A stretch of 64,000 bases of DNA, from assembly GCA_004764695.1 (NCBI GenBank), contig SMSO01000025.1, positions 1,240,001 to 1,304,000 on the forward strand, in the 5' to 3' direction. The notes beneath the pieces are model-generated. The model worked only from the letters and a program-made list of their open reading frames with translations. It was not told the origin of the DNA and ran no database searches. How positions within the stretch are numbered: the first letter of the stretch is position 1; the number at the start of each line of letters is the position of its first letter. The translations under genes and the position numbers were made by a program. The DNA is from Schizochytrium sp. TIO01 (taxonomy: Eukaryota; Protista; Bigyra: Labyrinthulomycetes). This document shows, piece after piece, positions 1-64,000 of this stretch.

Positions 1-380
1 TTTATGACCCATGAGTGAGTTCATGTTCATGTTCATCATTCATCGCAAGGAAGTTAGTCAAGGCTTTGTGTCTTTTGCCGATTTCACCGTGGGGATTATG
101 ACGGTGGTAAAGCATGGCAGTCTCGGGGTATGCTCAGAGGAAAGGCGGCGCACGTACGTTGTGTAGGAAACTCTCTCTAGTTGATGATACGATTCTGCTT
201 CTACGTCGCAACGTTTTCTTTGATTCTTTCTTGCTAGAGTATCATTTTCAAAGAACAATATGACATAGACGAAACTGTAGACCCAAGTAGAATCATCTGG
301 TGCTCCTTACTTCACAAGGATAGAGTATTCTCGCTGCTAAAGTTTCCTGCAGCGGGATCCTTCCCAACCTGACTCTTCCG

Positions 381-441
381 TTTGAAGTGGAAACGGGGTT
401 TGAAGTGGAAACGGGGTTTGAAGTGGAAACGGGGTTTGAAG
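381..441. repeat. 18-bp tandem repeat (TTTGAAGTGGAAACGGGG) x3.4
   Basis: Three exact copies at 381-398, 399-416 and 417-434, plus a partial copy at 435-441. It lies upstream of the first ATG of the Myb gene. Confidence 0.95.
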
Positions 442-587
442 AACTACTCTTGATCAAGCTTAATGCGTTTGATAGCCGGAATATTCATGGATGGCCTTTG
501 GCGCCTTGTTTCACCAGCGTGTCTGAAAATGGCCAGGTGGCGTCCAAAAACGCATTTAAAGACGTCACGAAAATTTTTATACATGCC

Positions 588-1829
588 ATGGAAATCAAAA
601 TTGGAATGATCATGAACTCCGAAGCGCGATCAAAATTGCACCTAGCTCGAGAGGAAATTGCTGAGGCAATTGGCGTGCTCGAGGCTCACATCCGAGAGCG
701 CTGGGGGGCTGCGAGGTCCTTTGCAGATGGCGAAGAGGAGGAGGAGGATGACGAAGAGGAGGAGGAGGAGGCCGCTTGTGAGCCCAGGTCAATAAAAGGT
801 GGCTCTAAACGCCCTCGAGAAGACGTTGCCAAAGTAACTACGGATGGACATTCCGTTGATCCAGACATGGAAGAGGATAACGATGAAGATGAAGATGATG
901 GTGAGAATGACGACGAGAACTTCACTCTGAAAAAGATATTCCCAGGAGGTCGCTTCGCAAACGCGGATGCCATGCAATGGTACATGAATGCAGTTCCAGC
1001 TTCTGGGTTCGTACCATGGACCTCTGCGGCAGTCCGCAGACTTATCAATGCAGCACATGATTATGCGGAGGACTGGGAAAAGGTACAGCGTCGCCAATTT
1101 CCAGGTTATTCTGTGCAAAGTCTTAAGCTACGACATGCTTACGAGGTGTGTCGGGCTCAGGATGGACCTTTTACAAAAGCGCAAGACAAGTCACTGCGGG
1201 AAATTGCAAAGCGTCATAGGGAACGTTGTTGGGATCTCATCAGCAAAGAGTTTAACGAAGCGCACGATACGCAATACACAGAATGGGCTTGCTTAGAGCA
1301 GTTCGTGCGTAAAAAGGCACCTGCTTCATTTTCAAGCCTTGATGACGAGAAGTTAACAAAATTGGTCCAGGCCTTCGGAGATGGAGATTGGCAACTTATT
1401 GCTGAATTGATGCAAACCTTCACGGCACGTCAGTGTGCAGCAAGGTATCGCGAGCATCTTGAAGCTCGACAAGAGGTGGCGGAACACCGGGCGAGAACTC
1501 CCTGGACATCTCTTGAGGATGACCGTTTGCAGCGCTGCGTCGGCGCGTACGGTGAAAACTGGACCCTTATTCAAAAACACTTGCCGGGCCGGTCCGCTAT
1601 GCAATGTAGAGAGCGATGGAAAAATGTTCTCGATACATCATTGAACAAGTCTGCTTGGACGTCTGCTGAGGACACTTTGTTGCAGCAGCTTGTAGCTAAG
1701 CATGGTGCTGGTAAATGGAGTAAGATTGCGAAAGAGCTCAGCGCTCATCAACAACATATCGGCCACGGAGCACGGACGCCAACAATGTGTCGAAAGCGCA
1801 TGGCAACTTTGGCGCCTTTAGCTAAATGA
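588..1829 (+). CDS. Multi-repeat Myb/SANT DNA-binding protein, SNAPC4/SNAP190-like
   Basis: ORF 387..1829 opens on GTG; the first in-frame ATG is at 588. An N-terminal helical and acidic region is followed by about 5 Myb repeats (e.g. PWTSLEDDRL...NWTLIQKHLPGRSAMQCRERW, AWTSAEDTLL...GAGKWSKIA). Four to five repeats is the SNAPC4 architecture. Confidence 0.8.
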   Translation: MEIKIGMIMNSEARSKLHLAREEIAEAIGVLEAHIRERWGAARSFADGEEEEEDDEEEEEEAACEPRSIKGGSKRPREDVAKVTTDGHSVDPDMEEDNDEDEDDGENDDENFTLKKIFPGGRFANADAMQWYMNAVPASGFVPWTSAAVRRLINAAHDYAEDWEKVQRRQFPGYSVQSLKLRHAYEVCRAQDGPFTKAQDKSLREIAKRHRERCWDLISKEFNEAHDTQYTEWACLEQFVRKKAPASFSSLDDEKLTKLVQAFGDGDWQLIAELMQTFTARQCAARYREHLEARQEVAEHRARTPWTSLEDDRLQRCVGAYGENWTLIQKHLPGRSAMQCRERWKNVLDTSLNKSAWTSAEDTLLQQLVAKHGAGKWSKIAKELSAHQQHIGHGARTPTMCRKRMATLAPLAK

Positions 1830-2059
1830 ATATGGTTCCATCATCAGAATTGTACAAAATGTCTAGTATATCAAACGGAATTCTAAATTAGTGTAACTTA
1901 GTCTTTATAAGAGCAACCTATATATTTATACATTGTTTAGTTTTGACTCATTATAAATTTACCAATAGGATGCAGGTCAAAAAAAGTAAATATGGATATT
2001 GTATAGTAGACAAAACGATTCAGAGTTGAGGCTGCAAACAAACACCTTGACTAGATTGA

Positions 2060-4345
2060 TCAACGAAAGAAACGAGAAGCAAGGGAGGTGCGAGAGGCCC
2101 GAGACACAGTGCTACCTGGAGAGGTCATACCATCTTCTTCTATCACGGGAGAAAGCTTATCCGCACGTGGACTTTGCCAAGACTGAAGGTTGTCACTAAT
2201 GATCCGAGGCTTATGTCGAGCAGAGATTTTAAGCCCACCAAGCTTCGCTGTGCTTTCATCTCGATCTTGAGAGTTGATATCGATTTGATCGTCCTCATCG
2301 TCTTCATAATATCTGTTGTTAGATTCCTCAGTTTCCGGTACCTTGGGATAGTTTTGAATACCTAGATATTGACGTTCTTGCATCGATAGAATGTCTGAAG
2401 CAGACAAAGAATCTACTTCAAATTCCCCGGAACCAGGGGAAGAAAGATTACCTGTGGAAGTACCAGGGGACGAGAGGTCACTTGTCGGGGAGCTTATATC
2501 GCTTGTCGGGGAAGCAAGTTCACTGCTGGCTGACGTCAGATCACTGGGTGTAGGTGATGAAAGATGCACCGGTGCTGGCAACGGAAGATTTAACTCATCC
2601 ATGACAATTTCGTCAACAAGCGTTTCCTGGTCAGCTTTGTGTTGATGAACTGCGTTATGAACTGCATGAGAGGATCCGTATTGGTATTGGGCATTCTCAT
2701 CATTAACTGCGGGAAGCACGGCAATATGCTTTTTTGAAGATTCCTGTGCTTCAGAGGCAGTCTGGTCCACTCCTCTTTCATGCAAAGTATTCTTGATCTG
2801 AGCAGGTACCTCTTGTGACCTTTGTGGCAGGCGGCAGTTGATATCAATGATTTGTGCCCATTCCATCGCAGCTTCTACAGAAGGAGCTTTGAGATAAAGC
2901 TTGCCATTGACACGATGCATATTGAAAGGAAGACAGTTTTCAACGCCTTGCAAGATGAGCACATCGGGAATAGGGTCCATAACAGTCACTCTTGCCTTTG
3001 TGAGATCATAGATACTCTGAGCAACGATTGGTCTGCTGACTGCCTTTTCCTCAGACTCGTAAGAGAACAGTAAACAACGTGGAAGTGACATGAGATCATC
3101 CTTCTCTTCATCGCGAGCAGCTGCTTGAGCTGCTGCGACGGAGGATGCATGCGCGCGGTATAAACAAAAGTAGAAGCTACAGATAACCTCCCCCGTCGCA
3201 GGACTTGCGAGGACCCCTAAAGTCTCAGACTTGTCTGGCAACGGGTAAGTACGTTCTTGCGCATCTAAAGTCACACGTGGAAGACTTTCTGCAAGACGAG
3301 CAAAAGACAAGGCAGACATCCACCGATGAGCCCCACGAACATCTGAGGCACTCAAGTGAACTGGTGGGACAGGTGTTCGCAAATCCATGGCATTCAGTAA
3401 GTTGCGTAATACGAATGTCCGCTTAGCCGAATCTCCACCAGCTTTAACTTCGCAGTCCCCGATCAAATAGGCTCCGCGCGGGTTGGTACGTTGTTTGCCA
3501 GTCATAGCAGTATGCGCATCGCAGGTCCAGTAAAGTAAAAGGTAGCAGCGGTGTGTTGTTCTTTTGACAACTTCACTTGCAAGTGGGGTTAGCATTTCAA
3601 GTTCATGGGGTTCAAATGAGGCAAGGCGGAAGAAACGCTGTTTCCAGATTCCAAAAACATCGCTCTGTTTCTGAAGGTACCCGCCGATTTCTGCCATTGC
3701 CCAGAGCTGATTTCTTTCTGAAAAAGATCCTTCGGAGCTTGCGTCAGAGATGGAGTCGGTGTTTCTCCGAATTCCAACTTCTGTGGATGAACGTGGCTTA
3801 TCGTGACGCGGCGGAAGGGTGGGAATTGAAGCTAAAGTTGCCAGCGGAACTTGAAGGCTCTCGTGCTCTTCAACTGTTGCTGGTACTGCTTCGTGAATAC
3901 AGGCCAACGGTGAGTTGTTGTTTTGATGCAGACGTGAACGTCTCTGGCGCTGTGATCTTGTGCGTGCAACCTTTGCTGTGTTTTCTTCGAGTGGTGTTAA
4001 AACTTGGTTCGTATCCTCGTCGTTTTCCTTCGCAGCTGCTCCTACGGTGAGGGTTTCGTTTTCCCCACGTTCAGTGTTTTGCACGGGCTCTTCCACAGAA
4101 ATATTCTTTGCGCTATTGCTCTTCCTTGCAACAGATCTTCTCGTTGAGCGAATGGGCTGTCGGGTCCTAGATGCTGCCTTGGCTCCGGTTGTGCCAAAAT
4201 TTTCTGTGTACTCGCCGTTTTCAATATGTTTTGGTTCTTGAAACGCGAGCTTCAAGCCTGTGACAAGTATTGAAGAAACAACTAGCGCAAAAGTCACCAC
4301 GCCACGACGGAAATCAAAAATACCTTCGGGTCGGTCCCTGCCCAT
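2060..4345 (-). CDS. PH-domain protein with two PH-like domains, an N-terminal hydrophobic segment and a Ser-rich disordered tail
   Basis: First ATG of the 803-aa ORF is at 4345 (MGRDRPEG), so the start is uncertain. PH motifs: GYLQKQSDVFGIWKQRFF...HLSASDVRGAHRWMSAL and LYLKAPSVEAAMEWAQII. Hydrophobic stretch VVTFALVVSSILVTGL. Confidence 0.75.
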   Translation of the reverse strand: MGRDRPEGIFDFRRGVVTFALVVSSILVTGLKLAFQEPKHIENGEYTENFGTTGAKAASRTRQPIRSTRRSVARKSNSAKNISVEEPVQNTERGENETLTVGAAAKENDEDTNQVLTPLEENTAKVARTRSQRQRRSRLHQNNNSPLACIHEAVPATVEEHESLQVPLATLASIPTLPPRHDKPRSSTEVGIRRNTDSISDASSEGSFSERNQLWAMAEIGGYLQKQSDVFGIWKQRFFRLASFEPHELEMLTPLASEVVKRTTHRCYLLLYWTCDAHTAMTGKQRTNPRGAYLIGDCEVKAGGDSAKRTFVLRNLLNAMDLRTPVPPVHLSASDVRGAHRWMSALSFARLAESLPRVTLDAQERTYPLPDKSETLGVLASPATGEVICSFYFCLYRAHASSVAAAQAAARDEEKDDLMSLPRCLLFSYESEEKAVSRPIVAQSIYDLTKARVTVMDPIPDVLILQGVENCLPFNMHRVNGKLYLKAPSVEAAMEWAQIIDINCRLPQRSQEVPAQIKNTLHERGVDQTASEAQESSKKHIAVLPAVNDENAQYQYGSSHAVHNAVHQHKADQETLVDEIVMDELNLPLPAPVHLSSPTPSDLTSASSELASPTSDISSPTSDLSSPGTSTGNLSSPGSGEFEVDSLSASDILSMQERQYLGIQNYPKVPETEESNNRYYEDDEDDQIDINSQDRDESTAKLGGLKISARHKPRIISDNLQSWQSPRADKLSPVIEEDGMTSPGSTVSRASRTSLASRFFR

Positions 4346-6043
4346 TGGACAGACCACGTGCGTTTGACGTCTGCCCCCTTGGGAATTTCCTACACAAACA
4401 ATGGGAGTGCGTAAATGCACTGCTATTAGCAGATATAGCAATAGTAGTAGAGAAACCAAAACCAAACTCACTCACCTTCTCCAGTGCAAAACCAAGCCAC
4501 CTATCTCCACCTTTACCACTAGCAGTATCCACCAGAAATGCTACACTAGCTATTCCCCCTACAGAATTGAGCAGATTGCGATAGATGCCCACTTCTTCCC
4601 TCCTCAACGGTCTGCTCGGCGAAAGTGACCAGCCTAAGGCCAACCTAGACTTTGCTAAGTCTCTCTTGTCCTATCAAACTCCCTTTCTACCAGGACAAAG
4701 AATGGAAGAAGGCACCAGATAATAGCAAACAAAAACAGTGAAGGAAAGAAACCCTCGAGCCCGATTCCTCCTTTCCGCACGTCTCTGGGTGCAGGCAGGC
4801 ACTGCTGTAGGGGCTGGCGCAGTCCACAGGCGCCCACAAAGATGCGCTCGGGTTCAAGACGGTGGCGCTGGTCTTAGGGTTGCATAGAATGGAGGGCAGC
4901 GGCAGGTCGACGGAGATTGGGGTCTGCAGAACTGACAGTTGTCGGAAAGGTAAAAAGAAAGAAATAAAAGATCGACGCGAAGAAATGAAAATGAAATAAA
5001 AAGCAATTGCTGACACCACGGAATCAAATCGAGAAACGAATCAGTGAAGCAAACGAATGAATCATCGGGTGGCACTAGCCTCAGAGAGCCTCTACTTCGA
5101 GCTATTGAACTTTGCGAAAGTTGAGATATTATTGTGTGATGTGGACCCAGCTACCTAGCTAGATACGTATCTATACTTCTATTGTGCTGAGCTTTGAAGC
5201 GAAGGAAGAGTTTTCATCGTATTGATGATAAGCATGAGCGTCATGATTGGAGGTTTCGTAGCTGTTATCTGAGGCTTCATTCAACCAAAGCGAATAAAGC
5301 CAGGAATCGTAAAGTTGTTGGAGGACGGGGACACACCACGACTTTGCAGAAAAGATTTAGCCTTGTGATGGGATGGCCCGATTTTCTTGCGGAGGCGCAT
5401 GGGAAATAGCATAGGTACTACTAATATTAAAATGAGTGATTATTTTAGTTTGAGCTTTTCCAACATTTCAAGGACTTCAGTGAGAGTGCTGTACTAGGAG
5501 GAAGTAGGTAGTCGCTATTATGGTTTTCTTTTAAACTTTCGCTAAGGACGTGAGTTCATCAAACTGCAAGGTACGGAACCTCGGGAAAGACATGCACGAG
5601 GGAGACTTAGAAAAGCCATAAAAGTATTGCTATGTCCAATAGTTCCTTCGTTCAAGTTTGGTCAGGCAGTGATAGAGAATTATTATGTTCATACATTCTA
5701 GCCTTTTATCTTTTATTGTAACTGCTCTTTTATTTTGGGGCCCATGGCGAAGTCGGTGACGCAGCAGGTTAGCTCGCAAATGCGCCTGCGGGTTCTCAAG
5801 GGATATCAAAGCTGGGACGAGGGCAGTTGAGCGGCATCGTACGTTGAGGAGTATACAGATAAAGAAAGATTCTTTAGGCAATTAGAGAAAAGAATAAAAT
5901 AGTGGATAGATGCTGCTGGCTGTTAAGTTGAATTTTGATATTCTATACTTGCTACAATCCGGAGGATAGGGGGGGGGAGGGTTGGCATAATTGCACCTTG
6001 CCAGAATGAACTTGCCGGTCCCCTTTTCAGTCTAACTCGAGAT

Positions 6044-7318
6044 TTAGGTGCCCCCGAAGAGAAAGTTTCCAAGCGACTCGGAGATTTTGGACGCTGTGCT
6101 GAAGATACGCTTACGTTGGGAGAGTACTAAAGCGGCGACAGCGGACGCCCCTGCAATTGCCAAAACCTGATCTTTGGTGAGGATTAATGCGGGTTCATCA
6201 TCACCATCATCATCTTGCTTTCGTGAAGATCGAGATGCCGCATTGCTGCCGGAAGAGCCCTTGGCAGTCGATTGACCACGGTGTCTCGTTGCTGAGTTTG
6301 ACTGACCCGTAGGTGTAGTCGATGTTGATGCAGAAGAAGGCGAATGGATCCCTACCTCTGAACCTGACCTGGACGCCCGGGGAGTAGTATTATTTTGGTC
6401 TATTGAAGAGGCCCCACTGGTGTTTACGGCGGCGACCTCTTTTTGAGATTGCTGCAGAGTCTCTGACGAAGCAATCTCCTCATTCAAAGCATGCAAAAGA
6501 TCTTGCCGTTTTTCCCTGGACAGAAGAATGTTGTTGTTGTGAATTGCAAGAAACCGCTGGGCACCCTCGATCTCGCCAAGATGTGGCAATGTTTGCACCG
6601 TGTACACATAAGCTAGTGCAGCGTATTGAGAACACATTTCAGAGGTGGCCACACCGCCCCTCTTTACGCGTTCTGCATACATGCCCATAAAAGTTTCGAG
6701 TTTTTCCTTGACTAGTTCATGTTGCTTCAAATGGGACTTGAGGTTAAGCCATGCCAGTACAAGCTCAAAAGGAAGTGGCCCATTTAGCTGCAGGAATCTA
6801 TCAAGTAGTTGCAAGTCACTTGATACTGCCGCTTCACCCAACTCAAATAGGCTCTGCAAAAACAGCATAGCTGCTTTTTGCTTTCTGTAATGATTCGACG
6901 TTATTATAGCCACCCCATTTCCTTATGTTAGTTGTCAACTTCATACACAATATAATTTGAATTCAACATTTGCTAAGCTGTCCCGTGGTATCCATCAGAA
7001 TCGGTCTATAGAAGTATTGTCGCATGCAGAGTTGTCCTTCTCCTAAAGATCCATTCCACCAACCCTGAAGCCCCGCCTAAACAGGGCTATTTCATTTCCT
7101 GCTTCACACAGTCTGCGCCTCCTGAGCGTCTTTAACTCAACTTCAACTTACGGTTGCACGTCTTGACGACTCTGCGGTGCGATTTCAACCTTGGCAGTGG
7201 CCGCCTTGGTCTCATCAAGATGCGCCTTGAGCATAGGCCTGCATTTTGTAGCACATGCTGCAAAATCGCCCTGGAGGAGTTCTTTCTCCGCGGATCGAAT
7301 GTCTTCAGCGTCCGTCAT
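6044..7318 (-). CDS. Tail-anchored PEX26/APEM9/Pex15-like peroxin (two exons, 335 aa)
   Basis: Exon 1 is 7318-7152 (MTDAEDIRSAEKELLQGDFAACATKC...), with donor GTAAGT at 7151. A branch-like ACTAAC precedes the acceptor TTACAG, and exon 2 is 6884-6044; the splice phases match. Motifs AAMLFLQSLFELG, PLPFELVLAW, YAALAYVYTVQTLPHLG and LSREKRQDLL resemble APEM9/PEX26 as I recall them. A C-terminal TM helix is followed by basic RKR. Confidence 0.65.
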
Positions 7319-7684
7319 CTCTCCACGTCTTTATTCCAGGCACTCGCGGCGCCAAGCCTTCGCACCGATTGCGGATTGCCTCGATCCAAACTCTCGAATT
7401 GCTTGTAAAATTGCAATTCAATTTAAAAAACAAGGCACCTAAAAGAAAGCATAATAGGGGGCAACTGCAAGTGAACTATCCGGTACTTCTTAGTTGCACT
7501 ATAGCCTATAATTCACTTGTATGCTTTATCACAATAAGCTTTATTTGGGAATACTGCACTTTCATGTTGTATGCGAAGATGGGATTTCCCAAACTATCTC
7601 GAGCAGCAGCTCTCAACACCTTGTGGAGATTGCGGCAACCCTTGGCAATTTTGACGCAGCAAATTCCTATTCTGGACTTCCAGG

Positions 7685-8899
7685 ATGTGGAACGCAGAGC
7701 TCGAGGGGGAGCTTGAGACTGTGACCTCTGAGTGGCGGACTCGAGGCCTTCCACGTCGTGATGCACGTCTCGATGTGAGTCGCGTGGCGCAGCTGGATGC
7801 TCTCATGCTTGACGGTGAGCTCATCTCGCTGCTTAAGACGCAAGCTTCTGGTGTATTGGCATGCGTTCCCGAGTGGGAGCAGGCTTCTGCGAGGTTTCAG
7901 CCTGAGCTCATGGCAGTCTTGAGGTTAGTGGTTTGGGTTTTCTCCACAAGGGTTAACGCAGCGCCTCCTGGAGATGCTTTGCAAAACTTAAGATACAGAA
8001 ACGAATTTGTTTTTGACGCAGCTCACAAAGCTGGTTTGCTCAGGCTGCCTGGTGATGACCCCTCTAGGCTACAGCGTATTCTCCATGGTGTCGGCTCAGT
8101 GCTCGTACCTTGGGCCTGGGAACGGCTCGAGGAGCATTCCCTTGTGCACAGATGGTCCTCCTTGGACGAGGACGACTGGCGCAACCGCGCTGCAAAACTC
8201 ATGGACAAAGCCGAGCGATGTTATGTGCTTGCATCGCTCTCAAACTTTGTGGCGTTTCTTTATGATGGTAGGTATCGTAGTCTGTTGGACCGACTTTTAC
8301 AGATGCGAGTAGTTTATGCGAAGTCCGAGGCACATCGAGCGGTCAGCTTTGAGTTTATTAATCAGCAGCTGCTTTATGATGGCTTCAGCGATATGCTCAT
8401 GTGTCTTTTGCCCGTCATCGACTGGGATCGTCTTCGAAGAATTGCCTTGCGTTCGATGCTGGCTGTGCACGCAATGTACAAACGCTCCGCGAGGCCCTGG
8501 ATTAGGTTTCTGCGGAAAAGGTTGCTTGGGCTCTTGCTTTTTATTCGCCTTAAAGCTCGCCAGTTGCGCGGGAGTAAGCCGGGTGAAGATGACAGTCTTG
8601 ATGTTTTAGGTCAGGATGGTTTGAAAGATGAGCGTGCGCCTGGTGCTGATGATGATGATGACTCGTCCTCGCAAGCTTCATCGTCGGTGGATGATGTGGA
8701 TGGTGTTCTAGTCTCCAGTGCTGCCAGCCTCTCTTGTGTTTCATGTTCTAAATCACCTGCGTGTATGCCACATCGTACAAACTGTGGCCATGTATATTGC
8801 TACTTTTGTCTCAAGGTGCACCAGATGCAAGCAACTGAAGCTGCCGGTTTCAAATGTGAGCGCTGTGCCGAACCTATTACGCAGGCGTTACGCGTTTAG
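7685..8899 (+). CDS. PEX2: Peroxisomal RING E3 ligase PEX2
   Basis: Pex2/Pex12 N-terminal motif RVAQLDALMLDGEL, FLYDGRYRSLLDRLL and VSFEFINQQLL. C-terminal RING C-x2-C...CGHVYCYFC...C-x2-C. Confidence 0.9.
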   Translation: MWNAELEGELETVTSEWRTRGLPRRDARLDVSRVAQLDALMLDGELISLLKTQASGVLACVPEWEQASARFQPELMAVLRLVVWVFSTRVNAAPPGDALQNLRYRNEFVFDAAHKAGLLRLPGDDPSRLQRILHGVGSVLVPWAWERLEEHSLVHRWSSLDEDDWRNRAAKLMDKAERCYVLASLSNFVAFLYDGRYRSLLDRLLQMRVVYAKSEAHRAVSFEFINQQLLYDGFSDMLMCLLPVIDWDRLRRIALRSMLAVHAMYKRSARPWIRFLRKRLLGLLLFIRLKARQLRGSKPGEDDSLDVLGQDGLKDERAPGADDDDDSSSQASSSVDDVDGVLVSSAASLSCVSCSKSPACMPHRTNCGHVYCYFCLKVHQMQATEAAGFKCERCAEPITQALRV

Positions 8900-9644
8900 T
8901 ATATCGGCGTTCGAACTGTTATGCAGCCCCTGACATCGACCTAATTAGCCATACCTCCAGCTCGTCTGCTCATTGCAAAAGTCTTGACTTCTCCAGCACA
9001 TAGGAGCAGTCCATGTCTAACTTATCAAAAATCCTATCATAGTCAATTTGAACAACCGAACAACCCTATTGCGTATTTCGTTGTTCTCAAAGTCCACTGT
9101 TAATGAATTAAAAACCTGGTCATATTTGCATTATATCAGTTTCCCTCTACATAATGTGTTCTTCATCACTTTATACAGAGTTTGCCAAAATATCATCTTG
9201 AAATACCAAATATGTTTTTTTCTTTCGCTATATGTACCAAACTATCCATTCAATCTTAGACATTTTTTGACGTTTGTCTACATGAATCTTGTCCGTATTT
9301 CTGCTTAATTCTCAGAAGATAATCATCTCAAAACATCCACCATGTTATATATGTATAGTCGAATTAGATATGATTTATTATTTTTCCGGAAGCGTTATTT
9401 TATTTTATTTCTATAGGAATGTATATCCTATCATATTCTTTATTCTGATTAATAAAAATAAAAATAAAAATTGTAAATAAGCCTATAATAAAACTCAGAG
9501 TCCACAGAAAAAAGACACATAGAAACGATTAGGTGACAAGATCATTTCAAGTTTGTTGGCTTCACGCGCGCCATTTTGAAGCCCCGAACCCAGCCTTGAT
9601 CTGCTCTCCCTGACCAAGCATTGTCTATCGTTTCCTGTCTCACG

Positions 9645-10220
9645 ATGTCCTCCTCTTCTGCAGTTTCTGGCTCCTCTGAGGCCGCTGCAGATAACAACAG
9701 TCTTCGCGAGGGAGGCGTGGTCATGGAGACCAGCATGGGGCGAGTTGTGTTCGAGTTGTACTGGGACGAGGCGCCTCGATCGTGTGAGAATTTTCAGCGC
9801 CTAGCGGACTCGGGTTTATACAACGACGTTATCTTTCACCGTGTTATCCAAAACTTTATGATTCAGGGAGGAGATCCTTCGGGCACGGGCCGTGGCGGCC
9901 AGTCGATTTGGGGCGGCAAGTTTGAGGACGAGATTACGCCTGGTCTTAAGCACGTGGGGGCAGGTATCTTGAGCATGGCCAACGCTGGTCCAAACACAAA
10001 TGGCTCTCAGTTCTTCATCACACTGGCACCATGCCCTTGGCTCGATGGCAAGCATTCCATCTTTGGGAGAGTATCCCATGGCATGCGGGTGGTCCAGCGA
10101 ATTGGCATCGTACCATGTGATAACAATGACCGGCCACTTCAGCCAATCAAAATCTTAAAGGCATTCTCCTATCAAGGGCCTGAACCACCTGCGCCACAAG
10201 AGCTTGCCGTTAGCTCATGA
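9645..10220 (+). CDS. PPIL1: Cyclophilin peptidyl-prolyl isomerase, PPIL1-like (spliceosomal)
   Basis: [27 protein letters not shown] and [43 protein letters not shown]. First ATG is at 9645. Confidence 0.9.
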
Positions 10221-10611
10221 GGATTTATGAACTTTATGTAGGTAAAAACCTATGATATTTGAAAGTAGCCAAGATCGTACGATATGAATCCTACGAGAAC
10301 AAGACATTGTAGAGACTGCCTCTAAGCAACCTGCAAGGTTTCAGATTATCTCTTTGAGAGTTACTATATTTAAGGAAAGACAAGCAAGTAAGAAAGCGCT
10401 AGTTGCTGCAAGAGCATTGGAGATTCCAGCAGTAATTAAAACAAAGGAAAGAACCAGGCACAATCGCGTGAAGCATCAAGTACAAAGTGCAATGCGCACA
10501 GTCAACATAAGAAAGGCGGTATATCATTTGCAGAGTATAATTTGTTTGTGTATGGTACTTGTCATCATATTACTTAATAGAAATACAGTTCGTCAACCTA
10601 GAGCTAGCTAG

Positions 10612-13600
10612 TTACTTATTCTGTACAATTTTCAGGATCTCTTCCGGTGATAAATTGCGGTCTTGAGCGATTTGACCTTGAGCAAAACCAGGCGAGCCAC
10701 CACCTTTACCCTCCATTGCGCTTCCCTTGGCCAGTGCAACCTTGAGAATATCGCCTGCATTCAACCCTTTATTCTGGGTAGCGCAAGCAATAAGACGCGG
10801 ACCGCAAACGACAAGGTGAGCACGTTCTGGGTCTGCTTTGGCTGTAGCAGTAAGAAATGTTTGAAGGGCCTTTCGAGACTCCTTGGGCTCATCAGGGGTT
10901 AAATCAGGAATCTCATGAACCACAATGTTACCAGCACTTGCAGAGCCGCCAGATTGATTATCCTTTTGAGGAGTCTCCAGCACCTGATAAAAGTTGTTTA
11001 CGAAGTGACTTGATATCGGCCTTTTGCTTCTGCTCAAGCTCCTTGAGCTTCTCAATTGCATTCTTCACGGCATCAGGTTGGGGAGTTGTTTTCAAACGAA
11101 AGGCAATATCATCGATGGCATCAACCCGTTCCTGCATCCAGTGGCGTGCTGCAGATCCCACTACAGCTTCAATGCGACGTGTGCCTGCAGCTACACTGCT
11201 TTGATTGATAATCTTGAAAGGATACAAAAGCGAGGTGTTGGATACGTGGGTTCCACCACACAACTCAGCAGAACGAGTCACAGGCAGACGAACTTCGGGT
11301 TCACCTTGTACTTCAACAACACGAACCTCCTCGCCGTACTTTTCGCCAAAATGCATCATTACATCCATGGTTTTGGCATCCTGAAGGCTCACTACGCGTG
11401 TGTTCACATTAATAGCTTGCTCAGCGAAGGCGTTGACACATTCTTCGATACGATGAATCTGTGAATTTTAATCAAAGTATCAATATGATTGTTAGTTTCC
11501 CTGAACCCCTTCACAATCTTCTCCCTCTCCCATAATCACTATATTGGTTGGATGTAGCCCTGGAACGTATGTCCATGCGATCACTGAGTTTTTAAACGGT
11601 GACTGCGCGGACATACAGGTACAGGGCGTTAATTTTGCATTCGATACCCTTGGGACAAATTCACTAAAAATCTAAAAGTGCCCCTACACAAGAATGCTAC
11701 TCTCTCATTGCTAAACCTTTCTCTTTGATTACATAACGTATACTTACCTCGTCTTTGGTCAAGGGTTTGCCATGGGTAAAGTCGAAACGAAGGCGGTCAT
11801 TGGCGACAAGCGATCCAGCTTGTACAATGTGCTCACCAAGTTCAGCACGAAGTGCTGCTTGCAATAGATGCGTAGCGGTGTGGTGAGCTGCAGCGCCACG
11901 ACGAGAAACGCGATCAACTGACGCAGAAACTGTCTCGTTCACATCAGGAAGAGCATTAAGATCTCCCTCAACAAGAACAGCAATGCCATTCTCAAATGGT
12001 TTACAGACGTGCAGCACTCGGAATGATTCCTTTTGTGCGGTTGTGAGGACACCTCGATCGCTCTGTTGACCACCTCCCTCAGGGTAAAGAGGGCACGAGG
12101 ACAAGCAGACCCAAGTGGTCCCGGTTTGATTACCTGGAGTCTTTGCGAGAATCTTTGTAGCCGACTCATCAAGCAGAGAATGGCCAGTAAACGCTGAGGT
12201 GTGACCCTGGCCCGCCCATGCACGGACTTCCTGAGTGGGTTCGAGAGGTCCGCCTGTGCCGTCATTAGACCATGATGCATTGGCACTGGATCGGGCTCGC
12301 TGCGCCTCCATATGAACATGGAAAGCATCAAGATCTACCTTCATACCACGCTCATCAGCAGCACGCAAGGTAAGATCGACAGGAAAGCCAAAAGTGTCAT
12401 ACATTTTGAAGACAAAAGCTCCATCTACAGTTTGTCCAGGTGCTCCAGAGTCGAGATGGCTCACAAGATGATCCATGCCCTCGTCAAGAGTCCGGAAGAA
12501 GTTAGTTTCCTCAGACTCGACAACAGCTGCAATAGCAGCACGACGCTCGGAGAGTTCAGGATACGGATTCGTCTTGGCGAAAGTTGTCTCTAAAGTGGGT
12601 AACAGATCACCAAGAAATGGATCCCGAAGACCAACGCTGTGGCCAAAACCAATTGCGCGACGAAGAATGCGACGCAAGACATAACCGCGGCCCACATTGC
12701 TGGGAACCACGCCATCACCAATAAGGAAAGCTGCAGCACGGACGTGATCAGCGGCAATCTTCGCAAACACAAGGTCGCTCTTGCTCTTGTTTGGTGTAAG
12801 AGCGAATGCCTGTTCTACAAGTGGTGCAAGAAGATCAGTTTCATAGTTTGTCTTAGCACCTTGAAGAACTGAGCAGATGCGTTCAAGGCCCATGCCGGTG
12901 TCTACACACGGGCTCGGGAGGGGGTCGAGGCCGCCATCACCGTTTGCTTGGAACTGCATGAAGACGAGGTTCCAGATCTCAAGATAGCGGTCATCATCGT
13001 CGGCTTCTAGATCTCCAGTGTCAAAGAAAATCTCAGAGCAAGGTCCACAAGGAACGCCTTTACCGTCGCCCATGGACCAGAAGTTATCTTCTTTGCCAAG
13101 GCGTCGAATAGGCCCTGCTTCAGCAGGCAAGATCTTTTTCCACAACTCTGCGCTTTCATCATCTTCGTGAAACACAGTCACGCTGAGACGATGCGCTGGA
13201 AGGTCAAGGTCTTCACGCACAAATTTCCATGCTTTATGAATCGCCTCTTCTTTGAAGTAATCTCCAAAGGAGAAATTGCCCAACATCTCAAAGAATGTAT
13301 GGTGTCGAGCTGTGTACCCAACATTATCCAAATCGTTGTGTTTACCACCTGCTCGCAGGCACTTTTGGCAGCTAACAGCGCGCTGGTAAGGCCTTTGGTC
13401 TCTGCCGAGGAACACCTCCTTAAAGGGAACCATACCGGCGTTGGTAAAGAGAAGACTGCCATCGCCGCTGTCAGGCACCAAAGAGCTTGATGCAACCCGG
13501 GTGTGGCCATCTTTTTCGAAGCTTGATAGAAACTTCTCACGCACTTCCCAGCTTGCCGTTCCAGCTGCAGGCGCCGACGACGTTGCGAGGCCGCGTCGTG

Positions 13601-13637
13601 CTGCCGTGAGCGGCAAAGCTCGAGAAGGAGTTCGCAT
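10612..13637 (-). CDS. alaS: Alanyl-tRNA synthetase, probably mitochondrial; two exons with an apparent +1 frameshift near 10965
   Basis: Exon 1 is 13637-11748 (LLFTNAGM, GGKHNDLDNVGYTARHHTFFEMLGNFSFGDYFK, DTGMGLER, HHTATHLL). The intron is 11747-11459 (GTAAGT...CACAG, phase 0). Exon 2 starts at 11458 (ELCGGTHV, GTRRIEAV). The C-Ala/DHHA1 segment GKGGGSPGFAQGQ is in another frame ending at 10612. The Arg/Ala/Ser-rich N-terminus resembles a transit peptide. Confidence 0.93.
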
Positions 13638-15496
13638 CGCGCCGCGAGAGGCTATCCGCGAATAGGCTCTGCTTTAGTCTTCTCTGCAATTTCGAGTTTT
13701 ATTTTTGTTTTTCTGCACAAAAATAAAAGATAAAAAATCAAAACATTCAATCAATTTGCTACTCTGTGAGATACCCTGGCAACCAGACGTGAACCTAAGG
13801 AATGTTCATTCACTTGGCTAATCTTCTCGCATGGCCTACCGATTGGTTTTACTCCATGTCGGCATTGCTCCCAAGGTTTTCAGATTTTCTTTACTCATGC
13901 TTGCTACCATTTCGGATAGGTGAATAAGAGCAGATTCATCAAGATAGCACTAAATTGTGTTCTTTACTACGCTGCATTATGCCGCAGCACTGGGAAATAC
14001 ATCAACGCATTGGCATTTAGGCTCTGGCTGCCTGCTAATGGAACATGCTTCGTCGCCTTGCTTACTGGTTTATGAAGGCTTGCCTTTTGGCTTTGCTCTT
14101 GCGTCACAACCAACTGCTCTGCCAATGCCAATGGCTGCCTTCTCGGACAATGGCAGTGCAAGGGAACGCGGGGAGCGAATGCGAATGTGGGGCTACGGGG
14201 CTCTGGCACAAGATTGGTGGTGGACAGCGGCGCTAGCAGGGACTGGCATCGATGCTCTTCCATCTTCGTACTATGCTCTAGCTATGGTGTGGTCGCACCT
14301 GGATGTATTGGCCCAGACGCAACTAGCTACTAGAGACATGTCGAATAGGTTTGTATGTACATACAATACATACTTACTAAGTGCAAGGCTTGCATCACCT
14401 GCTACTTACCTTAGGTAGTAAGTGAGTGACTAATTGCAGGCTGTGCCGAGGGTTTTGTGCGCAACCAATTTTGGGAGTACACCATGATACTCGATTCCGG
14501 TTTTTACGCAAGGAGGATAAAATTTCGCGTAGATCCGAGGAAACGAAATGTTCGCTGCCAAGCTTTCGCCAAAAAGAAGAACATCACTTTATACCTAGTT
14601 TGACATGAATCTTAGCAAATAGGACAGTTTGAAGTGTATAAACAGCGTATACAAAGTAAATAATTAGTAGAGCTTTGCTCCAAGAACCAGGCCGATGAAA
14701 CCCATTTTCTAATGAACAAACCACAAACCGTCTTTGATATCGTGTGCGATTCAGAGCGAAATCTAACTTACGATGTAAGACTTTATTGCTCCAATCAACT
14801 AAATTTAGAAAGAAATCACAGAAAAAGTAGAATATGGATTTGGATGTTAATGTTATTGCAATGACTTCTGGTCCTAATCTAAAATCAAAACGAACTCTGC
14901 AGATCTTTATGAGCTCCCTTCTGATAATTTTGGCTCCCCTGCGTAGACAAAATCATTTTGTGGAATCAAGAGCGTTAGCCCTGGCTCTTGTCTAAAGGTC
15001 AAATGATTTTGAAGAAAATAGAACACAGAAGAGTAAAACGTGTTGTACTCATACGTAACGTAGGACCTACAGAAGAAATATAGGGTGCCGTAAAGGAACC
15101 GGTTGTACCTGGCTGCAGTAGGTCGGACCAGTGAATCATGACAAGTGAAACAAATTTTCATCCTCAGTTGGATATATTGATAGAATGATAACCGGGGGTT
15201 AGATGAGAACTTTGGTTCGAACGAATTTCGTGACAGCATATTTTGCACTGTCAAAAAGAAGTTGGCCAAAGCTAACCAAAAGAGTCTTCTGACTGATGCG
15301 TTTAGAAACACTGCCAGAGCAAAAGAAGACGCAGACGAAGTAAGAGTGTCCATCAGCCCCACACCAGAAGACTGACAAAAATGGTGGTTTGAAGGAATAT
15401 TAAGACACTGCCACGATTACACATTGTGTAGTACATGGCAGCCCGGGAAGAACTTGGTGATCGGGATATGCAGCAAGCGTAACTGAGTGCGCTGTC

Positions 15497-16999
15497 TTAC
15501 GCCTTGATCTCGGTAGCAGCAGGCTGCTCGTCATGCATGGCAGGGTTCTTCTCAGCAGCTTCCTGAGCGGCGGCATCAGCCTGGGCAGCAGCCTCGTCAG
15601 CACGAGCGGCGGCACGCTCAACAGCAGCCTCCTTCTTCATGGACTGGTCAAGGCCCTTGCTACCACAGAGCTTTCCGAAAACCTTGGCAAAGGCGCTCTG
15701 CTTCTTCTCCTTCTTCTGGGCATTGCTGATGGGAGTGGCCTCAGTAGCAGCAGGGATCTCAGTAGCAGCCATCTCCTCCGCGGCCATCTTGGCAGCCACG
15801 GGGTCCTCCTGGGCCGGGGTCTCACGAGACTGCTCAACCTTGGACTCCTCGTCGTTGCTCTCGACAACGGCAGTGATGACCTGCTCAGTGACAGGGCCGG
15901 CTTCCTCAACCTGGGGGACGCGGTCCTCCTGCTTCACTGCCTTGTCAGCAGTGGTCTCAACCTCCTCGATCTCATCCTCGTGAGCGGTGGCCTCCGATTT
16001 GGAGTCATCGTTGTCATCCTTGTTGGCAACAGCTTCAGCAACGGCGGTCTCAGCAGCAACAACAGCAGCTTCGACGGAGCCAGTTCCGGCCTGAGCCATC
16101 TCGTTGACGGTGACTCCAGCCTCGGTGGCCTCCTCCTTGATGGAGTCGGCAGAAGCGGCCATTTGGTTGACAGAGGTCTCAGCGGCGGTGGAAGCAGCAG
16201 CAATGTTCTTCTTTGAACCAGAGCGGAGCTTCTTCTCGCTGCTGTGCTTGGCGCTGAAGAGGCGAGTGAAGAAGTTAGCGGGCTTCTTCTCAGTCTTAGC
16301 AGGCTCGGTCTCCGAGGGAAGGGTTTCGTTCTCAACTTGCTTCACCTCCTCAGTGGTGGCAGCGGCGGTAGCAGCGGCAGTGGCATCAGTGGCCTCGGTG
16401 GCGTCAGTGCCAAGAAGAGCATCCTTGGCCGCGGTAACATTCTCGACGACGGTGTCCTTAGCCTTAGTAGCCATCTCGGAAAGTGCCTCAGTGGTGGTCT
16501 GGGTCTCCTCGGTAGCGGTAGCCTCGGTGGCGGCCTGGGCCTCGGTGGCAGCAGCCTTAGTCTCGGTGGCGAGGCTGGAGGTGACCTCGGTGGTCTGCTT
16601 GGTTGCATCCTCAGTAGCCTTCTCGATGGCAGCGTTGGCTTCGACAGAGGCGTCGTGGGCCTCTTGAGCAGCCTCAGCAGCCTGAGCCTTGGCAGCCTCA
16701 ACGGACTTTTTCTTGTCGCTGGTGCGCTTGGTGAACATTGAGCCAAAGATGTTCTTCTTCTTCTTGGCCTCCTCAACGGTGGATTTGGCCTTTGAATCGG
16801 CCTCGGCAAGAGCGGCTTCAGCTTCCTCCTTCTTCTCGACAGCCTTCTCTTCAGCGGCCTCAACAACCTTAACGGCCTCGGACTTTACTTCCTCGGAGGC
16901 ATCCTGGATGGTGGGGGTCTCAGTCTGGGGGACCTCAGCCTCCTTGACGGCGTTCTGGACCTCGGTTTGGGCTTCGTGGGCGTCCTGTGCAAGTGCCAT
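15497..16999 (-). CDS. Acidic Ala/Glu/Thr-rich low-complexity protein with three basic amphipathic motifs
   Basis: 500-aa ORF with strong codon bias (GAG, GCC, ACC, AAG) and an A-rich start context (ACAAAATG). No globular domain was recognised. Confidence 0.85.
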   Translation of the reverse strand: MALAQDAHEAQTEVQNAVKEAEVPQTETPTIQDASEEVKSEAVKVVEAAEEKAVEKKEEAEAALAEADSKAKSTVEEAKKKKNIFGSMFTKRTSDKKKSVEAAKAQAAEAAQEAHDASVEANAAIEKATEDATKQTTEVTSSLATETKAAATEAQAATEATATEETQTTTEALSEMATKAKDTVVENVTAAKDALLGTDATEATDATAAATAAATTEEVKQVENETLPSETEPAKTEKKPANFFTRLFSAKHSSEKKLRSGSKKNIAAASTAAETSVNQMAASADSIKEEATEAGVTVNEMAQAGTGSVEAAVVAAETAVAEAVANKDDNDDSKSEATAHEDEIEEVETTADKAVKQEDRVPQVEEAGPVTEQVITAVVESNDEESKVEQSRETPAQEDPVAAKMAAEEMAATEIPAATEATPISNAQKKEKKQSAFAKVFGKLCGSKGLDQSMKKEAAVERAAARADEAAAQADAAAQEAAEKNPAMHDEQPAATEIKA

Positions 17000-18074
17000 T
17001 TTGTATATTTCTAAAAGACTTGGAGTTGGTTTATGCTGTTATTCACACAGGCAATACAACACCTTCGTTAGTTTTCCTGTTGCTGTTTTGCTTGCCTTGC
17101 AATTTCAGATTTGCTCACCCCATTTTCCCGCCCTCGCTTCTTGTCACACCGCACACCAAAGCACCCAGTATCTGCGCAACACAAACTACCCTCTTCTGTC
17201 CCCAGTTCATAGCATTCAGTGGAGACCTAAGTCCCTTGTCTTTCCTGAAGACAGCGAGACAGCGGCTAGCCAGCGAGAGTCACTTGATTCCAAAACGAGG
17301 CAAGCCACCCAAAAAAAAGGTAATTAAAAAGAAAGAAAGAAAAAAGTGAAAAGCAGCAGGAGACAGAGATGACAAAGTTGAGAAGCGCAGGAGAGCCATT
17401 CGGTTCTCCAGCAAGACACTCTCGCTCGCTCGCTCGCTCGCTATCGCTCAGACTTTCACAGCTGGGTGAGTTTCGCATCACAGTTAAATGTAGAACACTA
17501 GAACCGCAAAACAACCCCTCCCGCTCGACGCGACTCGAAGATGAACTTTAAAAAGTGAACAGGTGAAAAAAAAGGAAGCACTTGGAAAGAAAAGGAAAAA
17601 GAAAAAAGGGAAAAAGGACACACGTGACAGACTCACAGAAGAAAAAGAGGGAAAAGAATTCTTTTCGAAAGAAAGAGGAAGCGCATCGAGGAACACCTCG
17701 GCAACAAACTCGAGGGGACAGCGCGGCCGCTGGACTGACTCACTTGCCGCCGCCACGCTTGCTTCACGAGCCACTTCGCGTCTTTACTCTGAAGAAAACT
17801 ACTCCACAAAGTGCTTCCAACCTAGCCATGCCTCGTTCTGCATATAACACAGTCACTGCTGATCGCTCAGTCAGGTATGTTCGATCCAGCCATGCCCGCT
17901 CACTGGCTCCGTCGCCAAGGCTGCCATTTTGCCAGAGCCACCCAAAGCGAAAGCGAACGTCCAAAAGGGCTTTTTAAAATTGCTCCTTCAACATTGCTAT
18001 GGCTTTGTGGCAGCGGTAGCGGTGGTATATATGTACACGACCATGCCTTCTTCACCTTCTCGTAATTCCTGAGT

Positions 18075-18105
<31 letters not shown>
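18075..18105. repeat. (GCAC)n microsatellite
   Basis: gcacgcacgcac... run read directly from the sequence. Confidence 0.9.
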
Positions 18106-18886
18106 CTCACGTACGCAAGCAACCAAGCAAGCACACACGCATGCGAAGAAGAAGATTATACAATCTAGAGAATACGACGACGGGCTGCAACAATCATGTA
18201 AGACACTAAGTACTACCTCCCGCCTCTAGGCAAGGTGCAGATAGATACTTGATGCCCGTACTACAGTGTGGCTTTTTGCTTCACGGGATGTAAGCACCGC
18301 ATTTTAGTACGTGCCTATCTGGCATGCGTCGAAAGCTCATCGCCTGTCTCTAGCCTTTCTTTCCCACGAGCCAGCCCACACATGGCGGCCGGCACCATTG
18401 CGGAATACCACAGACCTTGGCTCCTGCCTGGCTGCGGTATTACAACCAGGCCACTGTCTCGGCGTTGTCTTGCTTGGTCTCTCTGGTCCTTGGCTCGACT
18501 CGACTCGCCTCGCTTGATTTGATTGTTTTCACTCGTCGAGCGCTCTTCGATTTTTCTCCTTCTTGGCAATCTCCAGGCTTGCTGCTTAATTCTCTATACT
18601 TTCCTTAGTTTATTCTTTTCAATGTCTGTTGGTGTACGACTTTGATGCATGAGACCTCTCGCGCCGCTCCTCGACGGACGCGCCGCGAACCAAGAGCGAG
18701 CACCAACCGTCGCTTTGCTTGCGTGCGGTGGCGGTCCCGTCATTTCGCGCTCGTTGGATCGAGGTGTCTCTTAGTTCCGCTTCGCAGTCGGTTCTTCCGC
18801 CTTGCGCTTCCTTGGAAGAGAAGGCCTCTTTTCTCTTTTCCCTTTTCCTTCTTCTCTCGCTGTCTATCGAATTTTCTCTTCTTCCC

Positions 18887-18887
18887 T

Positions 18888-18939
<52 letters not shown>

Positions 18940-18941
18940 TC
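18887..18941. repeat. (TTTC)n microsatellite
   Basis: About 13 consecutive TTTC units. Confidence 0.95.
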
Positions 18942-20308
18942 AACAGAAAGGAAAGAAAGGCTACCAATAAATAAAGAGAACTCGAAAAGAAACTTTGAAT
19001 TTCAAATTTCTTCATCATGACCATGATTAAAAGTCGAATTTTGAATTTCGATTTCTCTGATGAGTTCTCCGTGCGGACGCCGGCCAGCAGCAACGAACGG
19101 CCTGGCCCAGTGCCACACCTGCCGCCGCCAGACGAAGAGGCGTGGCCGCTTCCTCCCTCAATCCCTGCCTGCTCCATAGCTACTCTTCCCTGTCTCTTTC
19201 AGCATTCAACTAATTTCTCCAGCTTCGAGTTGTTGGTACAAGAAAACCCGGTTCTCCGCCAAGGCAAGCAAGCGCTGCAAGCTCCACGACGCATCTCGCG
19301 AGCGAGATTGCCCAGCTTGCCAGCTGCTTTGCTTGCTCGGCGCTCGCCAGGCGCGATCACCAGCACCAGCACCACCGTCAGCCAGCCAGCCAGCCACGCA
19401 ATGTCTTTGCGGTGGTCTTCTGTCGCGTCGTCTCCGCTGTTGTTCATGTCCGCTGCTGATTTGATTTTCCCTCTCTTCCGCCCTTATTTGTTCATTTGTT
19501 GCTGTAATCTATCCATCCGCCAGCACAAGCTGCTGCACAAGCTGCTGGCGGTCCTCCGACACGTTGCAGCAGCAGCGAGGCCACCTTCCTCTCGCCGTAG
19601 CGCGCCGAGCGGAGCTCCTCTACTCCTCGCCTTGCTGGTCTGTCTCCTGTCTCCATGTCCACGTACCTCGTGAGCGTCTCCTCGATTCGGATTTGCTTTT
19701 GCTCTGGCGGAGCTCTGTTCTTCTGCCTCCTTTCTCTCCACTCTTCGCTTTGAATTTTTGAATTTTGAATTTTGAATTTTGAAAGATACACATACATTTG
19801 CATGTATATGCTGTTTTTTAAAATTATCTTTTCGATGGTTGTTCACGCTTATTCTCATCATTTTTGAAGAGAAGAATTTTTTTTTTTTTTTATTTATTTT
19901 TTTTTAATGAATATTATTTCATAATTCAATAGAGCAAGTGACTCCTCTTTTCTCGTGATGGCGCACACTCAGTCTGTAAGGGCAGAGAGGCTTTCATTTC
20001 ACTTTTACTTTCTCTTTCACTTTCTCTTTCTCTTTCACTTTCCTTTCTCTTTCTCTTTCACTTTCTCTTCCGCTTTCTCTCTCTTTGGAGGGAGGAGTTG
20101 GTTTCTCCCTTCGCTCACAATCACAAAGTTATGGTCCGGAAAACTACAGCCCGTGCCATTTGAGCATCAGCCCCAACCGACGAGTGGCCAATTCTTCAGC
20201 CTCGCTTCAAACCATTGCACGCCGTCAGCGCCTCCGTGAACAGGCGCTGCCTTCAGTCCAAACGAGGAGCGCCAACCAACTTGCAGCGTGGCCTGACGCC
20301 TTTATTTG

Positions 20309-20536
20309 TTAACTTATTAACTTACTAACTTATTAACTTATTAACTTATTGACTTGTTCACTTATTGACTTATTAACTTGCTCACTTATTAACTTATTAA
20401 CTTATTAATCTATTAATCTATTAATCGATTAATCTATTAATCTATTAATCAATTAATCAATTAATCTATTAATCTATTAATCTATTAATCTATTGATCTA
20501 TTGATCTATTTGCTTATTTACTTATTTACTTATTTA
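20309..20536. repeat. AT-rich 8-bp tandem array (CTTATTAA to TCTATTAA to CTTATTTA)
   Basis: About 28 octamer units whose variants change in blocks along the array. Confidence 0.9.
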
Positions 20537-22191
20537 TCCCAAACCATCATCGATGCCGCTGCTCTGCACTTGATCGTTCTCCCCCTCTCAAGTTGTCTGC
20601 TGTCACTCCTACTCACCACACTCTTTCACTCTCTCGCTCTCTCTACGTAAGTGTCTTTGTCTGTGTCTTCTTTCAAAGCTTTCATTTTTTTTATTACTTT
20701 ATATATTTTTTTATCTAATATATATGAGTATTCTTCTTTCCCTCTCCTTTCTTTCCATTTGAAGAAACTATTTCAACTGAAAAAAAGTGTCATTGTACCT
20801 GCTTTTAACTCAATATCAAAAACAGAAGTTTAGAGCATTGCTTGAAACGTGATGTAAGTATACCTGCTCGACATAAACAAACGTTCGTTCAAAAGTTTGT
20901 TTTAGGTCTGGCAGCACTCATTCGCTGTGCCTGTGAACCAGGAAAAGCCCACGATTAAAACAAACCTCCGCCGTAGCTCTCTGAGAAAGCTTGCTTTCCC
21001 GTGCTCTCTGGCGCTCTCTGGCGCTCAGTTTGGGCACTTCACACGAGGCCAACCAATAAGAATAAGTGAGAGAGAGAGTTCTCCAGCGACTCTCTCTCTT
21101 TCTGCCTTCTTTGAAGAAGGGGGTCTCGAGATATTGACTCTTTCTGACTCCCGCCCCTCTCTGCACCTCTGGAGGCGCCGCAGAGGGGATGCCCACCAGT
21201 GGGGCGCAGAGGGGCGAGACTTGAAACTTGCGAGAGCTAGCTTGCTTTCTCCTCTCAGCTCTCTCCTTTCAAAGCCTCCCTCGCTTGTCCGTCAAGATCA
21301 TCCAAGCAAAATCTCGGCGGACGCAGAGAGAAATAACGACGCAGGAGACTCTGGGCGGGGCCTTTGGAAGCGACGAAGCACGCACGGTCGCCGCAAGGCC
21401 CTCAGGCCAGCCGAGTCTGGCGAGCCTGGGGCCAAATCGACCTCGAGAGCAAAGCTCGAAGCCAAAGCAGGCGGCGACGACCGCTCTCTCTCTCTCTCCG
21501 TTGGCTGTCCTCAGCCACACGCGATGCGCCAAGTGCGCTCATGGAACCTCCAATCTTTCAAGTTCTTTTCTTTTCTTTTCTTTTCTTCTCTTTTCTTCTT
21601 TTCGTAAAGATTCTGCTCTGAAAAACCTTTTTTGTTGGTTTTTTGTTTATTTTTCCTTTTTTGTTTATCTGTTTATTTTTCTTGTTCTCAAGTAGAAGAA
21701 ACAGTGAGGGCAACAAAAACTACGAAACACCGGCCGCCGCCCTCCCTGGATAGAACTTCGAACCTGCGGATTCTCGAACTTCGCAGAGGCCCTGGCCAAC
21801 CAGAAGACGAGTTTGGAGAATGCATGGGTACCTGCCGTCTCAGGCTGCCCTGTCCTCAACAACGTGACGTGCATAGTAGCGCTGCCTGCCTGTTTTGGGG
21901 CGACCTCTTGCACGCTCGTTCGTCCTCTTTCTTTAAGCTTACTCGATCCTTCAGTCGAGATAGATGACAAAGGTGGTGCGTTTATAAGGGACTGGGAGGG
22001 CCTTTTCCAAAGCACTCACTTCACGTTGCGATGTGCAAAGCGATGCGGGGCTCTTCTTGCGCTGGCAATCGAGTGTGCTCTGAATGGACCCTGGTAGAGT
22101 AGAGCAAGTTCCAGCGAGACCAGCTTGTACTGATCTGCAAAGCCTCAAGAGGATTGACATCAGACACGATTAGAGCTCATGCACTGTACGA

Positions 22192-22251
22192 ATTTACATT
22201 TACATTTACATTTACATTTGCCTTTGCATTTGCATTCGCATTTGCATTTGC
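22192..22251. repeat. Hexamer repeat (ATTTAC/ATTTGC)n
   Basis: tttacatttacatttacatttacatttgcctttgcatttgcattcgcatttgcatttgcc. Confidence 0.8.
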
Positions 22252-25200
22252 CGCGCAAATCTCTAACGCGAAGAACGGCGTCAGTGCACCTTATGACAGT
22301 AGACGGTCTGTCGTTTCTCGAAACACCAGAAAACTGCGAGACGGCCTGCATTTTATGCGTACATTTGCTTGTTCATCCGGCATGGCGGAAATTACGAGTG
22401 ATCAGCAAATGTCGAGCTGCATGGCCAAGAGCGAAACTCTGGATCCCGCGCCGTGCCCAGCCTTGCTTGGTTGGCGCCATGGCTCATGAAGCGCATCCAA
22501 GCACAGCTTATGCTCCAAGCGGCCATGAATTCTGTCCATGGAATTGGCCTGCATAATCCGGCTGGCTGGCTATAGGTAGGAGTCGCTAGGAAGCGCCTAC
22601 CCTATAGAGCAGAATCCTCGCTGGCTAATGGTCAGCGCCATCGCACATGTTCACCTTTCAGCTCCGTGCCAGAATCGCTCGACTCCGGCACCAGCGATGG
22701 GCCTTCGCTGCCCCACTGGCGATAAGCCGCACGGGTTTCACGATCAGTGGAGGTGGCACCTGCGAGGTTCTCAGCAGCAGCAGCGAGTTGAACTATGGTG
22801 GCGGCGTCAATAAAGGATCCTCTTGGACCCATGACTACAACTTCTTTTTATACAATCTCCTCGTCAAGCCAGGTACGCTAAGAGTCAGTATGCAACTGCT
22901 ACGCGGAACATTGGAGTGTGCATGGTCTCGCTCTCTCGCTGGCTAGCGCGGCTCTCCTTCTTCTCTGAAGTATTTGCTGACAGCGACAAAGTTCGGGCTC
23001 CTCGAAGTTGGGCTGGCTGGATGGCTGGCTGGATGGATGGCACGATGCGTAGCTGGCTGGACAGTTGGCCGCGCGAAGCTCCCTGGCACGGGCCATTCCT
23101 TCGCAAAGCCTTAGGTCTTGGCGAAGTCAGAGAATACGAGGTACCTATTCTTTTCCTTCGCTTTCCAGTATTTATTTCGGGTTTTCTTTTGAAGTTTTTC
23201 CAGCATTACAGGCTTTCATTAGAAAATTCCGCGAAGGGCCATCTTTTCTGGGCGATTCCTCTCTCCTCGAACGGCTGCAAACTAGGATGCCTCGAGGTTC
23301 GCCTGTACGGCGGGCGTCGCAGAAAAGAGCTCGAAGGATCGACGCTTGAGGCCGCTGCAAGAAGCAATCCTGCCTTCGAAAAGATCCACGCGGCAGCAGC
23401 AGTAAGCAGTTCAGGTCCCGACCTCCTCTCTGGTTGCGCTACTCTTTCACCACCGTCGCTCCGTGACTCGTTATTCTTCATATTAGCAACTCTTGGTTTT
23501 CTTTCGTTTTCTTTTGTTTCGTTTCGTTTCGTTTCGTGTTGTCAGCGCATGAGTGACACCAACTGTCTGTTAGCAACGCTATTGGGTGCCTAGGTACTAC
23601 CTAGGCATTGAAGAAAACGAAGAATTGCTACGCCTTGAAATGATGAAGCCTTGAAAACTCTCGTGGTGGCAAAGGAAAGGAAAGGGAAGGAGAGTCAAGC
23701 TCGCTAGTTTCTGCCTGAGCAATATCTTCTTTCAACTTGGACGCAAACCAGCAAAGCAACGAAGCCCACAAATAAACAAGTTGAACCTGAACCTCAGCTA
23801 TGCCACCGGTCGCAAGCTTCTTCAGTTCACGCTACTTCAAAAAACGAATGTATCATCAGCCTTCAGTCCATAAATCAGGCGCTGGCCTGGAGAACCCATT
23901 GCCATTAAGCTTCTAAAACCGAGGCGATTCGGGCTCTCGCCACTCGCACGAGTGGCGTTGAGCTTCCGAGTTCTTCTTCGCAGTCGAGGCAAGGCGAGTT
24001 CACAGCCCGTGACCGTCTCCAGACGGAAACAAGCCCACCTCTGAGGTCGCCGCTGCTGCGAAAGCCTTTCCTCTCGAACGCCGTCGAGCGTGATAGAGCT
24101 GAGAGTGAACTCGCTGATTATGGTGCGAATCCAACTCTTTCTGCTCATGGGCCCATTTTCAAGCAGCTTAGATGCCTATTCTCAAGTTTTTATACGCCGT
24201 TTGCCATCAATGCTCTTATCTATCTATCTACATCTATCGCAAACGAGCGCGTGCCCAATGGTGCTAGTCGGCCTGAAAGCCCGCAAACTAGCAACGCCCG
24301 AGCTAGACGGGCCTCTGCGGAGAGGGAAGGAATCCACCCCGCTCCGGCCTCAACTCCCTCGAGCCTCCGGGCCTCCTCTCGACGCGACGCAAGGCAGCGC
24401 ATGGGTGCCGAGGACGCAGCAGCCGCGGGCGGCGGACTCTCCGCTATCGACTCGAAATCGCGGTGATGAGATCGAGCGCCGCTCTTTATTTTCAAGATTA
24501 AGAGTGGGCTGCAGAAAGAGAGAAGACAGCGCGATCTTCGAGACACGCGCTGGGTCCCGTAAGCTGCGCACGTGCAGAACGTGAGAGAAAGTTGTTTCCG
24601 CCTTTACTCAGAGAAGTTCTTTCCTGTGAGTGCTAGAAAGATTTTATTTTATTTTTTTAATAAAGGCTTTTCATTTTAAAATAATGTTTTTAATTCTAAT
24701 ATTTAGTATATATATATTTAAGGTATAAGAAGTATTGAAACAGTGAAGGCTGCGTAAATTAGCGTAAACGATTTCGATTAGGCGCTCAACCGCATAGGTT
24801 TTTAGCGCTGCAGGCAACTGAAAGAGCAAAGTACCTCTCATATGCAGAAGAAAAGCGATGCAGACCTTAGAGAGCAAGCAGGTCGCCTCGCTATTTTCTC
24901 TTTTGATGCGTGACATAGGACTTCTGGCCATTAAAATTAAAATTAAAAAGAAAAGAAGAAAGGAAAAGAAGAAAAGAAAAGAAATTCTGTTCATTCTTAC
25001 AAACCAAGATGGCTCCCCAAGGGTGTCATGGTAGTAGGTACCTAACTGGGTACTAGTCAGAGCAAAAGAAAGAAAGAGCAAAAGGAAAGAAAGAAAGAAG
25101 AGCGAAAGAAACACGTCGCACATTAATGTCTGCCCCACTTCGCAGACGGTCTGCGCCTACTTCACTGCATTATTTCGCAGCCTCGCTACCATTCCATCCA

Positions 25201-28200
25201 TCCCTTCATCCATCCATCGATGCAACGCAATCCTCCGGTGAATCAATTCTGGGTCCATGCTTACGGTCGATCAGCACAAGCCGACCCAGGCAGCCAAGGC
25301 GGCTTCAAGAGACCAAATAAGCCAGGTGAGCTGCTGCTCATCAGCGCCAGCCTGAGATAGAGATAGTGAAGATAGTGATGGAGACAAAGACAAAGCTCTC
25401 CTTCTCTCCCTGCTTCAAGAAGCCACCGCGAGGACCAACACCTTGGCTCGCTCGACCCTTTCGCAAAGCCCAGAGCAAGTCACGCTGCCGTTTGATTGCA
25501 GCAGAGGCGCCGCAAGTTTCTGTGATCGGTGCGGGTGCGTATGGCACTCCAACCAGCCTGTCTTGCAGCCATGTAAATCAGCGGCGCAACTCTTGTGCAC
25601 CACGGGCTCGAAAAGGGTAGTGGAAACGTCGAGGACGCTTGCGCTGTCCTCCACCAAGTTCCTGCAAAGCCCTGGGTCGATGGATGTCAAGGATCGCGGT
25701 GCCCCAGCTCGCGCAAGCTAAAGAAGCAGGGTTGAAACCGATCGCGCAAGCCTTGAAAGCGGTCCCGGAAGACGCCGCCGTGCTTGTGCACGTAGCTATC
25801 CATCCTGCTCAAGTGAAGTCAACGACCTGCGCTGATGCTGTCTGCCATGTTTACCCATTCCCGCGTCTCCCTCATGCCAAAGACGGTCAAGGCAATGCCA
25901 ACAAGACACTTGGGCTAGAACTAACTCGATATTGTGGCATGCACAGTGCGCATCCAACTTCTTTCTTCAAGCTGGTCTTGGGATCGTGAGGGGTTGGTTG
26001 TTTAGCTATCTATCTATGCATATATCTATCTGTGTGCATGAGTCAATCAGGCAAAGGGCGTGGGCACGTTTTTGGAGGCTTCGAGACGTGTGCAATATAT
26101 AGTATAGAAGTAACAGGCAGTCTGGCCAAAAGTCATCATAAAAACAAAGCAGGCGCGGCAGGAACCTCGAAGGCTTTTTACATCGCACAATTCAACTTAC
26201 TTGCATCATTGTTGGCTCGTACATCGCAAGTGCCTTTCTCGTCTATTGCCTTCTCTGAGCTTCCTGCGGATCCTTCTTAATTCTCGCTCTTATTATTTTA
26301 TTTTCAAGCCATCATAGATTTTTTATAATTTTTTCAATTAGTTTTAAATTAATTTTTAAAATTAATTTTATAATTTAAAATTACAAAAGCAAGAAAAAAG
26401 AATTTGCGGATCGAAGCAATGGTAAGCCATTGCATGGTGCTCCTTCTTTTAGCTGTAAGCTGGCTAAAAACCTGCTCATAAGCTGCACAGATCAGCCCCT
26501 AGCTTCGCACAAGTGAGATCCTAGGATTGATATTGTCCTCTCGATTCTATTCTTTTTCTCTTTTTTTAAAAGGAGTGCTCATAAGTTTTCTCGATTAGTT
26601 TCTTTATCTCTCATCTACTTCCAAAGCGCGTCATCAGTGCACTATTTCCCCATTCACTCTGCCAGGCAACGGATGATCCGTCACAGTACGCAACAAACAG
26701 ACAAGCTATCGCGAAGTTGGCCATGCAGACGGAGCGCCTCTTCGTCTCTAGTCTTCTTGACGCAACGCCGTGTCGAGCTTCTCCTGGAGAACGCCGCAAG
26801 TCAGCTTTCTGAAACCTACCTACCTGAATATCAATCAAAAGGCCTTCTCTTTTTTCTTTTCTTTTCTATAGTTATCCTAAAAACTAAAAACACTATTTTA
26901 CTAAATAAATAAAAACTAAAATTAAAAGAGAAGACAGCGTGAGATTCCAAGAAAACACACTTTGGCTCCAGTTATACAGACAAACTAATTGTTTTTTCAT
27001 TCTCTCAGAGACTGCTTCTTTTTCCGCTTAGTAGCAAACCCCTATCTGGCTATACTGCCGATAGTAGTAAGACCCAGTCCCTCTTTTGTAATGCATACTT
27101 ACTGTTTCTTTGCTAAGTTAGAGTCGATACGTACTCATAGAACTGATATATGATGTGAAACAAAGTTAGACAGAAAAGAAAGCGGGAAAGAAGGAGTTAC
27201 TGGGTAGGCTGGGCTTAGCATTAATGTTAGGACCTAGTAGTCCTTTTGAAGGAATGGAAATGGCGCAACGAAGCAAGCAAGCGAGGAGGAGGACCGCCAC
27301 CTTTAATGTGCGAGGTTCCGGCCGCTCTCCGCGAACTGTGAAAGGGCGCACTGCCAGACCTACGTGTGAGCGCACACAAGGACGACGACTTGTTCTCCGC
27401 AAAGTGCTGCGAGATACAGCCAGGGACAACAAAGCTTCACATGAGCGTAAAACGAACTTTTCAGAGGTGAACTTGGTACTTCTTTCGTTTCGCCTTGGTG
27501 CTCCTGCTGGTTCATCCTTGGCGACAACAGCGTCTCCCCTTGACTCGATGCCTTTCTTGATACACAACAGAAGTCATCTTGGCTGGGAGAAGTAGTTAGT
27601 TATCTCCACTTTGACTGTACTTAATTCCCCATCGAGTTGAGTCGTTGGTTGGGTCCCCACATAATCTGACCGTTTTTCTTCCCCAGAGGTAATTGTGGAC
27701 GAGATTGAGATTAACCAGTGCAGCATCGATGCTACACTGCCTGGGAGCCTTTATCATTGTACGTAAAGCACTAGCGATCCACTTTTAGAAAAGAAGGGGA
27801 AAAAAAAGCGCGATGGATGGTTGGCAAGGTGGGGCCCCAGTCAACGGAAGAGGAAAGAAACACACGTACACAACTAGCCAGGTATAGGCGGACAAAGGCG
27901 ATGCTGTATCGAATATCTTTTTTATCTTGAGGAAGAGAGCAAGTTGATTCTTTGACTTGAATGAGGAGCGAAGGTCATTCATTGCAAAGGACTGGCTGGA
28001 TAATTTTGATACTCACTCTTTTTTTTTTTTAAATAAACCTATAGCTAGTTATGAGCTGTTGCGTCCAAGTTATTTCTGCTCAACGTTGAAAACACAAACG
28101 AATAGTGCTCATTCCGGAAACCTTCCTGTTGTCTTGTATTGCATTTCCCCGGTCCTATTTACTGGAAAAATGAATATGATGATTGACATTTTCTGGAGGA

Positions 28201-31200
28201 TAGGAGGACTCTGGTCTTACTTGTTTGTGAGCATTAGGTAAAATAAGTTCAGCATGTGTGATCGATCTGCATGGATGGAATGATGAATTATAGTATGGCA
28301 TGAACACCTGGAGTAAGTGTACAAGCTATTTCCTCACGAAACAGTTTACGGAAAAGCCGCTACATTGTCACAAGAGGGATAACTCAAGAAATGAGCTTTC
28401 TATTCTGATGGAAAGCCATGGTTGCAAACTTTAACCTAATACAGCTCATCTAAGTCGGTAGGCAAAGGATTTCATGTAAAGCTCTTCAATCTATGTACCT
28501 TCTATTTCATCTTTCCTTCCATTCTTCGTTGCAACTGGTTTGATCATAACAATAATTTGAGGGTACCTTGTAGCACTGGCTAACAGAAACTGTTATAGAC
28601 AACAGTGGCGCGAGTCTGAGATTGAGTATATCTGACCAAGAATGTTGAGTGCTCATCGAAACTGCGGGCCTCTCCTCTCAATCGCGCTTTGAACATAGTT
28701 TCCGACCAAGTTAAAGGACTTTAGGAACTCTGCCTGTCAAAGAAACCGAGTAATACTAGTACTTGATACCTCACTTGCCATACCTTCTGTCTTCTGTTGG
28801 CGCTATCGTCTTCATAGCTTTGACTGTTTACGATGGGAACTGAAGCATGATTTAAAAAAAGAAAAGAAAAAAAGAACAACGTTCGATGATATATATTGTG
28901 ATACAGCACACCTCAATTCAATCTGTGAGGAACGCGATTTAGTCGTAAAAAATTACCGTGCGAATAAACTTGCATGAGTTTATGCTGAAATCCAAACATG
29001 TGAAGGTGTTCAAATTGGCTACTAAGTTGAAACATGAATACACATATATATAGAGAGTGAAATCACAACTAACGTTTGATAACCAGTCTGGACGTAGACC
29101 CCTGCACGCGGTTCGTGGCTTCCATACCAAGATTATGGTTGTGAACGTCATACCAACGCTGCATAAGACTTTGAAGGCAGTAAATCATGGTTTTCCAAAC
29201 ATAGAAGAAGCAGATGAGATCATCAATCGAAGGGTAATGAGGGCAATTTCTTACCAGAGTCCTTAGCACAATAAACATTTAGAACTATTTTATGGTAAGA
29301 AGTAGAGACTCACAGATACAAAAGTAAGAACAAGTAGACTCAAGAGATAAAACTACACTTAAATACAAAGGACAAAAACAGATTCAATAGTTGAGAAAAC
29401 AAGTCAGTCTAAGCTCTTCAGCTCTAGATCAGGCCCGTCTTAGTTTCCAAATTATAACATGAAACAGTCCAGTTTTGTTTTGTCTCCAAGATCAAGACAC
29501 TGCTAACTTTGAAAGACTAAGATTACAATGTCTTTTAAAGTCTCTATCATACTTCCCAATCCACCCGCCTTCGCCTACCAGACAATGCGTGGATGACCAG
29601 GTATAAGCTTTACGTAGCAAATATACTTGTTTGTTTTGACAACACTGTATTTCAATTGTTGAGATTAACTTCAACTGCACATTATTGTAAAGCTTTTTGG
29701 TTGATTGACTGGGTTTTACTAATTGCTCTCAGATTGGATAATTAAGATTCCGCCAAGCTAGGATACGTCAGGATCTCCCTCGGATTCAGATGGAATTTTT
29801 GAAGATATATTATGTTAAAGACAAAGTAATGAATGATATCCTTGCGAGGTCAATGAGACTTACGAACCTCGCATCAATACTGGGCATGTTAAGGTGGCTC
29901 GGTGTAAGTGCTAGGATCTCTAGTCGAAGGAACCAGTTGATAAAACATCTCCAGAGCTATAGGCGTTCCATTGTAAGACCTCAAGGACATAGGAATAGAA
30001 CTAGACCATCGCACCTGAGTGGTTGAGACCCATGAGCCAAACGTACACGTACACGTTCGGCGGAATTCAGTGTGAAAGGATCTGAATTGCTGGTGGTAGA
30101 GATGAGTTAAACTAACCTCGCCAATTATTTGTAGCACAAACCAAGTATGTTTTGGTCCATATAATAATGTCATCAGTCTGCCTTGTAATCAATCCAATTC
30201 CAAAGGCAGATCGCTAATTCCAACATGTCTTCATCAAGCATCTTGCATACATCTTCATAGTCAAATTCAAGCTTACCAAATGTATCTTTCAGCAATAAGG
30301 AATATGATCGATCGTCCTAGGGAGTTGGTATTTACTACACTGCCACTTTTTATACGTGTTGATCTGGACTCTTTTCTGCGTGTATTTCATAGGTCGATAC
30401 GCGCTTGTTTATGCAATGGCTCTTGCGGTTGCTGACACTTTTCTTTACTTGCTACAAGTAGAGAACCTGAGGATGGATATTAGGCATTTAATATCAGCTC
30501 TTGGGCAAGGCTTCGTTTTTTTAAGAAACACGAGATTTGGTAAGTCTTCTAATAAAAACATTTGAAAATTCTACTATTTTCTTCAGAAATAACATTGCCT
30601 AGAAATCATTTCACTTCGAGTTTTAGTGCGAGTTATAACTCAGCTCGAGGGTATAATTGCAATGCATATGCTTCTAGTGAGTGAGTGGAACAGCAACGCT
30701 TTCGAACGATTATACGATGTCTTGTCCCTCTATGTTGTCTGTCTTGAGTTCAAGAAGAACCAATGTAAACAGAATATGATGAGGCGGGCTCTTTAAATGC
30801 GGCTCGGTTGCAATGGATTGCTCAAGTGTTTTTCTTCTAAAGTCTCACTATGCCCCTGGTGCATAGCTCCTCCTAGATCATAACCAGATTATGAAATATT
30901 TTTATGTTTTTTTCTCTGTACGTCATGGAATCAGCGTTGTTTGTTTCTTTCATTCTTCATTTCCAATATCGGGCTGCTGATTAGCGTCTTTGTGCCCAAT
31001 TTTTGTCTTTATCCAAAAAGCAAGGCGCTAAGGATGAGATAAAATTGCAACGGGTTGACGTAAAACAACGGCTTTTAAGAGACGGCAAATTGTCTTCGGC
31101 AAGGCAAGGAGTTGCAGCTAATGATCTGATTTTCAATATAAAATGCAACACAAAGCTTGATTCGAATTATTCTGCGAAAGCGAAAGACTTGAGTGTAATT

Positions 31201-33441
31201 TACGACATCACAAGAGGTTTTGTATGTATGCAGATAATTTAGCAGAAAACTTGGTTTGTCTACTTGTATACTGTCAGTTTCTTATAAACTTCATCAAGCT
31301 TCTATTTCTAGATTTTTCGAATTTCTTTCAAAATTCTTTGCTTGTTTAAAGTACACATGAGCGTCCGTCGATGTTCAAAAGGTACCGCCAATGAGTTTCG
31401 TTAGATTGTGTGCAAAAATGTTGAAAGCCAATTTAAAGTTTGACTGGGAAAATGAAACTTAGGATCTTGGAAAGCATGACAAGGCCTTAGAAGGCATTTT
31501 ACATATAGGCTTATAGAGCTAAAAATGGACTGACTCTGGAAGGAACACCCGAGTGGACTATTTGTAATTTCATTAGGAAACTAAAACATATAATAATACA
31601 ACACTCAAGGGTCAGGTTAACTGGTTACCTTAAAGCTTTAACCTTATATATTATATTAAAGTGTACTTTTATTTCTTGATTTTCCTTGATCTTTCATCAT
31701 TGTACCTGATGGTCAAGGTTTTGTCACAACATTTAGCTTTGTATTAGTGCGCTGATAGTTCTGATAATGTCTTGTCTAGGTACAAAGGGACTAGGGTCAG
31801 CTATAGATTGACAGGCGGAAGGCTTGAGACTATGGCTCAGTCAATTTTGAGTTTAAGCGTTAACAATATACTGCCCTTATAATCAAGACTAAGCCTTGCA
31901 ATATCTAGGACAAGAGACTTGATGTAAGGTGGCTCAAGTTATTTTGCATGTTGATAAATATGATTAAAAACTATCTAAGTATTTGTTTTACACATACTTG
32001 AAGAGAACTGGGTTAAATCACTTTAGTAATATTTAATTTTGATTTCATGCTTATTCTGAAAAGCTTGTATATATATGCACTTGTGTTTGTTGCAGGCCTT
32101 GTCCTTTCAACTGTGAACCCGGCTTTCTAGTCCTAATCATACACGCACTGAATTTCTATTTGGACTTACAATGGCACGCGCAAAGAACTATATTAGTGCC
32201 TTGTCCACATATTTCTTTAATTAAGATTTCAGCGAATACTTTGATTGTCGATCTGAATGATGTGCTAAAGCGAAAATAAAGAATCTGATGTTAGTCAATG
32301 TAATGAAAGTATTGATGTGAACAATTGTTTGGTTAGGCTTTTCGGAACTACAAGGTTTCCCACAGAATAAGTGTGACTAAACGTTTTACACAGATCCATG
32401 TTGGGATATGGCTGTTTCAATGTCGTGGTAACATCGTAGTATCAAGTACTGCTGAAAGGTGATACTGATTAGCGTGAGGTTGACTGTAAAGATGAAGGCA
32501 AGAAGCTTGATGAAGGTTACAAGAAGGTTAATTTAAGTGTTAGCGAACTGCTGTCCTGAGGAATGAATTTCAGGACAGATGGATTCATGTAGTAATTAGG
32601 GAGATTAAGACATTCTTGAATGTGGTTCGAGATAATCGATGGGGTTAGGTTATCCAACCTTCTTCAACCATTGATCCAAGCTAAACCAAATTTGGGTGTC
32701 CGTGATGTGCATTCACACTTCTAGTTCTTGGCTTCAGCAGCCCCATGAGTCTGGCTGTCTATTCTTGTTCTAATGTAAACCTTTTCTCTATTGGGTTTTA
32801 CAAAGGGACACCAAGAACTCTAGCAATATCTTGTCCACTAGTTCCTTCGATTGGAGATCTCAGCAAGTACATAGTGGTACTTAATAACTTATCGTTCTGG
32901 TATAATTATTTAATCTTATTCTATTTACAGAATTACACAAGTTCATTCCCAAATAAGACGAGGATGCCAAAACTGAACTTGAAAGGTGCAGAGCCCATAG
33001 TTTTAGGCACTCACATACAGTCCCTCTGATGATCTGGCAATTCCTCTTCTTTACACCATTATCACTGGAATTGTTCTTTCCCTTTTCTTCTTTTGTTTTT
33101 CCGTACCAAGTTGGAAAAAAAAAAAAAGGTGTCCCATGAAATCATGGTTAATGTTGCAAAGGGTCAAAGGTGACTTTATGCACACCTGAGTTATTTCTGA
33201 GCCCAGAGAAAGCTGGCTGAAATCGAGAAACGAATCTTGGTTTTGGTAAAACAGCTACAAATTATTATATTCTACGGGGGTGTTACGAAACAAACTAAGC
33301 AAGTACCAGAAGAGAGAAGAGACGCGTGTGGGTTATTGCCACCAAAGCTTCTTTGGTTCCGAACTGAATGAAGCCATAGAGCTTTTTGTGGATTAACCTA
33401 TTTGTCGTCTCCAGTAAGGCAGAGAAAACATCATCAGAAAT

Positions 33442-33480
<39 letters not shown>
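33442..33480. repeat. (AGC)13 trinucleotide repeat, in the probable 3' UTR of the Na/Pi transporter
   Basis: 13 perfect units starting about 55 nt after the transporter stop codon on the minus strand. Confidence 0.95.
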
Positions 33481-33482
<2 letters not shown>

Positions 33483-33535
33483 TAAGAAAACTTGATGCGC
33501 GATAGAAACACCGCGGAACAAAGTGTTCTTGAAAC

Positions 33536-35302
33536 TTAGACCTGGGTGATGGCATCGCTGGCCGGGTTGAAGGAGGTGGCGTTGGTGTCCTTGAGGTTCT
33601 TGTTGCTGTCAGTGACCTCGACCTGAACCTTGCCGTCGTCGGAGTCAGAGAAGCTGGAGTTCTCGGCGTGGATGGCACCGGCCTTGGCGTCGTCCTCTTC
33701 GGTGTAGCCGAAGCGGCGCACAAGAGTCTCGCGGCCGTTGCGCTTGAAGTACCAGAAGAAGAATCCAAGGTGGGCAGCAACCACAACGATGAGACCAACG
33801 ATGCCACCGGCCATGCCACCCTTGCCCGCCTCAATGCCAAGGCTGACGCCGAGGACGGCACCCGGGTACACGAGGAAGAGCATGATGATGTAAAAGATGG
33901 GGAAAGACTTGTAAGTGGCAGCGAGGTCACCGAGGTTCTTGGCAGCGCGAATGGGAATGGCACGAATGAAAGGAACCGGGTAGAACATGACCACACCCAG
34001 AACGTTGAACATCACGTGCACCATGGCGAGCTGAAATCCAGTGGCACTGTCAGAAACGAGGGAAGCGAGAACTCCAGTGAGAGTTGTACCAATGTTAGCA
34101 CCAAGAGTGAGCGGGAGCATACCTTCCACGGAAAGGGCACCAATAGCCACGAGAGGAGTGAGCACGGAGGTGGTAATGGAAGAAGACTGGACAAACATGG
34201 TTACACCAGCTCCAACGATGATGGCAAGGTACCCGTTCATGTTCAATGCCTTACGAAGAGCCTCCTCAGCGGCGCCACGAATCGCAATTCCGAGAAGCTT
34301 GACCATGGCGAGAAGCGAGAGAATGAGGATCACAAGGGACATGACAAGAGCAATGATGCCACCCTCGCGCTGAAGCCCAGCCTGCTCAAAGACGCCAGCC
34401 TTGTTAATCTTGTAAGAGTTGAAGTGCTCGACAGCGGCAGTAAGAACTGTCTGGTTAGTAGAAATGACGCTGGTCGTGGTGTTGAACACGCAGTAGCTAA
34501 ACTCAGCCTTTGCCTTGGAGCTGCTATCACCGCACCATCCAGCAGATGCGAACTCGGACTCGGCACAGCGCTTCTGGTGAAAGACGTATGGAGTGCACTC
34601 ACCATCGTTGGAGGCGGCGTTGTTGCAGAGAACCTCGCGGCAGTAGTCGAGGGTGGGGCGGCCGGTGGCGAAGTCCTTGATAACATCCTTGTCGACGGTA
34701 ATGATCTTCTTGGAGATGGCCTCAGTGATAACCTTAAGAGGGCCTTCCCAGTCGTCGCAGTTGTCGCCAGAGCACTCCTGGAATCCTTTAGCCATGGCCT
34801 CAGTCATAAGGAAGAGGACACCACCGTTGCCGTGGTTGATGGCAGAGGAGATGAGCTCGACGGGAAGCCAGAAAACGACGTTCATGTAGTTGAACATATC
34901 GTGAACAGTGGCACCACTAAATGCGCGGCGGTACTGCTCGCGGTCACCAACGAAACCGACGGAGACCAAGGTGTTGGTGACGGAGGTACCGATGTTAGCA
35001 CCCATGACCATGGGAATGCCCTGGACAACGGGGAGAACACCGGCACCAGCCGCAGCGACAATAATCGAGGTGGTGGTGGAGGAGGACTGCACGAGCACGG
35101 TGGCGAGAATACCAACCATGAGGCCGGCAATAGGGTTGTTCACAGAGCCGAAGAGGGAGCCTGCGGAGTCACCGGCAATAATCTTGAAGGCATCACCGAG
35201 GAGGGAGAGACCCACGAGGAAAAAGTACAAGAAGAACAATACGCCGCAGAAGACGGCGAAGTTCTTCAGGACCAGCTTCCAGTCAACATTGCTGCAGTTC
35301 AT
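33536..35302 (-). CDS. Sodium-dependent phosphate cotransporter, SLC34/NaPi-II/NptA family
   Basis: Two QSSS repeats (VLVQSSSTTTSIIV, MFVQSSSITTSVL), two GANIGT motifs, YRRAFSGATVHDMFN and multiple TM helices. Codon bias is strong. Confidence 0.95.
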   Translation of the reverse strand: MNCSNVDWKLVLKNFAVFCGVLFFLYFFLVGLSLLGDAFKIIAGDSAGSLFGSVNNPIAGLMVGILATVLVQSSSTTTSIIVAAAGAGVLPVVQGIPMVMGANIGTSVTNTLVSVGFVGDREQYRRAFSGATVHDMFNYMNVVFWLPVELISSAINHGNGGVLFLMTEAMAKGFQECSGDNCDDWEGPLKVITEAISKKIITVDKDVIKDFATGRPTLDYCREVLCNNAASNDGECTPYVFHQKRCAESEFASAGWCGDSSSKAKAEFSYCVFNTTTSVISTNQTVLTAAVEHFNSYKINKAGVFEQAGLQREGGIIALVMSLVILILSLLAMVKLLGIAIRGAAEEALRKALNMNGYLAIIVGAGVTMFVQSSSITTSVLTPLVAIGALSVEGMLPLTLGANIGTTLTGVLASLVSDSATGFQLAMVHVMFNVLGVVMFYPVPFIRAIPIRAAKNLGDLAATYKSFPIFYIIMLFLVYPGAVLGVSLGIEAGKGGMAGGIVGLIVVVAAHLGFFFWYFKRNGRETLVRRFGYTEEDDAKAGAIHAENSSFSDSDDGKVQVEVTDSNKNLKDTNATSFNPASDAITQV

Positions 35303-37125
35303 CTTGGATGCTATGTGTATTATGTATGAATGAATATATGTGTGTGTTGTCTGATGTGATTGATTGATTGATCTGATATAATTTGCGGTGTTCAGAAATC
35401 CCAGAGATACTACCTACACCAGGAAAGGAATACTGATCTATAGAGCGCCCGTTGCGTTTGCGTAGGGCTGCGTCTGGTCGGGTGTTTGCTGGTTTGCTCC
35501 AGCTGAATTTGGGGTTTGCTGCTAGCCTCACGCCGGCGCACCTTCCCTTTTTAGCTTCTTCTCTTTATCTGAATTCTGTTCAAAGTCTCTGAAAAAACTC
35601 GCAACTCGTCTCACAGGGCTGAATCGCCACATCTCGCAATCGCTAGGACTCCCTAGCCGCCCGCTAACCCACAAGCGCTTTCAACATTCTTTTTAACCCC
35701 CGTTCGCACAGAGGGTACAAGGTGGCAATCTTTCCAATTTCGCCCAGAGGGACTGTGAGGAAGGAGAAGGGCCTCAAAGGCCGCAGAGAGGGCCCTCTTC
35801 GGCTGGCGATTGGTCCATTTCCTCGCACTCCGAGGTGCAGAGAGCGGCGGCTTCGCTCCCTTTAAAGCATCTCTCCGAGCGATTCTATCCACCCAAATGT
35901 GCGTTTCGTGGGCTCTCTGCCACTAAAAGCAAATTCATTTATTTATCGACTTTTATTTGATCATGAAAACCACACAAACAGTACAAAGCCAAAAACTTAT
36001 GGTCGAAACTAGTAATGAAAAAAGAAAAGAAAAAAGAAAAAGAAAAAAGAAAAAGAAAAAGAAAAAGAAAAAAAACAGAGGGAAACCAAGTTAGTTTCTT
36101 TCTTCTTCCTCCGCAAATACTTCCTTTTAGTGAGGGGGGCAGGCGCTCTTCCTTCCTGCGCGCGCATTTCCCCATCGCCAGTGGAGAGCGAATCTTCTCT
36201 CACACGCGGTTCGGGCCTCATGCACTCCTACCGCGACGCCTACCGCGACGCCTACCGGTGCCTCACGGACTTAGCGTCGTGCTCCAACTTTCTCGACAAC
36301 TCCTTCTTCTCCATATCTTCGTTCTGACGTACCTTTTTTCTTAGTTTCCTTTTTGGTAAAGAAAGTATTTTCCCAAAATGAGATGAAACCAGAAAAGACA
36401 ACCTGAAGTTTTAGAAAACCAAATAAAACTTCGTTTCGTCAGCCTGCATTCATGAACGAACTCATGAGTGCCGCTCTGCTCCACGTCGGAAACCGATTCG
36501 CGGAGTTTCAATCTGTTCGAAATCACAGCGACTTTGCAGATGACCAATTCATTCATGCGTTCGTTCATTCATTCATTTCATCGACCAATCGATTCATTGG
36601 ACACTGAGATATGATTGTATGGGGTGGAGACGGCTCGTGCCTGTCCAGACAGTGAAGTAGGAATAAAGCGTATAGGGTGGTAGCAGTGCCACCCTACTCT
36701 AATCTATAGCAATGCGCCTCAGCCTTAGCCACTGCCTAAGCAGGTGCTACCAGGTGATTCTTTTTTACTTTAGTCACTACGCCTAGGTTCTATGACTTAA
36801 GGAACTTCGATTATTTTAGCAGTTCAATTTGAAAAAAATAAAATTAAAAAAACTTTCGATTTTGATGAAGAAAGAAAGAAATTGAGATTAAGAAAGGCCC
36901 CCGCAAACGTTAGGAACGTCGGTGTCGCACATCGCGTGTCCACAATATCAACTTCGCGAGCCTTAATGTTGCCTCGCAGAGAGGATAAGCGCGGCTCGTG
37001 GCAGCTCGATTCTCCGCCGTTCGTCTGGAGGACCGCTCTACAAGATTCGAGGCCGACGCAAGGTCGTATCGCTTGCGGAAGCTCACCAGTGGCCCACCCT
37101 ACATCATGTGACACAATGAATGACA

Positions 37126-37209
37126 CAATGAATGAACGAACGAACGAACGAACGAATGAATGGATGGATGAATGAATGAATGAATGAATGAATGAATGAA
37201 TGAATGAAT
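37126..37209. repeat. Compound (GAAC)/(GGAT)/(GAAT)n microsatellite
   Basis: Read directly from the sequence. A similar GAAT-rich tract lies at about 39208-39300. Confidence 0.9.
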
Positions 37210-40200
37210 CCCTTTCTAAATTCTGTGCTGTCGCTTTCAGGTTTGACAAGACATCCACTTTGACAGACGTTTATACAGTTTGACGGACAATTGGCATTTC
37301 AGGCCATCTCGAAGTGCTCGTGGCTGACGGTTTGGAGGGGAGAGCTAGGAGTTTATTCTCTCTCGTGGAGCGGGTTGCTTTGGCTTTTTTTAATCGCCAA
37401 GGTCCCAACTTCTGGCCACGCCACGAAAGGATGCAATCTCCAACTCGAAGCAATCGGCGTTGGAATCGTTTCCACCGATCAACTGTACGCTTTGACGGAA
37501 TCCCTTTCCAGTATTGCACATAACAATACAATAAACAACGCAAACAAGCAGGCAGGCAGGCAGGCAAGCAAAAGCCTTCAACCCACTCACCATGCTTCCA
37601 AAGGGTCTGGTCTGCGAAACGCATTTTTGCCGGCAATGCGGCGGAGAAGATTCGAAGGTACCCACGCGTCTTCTCGGCCGCCTCCCGAGGCCTTCATTTC
37701 GCATTCGCTTCCTTCAACGCACACGCCGCCTTGGAATGCGTGCTTTGCTTCTCTGTAATCCCCTGCGGCTTACAGCCCATTACTCCTAAACATGCACCCA
37801 TTGATTCATTGATTCATTGATTCATTCTGTTCATTTGTCCAAAGTACGAGTCGCCGCTTCTCCGTAAGCCAGCCAGCCAGCCAGCCAAGCAAATGCCCCG
37901 AGCGTCTCGCAGAAACCCAGGGTGGCGCGGCGCAGGCCGCTCGTCTCGGCGAGACCTTGGCACCGCCGCGGTGCGAGTTTCTCGAGGCGGCACGGCGGAG
38001 GAGGTGTCGATGCGAGAATTGTGATGTGCAGTGCAGTGCAGTGCGATGCGATGCGATGCGATACAATCCAGCGAAGTGATTTTCCTTTAAGTAATCTTTT
38101 ACATCATATCACACGTTTAGTGTTTTTTTAGTTTAGTTAAAAGTAATATGTGCCAAGCACTTGGAGCACAATAATAAGAGCATGGAGTGAGTGAATGCAT
38201 CGACTCGTGAACTGCAATCGATGGACTGCAATTTCGTACTCTTGATAGCAACAGGCGGCACATCAGTCAAGAATGCTATTGCTCTTCGCCTGCTCGTTTG
38301 AACAGAGAGAGAAAAGGACCGACAGGCCGCCGGTCTGAGCATGGCTGTCTTGCGCAGCTTTGCTTTTATGCGTCCTCTCCTTGAGATTAGGGCTTCAAAA
38401 CCACGGACACATCCATAAAATACAATCCAGTCCATACAAACAATCAAACATATACAAAAACCATTCATCCTTCGATTAGAAATCCCGCTCAGTTGAAAAG
38501 AGGAGAAAGGAATGGTCGCTAAGAGGGTTTATATGGGTACTCTTTCGTTCTGTCATGCATGCCAATATACCCGTCTGTACACGATCCTCCATTTATTCTT
38601 TAAATTAAAATCAATTTTATACTATTAAAAAGTGCCAAACCAAAGCAGTATCGTTATTTTTTAATTTGAAATAAATTTCACTTTTTAATACTAGCTAGTC
38701 ATAGCAGTAATAGCAATAATGGTAATAATGAAACAAATCAAGACGCACTGTTTTTTTGAACAAAGTGAGCGCATTCGTGAAGTGCGCCAAAAGTGCCTTC
38801 TTGCCACATCTTCGAGTCCACTAAAATGCTCATGCGCACTCAATTCGAGTGAATTGAAGCAGCATCCATCCGATGGCCTAGCTCGAGCTGCGCCCTTTTG
38901 GAGAATAAGCGCGGCACGAATCCACGCTCGAACAGTTAATTTACCAGGCAGCAGGCGTGCCTATGCATCATCCAGTTTTATAGCTGGATACTACGCGAGC
39001 CCTGACTTACTAAACTAAACTGAAAAAAAGCTCTCTCTAAAAGACCTCGAACGAACCGCCGCAGCTCAGGCTTTGCTTTACAGCGGATTGGTACCTATGA
39101 TGTATCTGTGCGACTATCTATTTGCTTTCTTTCTTCGTCTGTTCACTCGTCTAAAGGTCTGAGCGAGTTTTAGAGGAATGCCATGCTCATGAACTCGAAT
39201 GTGTCTTTGAATGAATGAATGAATGAATATATGAATGAATGAATGAAGGAATGAAGGAATGAAGGAATGAAGGAAGAAATGAGGGAATGGATGCATCTTT
39301 AAATGAGTGAAGACTGAGCGAATAAATAAATGAAGAATGCGTGAACGAAGAAATGGGTAAACGAGTGAGTGAATAAATGAATATGCGAGTAAACCGTTCG
39401 TTTCAAGAATGTGACATTCATTCCCAAAGGAGGTTATAAGCAGAAGCACAACCTAGCTACAGCTAGCTACCCAGCACTTAACAGAAGCATATAAATTAAA
39501 ATATTAAATTAAATTAAATTAAATTAAAAAACAAACAAAGCAAAGCAAACTTTTTTCCTTTCATAAACAAACAGGTAACAAAACAGAACAAAACAAAACC
39601 TCCTTCGAGGCCACGAGCGGCGAATCTTGTCTGCGTTGCCCGGGCCGGCCGCCCTGCTGCCTCCCTGCCTCCGCAGAGCTCTCTCGCCGGAGCCGCGGCG
39701 CCTGTATTCTCGAGCCTCGTCTCGCCCAGGAAGCCGCGACCGCTTCGTCTCGCCCGCCGAGACAGAGAAAAAGCGCGGCGCCGGACGATCCCTGAATTTT
39801 CAGGTGATGGCCTCGCCGGCGCCTGCACCCACACTGCCCCTCTTTGACCGCACGCGCACATACTACAGGGGGGTACACCAGACCCGCAACAAGATTCGCT
39901 CCCCTCTGCGAAGGCGATTCTCCACTGGGCCACGGGGTGGCGCAAAGACCCAGAGTACACCCCAAGAGGCGAGAAGGGCCATGTCACACGCGTCTCGCCA
40001 CCCTTGGAAATCACCCTAGAGCGCAGTGGCTGCTGCGTTTTAGCACTGCCTAAAGGCAGGAGGGCCTCGAGGAAGGCGCCGAGGCGGCCTGGGAACGGCG
40101 CCTTTCCAGCGGCCGGCAGCTGCTTTTGGGGCCCTTGCGGAGAGCTTTGGTGGCGCAGGGAGAAGTAGATGAAAGAGGGGGCTGAGGGGCACGCGGGACC

Positions 40201-40336
40201 TTCGTGCCTGGCCGCCCATTTCGTTTGCACCATTTGTTTGAGCTGTCGTTTGTTTTCTGTTTTCTGCTTTTGAAAATTTGCTTTTGAAATTTTGTTTGGA
40301 ACATGCGGCGTGAAAATTGAAACCGCATGAATTGGT

Positions 40337-40418
40337 TTCATTTCATTTCATTTCATTTTTTCATTTCATTGCATTGCATTTCATTTCATTTCATTTCATT
40401 TCATTTCATTTCATTTCC
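40337..40418. repeat. (TTTCA)n pentamer repeat
   Basis: Imperfect TTTCA/TTGCA run. Confidence 0.85.
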
Positions 40419-40636
40419 ATGGTGTTCCGTTTCCACCCGTTTGGCTTCTTCGCCAGACTTGAGTGGACCTGGAGCCATTGACGGCTTATCTGAAGACGCG
40501 TCGATCCTACGCTCCAAGTTTGCTTTGCGTATCCAAGCGCAGCGGAGAGAATGCTATTCTCAGAAGCCTTGTGCTGCGGACTTCACGGTCGTGTTTGAGC
40601 ACGTGATGAGATCTATTCTGGGAGCTCAAGCAGAAG

Positions 40637-40732
40637 AAACAAACAAACAAACAAACAAACAAACAAACAAACAAACAAACAAACAAACAAACAAACAAAC
40701 AAACAAACAAACAAACAAACAAACAAACAAAC
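40637..40732. repeat. (AAAC)24 microsatellite
   Basis: Perfect AAAC run of 96 bp. Confidence 0.95.
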
Positions 40733-41580
40733 AAATACAAAGATCAAGATGAGTTTAGTTTAATTTATTCTCAAAGGTGGGTAGTATCTCTCCCTATCTA
40801 TCAATCTATCAATCAATCAACCAATCTCTCTCTCTCTATCTATCTATCGATCTCCAAATCGTTCGCATTCGCCGACTCGAGCCACGAGACTCACGGCAGA
40901 GTTCATCTCTCTCCAAGATTCGATTTGGCCTCGCTCGAGGAAAGAGAATAACGAAGTGCTCCGGAGATCGATCGCATCGCACCGCCATCGCCATCGCCAT
41001 CGTCATCGGCATCGCCACCATTGCCATCCGAAGCGAGTGAATGAGTGAGCGAGTGAGTAACTAAGTAAGTGATTAATCGGCGGCTTCGAGCTTTCAGATG
41101 GATGTGAGGATGAGCTGTCGATTCTCTGCTCTGTCTCGCGCAAAGCAGAGACCTCTGAATGTATGGACTCGCGAAGTCCCTCAAGAACAAGTTCAGGAGG
41201 AAGCTATGCACCAAAGGCGCGCATTTGCTCCATTAGCCTCTCCTCACAACCTTATCTTTGCATCCTTTTAACATTCTTTGTTTTGCCACTGGTTTACATG
41301 TATCAATTTTATAACTTTGTAATGTTTAATCTTAAAAATAAATAAACTGTAAAATAAAATAAACGATCGTTAAAACTGGAATGTTTTATGGAATAAAAGG
41401 AATGATGATAACGGAGACTCTTATGGAGCGATCAAACAGCAGAAAGGTCGCCTGAGTATCGATGCCGTGGGAAGCCCATGGAGAGGCCGCGTAGCAGGCA
41501 GGCGAGTGCCCTGATCGTTTTATGCCGTTGCCTCAAATCCGCCGCCTGGCTCAGGCTAGCAACTAAGCTGGCGACGCAAG

Positions 41581-41618
<38 letters not shown>
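41581..41618. repeat. (TGTC)n microsatellite
   Basis: About 9 perfect units. Confidence 0.9.
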
Positions 41619-41619
<1 letters not shown>

Positions 41620-44600
41620 TACTGGGGTTATTTATTTGAGGAGTTATTTTTGTTATTTTCGCCTCAACTCGCAATTATGCACTCTCTTTTGGTGACAGGA
41701 ATTGGAGTGAAGCCGCAATCGGGCTACAAAAGGGCAGCTTGTTTGCATGCTTTGCTTGCTTGCTTGCTTGTTTTGCTTGATTGTGTGCGTGCTACAAAAG
41801 GACATGTATGGATCACTCTCTCGAGCGAGTGTAGTCGAAAGCGAGAGGTTCCACCCTAAAGCAGCAGCTCAAGGGTGGCGAGCCGCTCTTGACCTACGAG
41901 TCTGTAGTAAAGGTGCACCCTAAGAGGGACTGACTGCAATGCAGTAGAATGCAATAGAAGTCTATGGCACCTGGATCGACAAAGAAAGGGTGTGCGACGA
42001 GAGGGTGGATTTGCATGGACTTTGATGACTGTAATTTAATGCTCAACTTATGATGATTGTTTTCAACACGTGAACAAATCCCTTGCGTTGGAAAAGATCG
42101 CGGGTCGAAATCTTTCGAGGGATCACATGTCGCCAGCGAAGAACTCGCGGAGGTTGATAACATCTGCCTACCCTCTTCTGCCTGTCTGTCTACCCACTCG
42201 AATTGTTTGCTGCAGGGGTTACTGTGTTCAAGGTTCTTTGGGGGTCGAGGCTTGTTAAAAGGATTTTTGTTGAGCCCTGGTTGTTTTTTTGTTTGTGTAC
42301 CTAGTTTTTTAATGGGAAATCCGGTTTGGCTCAAAGACATCAGAGGAGGAGGATTGGTGTGAGATTTGATAGTCTTATTCTGGCTGCTGGCAACTTGGTT
42401 CTTTTCAAAGCTGCTTGCTTGATTAATTGATTGATTGATTGTTTATTGATTTAATTAAAAATTCTATTTTTCTATTTATTTAATTCTATTTGTTTGTTTT
42501 GGCTGCTTCTTCATCCTTCCCTCCCTACATGGCTACGACCCTCCTAGTGCTACACTCCTTGAAACTTCAACTTGCCACCTCATTGGACTCACGCTCGAAA
42601 CTTACACAAAGAGAATCTTCTCCAACTCGCACTCTGCGAATGAGCAAATCTTCTGAAAAGTGCATCCAAACAAACTAGCAAAGAGAAACAGCCTCCCTCA
42701 AGAACACCTGAATCAAAGAAGAAGAAGCAATGAAACAGAGGCAGCCTTTATTTCGACCCAAACTACAGCGACCCGTGCTTGGCATCTCAAACTTATTTTG
42801 TTGAGGCTATAACTTGAAGCTTGTGAGGATTGCTCACCTCAAGATCGGCAGTTGTAGTGCTGCACAACCAACCGCAACTTACTTTATATAAACAAGCAAG
42901 CAAGCAAGCAAGCAACCCACCAACCAACTACTGCGAAGAAATGTCCAAGATAGTAAATCGCTACTAAAGCTGCACCTTGCTTGATAATAGATTGATGCTT
43001 TCGCAACAGGAACTGGGTTGAGCCAACGACTTGTGTCAACGCCGACGCGGAGGAGGTCCAGTCGCATTGCACCATGACTGTTACCCAAAAATTGCGCCTG
43101 CGTAGACCACTCTTAGTGCGAGAGAAGTTAAAGCTTCAAGAGTAAGTAAAGTCAAGAGGTGCGAGATCAAGAAAGATCGATACTAAACTATACATGTGTA
43201 CACTCGGATCAAAAGTTAACGTGCAAACGTCTATAACCGCTGCCCGTGCACGACAACGCATGGGGACGACTTCAACTGACGTGGGTCTCAGCCACAGCTT
43301 TCGTGCTAATGTTTTGGCCGACTCAATATACATGCTTTTGACAACGAAATATAACTCGTTCATACATGCAGACTGACTGATTCCTGTCGTGTTTGCTGGC
43401 TGGTTTCCCTTCGAGACGATGTATGTCTTAGGGTGGCTCTTTGCTCTTCACACCTGACCTGGACGTAGATTTCATCGTCATGAACAGGACGAGCGGTTCA
43501 GCGATTACTGACCACTCAGACTCTGCGTGAAAATTGAGTAGTTATTCTTTAGGTTCAGTCAATAAAGGGCGTTGCCGTTGATTTGATGATTGATGTGATG
43601 AGTTCCAAGCTGTATCAGTTTGAAAGACTCGCACAGCTGTTGGCGCATGCGTTCACTCAAATACGTTATGGTTCGTAATCCTCTGACGCAGCGCTGCGTC
43701 TTCTAACTTAAGAAAAGACAAATGCTAGAAAATAACATGGATATGAATATTGCGGAGCCGTGTTTGTCGATATATGCATTTCTAGGAAGCGACCTTGATG
43801 TACAGATATTTCACCCTACTGAATTCTCCTAGCCCCGTCTCTGAGCCATTATTAAACGTAGCTTGACAACTATTTTCCGCCATTAGATCGATTGAATAAC
43901 AGTTAATGAAAATTTTACGTTTTTTAACTGATTTTGAAAAAGGCTGGGGATCACGATGTTCGATGTTCAAAGGGATCAAGGATTTGCAATGAACCCTAAG
44001 CTGATGCTGTATCAAATTAACGGACGCTCTCAGATGAGTGGGACAGTTTTGAGTCTCGCTCTGAATATCTTAGTTGTTTGCGCCACCTCCTCCACATTGG
44101 TGGTATTCACTAATAGTTTTCCATTAAACCTGAGTGGGGGTTTATTGAAAGTACATGAAGAAAGAACTTACGTTGGGTTTTGTCTTTGACAGATTTTGCA
44201 TCTTGTCTCGAAGGCTAGAGTAGAGAAATTAAAAATCTTCAAACGGTTTGATTTTAAAAAGCAAACTGCATCCTTCTTTGCTTCGTTTTCCACTTTTAGA
44301 CATTTTAAAAAATAGAACATGTTTGCTTTTCTAATTTCTTTTTTGAAGTGGCGAGGGAGGGGATCAAATCATTATAAAACTCCACAACTCTGTAGGGGGG
44401 CAACCAAGCTGTCACCTAACGCATGTCCTCTATTCTCAGAGAAATGTTCACTAGAGGTTGCTCGCAATATGCAACGCTGGATACAGAATCAAAAATATAA
44501 CATCCTTAAATATTAACTATTTTGAATGAATGCACATAAAGCTTATGTGACCTTTCATTTGCAACATTTTAGATTGCCCTCACTCTTCTATTCTATAATT

Positions 44601-44653
44601 TTGACCTAGTCTGAATTCCACATAGAAGCCTTCACAAAACCATCGCTATCACA

Positions 44654-45860
44654 TCAGATCTCAGGATCAAGGACAGATTGGTTTGATCTCCTCAGTCGTA
44701 TACTAGCAGTACGGTGAATGGAGTTGTGGCTCTGCGAAAAGGTTGCAAAAGATCGTGTTCGTTCTGCGGACGCAAGCAATGGCTCAGACGAGCTCCCACC
44801 ACCTTGGCTCAAAGATGCATCGCGTAGATTTTCAAGGTCTATCGAAGCTGATCGTGAGTTTTGTGGACCTTCCTCATCTACTACCCGCTCATCATCCAGT
44901 GATCCAATGCGAAATTCACGCACAGACTCCGAAGTCCGTGGACTCGTCGTAGACTGGAGGGGAAGTACCTGATCTGCAGCTTCCGCAGGGCAGCCATCGT
45001 CTGTATCATTATCACCCTCCTCCTCTTGGTTATCAGTATAGTCTGGATGTCCGTAGAGGCGGGGGCCATACCGAAGCACCAATACAGATAAAAGAGAACC
45101 GAAGATGCTTGGTACGTACAATCCTCCACCCGCAGCAAGACCAGTTGCAGCAGAAATCCAAACACCAGCAGCAGTTGTTAAGCCTCGAACGGCATGCCGC
45201 CCTTCATCAGTTTGGCCCTTCCACACAATTCCTGAGCCAAGAAAACCAACACCACTGTTTCGTTCGAAAGTCAGCACGGATTTTGACAGTTCTGTCAGTT
45301 CTTCGCTTGCCCTTTTGTCAACATCCTTGAAAGTTTATAGTGCAATTCGCTTACCTTGGGATAGCTGCGCTCACGCGAGACGCGTCCCAGTTATTCCACC
45401 CGTTTGTAAATGCCCATGTACCACATATTGTGAAGAGACAAGCTCCAAGTGAGGCCAGGCTCATCGTGCGGATGCCTGCGGGTCGATCTGCAGACCTGCG
45501 CTCAAATCCAATCATCGCTCCCGAGAACACAGCAATTGCCATACGACGACCCAGATCTGCCTCGATAAGATTCATGCCGAGAAGGAACCACCGGCGTACA
45601 AGACGCTCCGTATCTGCAATGTATCCTGGATTGTGCCAAACAACCTTAGCTGTCTCATTGTTGAAGTGCGTGTGTGCCAAAGTGTAGTCCATAGCGTCAT
45701 CCAAGGATGCTCCGCATCCCTTTTCTGAATCCACCATTAACCTACAAATGGGATTCGCAAACAATGAGAAAAACGTCAGGAGCAGCGCAGTCACCAGAAC
45801 TAAGACCTCAAAAATCTTGTCCCTGGCATCTTCAACCTTACTAATCTTGATGGGCGCCAT
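44654..45860 (-). CDS. MgtC/SapB family membrane protein (two exons, 368 aa)
   Basis: Exon 1 is 45860-45355 (GAMIGFERRSADRPAGIRTMSLASLGACLFT, DASRVSAAIP). The 100-nt intron is 45354-45255 (GTAAGC...GCTGAC...ACAG). Exon 2 is 45254-44654. Splicing restores IPSGVGFLGSG, followed by VRGLTTAAGVWISAATGLAAGGG. Confidence 0.9.
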
Positions 45861-47880
45861 GATTCTCTAGTAGTCGGGTCCCCTTCTCAACAACCACGTT
45901 CCTCTGGGTAATGGCCGTCTAGGACGCGTCCTCCCACCCACGTAGGTGGGACCGCTGACCCTTAACTCACGTTGATCTGGCCTTGGGTTGGAGGAATGCA
46001 ATTGAATTGCAAAGGCCATAAATCAAGATGGAGCGCTGACCCATTGACCTTGGTTGCTTCAGTGTGCTCGCTCAGCGAGGCCCAAGATTCGATCCATGTT
46101 TACCTATTTATGCGTCGATACTGAGATATGAAGTAGACTTTTACCCATAATTGCGATGAAAACTGTACTACAAATTCGGTACGATGGACGGATGCTTGAC
46201 CACACCAAACCACACACCAGACCACACCAGTCATTCTAGCCCATCTGAAGAAAACTCACATTTAATTAAAGAGCAATGCGGTAGTGCGTAGATCCTATGA
46301 CTATATTTACATCCTAAATCACAAAATAAGAAATAGACGTTACAGATTTATATTCTTCCTCTTAGGAATCCTGAAGGTAATCTAAAGTACCGTTTCACGA
46401 CAACAGAGAGAATGAGAATATACCCGCGAAGGAGAGCGCGCGGAAGCGGACATGTGCCCAATTCTTGTCCCTGGCTATTTGCGCGGGGACGAACTAATAA
46501 GCTGAATAGTCGAAACGCACTTCTAGAGCAAAATACAGTTATACTTGAGCTGCGTAATTTCTAGGGCCTGAGCTCTTGAGTCTATTGCGCAAATGTCTTC
46601 ACAGAAAATTGCTGCAGTTTTACAGCTATGGCCTAGAATAATATCTACATATCGCACGATAAGCTTTGGGGTGTCTCCTACAGAATGAACCTATGCAATA
46701 TGTACGGCGTAGCTTTCTTGAGGTAACTTGAGGAATTTCATCTTTCTTGTTTCTTTTTTAGAAATAGAATGTCTATACCGGAAGAACAAATGACAGCAAA
46801 GGGGGAAGGGGGGTAGACACTACATACGAACCTCACGCATGACTTTCAACAAACTGAAGCCTGCTTAAGCTGAAACATCCATCACCAGACAGACTTCCAT
46901 GACCTAAACTTTACCATGCTCGTTTCTTTGTATGGTTAGCACGCTATAAATCACCAGCAAACTGTGCAGCACTGTTACATGGCATGGAGAGAAAAACTGG
47001 CTAGACCCTAAAACAGAGAAGTTTTACACGGATTCAATTCTCATCATCAAAGGTCGCATTAACAATCAGCACATAAAGAATTCCCCCCAAGTTAAAAAAA
47101 ATTGTGATCTGCAATTAGAGATCAGTGAATTTCTATGAGAAAATCAGATGAAAGATCCGTTAGGGGATAGCCTTCTTTCCTGAAGCATTGTTTTCCCGTT
47201 CTTCTTTCAAACTTTCAAGCTTTCACCGTCCTCTATTTTACAATGTATGCAGAAACTAGCACAGAACAGCTAGAATGCGATTGAATCGGTGCTTCTGCAA
47301 CAGGTGCAAGAAAGAATGAGTGAGATATGATGACAATAAAACCATATTTTAGCCCAAATACCCTCCTCTCATAAAGCAAAGAGCTCAGGCTGGCTTGGAG
47401 TGCGGACGCCTCGTTTAGATTGCGCTGAACAAACGTCCTTGCCAGTCAGCGTTTTCATTTTCATCATTAGTACCTCTTTTTTTCAGACGAGCACTCCAGA
47501 CACACTCTCTCCTGTCTCTTCTCAGGTGCATTGCAACGATGCACTTCTTCCTGAAAGTTCCAACAGAGAAGTTGAACCGCCATACTATATAGAGCAAAAA
47601 CCGCTGCTGTGCGGGTTCTTCTGTGAATAAAAAACTATTCTAGGCCATATGTGTTGAACTACTACGACCTACCACCTAGTTTGGCTTAGGATAAGACAAA
47701 ACGCCACAACCTAAAGAATAAAAACGGATTTTGGCTTCCAGTCACTTTGGTATTCTGCGACCAGTTGGTATTTTCGAAGTTTTCACGTTTCAGTAAAAAG
47801 GCTTTGTGCCAAACCAGAAACTTGAGGTCACGCTCTCCCTGTGCAGAACCAACCTGCAAGGGTGGTGTTCATCTGGGAGA

Positions 47881-49845
47881 ATGACTATTGAAATAGCTCC
47901 TGGTGCATCGATCTTATCTAATCATTCAACTGCAGCCTCATCAGCATACTCAAGTGCACAATCCTCAGTGAGCGGGAAATCAGAAAATTCAACAAGTGGA
48001 GATGTCCTTGGTAACCATGGTAAAGCAAAGGTCCGAGCTGCACGCATTACTCGCATAAAGTCGATCGTTCTGGCGTCTCTCAACGTAATCCTGCTAATCC
48101 TCACATACCACTTTCTCGTTGTTTCATTTGCGTTTCAGCTTGGCCACTATGACGAGACAGCCGAGAAATTGCTATCGATCACATTCATTGGCAATCACAC
48201 AATACATCCTGATGAAGACTTGGTCATGCTTCAGGTGTTTCGTAACGCAAGTGACACTGGCACATTTCTGTGGTTTAATTCCTCAAGCATTCGAGTCACA
48301 CAAGTAGACTCAGGCATGAGCCATTTCATTGGCGTCCATACCAAAGATGAGCTTGTGTTCTTATCTCCTCACGGATGCGAAGGAGTTAATGGGGGCATTG
48401 AGGGCATTCTAGCTCTCTATTGCTATGTGAATAGCACTACACAGGAGCCTGAAGACTGTCATGAGAGGTGTATCGAATCGAGCGACACATATGGAACGCA
48501 CATTTCAGAAATGGTCTACGAAGATAACTTTACTGTTACTGAACTTTACAAGACGATGAATAGTCTAGGATTTGGAGTGGTATCTGTTGAAGAACATCTT
48601 ACAAATGTTGAGCTTATAGATTTCGAGAATGAGACATATAGATTATCGCTAAACTTGGATAGTAAAAGTAGATCGAATGCTCAGGAGACCTATGATATAC
48701 CGTGGCAAGATATTCTACTCTACCTGATCATGGTAGATATCACCATCAATTTCTTTGGGAGGTTGATGACTGTTCCGGTACTAATAAGTGGAATCAAAAT
48801 CAGGAAAACAAAGGTACTTGTAAAAGCAGACCTTTCTGGTGGGATGTTTACTTCGCCAGGACGCAGTTTTGTTATGTTTCTGCTCGTTGTGGTTTTTGGA
48901 GCTCAAAACTACCTTTTTATAGATGCAGGTCATTATGATCATGACATTGTATCCCATTTCTGGACAACTGCAGCAGTTGCGTCAATGTCTTCCATTCTTC
49001 TAACTATCATGTTTTCAAGAACAGAGTTTCGTTTTTTCGTCTCTGGAACTATGCTTTTTTTAATTGCAGGCGTTGGACGAGCCATGACTTTGGAGACTAT
49101 AGAAAATAGAGCACAAACAGCAGTACGAGAAATTGGTCAAGTTCTGGAACGTGACTGTACATTGTTTTACTCAAACCACACCCCAATCAGCTCTGTGCGC
49201 TGCAACGTTGCCGAGGAAATCGGCATGTCCGGCCTTGAAATTTTGTACAGAGTACTATTTGAACCGGTGGTAGTTACCATACTTCTGGTTTTTGCCTTGG
49301 AAGTCTTCATTGTAGCTATGCTAGTAATGAGAAATATTGTCAAGGATTGCAAGAAATCTCGCCGTATTGCAGCATCTACTTTTACCCGGGGATCTTCGTA
49401 TGCATCATTGGGGTTATACAGCAACCGCGCGCATCGTACCAAGACATCAGCCCAGTCAACTATTCAAGGGGTCAGTGACTATGACAAGTGTGTCCTTTTG
49501 AGTAACATGGGCCATAGTATATTCAGTCGGACGTGGTCAAGCCCTATTATGACTATATTGGGAAAGTTTACTCATGCAAGTACTTCAATCGAGGATGATC
49601 TTGTGATGTACGGACCGCTTCTGGTTCGAATTAATTGGTTCCCTTACATGGCTTTCTTCGGAAAGTTATTTGGAAAAGAGAATGTTGTTAAATGGGTCAT
49701 CCAGCACAAGCTTTATATAGGCGTTCTCTGTGCGAACTCGAAATTGGCTTCATGTCGAGAAAATGGTCAAAAGATCACAAATTATATTACTGAGTATAAT
49801 TACAAGGAAATGCCAGATCTTTTGAATGGAGAACCTTTGCAATAG
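47881..49845 (+). CDS. Uncharacterised multi-pass membrane glycoprotein
   Basis: First ATG is at 47881 (654 aa). One TM helix is followed by a loop of about 190 aa with many N-x-S/T sequons, then about 5-6 more hydrophobic segments. No family was recognised. Confidence 0.75.
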   Translation: MTIEIAPGASILSNHSTAASSAYSSAQSSVSGKSENSTSGDVLGNHGKAKVRAARITRIKSIVLASLNVILLILTYHFLVVSFAFQLGHYDETAEKLLSITFIGNHTIHPDEDLVMLQVFRNASDTGTFLWFNSSSIRVTQVDSGMSHFIGVHTKDELVFLSPHGCEGVNGGIEGILALYCYVNSTTQEPEDCHERCIESSDTYGTHISEMVYEDNFTVTELYKTMNSLGFGVVSVEEHLTNVELIDFENETYRLSLNLDSKSRSNAQETYDIPWQDILLYLIMVDITINFFGRLMTVPVLISGIKIRKTKVLVKADLSGGMFTSPGRSFVMFLLVVVFGAQNYLFIDAGHYDHDIVSHFWTTAAVASMSSILLTIMFSRTEFRFFVSGTMLFLIAGVGRAMTLETIENRAQTAVREIGQVLERDCTLFYSNHTPISSVRCNVAEEIGMSGLEILYRVLFEPVVVTILLVFALEVFIVAMLVMRNIVKDCKKSRRIAASTFTRGSSYASLGLYSNRAHRTKTSAQSTIQGVSDYDKCVLLSNMGHSIFSRTWSSPIMTILGKFTHASTSIEDDLVMYGPLLVRINWFPYMAFFGKLFGKENVVKWVIQHKLYIGVLCANSKLASCRENGQKITNYITEYNYKEMPDLLNGEPLQ

Positions 49846-50725
49846 CATAGATGTACAATATTTGACTTACTTATTTGCTTTTTTTTTTGCTTTTTTTTCT
49901 TGAAAATCCTAAATCATGAGGAGCACCTTTTATTTCAATTCGTCTAGAATCTTAGTTTGCTTGTATCGAAGAAAGTGTTCTGAATCAGCATCACGTATTC
50001 CAGAAAAGGCCCGCAGAATCTGTCGTCTATTGCGTTTGCTAACGACGTTCGTCTTTCCAATACTAAGATATATAGAAATAGTATAAATGAAATGCGAAAA
50101 ATAAATGAAATCAGTAAAGCCATAGCTAAATAAATACCTGGGCTGGCATTCAATGCTAAGTCAGTAGTTTTCTGCAATATATGCTTTTCAGGGTGTCAAC
50201 CAGGGATTCCTAGGTAGCTTGCCATCACTGTGTGATACTCTAATTAAGATAGGTGTTTTATCGGGACAGATATTCTGTTAGACTATGCTATCTGGGTATA
50301 TTTTTTTGTTTATTTTTTCTTTAAATTCTCAAGTTTCAAACTTGACCTAAGAGTTGCTATTACAGTACAAACTATATTTTTCCGTTCGAGTTCTTGTGGT
50401 ACAGGTGTGCGCGGGGACACCTGCGAACGCAAGCCCCGCGCCATCACTCCGTGCACGTGCTGATCGTTTCTGAAGCTGTTATTAGCATTGAATATCTTTC
50501 TTCGCAATTAACGCGCAACTTTGGCTCGTTTTCAATAAAGATCCACACATAACTGTAAGGGGCGCCCTCATGCCACTTATGAGCTAAGGCGGCGGGAGCA
50601 AACGCTTTTGCAAGAAGTACTGCAAAATTTGCTAAGATTCTCGTGGCCAGGGTGGGGCTCACGAGGGAATCATAGTGCAGTAGTTTGAAGTTCAATTTGG
50701 GTCTGCCGCCGTTGACTACGGTAGA

Positions 50726-52825
50726 ATGGTCACGCGGAAGCGAGACGGAACTCGTACTGTCGGCTCTGATGAGGTGAACACGAAAGATGCCCTCGACCTT
50801 TGGGAGCAATCTGACCAGCTAGAGTCCTCTGAGACGGATGAATATGAACGAGAAGGCTGCATTGATACGGAAAAGGCTCAGGCAAGTCAACGATTGCCCC
50901 TCAATGGCGAGCTGCCTGGACAGAAAACCCTGAAGAAAAAACGCAAGAAGAAGCGTAAGACAACGAAAAAAAGCAAATCGTCGTTACTTGGGTTCGATAA
51001 TGACCTAATGCGAGCTATTTTAGCAGCCGCAGAGCAGCAGCAGCAACAGCGTATGCAGAATGCGTCAAACCAAAGGCTTAGCCTTAAGCGCAGCACAAGT
51101 ACAGGTAAATCTTTGAGCAAGACGAAGAATGCAGACTCCGAAAATTTGAACCAGTCAGGAGAAGGCCGAGACGACCCTCTGATAGAACGCCAGAGGATGC
51201 AAGAACATGTCGAAAAATGTCTTCAAAAAACAGAAATTCTTCGCGGGCGACTTGAAAGCTTAGACCTGAAGCAAAGAATGCTTGAGCAGCGTATCATTGA
51301 TGAAAAGAAAAGGAAGCAAATGATTGGTGGAGCTCGAGCAACTTTTGAGCAGAAAATCAAGATTGCCACAAGAACTAAGATGCTGAATGGAAAACTTGAT
51401 CGCCTTCTCAAGCGATGTGGGCAAGTGGAGACAAACAACGTATCTGCAAAAAGTGCTATTGACAAACTTCGCAAGGAACGACTAGCATTTGAGCAGATCC
51501 AACGAAAGCTACGTGCAGAATTTGAAATTAAACAGAAGGAGATGGCAGTTCTTTTGCAAAATTCGAACGAGTTAAATGCAAACCGCATTAAGGCAGAAAA
51601 GGAATTAGAGCGCCTGCTTCGTGAAGAAAAGACAGCAAAGCTTCAGGATGAGAACGAGGTGATGAGCCTAGAGGGCGTGATACGTAAGCAAGAAAGCTTA
51701 CAGACCGAGCTGCAAACTGCATCCCTGAAACGACGCGCGCATTTGATCCGTGAACAACTTGGGCGAGGTGCGTTAGACCCAGAGGAAGAAGCAAAATTAA
51801 AAGCTCGCTTGCAGTCGCTTACAGTGAAGATTGAGAAGAAGTCTCTGGAGATAGAGCATACTCAGCAAAATGCAATCTTTAATTATGAGGAAGCTTTCGA
51901 AAAAATCCTTAATGAAATGTCGCAAAGGGCTAAAAAACGCATGAACCTTAATGAGGTTGTTAATGACTATGTTTCTGACTATGATGAGGCATTTAGCCTT
52001 TTAAGTTACATTCAGGGTGTGCAGGATGAGAATTATAAAATAGAAGCCCAGATCATGAATTTAAAGGGTGAGATGGGAAGACTTGCTGCCGAGCAAGGCA
52101 AGGAGGATCGCAATAAAGAGCGTATCAAGAAAGAACTCCAAGGTCGACTTGAGCAATTACGCTCAAATACTAGCAAATTGCAAAATGGAATTCAAGATCA
52201 AGAGAAGGCCCGTGAAGAAGTTTATGCTATGGTCGAACGCCTTGTTGCTCGATTTAATGCAGCCGCAACAGCTGGCGAAGAACTCGAGATTCAAGGAGGT
52301 ACTGTTAATGATGACAACATCATGGGTGTGATGGGACGTATTGAACTAAAGACACTTGAGCTGAGCAAATCCTTGCAGCAAGCTATCCGATTGGGTACAT
52401 TTAGAGCTCCTCAGTTTAACAAAGCACAGCGTATGTCGGGAGCAAGCTTTCCCATGCTCATGCGTCAACAAACACTTCGCATGGCAAAGGTTCAGATGGG
52501 CCCAACTTCGCCCCTACGATCAACCCAAGAGAAGGCATTGAATGTGCAACCACTTTCGCCATCAAAGGTTACAGAATTATTTAATTTAAGCAAGAATCTA
52601 GCAGATTCTCCTGATAGCTCCGAAAGGGATGCTTCCTCGGAATGGAATCTTACTGCGACGCACACAAACACGAGTTTGAATCGAAACAAATCCTTAACAC
52701 CGTCGTTTGAAGATCCGGGGTCACCTTTCGCAGAGGGAATTCAAGTTACAACTATTCAATCTATAGAAGAATTGCGAGAGGTGATCAGAAAAACTTTTCC
52801 TATCATGAATGCAACTGCATTATGA
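50726..52825 (+). CDS. Outer dynein arm docking complex subunit, ODAD1/CCDC114/CCDC63 (DC2)-like
   Basis: Long coiled coil with family-like motifs IDKLRKERLAFEQIQRKL, NYEEAFEKI, FSLLSYIQGVQDENYKIEAQI and VNDDNIMGVMGRIE. Confidence 0.75.
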   Translation: MVTRKRDGTRTVGSDEVNTKDALDLWEQSDQLESSETDEYEREGCIDTEKAQASQRLPLNGELPGQKTLKKKRKKKRKTTKKSKSSLLGFDNDLMRAILAAAEQQQQQRMQNASNQRLSLKRSTSTGKSLSKTKNADSENLNQSGEGRDDPLIERQRMQEHVEKCLQKTEILRGRLESLDLKQRMLEQRIIDEKKRKQMIGGARATFEQKIKIATRTKMLNGKLDRLLKRCGQVETNNVSAKSAIDKLRKERLAFEQIQRKLRAEFEIKQKEMAVLLQNSNELNANRIKAEKELERLLREEKTAKLQDENEVMSLEGVIRKQESLQTELQTASLKRRAHLIREQLGRGALDPEEEAKLKARLQSLTVKIEKKSLEIEHTQQNAIFNYEEAFEKILNEMSQRAKKRMNLNEVVNDYVSDYDEAFSLLSYIQGVQDENYKIEAQIMNLKGEMGRLAAEQGKEDRNKERIKKELQGRLEQLRSNTSKLQNGIQDQEKAREEVYAMVERLVARFNAAATAGEELEIQGGTVNDDNIMGVMGRIELKTLELSKSLQQAIRLGTFRAPQFNKAQRMSGASFPMLMRQQTLRMAKVQMGPTSPLRSTQEKALNVQPLSPSKVTELFNLSKNLADSPDSSERDASSEWNLTATHTNTSLNRNKSLTPSFEDPGSPFAEGIQVTTIQSIEELREVIRKTFPIMNATAL

Positions 52826-53153
52826 TAGAGAGCCACGCTTAACTAATTTAGATTTATGGAATCTTCTGCCCATACTATCATTCATTATTTTAAAATCTGT
52901 TGCAGTACACTGGGTAAAACAATGTATGAATTAGCTGGTTGCGCGTATAATATACATGATTAAAGAATACGATGAGGTCAGTAACGATACCAAACGCTGT
53001 GTATCAGCTAGGCCTAAATTCACATATAGCTTCCGGTGAATATGTAAACATAATTCGTGATACGAAAACGACAGTTCTTATGACTCAAGTTTTGGATCCT
53101 AATCTATCTTTTCCGTCTTTGTTTCTCCTTTGATGCACTGAAGATCGTTGGAA

Positions 53154-54422
53154 TCATGATTGCTGAATAGCCACTTGAAATGCAGCTAATAATTTATTGA
53201 GCTCCTGAACGCGCCCTCGCAGATACTCATTTTCTGTTCTTAATCTTTGGCTTGTCTTCTCCTGCTGCTCAAGCTTTGACTCCATGGGCTTCACAACATT
53301 AGTCTTGTAAGTGGCTAACTCACGTTCACCGCGTGCACGAATCTCTTCACATTGAAGGTGCATCGTATTCAATCGCTGCTGCATTTGGTTAAGCTTCTGC
53401 AGATACTTTTGGTCTACCTGGCGTTGTGCTTTCTCCAGAAGTCCAGCCCAGTTATTGTCAGCGAGCTCCTTCTGAGCTCGTAGTTCTTGTGCGATGCGGC
53501 GCTTTTGTTTGCGCACAGTTTCTGTTTCCTGTTTTGCCGCAGAAATTGAGCTTTCAAGATCTTTCACCTTCTTGTGAAATCCACCATTGGAACGATCTTG
53601 CGTTTTCAAATCGGCTTCAAGAGAAGCAACCTTTGCTTCATAGTGGCTCTCTACCTCTAGTAATGTCGCCTTGTTAGAGGCTTGTAGCCTTTCTATCTCT
53701 GAAGATGCTTGGCTACGCACTACACGAGCGTAGTCTGCCATTTCTGAAGCAAATTTTTCTTCTCGAGCAGCATAATTCGAGCGCTCTGTACGAAGTTCGG
53801 CATCTAATTTGCATATGCGCTCCACGTATTCATCAATCAGAGCTTTCAGGCGCACCGGAGATACAATTTGGAGGCTATCAAGCTGTTTTCCAAGACCTGA
53901 TCGTGTCTCAATGGTGCTTGAAAGCACACGTTGCCCATCTTCCATACGGAGACCTTCTGCGTCTGCAACAAATTGAGAGTCAAGACTTCGAACTGGGCCA
54001 AATGTCTCGTCCCATTCGCGCATGCATGCCTCCAAGTACTGCGTACGGTCCTCGCGTTCTCCTAATACACGCTCAAGGTCCTCCACTTGCTCTTGAACCT
54101 CTCTTGCGAGCTCAAAAAGATATCGAGCAGCAAGGCTTTTGCAGTCATATTTGCCAGCGCACTTTTGTTGGTAAAACCAGCATGTTTCACGTAGAGTCTC
54201 CAGAGATGCACGACGTCGTGCTCGGAGTGAAATACCAATCCGTCCTGCTGGCAATCTATGCACAGGTTCTGGAATTGGAAAAAGTGATTTTTGCAGCTCC
54301 TTTTCATCCACACGTCGAGAGTCTACCCATCGTTTTTGGTGTGCCTCCATTTGCATTGCACTTGGTCGCGCAGATTCTGTTGCCGTGGCTGACGAACGGG
54401 CTTTGGACCTTAGGCGGGTCAT
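53154..54422 (-). CDS. Uncharacterised coiled-coil protein
   Basis: 422-aa ORF with an ATG start and an E/K/Q/R/L-rich heptad pattern over most of its length. Confidence 0.75.
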   Translation of the reverse strand: MTRLRSKARSSATATESARPSAMQMEAHQKRWVDSRRVDEKELQKSLFPIPEPVHRLPAGRIGISLRARRRASLETLRETCWFYQQKCAGKYDCKSLAARYLFELAREVQEQVEDLERVLGEREDRTQYLEACMREWDETFGPVRSLDSQFVADAEGLRMEDGQRVLSSTIETRSGLGKQLDSLQIVSPVRLKALIDEYVERICKLDAELRTERSNYAAREEKFASEMADYARVVRSQASSEIERLQASNKATLLEVESHYEAKVASLEADLKTQDRSNGGFHKKVKDLESSISAAKQETETVRKQKRRIAQELRAQKELADNNWAGLLEKAQRQVDQKYLQKLNQMQQRLNTMHLQCEEIRARGERELATYKTNVVKPMESKLEQQEKTSQRLRTENEYLRGRVQELNKLLAAFQVAIQQS

Positions 54423-55207
54423 CTTGAAGTGATCTCAATCGATCAATGGCGATTTAGTTGGCTGCTGGAAGAGGTGAAGAGGTCTCTAAGGGACAAACTG
54501 CCACGATGAGAGAACAAAGTATTGTGCAGATCTTGTACAATAAGAATCGGACTTCAAAGATGAGATCGATTGTAGGGTTGAACAATTCGTTTGAGCACCA
54601 AGCAGTCAATTGAATTCATTCATAAATAAAACTAGGAAAAATTGAAAACCGTTGCTACTTTTTTAAAAGATCAGGCATAGGAGTTAGCTAAGTAAAACTA
54701 AAACTGACTGAATGCATGTTTGTTGATTTTTTTTCATTTTAGTTTTTAAATAGAAACAAAACAAAAATTCAACGCAAAATAGGACCGAGTGACAGATCGG
54801 TTCTGGGGAAATCGGCCTACCAAGAATATAATGTTAAAGCACGTGTTGAACCGTCAACTTCATTAGAATAATTCGAGCTGTTATAAGATAGCTGATATTT
54901 CTCACAAACTGTCTTCTTACGAGCACAATTCCCTTCTGGGTTTCGCCTTGCCCACTGATTTGGTCTTACAATTCCCTGGAGTGTATTCTAATAATACATA
55001 ACGTGCCCAAACAAGCTCATGCCTATTTCAAAACTATGTTTCATTTCTTTTGCAGTCGTGTGATTTAATTCGAATACTACTTCGACTGGAACATAAAGAT
55101 TTTACAGTAGAAGAAAAAAATTAATACAAACTTTGTTTGGTTTAGTTAGGAAGCTTATTGATGTGCCATAAATGTTGTTGTATACTTTTTGCTTGTCTTA
55201 TTCTGAT

Positions 55208-57340
55208 TTAGTCTGAAGAAAAGCTGGAAAGATGACTCTGCAGACGAGCAATCAAAGCGTCCTTTTCGTAAATTTGCTTTTTAAGTTGCTCGACTATTTG
55301 ACGGCAACGTTTATTGGAGCATCCATGCGAAGTGTGAGATGGACTGTCAAACGAAGTACCGTTTGTGCTGCTGAAGCTACTTTTTGACTCGACTCGCTGA
55401 TCAGAGATACGGTCTTCATTGGTCGACGAGAAATCAGATCCGATACTGCAAATTTCGATGGCGTCTTGTGCTATTTCTGATACAGATGCATGTACATCAT
55501 GTGAGAGTTCCTCCCATGCGGAGGATGTTTCAACAGGAATTTCCTCAGCTTCGATGGTGTCTTGAATTGGGCTCATTGGGCCGACCAAAATTTTGTCGTC
55601 CTCGGCTGGGCTTTGGAGCTCAGTAGATAGAAAAGAATCGCCTTCAAGGCGCTCCTGGGCATCAATACCTTGATGATCATCATGAACAGCTGCATCATAA
55701 TTGTTCCCTGTCCGATTTCTGGTTTGTTCACAGCTAGGTGAAACATTTTCATTCAACGTCTCATTGACTTCTAATTTAGGTGGTGGAAGTCGTTTTTGTA
55801 GACATTCACTGCCTGAACTCTCGCTATCGTCATTGTCATTCCCATTGTTATTATCATAATCACTTCCACTACTGTCGTCATCATCATCCAAAGTATCCAG
55901 ATAGGCCGTAACAACACGGCGTCTTTCAAGGCTTGATGTGCGTTGAAACGGTGGAACTCGGGGTGGACCATTGAAAGATTTCAAGGGTGAAGCTGGCAAC
56001 TCGTCATGACCTGAGTCAATGTCTTCACAACTTGACTCCTCATCGTCATCGTCGCTGGCTTGAAAACTTTCCATTTTCGATGTATCCAGGATAGAATTAC
56101 TGAGTAATCCGTTGCTATCCTGTCCATCAGGACTGGTTGAAATACCCTGTACTTCCCGTGTTAGCTCATCAATTTCCTGGGTCAGGATTCGCAATTCGCT
56201 ATCACGGCTACTGAATTGTTGTTGACGTAGTCCAGTGGAGAAGCTTTTTAGAGGGGTTGTCAACTTGTTATCTGAGACATCCTCCTCATTGCAATCTTCC
56301 TCATTGCTGCCATTTGTCGCATATACAGGTTTGTCACGAGGGGTGGTAGGTGTATCAACTTTGAAATTTGCTGGCTCGCTATTGTGCTGCAGGCCGTCAC
56401 GCAAGGTATCCATTTGTTCATGACAGTCGCGTAAAAACGAATGGTTCATACAATGGGCAGCAGACGGTCGTGCATGGGGGTCCAGCTGTAGCATATCAGT
56501 GATTAAGTTTACACAACTTTGCAAAGAATCTGATCGCCCATCACCGCCAAGGCCTTCATATTCAGCAATAAGGCTTGGTGCAAGAGGTTTTGTTGCTCGG
56601 GATGATGGCAACTGTAGGTGTTGTTGCAGAAGCATTGTAGAACCTTGCGGCCAAGACTTGGAAGTAATAGGACCAATACAACTGGTAATCCTTAGCATGT
56701 GTTCTAGCCGATCTTGAGCAGGAAATAAAGGTGTTAAGGTCAAACATTCAGCTATCACACAGGCTGCGGCCCAAATATCTACTGGAGAATTATAGACGCT
56801 AGCACGGAGAACAAGCTCTGGTGCTCGATACCATTTCGTAGAAACATAAGATGTGAAAGGTGGGCGTGACCTGACGTCTCGTGCAAGTCCGAAGTCACAA
56901 ACCTGAATGCCGTCATGAAAATCCATAAGAAGGTTCTCAGGCTTGATATCACGATGAAAAAAACCATATCGATGCATATATGCTAGAGCTGAGACTAGCT
57001 GATAAGCCCACCGAGCAATAACATCTAAAGTCACAAACCGACCAGCTTGCCGAACCTCCTTAAGACGCTGGTGCAAGTTGATTGGGTGGTAATCAAAGAC
57101 AAGATAAAGCTTTTTGTTTTCGCGCACAATCTGCCGAAGAACTACAATGTTTGTGTGTTTTGAGCCAAGCTGCCGTAATGCTCGAACCTCACGAAGTTTC
57201 AAACACTCGTCCCACGTCTCATATCTTCGGTTGGAAATTACTTTTACAGCAACGCGGTCTCCAGATGCGCGTTCAATGCACTCTGTTACCTCGCCAAATG
57301 CGCCTTGTCCAAGGTGGCGGATTACATCGTATTTGTCCAT
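55208..57340 (-). CDS. MAK/ICK(CILK1)-like RCK-family Ser/Thr kinase with an acidic tail and terminal coiled coil
   Basis: LGQGAFGEV, VAVK, TWDECLKLREVRAL, FFHRDIKPENLL and DFGLARDVRSRPPFTSYVSTKWYRAPE. Confidence 0.9.
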   Translation of the reverse strand: MDKYDVIRHLGQGAFGEVTECIERASGDRVAVKVISNRRYETWDECLKLREVRALRQLGSKHTNIVVLRQIVRENKKLYLVFDYHPINLHQRLKEVRQAGRFVTLDVIARWAYQLVSALAYMHRYGFFHRDIKPENLLMDFHDGIQVCDFGLARDVRSRPPFTSYVSTKWYRAPELVLRASVYNSPVDIWAAACVIAECLTLTPLFPAQDRLEHMLRITSCIGPITSKSWPQGSTMLLQQHLQLPSSRATKPLAPSLIAEYEGLGGDGRSDSLQSCVNLITDMLQLDPHARPSAAHCMNHSFLRDCHEQMDTLRDGLQHNSEPANFKVDTPTTPRDKPVYATNGSNEEDCNEEDVSDNKLTTPLKSFSTGLRQQQFSSRDSELRILTQEIDELTREVQGISTSPDGQDSNGLLSNSILDTSKMESFQASDDDDEESSCEDIDSGHDELPASPLKSFNGPPRVPPFQRTSSLERRRVVTAYLDTLDDDDDSSGSDYDNNNGNDNDDSESSGSECLQKRLPPPKLEVNETLNENVSPSCEQTRNRTGNNYDAAVHDDHQGIDAQERLEGDSFLSTELQSPAEDDKILVGPMSPIQDTIEAEEIPVETSSAWEELSHDVHASVSEIAQDAIEICSIGSDFSSTNEDRISDQRVESKSSFSSTNGTSFDSPSHTSHGCSNKRCRQIVEQLKKQIYEKDALIARLQSHLSSFSSD

Positions 57341-58070
57341 TCTATCTCAGCACAACAGAAGATCCAATCGCTTATAAAGTAATCCAGTTCTTGAAGAGCC
57401 TGCGCCAAGCAAGCTCCTACCGCAAGATTCACTACGTCGTCACAGTGAATATGTAATCCAAAGTTGCAAATCGTTCTCAGGCTTCTATTTCTTCCTCTCG
57501 TGTCGCAATTACTATGATGGTCGCTGCTACCAAACCTATGATCTAACACTGCAACGCAGCGTTAGAGCAGCAACGCCAACGCGGTTGCCTCAGGCTTCGC
57601 CGTGGAGCCAAGGCTTGCAAAAGGCTTTGCGGCATCATTCTGTGCCTTCACTGGACTAATCGCATGTAGGATACTTAACACTTATATACCCAAAAGCAAG
57701 CATGTGCCAAACAAGACACCACAAATACACGACCATCTTGATGCTGAGTGTGGCGTACACACCTCGTTTAACGGTCCTTTGTAGGGTGACCTTAGACATT
57801 TTACCTATTTACCCTTGCTTATTTCCTTCCCTCTTTTTTATGTTAGTTGTCAACCAGTCTCGTGCCTTCTCCTAAAGCACTAATAACACTCAGGGATAGA
57901 TGCACTACACGGAGGGCTATACGAAAGGGAACTTGATTCATAGTGCAAATTCGCCAAGACCAGGAACAAGTTGCAAATGTCTAAACTAGGTGAACAGGGA
58001 AGAAATTCTTTCAAATACAGGCAGGACAAACAGTGCAGCAGCAAGGAAGGCTGCGAATAGTGCAAGAATC

Positions 58071-58703
58071 ATGAGCAAGCGCGAGTACCTGCACCCTCGA
58101 TATATGCGAGACGAAATTGATAAACTTCTCGCAGAGTCCCGAGAGCTTGGGTTGAAAGCGAAGGATCGAAGAGATACGCTCTGTGAGCTCCAACAAAAGC
58201 GCGCTGATATTGCGAAGCAAACGCAGAGAGCAAACCTCGAGCTAATGCAGCTAGTCTCTATCCTTCGCCAGCTAGCCAAAGAGCGCAAAGACAAGGAAAG
58301 CTCATCGCAGAATATTAAACCTTCAAGTCACCAAAATATTGTTTCCAATACCACTTCAAATATTCCTCATATTAAGAGTACAGAGTCAAAAGCTGCAACC
58401 TCATTGGATGCTCGCACCTCCTCTCCATCAAAGTCTGACGAAAAGACGCCACCAGTGATCTGTATATCTGAGATTGACGCAAACCTTCAGATTATGTTCG
58501 ACAGATTATTAAGACCTGAAACCTTATCTCCATCCAAGAGACGTCCAACAACGCCCAAGGCTCCGAAAGAACAAGGATTATTATTGCGCCAGTCTTCAAG
58601 CAGGTCCAACAGGGCCGGGTATGATAAGCTTTTGGATAAACCTCTTAATGAAGGGTCATTAGCTCTCTTCCGAAAGCAACGACAGCGAGAGAAGCAAGTA
58701 TGA
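58071..58703 (+). CDS. Small protein with an N-terminal coiled coil and a basic Ser-rich tail
   Basis: The open frame runs 57990-58703 and the first ATG is at 58071. The coiled-coil-like segment is DEIDKLLAESRELGLK...LRQLAKERKD. The start and any upstream exon are uncertain. Confidence 0.6.
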   Translation: MSKREYLHPRYMRDEIDKLLAESRELGLKAKDRRDTLCELQQKRADIAKQTQRANLELMQLVSILRQLAKERKDKESSSQNIKPSSHQNIVSNTTSNIPHIKSTESKAATSLDARTSSPSKSDEKTPPVICISEIDANLQIMFDRLLRPETLSPSKRRPTTPKAPKEQGLLLRQSSSRSNRAGYDKLLDKPLNEGSLALFRKQRQREKQV

Positions 58704-58910
58704 GATACAAAATTTGAGAGAGAGTGAATACGTCTGAATTAATCTAAATGTTTATGGTAAAATATTATCTAATTACGAACAAAATGGCTATAAATTCAAA
58801 TGGAGTGTTGCAAGTTGCATTAAAAGGAACAGATTATCTGTTCAATTTTTGAAACTTCGCAAAGATTAGAATCATTTAAAGTCTAGTAGATTCATTCATT
58901 CTTGAGCGTC

Positions 58911-61900
58911 TTACTGATCTTTTTCAGATGGCAGCTTACCAGGTTCCTTGAGAATCATAATCCGCTGCTCAGTCATGTCTTCAATTGCATAACGAACACC
59001 CTCACGGCCAATACCAGATTCCTTGACACCACCATAAGGTTGAGAATCAATGCGAAAGGATGGAACAGAATTAATTACAACACCTCCTGCCACAATCTTC
59101 TCGAACGCGTAGTGAGCCTTGGACAAACTGTTGGTAAATACTCCGGCCTGAAGTCCAAAGCGAGAGTTGTTTACTTCATCTATGACAGTTGCGTAGTCAG
59201 AATAGGATTCCAAGCATACAACCGGGCCAAACACCTCTTCTTGGTAGATGGTACAATCGTGTGGGACATTCTCAAGAACAGTAGCTTGCACAAAGACACG
59301 ATCCTGCTTGTTTCCACCAGCAAGAATGCTTGCACCCTTGTCATGGGCTTCTTTAATCCAATCAGCAATACGATCTGCATCCTTCTCACTAATCACAGGG
59401 CCTAAAAATGTATCATCCTTCTTTGGGTTACCCATTTTGAGGCTTTGGACCTTCTCGACAAATGCCTTCTTAAAACGATCATAGATTGACTCGTGCACAA
59501 ACAGCCGCTGTACCGAAATGCAACTCTGACCACTTTGGTAGAAGCCTCCAGTCACGACGGATCCAACCACAGTATCGAGCCCTTCGGCTAGGTCATCTAC
59601 AACGCAAGCGGCGTTCCCGCCAAGCTCGAGAACAACCTTTTTCTTGTTGCACTTGGCCTTGAGTTCCCAACCAACATTGGCAGAACCGGTGAATGAGAGC
59701 AGCTTGAAACGATCATCAGTGGTAAGAGCATCCCCGGACTTGCGTGTGCAAGGGAGAATGCTAAATCCCTCTTTTGGCATGTCAGGGTCATTTGACAGAA
59801 TTTCGGCTACCAGCAATGCTCCAAGGGGAGTTCGACTAGCTGGTTTCACTACGAAAGGGCAGCCAGCGGCAATAGCTGGAGCAACCTTGCAAGCGAGCAA
59901 GTTAAGAGGGAAGTTGAACGGAGAAATCATACTCACTGGGCCAATAGGGAAACGTTTGACAATACCCTGGTAGCCATGGCAGCGGGGGGCAATGTCCATA
60001 TCACCCGCCTCCCCAAACATGCGTGTAGTCTCTTCTGCTGCAATTTCAAAATTGATAATCAGCCGATCAACCTCTCCACGAGCATCGCTGATCGCTTTAC
60101 CATTCTCGATGGTGGTCATCATAGCAAGTTCTTCACGACGACGCTTAGCCTCTTTAGCAACGTTCATAAGGATGCGCTTTCGAACATAGTGCGGCAGGGC
60201 AGCCATCTTCTCGGCACCTGTAGTAGCTGCTGTGTGAATTGCAGTTTCCATATCAGACTCCGTGGCTACAGCTACCTTACAAAAGACTTCGTTTGTGAAC
60301 TTATCAACAACCTCAAGATCTTCATTTGCATAAACTGGTCTTCCTACAAGGTAGAATGGCACACTGCTACCCTTTTGGATGCTGAATTCAGATGAAGAAT
60401 CATCCTCTTTGTTCTCTTCCTTCTCTTTAGAGGACGAGGAATTCGTCGCACTTTCCTTTTTCTTTTGTTGGTCTGTAGATTCCTTTGACTTCTCACCATC
60501 CCCATTCTCTCGAGTTGACTCACACCCTTTCGACTCTGAAGACGCAGACTCAGAGCGCCGTACTTTGTCTAGGCGCTTGTTACAGTCCTCTGAGACATCA
60601 GCTTCGCTCTCTTTTGCCTCCTCTTTGGTTCCGGCAGGCAAAGAGTCACCAAGGCTGAGATCAGCACCAAATTCTTCACAGACCCGACGCAAAATCTCAG
60701 CAGCTTCAGAGGGGATGCCCTTAAGCATTTGGGAAGCCCACGCATAAGTGATGGGTACCTCTACCACATGCACGCCCTTGCTTGCAACGCATTGCTTGAG
60801 AATGTCTGAGAATTCCTCTACTTTGGTAACCCGGTACCCCTTAGCTCCAAAAGATTCTGCATGCTTGACGAGGTCTGGGTTCCGGAGGTCAAGATTGAAT
60901 TCATCAAATCCCATGCCTCCTTGTTTCCACTTGATCATGCCAAGTGCGTTATCATTGAGCACGAGAACTGTCATGTTGAAGCCATACTGTACAGCTGTAG
61001 CGAGCTCTGCACTGTTCATAAAGTAGCCACCGTCACCACATACAGCTACAACAGGCTTATCTGGATAAGCGAGGTTCGTACCGATTGCATTCGGCAAACC
61101 AGCACCCATAGTAGCCAAAGCGTTGTCAAGCAACACGGTCTGGGGCTCCACAGCCTTGAAGGCGCGAGCAATCATAACCTTGTACAGGCCATTATCAAGG
61201 CTAAGAATGCAATCGTTTGGGAGAACTTGGCGCATGTCAGCAATTACACGGGAAATATTCATAGGAAACTGGTCGTCATCCTCGCCACGCTTCATGCATT
61301 CGTCCGTGTATTCTTTAATGCGGTGGAATTCAGGGACATCAAAGGTCTTGTTCTTAGCAAGGAGTTTTTCCTTGAGCTGCCACACAGCATTGGCACAGTC
61401 GCCGACAACTTCTACTTGAGGATAGTAAGTTGAGTCTACATGAGCAGCTTGAAAACTTACATGAATGACCTTGCGGTCTTTGGCTCCAGCAGACATGATA
61501 AATGGAGGTTTTTCCGTTGTATCGTGCCCAACCATGATAATCACATCACTAATGTCGAGCGCGGCGTGAATGTAATCCTTGGAACTAATTGCGGCACAGC
61601 CTAGGAAGTACTTGCTCCGTTCATCAACAACACCTTTGCCCATTTGCGTGGAGACAAAGTGAATTTTCAGCTCGTCTACAAATTCTCGCACTGCGCGACG
61701 AGCATGGTGCCGGTTAGCCGCAGCACCAATGACCATGATTGGACGCTTTGCATTCATGAGCAATTCGGTGGCCTCCCAAGTGCCTTTGTCATCAGTCACC
61801 GGACGCCGCACAGGAGTAGGCTCGAACAGAGCAAAGTTGGTCATTTCCGACGCAATGTCTTCCGGGAGCTCCAACAAAGTTGGTCCTTGCTTCTCAGTGG

Positions 61901-62348
61901 TAGCCTCGCGAAATGCGCGGCGTACCATGGAAGGCACCATGTTACCATCCGTTATGGTTTTGGCATACTTTGTCAAAGGCTGGTACATGCCAACAATGTC
62001 TACAATCTGGAACTCTGCTTGCTTCGTATGACGAATTCCCTTCTGGCCTGTGAGAAAAACACAGGGCATACCGCCGAGGTACGCAAAAGCAGCAGCCGTG
62101 GTGAAGTTTGTGGCGCCAGGGCCGAGAGTAGAAAGTGCCACTGCCTTTACTTGGCCTGTCAACCGACCAACGGTGGAGCAAATAAAGCCCGCAGCCTGCT
62201 CGTGACGTGTAAGGATCACCTTGATTTTTGACTTGCGCAGGGCTTCTAGGACGTCAAGGTTTTCCTCTCCAGGAATGCCCACGACGTACTCAACACCTTC
62301 ATTTTCAAGTGCTTTCACCAGCAACTCGCTCACCTTGATCTTCGTCAT
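58911..62348 (-). CDS. Fusion of a ThDP-dependent acetolactate-synthase-like enzyme (2-oxoglutarate decarboxylase-like) and an ALDH21-type aldehyde dehydrogenase (SSADH-like)
   Basis: Uninterrupted 1145-aa ORF. The N-domain (62348 to about 60745) has GIPGEENL, TRHEQAA, STLGPGATN, LDNALATMGAG and GDGGYFMN...NDN. A linker of about 125 aa rich in E/S/K follows. The C-domain (about 60362-58930) has SPFNFPLNL, KPASRTP, FTGS, LELGGN, GQSCIS, EEVFGP and PYGGVKESGIGREG. Confidence 0.93.
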   Translation of the reverse strand: MTKIKVSELLVKALENEGVEYVVGIPGEENLDVLEALRKSKIKVILTRHEQAAGFICSTVGRLTGQVKAVALSTLGPGATNFTTAAAFAYLGGMPCVFLTGQKGIRHTKQAEFQIVDIVGMYQPLTKYAKTITDGNMVPSMVRRAFREATTEKQGPTLLELPEDIASEMTNFALFEPTPVRRPVTDDKGTWEATELLMNAKRPIMVIGAAANRHHARRAVREFVDELKIHFVSTQMGKGVVDERSKYFLGCAAISSKDYIHAALDISDVIIMVGHDTTEKPPFIMSAGAKDRKVIHVSFQAAHVDSTYYPQVEVVGDCANAVWQLKEKLLAKNKTFDVPEFHRIKEYTDECMKRGEDDDQFPMNISRVIADMRQVLPNDCILSLDNGLYKVMIARAFKAVEPQTVLLDNALATMGAGLPNAIGTNLAYPDKPVVAVCGDGGYFMNSAELATAVQYGFNMTVLVLNDNALGMIKWKQGGMGFDEFNLDLRNPDLVKHAESFGAKGYRVTKVEEFSDILKQCVASKGVHVVEVPITYAWASQMLKGIPSEAAEILRRVCEEFGADLSLGDSLPAGTKEEAKESEADVSEDCNKRLDKVRRSESASSESKGCESTRENGDGEKSKESTDQQKKKESATNSSSSKEKEENKEDDSSSEFSIQKGSSVPFYLVGRPVYANEDLEVVDKFTNEVFCKVAVATESDMETAIHTAATTGAEKMAALPHYVRKRILMNVAKEAKRRREELAMMTTIENGKAISDARGEVDRLIINFEIAAEETTRMFGEAGDMDIAPRCHGYQGIVKRFPIGPVSMISPFNFPLNLLACKVAPAIAAGCPFVVKPASRTPLGALLVAEILSNDPDMPKEGFSILPCTRKSGDALTTDDRFKLLSFTGSANVGWELKAKCNKKKVVLELGGNAACVVDDLAEGLDTVVGSVVTGGFYQSGQSCISVQRLFVHESIYDRFKKAFVEKVQSLKMGNPKKDDTFLGPVISEKDADRIADWIKEAHDKGASILAGGNKQDRVFVQATVLENVPHDCTIYQEEVFGPVVCLESYSDYATVIDEVNNSRFGLQAGVFTNSLSKAHYAFEKIVAGGVVINSVPSFRIDSQPYGGVKESGIGREGVRYAIEDMTEQRIMILKEPGKLPSEKDQ

Positions 62349-64000
62349 TGTTCTGCTTTCACAAAAGCGTATCTTTACAAATCGCTATATCCTTCGTCTG
62401 AAGAACTCCAAGCGTAGCGTCTTTCTCGTGTTTTTCGTTTTTTCTGTAATTATGCAAAGCAGCTTTAGTATCCTTCTTCTGCTTACAGGAGGTCCAAGTC
62501 GCGCTCGCACCGCCACACGGACTTCTCAGCCGAGTGTGCCAACGATCGAGTTTCAGATTTGCCGACCACCCCTCGCAGGTCGTCGAGTCTCTTTCCTGTC
62601 GTCACGTTCTTCGCGACTGTCGTTCTGCAGGTCCTCCAAATAAAGAACCCAAGGTCTTCCTCCACAGAACTCTGCGCCCAGTTCCGCTCGAGGCTCTGCT
62701 TCGTTTCATGAAGCTCATGTAATGCACCTATCCGAGGATATCCTTCAATCTCAACAGACTGAGCTTGCCATGCCATTATCTGCGGTAGCACAGCACACCT
62801 CACCATTCAGGGTCATAGACCAATACCATCACTGAGCAGAGGGCCTCTGACGCCGATTCTGCTCCGACTGATTGTGATTGCTCGCAGCGTACATGCACGG
62901 CCGTCTGGGATGCCTGGTATGGGTTGAGCTCGGGCTCGGGAGTGGTTGAGCGAAGTGCCGAGCAGGCTACCCAGTCCCACTGACCGACAAAGCGACGCTC
63001 GCCTTCGCCGGAGCCTCGCAGGTGTCGAGGACGAGCAAGTTGGAGGCGAATCTCAGCCGCTCTTGCCAGCAAAATCTTCAACCCTCAGGTTCTAAGGCTT
63101 GGCCAAGGTTCGAGCTTTTTGCGGTGCATCTTTTGTGGAAGCGAAGTCAGTTGCAAGAACCTCAGGCCTACGATGACGACAGTCATGACGGCGAGGAGGA
63201 GGAGGAGAACGTCAATGATTTCATCGTGATGACTGCTACTCTGCTGTGAGCCACTGCGAATCGCAAGGGGCTGAAGCTCCTGGCGCAGCTGGCGTGCTGC
63301 TCGCAAATACGAGATTCGCAAATCCTCGCAAATACAAGCAAGGTTTGTAACCTCGAAATATTTACCTAGAAGCTTGGAGTGCCTCATGGAAGCAACGTCC
63401 ATCGTACATGAATGTTATCTCGATTATGCGGGGAAACTTTTGAGAGGTATTTTACTTGAGATCTTTTTGGATAGGTGTTGGCGAAGCACACGTTGCTGTA
63501 GACAAGCAAGCAGCGCCTGCGGCAAAAGGGGCTATGTATGCCGAGGTTTTGAGAACCTTAACATCAATTTAATTAAAAAAAAAAACAAAAAAAAAAACAC
63601 TCTAATAAATTGCCTAAATCATTTTTATTTATTTATTTTAAATGCACGTACAGGGCATACAGCGTCTGAGGACATGGAAATGCATTTTTATATCAAAATA
63701 TACAGATACAGGCATTTCCAACCAAACTTTTAACGTGGGTCGAAACTCAAACCAAGACCATTCGTTGTTTGAGCCAACAAGAGTATTAGCGTGTACCTAT
63801 CTACCTGCAGCGTTGGTTGGTCCTGCAAGTCTTGCAAAAGAGGGTACTAAACAGGGAGTGACGCGTAATCATGTAAGTAAGATTTTGTATCACTTGATAT
63901 TTTGGTCTAAGATTGAGATGTCTCCGTAGAATATATCTATCAGCCACGGCAAGTGCAAAGTTATGGAGGTAATAGCTGGGTTGCTGCCTAAGCCAATGAC

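What the first reader, a model, noticed from the sequence alone, without database searches (positions are those of the whole stretch)
58911..62348. Single-polypeptide 2-oxoglutarate decarboxylase / NADP+-SSADH fusion: a candidate NADPH-generating TCA bypass in a eukaryote
Seen: one stop-free ORF joins an intact ThDP enzyme and an intact ALDH through a charged linker (about 60740-60365). Known: the N-terminal signature (ELLVKALENEGVEY..GIPGEENL, LDNALATMG) fits the 'acetolactate synthase'-annotated clade containing cyanobacterial 2-oxoglutarate decarboxylase OgdA, not biosynthetic AHAS. In some cyanobacteria OgdA is encoded beside an SSADH and the two close the TCA cycle. The ALDH half looks like ALDH21 (RFPIGPVSMISPFNFPLNL, AGCPFVVKPASRTP), which in mosses is an NADP+-dependent SSADH. 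Ser replaces the NAD-type Glu in KPASRTP, and Arg residues occupy plausible substrate and phosphate positions (GEVDR, LPCTRK, PSFRID). Inferred: 2-oxoglutarate is converted to succinic semialdehyde plus CO2, then to succinate plus NADPH, with the aldehyde channelled between domains. The gene probably arose by fusion of a horizontally acquired bacterial gene pair. There is no evident targeting peptide at Met1 and no PTS1, so it may supply cytosolic NADPH, which would matter for lipid synthesis if the host is oleaginous. I know of no characterised fusion of this kind.
Basis: partly seen in the sequence, partly recalled or inferred. Interest (0 to 1): 0.92.

Follow-up and report, generated by a model that had tools for sequence, protein, structure and literature searches.

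The report
Fused ketoglutarate decarboxylase and SSADH gene
A thraustochytrid protist encodes one 1,145-residue protein that joins a thiamine-dependent enzyme of the cyanobacterial 2-oxoglutarate-decarboxylase family to a moss-type NADP+ succinic-semialdehyde dehydrogenase, probably a one-protein shortcut from 2-oxoglutarate to succinate; it also occurs in other algae and plants and as a gene pair in many bacteria, and I found no report of it being assayed.

Summary
Window 58911-62348 (-) is one intact, intron-less 1,145-codon ORF. It holds three ThDP domains, a disordered acidic linker and a complete aldehyde dehydrogenase (ALDH).

Transcript-like contigs from three studies and an identical MMETSP transcript span the whole ORF. 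All 13 between-strain substitutions inside the catalytic domains are synonymous.

- **N-half:** it passes NCBIfam NF006187. I show that this family also holds the alpha-ketoglutarate decarboxylases (OgdA/KGD) characterised in cyanobacteria. The window sits in a separate subclade, 36-40% identical to them. It keeps the two lysines that docking places on the substrate; AlsS and AHAS lack them.
- **C-half:** it is ALDH21-type, with the succinic-semialdehyde residues Arg121/Tyr296/Arg457 and the KPASRTP cofactor motif.

The fusion is not unique. The same architecture occurs in Hondaea, green algae, liverworts, ferns and a red alga, and arose independently in Melainabacteria. In many bacterial phyla the two genes are adjacent, often one stop codon apart.

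Most likely function (about 0.6): 2-oxoglutarate to succinic semialdehyde to succinate, yielding NADPH, in the cytosol. Channelling and a role in lipid NADPH supply are untested. The host has a normal 2-oxoglutarate dehydrogenase E1, so this is a parallel route.

I found no paper describing the fusion. It is a new variant of a known bypass.

The parts
58911..62348 (-). Complete coding sequence of the fusion protein (1145 aa plus stop), without introns
   Evidence: ORF; four Pfam domains; no joints in the contigs; P0001 identical transcript product
58749..62764 (-). Extent of the longest transcript-like contig (4016 nt). It implies about 416 nt of 5' leader and about 160 nt of 3' trailer.
   Evidence: table 8: X1 record 2. 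X3 covers 58945-62660 and X6 covers 58774-62674. Neighbouring genes lie on separate contigs with 5-10-fold different depth, and intergenic DNA is uncovered. The tool marks 'RNA' as a guess.
61986..62336 (-). ThDP pyrimidine-binding domain (TPP_enzyme_N, residues 5-121), including the catalytic Glu50 (62199-62201)
   Evidence: Glu50 aligns with MaKGD Glu50, whose E50A mutant is inactive (PMC10418658; alignment).
61374..61775 (-). ThDP-enzyme central domain (TPP_enzyme_M, residues 192-325)
60756..61196 (-). ThDP diphosphate-binding domain (TPP_enzyme_C, residues 385-531). It holds GDGG (Asp439, 61032-61034), Asp466 and Met414, plus the two family-specific lysines Lys390 (61179-61181) and Lys475 (60924-60926).
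   Evidence: Lys390 and Lys475 correspond to MaKGD Lys386 and Lys471, which contact alpha-ketoglutarate in the published docking. They are invariant in the 14 KGD-type sequences and in the window and the other 54 window-type sequences compared, but are Tyr/Gln and Gln in AlsS and AHAS.
60345..60728 (-). Inter-domain linker (residues 541-668). The disordered core is residues 566-653 (60390-60653).
   Evidence: composition; net charge -9; both between-strain amino-acid changes, G544D and K631E, lie here; pLDDT 27-41; length and sequence not conserved among fusions
58962..60323 (-). ALDH21-type aldehyde dehydrogenase domain (residues 676-1129). Key residues: Arg762 (=Arg121), Lys835-Pro-Ala-Ser838-Arg839 (cofactor motif), Arg869 (=Arg228), Glu908, Tyr937 (=Tyr296), Cys943 (catalytic) and Arg1099 (=Arg457).

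Best explanation
The gene encodes a bifunctional, probably cytosolic enzyme that converts 2-oxoglutarate to succinate in two steps on one polypeptide.

1. The N-terminal ThDP/Mg2+ module decarboxylates 2-oxoglutarate non-oxidatively to succinic semialdehyde plus CO2.
2. The C-terminal ALDH21-type module oxidises the semialdehyde to succinate and reduces NADP+ to NADPH.

The modules are tethered by a disordered acidic linker of about 90-125 residues. This would keep them at 1:1 stoichiometry and close together. A physical tunnel is not implied.

The gene descends from a bacterial two-gene module (ThDP gene followed by ALDH gene). That module was fused once, early in a eukaryotic lineage, and is now shared by green, red and stramenopile groups.

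**Shown:** the ORF, its expression-like contigs, family membership of both halves, conservation of the diagnostic residues, purifying selection, and the conserved pairing in bacteria.

**Inferred:** the substrates, the cofactor, the cytosolic location, the oligomeric state and the physiological role.
For: **ThDP half**
1. It scores 710 bits on NF006187 (cut-off 509). The next families are AlsS at 374 and AHAS at 342, both below their cut-offs.
2. NF006187 contains the characterised enzymes. Metagenome ORFs match 49-50 of 50 positions of four peptides of Microcystis MaKGD deduced from its mutagenesis primers. They share its numbering (E50, M410, D435, D462) and score 877-882 bits on NF006187.
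3. MaKGD, together with the sll1981 and A2770 enzymes 77-85% identical to it, decarboxylates alpha-ketoglutarate. MaKGD did not decarboxylate pyruvate or four other 2-oxo acids (PMC10418658).
4. Lys390 and Lys475 of the window correspond to MaKGD Lys386 and Lys471. They are invariant in both clades and absent from AlsS and AHAS. Glu28 behaves the same way.

**ALDH half**
5. The best solved relative is PpALDH21 (E 1e-169), an NADP+-dependent succinic-semialdehyde dehydrogenase.
6. Its carboxylate-binding Arg121, Arg457 and Tyr296, the catalytic Cys and Glu, the KPASRTP motif and the Arg aligned to Arg228 are all present.

**Pairing with ALDH genes across lineages**
7. NF006187-family ThDP genes sit beside an ALDH gene in three arrangements: cyanobacterial KGD with an upstream SsaD-type SSADH; window-type ThDP with a downstream ALDH21-type ALDH; and window-type or KGD-type ThDP with a second ALDH type that keeps the same Arg/Tyr/Arg triad.
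8. No other conserved neighbour exists.

**Integrity and expression**
9. Both domain trees are congruent.
10. Contigs span the whole ORF, and an MMETSP transcript is identical.
11. Between strains there are 16 synonymous and 2 non-synonymous changes, and both non-synonymous changes are in the linker.

**Location**
12. Met1 lies 4 residues before the conserved domain, with an upstream in-frame stop and no PTS1.
13. PpALDH21 is described as cytosolic.
Against: - I found no report of an assay for any member of the window's own ThDP subclade.
- That subclade is only 36-40% identical to characterised KGDs. Its sister relation to them, as against AlsS, is unresolved in my tree, which held only one AlsS sequence.
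- Several pocket positions named for MaKGD differ: Gln254 to Ser, His385 to Tyr, Val382 to Asn, and Tyr465 to Leu in the window itself.
- The substrate role of Lys386 and Lys471 rests on docking into an AlphaFold model, not on mutagenesis.
- PpALDH21 has a rather high Km for succinic semialdehyde, 181 uM.
- No curated NCBIfam model claims the ALDH half. Its top hits (lactaldehyde DH 418/650, SafD 354/700, SSADH 321/646) are all below cut-off.
- The host has a canonical OGDH E1 (1045 bits) and a near-threshold classical SSADH, so no metabolic gap demands this enzyme.
Confidence: 0.6

Rival explanations
1. The same two-step logic applies, but with a different anionic 2-oxo acid. The ThDP half would decarboxylate, for example, 2-oxoadipate, oxaloacetate or sulfopyruvate. 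The ALDH half would oxidise the matching omega-anionic aldehyde (glutarate semialdehyde, malonate semialdehyde or sulfoacetaldehyde).
For: - The window's ThDP subclade is distinct from assayed KGDs and differs at pocket positions 254, 382 and 385.
- The ALDH half gives sizeable sub-threshold scores on the sulfoacetaldehyde (354 bits), phosphonoacetaldehyde (298 bits) and lactaldehyde (418 bits) dehydrogenase models.
- The two Lys and two Arg residues show only that the substrate carries a distal anionic group.
Against: - The Arg/Tyr/Arg triad is exactly that of PpALDH21, which binds the carboxylate of succinic semialdehyde, and it is invariant in all 18 eukaryotic relatives and nearly so in the bacterial partners.
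- A type B ALDH also follows a KGD-clade ThDP gene (L214), which links the window clade's chemistry to that of KGD.
- The module has no conserved transporter or further pathway genes. That fits a link between two central metabolites better than a specialised catabolic route.
Confidence: 0.22
2. The ThDP half is a carboligase, a catabolic acetolactate-synthase-like or other C-C-bond-forming enzyme as the database names say. The ALDH half would then be a general stress or detoxifying aldehyde dehydrogenase, and the two would be fused only for co-regulation.
For: - Database names such as 'acetolactate synthase large subunit'.
- The nearest solved structures are labelled acetolactate synthase.
- ALDH21 genes are stress-induced in mosses.
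Against: - The scores on the AlsS and AHAS models are below their cut-offs.
- Characterised members of NF006187 are strict decarboxylases that did not act on pyruvate.
- The ThDP gene pairs with three ALDH lineages, has fused with an ALDH twice independently, and its tree is congruent with the ALDH tree. This points to a shared metabolite rather than coincidental co-regulation.
Confidence: 0.06
3. It is an artefact: two neighbouring genes merged by an assembly or sequencing error, or a bacterial contaminant.
For: None found. In bacteria the two genes are often separated by a single stop codon, so a one-base error could in principle mimic a fusion.
Against: - Independent contigs from at least three studies and strains carry the same open frame, including the 128-residue linker that bacteria lack.
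- An identical MMETSP transcript product exists.
- Hondaea and about 20 other eukaryotes share the architecture.
- The gene lies on a contig of at least about 2 Mb of a 64-Mb, 37-contig eukaryotic assembly, next to eukaryote-type genes.
Confidence: 0.01

Closest known systems
Cyanobacterial OgdA/KGD plus SsaD bypass (Synechococcus PCC 7002 A2770/A2771; Synechocystis sll1981; Microcystis MaKGD)
   Same: - The same NCBIfam equivalog, NF006187, covers the ThDP enzyme.
- It shares Glu50, Met410, the GDG Asp, Asp462 and the two lysines Lys386 and Lys471.
- The decarboxylase is encoded next to an NADP-type SSADH.
- The proposed net reaction is the same: 2-oxoglutarate to succinate.
   Different: - It forms a separate subclade, 36-40% identical.
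- The motifs differ: LDNALATMG against SNGFAAMG, and Ser, Tyr and Asn at positions 254, 385 and 382.
- The partner ALDH belongs to another family (ALDH21-type, about 30% identical to SsaD-type).
- In the cyanobacterial-type loci the ALDH gene is separate and lies upstream.
- Cyanobacteria lack OGDH; this host has it.
Physcomitrium patens ALDH21 (PDB 5MZ5/5MZ8), a cytosolic NADP+-dependent succinic semialdehyde dehydrogenase
   Same: - It is the best solved match (E 1e-169).
- The KPASRTP motif is identical.
- Arg121, Arg228, Tyr296, Cys and Arg457 are all conserved.
- The window falls in the same clade as the C-halves of the liverwort and fern fusions.
   Different: - The moss enzyme is a stand-alone protein of about 500 residues.
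- It is interpreted in the literature only as a GABA-shunt enzyme.
- Here the ALDH is covalently preceded by a ThDP decarboxylase.
Melainabacteria/Obscuribacter ThDP-ALDH fusions (about 1016-1048 aa; e.g. P0071, P0043)
   Same: - The domain order is the same.
- The ThDP half is of the same subclade, 50-53% identical.
- The Arg/Tyr/Arg triad is kept.
   Different: - It is an independent fusion event: an AU test rejects one clade (p 3.9e-06).
- The linker is only about 10-40 residues.
- The ALDH half belongs to the second ('type B') lineage, 33-39% identical. It mostly lacks the Ser-Arg and Arg228 features linked with NADP+ in ALDH21.
Catabolic acetolactate synthase AlsS and biosynthetic AHAS large subunit
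   Same: The three-domain ThDP fold is the same, and these are the next-best families.
   Different: - Scores are below the curated cut-offs: 339-374 against 510-551, and 342 against 538.
- Identity is 25-30%.
- They lack Lys390 and Lys475.
- The host has separate AHAS-like genes on another contig.
E1o-type 2-oxoglutarate decarboxylases (Euglena KGD, mycobacterial Kgd)
   Same: The proposed reaction is the same, and in Euglena it likewise feeds an SSADH (mentioned).
   Different: From my own knowledge, not tested here: those enzymes belong to the 2-oxoglutarate dehydrogenase E1 family, not the AHAS-like family. The host's E1o homologue is a different gene.

Membership tests
NCBIfam NF006187 (PRK08322; named 'acetolactate synthase large subunit', but it includes cyanobacterial OgdA/KGD) | Whole-protein score above the curated cut-off of 509 bits, and the best hit among ThDP families | tested here: met
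   710.3 bits over profile positions 2-530 of 548. The next family, AlsS, scores 374. This is the only copy above the cut-off in the host genome.
OgdA/KGD (ThDP-dependent 2-oxoglutarate decarboxylase, cyanobacterial type) | Catalytic and cofactor residues shown by mutagenesis in MaKGD: Glu50, Met410, Asp435, Asp462 | tested here: met
   The window has Glu50, Met414, Asp439 and Asp466 in the aligned columns (residues from PMC10418658).
OgdA/KGD (ThDP-dependent 2-oxoglutarate decarboxylase, cyanobacterial type) | Residues placed on alpha-ketoglutarate by docking: Lys386, Lys471, Gln254, Val382 (and Leu467) | tested here: inconclusive
   Lys386 and Lys471 are conserved as Lys390 and Lys475, and are absent from AlsS and AHAS. 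Gln254 becomes Ser, Val382 becomes Asn and Leu467 becomes Met. His385 (a ThDP contact) becomes Tyr.
OgdA/KGD (ThDP-dependent 2-oxoglutarate decarboxylase, cyanobacterial type) | Phylogenetic placement inside, or as sister to, the clade of characterised enzymes | tested here: inconclusive
   The window falls in a separate clade (support 100*). The KGD clade (96*), the window clade and the single AlsS sequence form an unresolved trichotomy. Pairwise identity is 36-40%.
OgdA/KGD (ThDP-dependent 2-oxoglutarate decarboxylase, cyanobacterial type) | Strict decarboxylation of 2-oxoglutarate to succinic semialdehyde | not testable with these tools
   This needs an enzyme assay.
ALDH21 (NADP+-dependent succinic semialdehyde dehydrogenase) | Closest characterised relative, and clade membership | tested here: met
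   5mz5 (PpALDH21) is the top PDB hit at E 1e-169. The C-half groups with the plant fusion C-halves and bacterial type A partners (clade support 99*). PpALDH21 itself could not be put in the tree.
ALDH21 (NADP+-dependent succinic semialdehyde dehydrogenase) | Succinic-semialdehyde carboxylate binders Arg121, Arg457 and Tyr296, plus the catalytic Cys and Glu | tested here: met
   These are Arg762, Arg1099, Tyr937, Cys943 and Glu908 in the window.
ALDH21 (NADP+-dependent succinic semialdehyde dehydrogenase) | NADP+ preference determinants: Ser in place of the NAD-type Glu in KPAxxTP, and the Arg228 loop | tested here: met
   KPASRTP is identical to PpALDH21, and Arg869 aligns with Arg228. The role of Arg228 is recalled from Kopecna 2017, which I could not read. 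The actual cofactor use is untested.
Biosynthetic AHAS large subunit (TIGR00118) | Score above 538 bits | tested here: not met
   341.6 bits. It is the outgroup in the tree.
Catabolic acetolactate synthase AlsS (TIGR02418 / NF006378) | Score above 551 / 510 bits | tested here: not met
   338.7 and 374 bits.
Classical SSADH (GabD/ALDH5; TIGR01780) | Score above 646 bits | tested here: not met
   320.8 bits. The host has another gene at 636.8 bits.

The most novel reading that the evidence does not exclude
The ThDP plus ALDH21-type module is fused in eukaryotes and operonic in bacteria of more than ten phyla. It may be a widespread, so far unrecognised, OGDH-independent and NADPH-yielding route from 2-oxoglutarate to succinate. 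On this reading plant 'ALDH21' is really the second half of that route, and mosses have split an ancestral fusion, rather than it being just a GABA-shunt enzyme. In thraustochytrids the fused enzyme would contribute measurably to cytosolic NADPH during lipid and DHA accumulation.
Probability: 0.2. Interest if true: 0.8.

Novelty: new variant of a known kind. Interest (0 to 1): 0.6.

Why it matters
- **A wider bypass.** If the activity is confirmed, the 'cyanobacterial' 2-oxoglutarate-to-succinate bypass would extend to eukaryotes (thraustochytrids, diatoms, green and red algae, liverworts, ferns) and to many heterotrophic bacteria.
- **Annotation.** It would show that a large curated family, NF006187, carries a misleading name ('acetolactate synthase large subunit').
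- **ALDH21.** It would give plant ALDH21 a direct upstream partner.
- **Biotechnology.** A single gene that turns 2-oxoglutarate into succinate plus NADPH could serve as a compact metabolic-engineering part. OgdA appears in several papers on 4-hydroxybutyrate polymer production. In DHA-producing thraustochytrids, where the NADPH source for lipid synthesis is debated (PMC6923395), it is a concrete, testable candidate.

Tried and rejected
Genomic context therefore came only from the search for related loci, the DNA search and the genome search.

**Routes to cyanobacterial OgdA that failed**
- The genome-contig scan with the fusion alignment used the patterns LDNALATM and RHEQAAGF. Cyanobacterial KGDs lack the first, so no cyanobacterium or Obscuribacter was among the 80 loci kept.
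- P0247, which I had hoped was an unfused melainabacterial ThDP protein, is a mid-gene fragment.
- The closest solved structure, 13bb, is not of the KGD type.
- The melainabacterial ALDH half does not match the PCC 7002 SsaD type; it too is nearest to ALDH21-type structures.

**Literature**
- Searches for the fusion or for a non-cyanobacterial gene pair found nothing relevant.
- Kopecna 2017 (Plant J) is not held.
- The Aurantiochytrium T66 paper lists two 'SSDH' genes, one induced 62-fold. It gives no sequences, so I could not tell whether either is this gene.

**Analyses that gave little**
- A search for conserved neighbours of the bacterial pair found only antisense shadow ORFs and lineage-specific housekeeping genes.
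- The class-level AlsS search returned a single true AlsS, so the branching order of AlsS, KGD and the window clade stayed unresolved.
- The two Atlas look-ups added only generic 'acetolactate synthase' and 'benzoylformate decarboxylase' cluster names.
- PpALDH21 itself could not be placed in the tree, because its sequence was available only as printed alignments.

Full report
**What is there**

The window holds, at 58911-62348 on the minus strand, one uninterrupted 1145-codon ORF. Pfam finds all three domains of a thiamine-diphosphate (ThDP) enzyme at residues 5-121, 192-325 and 385-531. A complete aldehyde dehydrogenase (ALDH) domain follows at residues 676-1129, and each domain covers its profile end to end.

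Residues 541-668 are rich in Ser, Glu and Lys, with net charge -9. In an AlphaFold2 model built on 16 fusion homologues, residues 566-653 have pLDDT 27-41 while both enzyme halves are folded. An in-frame stop lies 12 codons upstream of Met1. Met1 sits only four residues before the start of the conserved domain, and the C-terminus (...LPSEKDQ) is not a PTS1.

**Is it a real, expressed, single gene?**

The host is a thraustochytrid. The closest named orthologue is Hondaea fermentalgiana, at 80% identity and 1153 aa. An identical 1145-aa product comes from an MMETSP transcript marked 'complete'. The assembly has 64 Mb in 37 contigs, and this is its only gene above the NF006187 cut-off.

I laid Logan contigs from four studies on 57600-63400. 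In three of them a single contig of 3.7-4.0 kb begins and ends just outside the ORF: 58749-62764, 58945-62660 and 58774-62674. These contigs show no joints. The neighbouring genes lie on separate contigs at 5-10-fold different depth, and parts of the intergenic DNA are uncovered.

The tool labels 'RNA' as a guess, so I call these contigs transcript-like. Together with the MMETSP transcript they argue against two separate genes.

Between strains, the coding sequence carries 16 synonymous and 2 non-synonymous differences. Both amino-acid changes (G544D, K631E) lie in the linker, and all 13 differences inside the catalytic domains are silent. Both halves are therefore under purifying selection.

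**The ThDP half**

Against NCBIfam the N-half scores 710 bits on NF006187 (PRK08322; cut-off 509). It scores only 374 and 339 on the two AlsS models and 342 on biosynthetic AHAS, all below their cut-offs.

I needed to know whether NF006187 is the OgdA family.

- Li et al. 2023 (PMC10418658) characterised Microcystis MaKGD. It is 77-85% identical to the sll1981 and A2770 enzymes.
- MaKGD decarboxylated alpha-ketoglutarate but none of five other 2-oxo acids tested.
- From the paper's mutagenesis primers I derived four MaKGD peptides. I scanned metagenome contigs with a pattern back-translated from one of them.
- Several ORFs match the four peptides at 49-50 of 50 positions and share MaKGD's residue numbering exactly.
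- These ORFs score 877-882 bits on NF006187. Bacterial members of the window's own subclade score 870-930.

So one curated 'acetolactate synthase' equivalog covers both the proven decarboxylases and the window's clade.

The window is nevertheless only 36-40% identical to the KGD type, against 49-55% to the proteobacterial, planctomycete, verrucomicrobial and other proteins compared. In a maximum-likelihood tree the KGD clade (support 96*), the window clade (100*) and a single AlsS sequence form an unresolved trichotomy above AHAS.

At residue level the window and every other member of its clade compared keep Glu50, Met410, the GDG Asp and Asp462 of MaKGD. They also keep the two lysines (Lys386 and Lys471, which are window Lys390 and Lys475) that the paper's docking places on alpha-ketoglutarate. 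AlsS and AHAS have Tyr/Gln and Gln at those positions. Positions 254, 382 and 385 differ between the two decarboxylase clades.

**The ALDH half**

The best solved relative is Physcomitrium ALDH21 (5mz5, E 1e-169). Three Burkholderia-type structural-genomics ALDHs follow it. ALDH21 is a cytosolic NADP+-dependent succinic semialdehyde dehydrogenase, and Arg121, Arg457 and Tyr296 bind the substrate carboxylate.

In the printed alignment (chain numbering = native + 18) these three residues fall on the window's GEVDR, PSFRID and GGFYQSGQSC. The KPASRTP cofactor motif is identical, and the Arg of LPCTRK aligns with Arg228. No NCBIfam model reaches its cut-off on this half.

**Where else the architecture occurs**

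The fusion is not unique to this organism.

- Full-length four-domain homologues exist in liverworts (Riccia, Calypogeia), ferns (Ceratopteris) and streptophyte algae.
- They also exist in chlorophytes (Coccomyxa, Elliptochloris, Ostreobium, Bryopsis) and in the red alga Rhodosorus.
- Several unnamed protist-like metagenome proteins have the same architecture.
- A second set of fusions, about 1016-1048 aa with short linkers, belongs to Candidatus Melainabacteria/Obscuribacter.
- In an exhaustive search of 1.84 billion cluster representatives, only two representatives are full-length fusions (P0029 and P0045). All fusions therefore collapse into about two lineages at 50% identity.

In named bacterial genomes the halves are separate but adjacent. 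Of the 80 best loci, 56 have an ALDH gene of this kind in the locus beside the ThDP gene, and in the loci I examined it lies directly downstream. Often only one in-frame stop codon separates the two, and these loci come from at least ten phyla.

The partner ALDH comes in two related types:

- **Type A** is ALDH21-like, 51-55% identical to the window's C-half. Examples are Paraburkholderia, Paraglaciecola, Xanthomonas, Erythrobacter, Trueperaceae and Pirellulaceae.
- **Type B** is 33-39% identical. Examples are Arcobacter, Marinifilum and Calditrichota, and the melainabacterial fused half belongs here.

Both types keep the Arg/Tyr/Arg triad, apart from one Tyr-to-Phe among the 15 type A sequences. 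Cyanobacterial KGD genes are instead preceded by an NF006915-like NADP-SSADH. One gammaproteobacterial KGD-clade gene is followed after 9 nt by a type B ALDH.

Nothing else is conserved around the pair. A ThDP decarboxylase family that has repeatedly recruited SSADH-like partners, with no other pathway genes, fits a self-contained link between two central metabolites.

**Evolution**

In both domain trees all eukaryotic sequences group together (support 91 and 88), next to bacteria carrying the type A pair. In the ThDP tree the order is chlorophytes, then streptophytes, then red alga, then stramenopiles; the ALDH tree resolves this less fully. Unfused eukaryotic versions (the diatom Seminavis and Sphagnum) nest inside the fused ones.

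The melainabacterial fusions nest among bacteria with type B partners. Forcing them together with the eukaryotes is rejected (delta lnL 360.5, p-AU 3.9e-06; the group was named after I had seen the tree).

But the event was ancient and is shared among eukaryotic lineages, and some lineages seem to have split the gene again.

**Most likely mechanism and its limits**

I conclude, at about 0.6, that the protein decarboxylates 2-oxoglutarate to succinic semialdehyde and oxidises it to succinate with NADP+, in the cytosol.

- The substrates, the cofactor, the location and the oligomeric state are inferred. MaKGD and PpALDH21 are both tetramers.
- Channelling is not supported by anything I could test. 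The tether is long and disordered, and unfused pairs are the norm.
- The host has a canonical OGDH E1 (1045 bits) and a near-threshold classical SSADH. The enzyme would be a parallel route giving NADPH instead of NADH plus GTP, not a repair of a broken cycle.
- A transcriptome study of Aurantiochytrium T66 reports one 'SSDH' induced 62-fold in the lipid phase and discusses NADPH. I could not establish whether that gene is this one.

The main rival, at about 0.2, is the same two-step logic acting on another anionic 2-oxo acid.

**Novelty**

I found no paper in the held library that describes this fusion, or the non-cyanobacterial gene pair. The chemistry is that of the known OgdA/SsaD bypass, and the sequences are already public under misleading names. 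I therefore rate it a new variant of a known kind, of moderate-to-good interest and readily testable.

Noticed in passing
L098:2115-3815, L111:687-2366, L127:7532-9184, L109:6028-7686 (metagenome loci): NCBIfam NF006187 is an 'equivalog' named 'acetolactate synthase large subunit'. Its best-scoring members include the cyanobacterial alpha-ketoglutarate decarboxylase type (877-882 bits), which the literature shows does not act on pyruvate. The family name therefore looks wrong for at least this part of the family.
   Followed up: partly
P0035, P0038, P0043, P0046, P0059, P0071, P0074 (no window coordinates): An independent ThDP-ALDH fusion occurs in Candidatus Melainabacteria/Obscuribacter. It has a very short linker and a different ('type B') ALDH half. 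An AU test rejects a common origin with the eukaryotic fusion.
   Followed up: yes
P0079 (Sphagnum, ThDP only, 722 aa); P0076 (Marchantia, partial model); P0010/P0011 (liverwort fusions): The stand-alone moss ThDP protein nests within the clade of fused streptophyte proteins, and moss ALDH21 is known as a stand-alone enzyme. Mosses may therefore have split an ancestral fusion. The succinic semialdehyde used by plant ALDH21 might come from 2-oxoglutarate decarboxylation as well as from the GABA shunt.
   Followed up: partly
   Followed up: no
L010, L020, L022, L026, L067, L070, L071, L077, L079, L084 (bacterial loci): In many bacteria the ThDP and ALDH reading frames are in the same frame and separated by a single stop codon. 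One point mutation would therefore create a fusion.
   Followed up: partly
G000:C30:3676013-3677701 and G000:C30:3683093-3684775 (L002, L003): The host carries two nearly identical AHAS-like genes (691 and 692 aa open frames) about 7 kb apart, apparently a recent tandem duplication of the biosynthetic enzyme.
   Followed up: no
G000:C36:1876653-1887948 (L209-L211): Three ALDH paralogues (376-380 bits on the SSADH model, below cut-off) lie in tandem within about 11 kb of the host genome.
   Followed up: no
PMC6923395, supplementary table (T66005295.1, T66004665.1): In Aurantiochytrium sp. T66 a gene annotated as succinate semialdehyde dehydrogenase rises from 4.2 to 259 RPKM (62-fold), and glutamate decarboxylase rises 9-fold, during lipid accumulation. 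Whether the former is the orthologue of this fusion is unknown.
   Followed up: partly
window 55208-57340 (-) and 57990-58703 (+): The downstream neighbours are a 710-aa protein-kinase-like ORF with a long acidic low-complexity tail and a 237-aa Ser/Lys-rich ORF. The 237-aa ORF lies on its own transcript-like contig; the kinase ORF lies outside the stretch laid, and I examined neither further.
   Followed up: no
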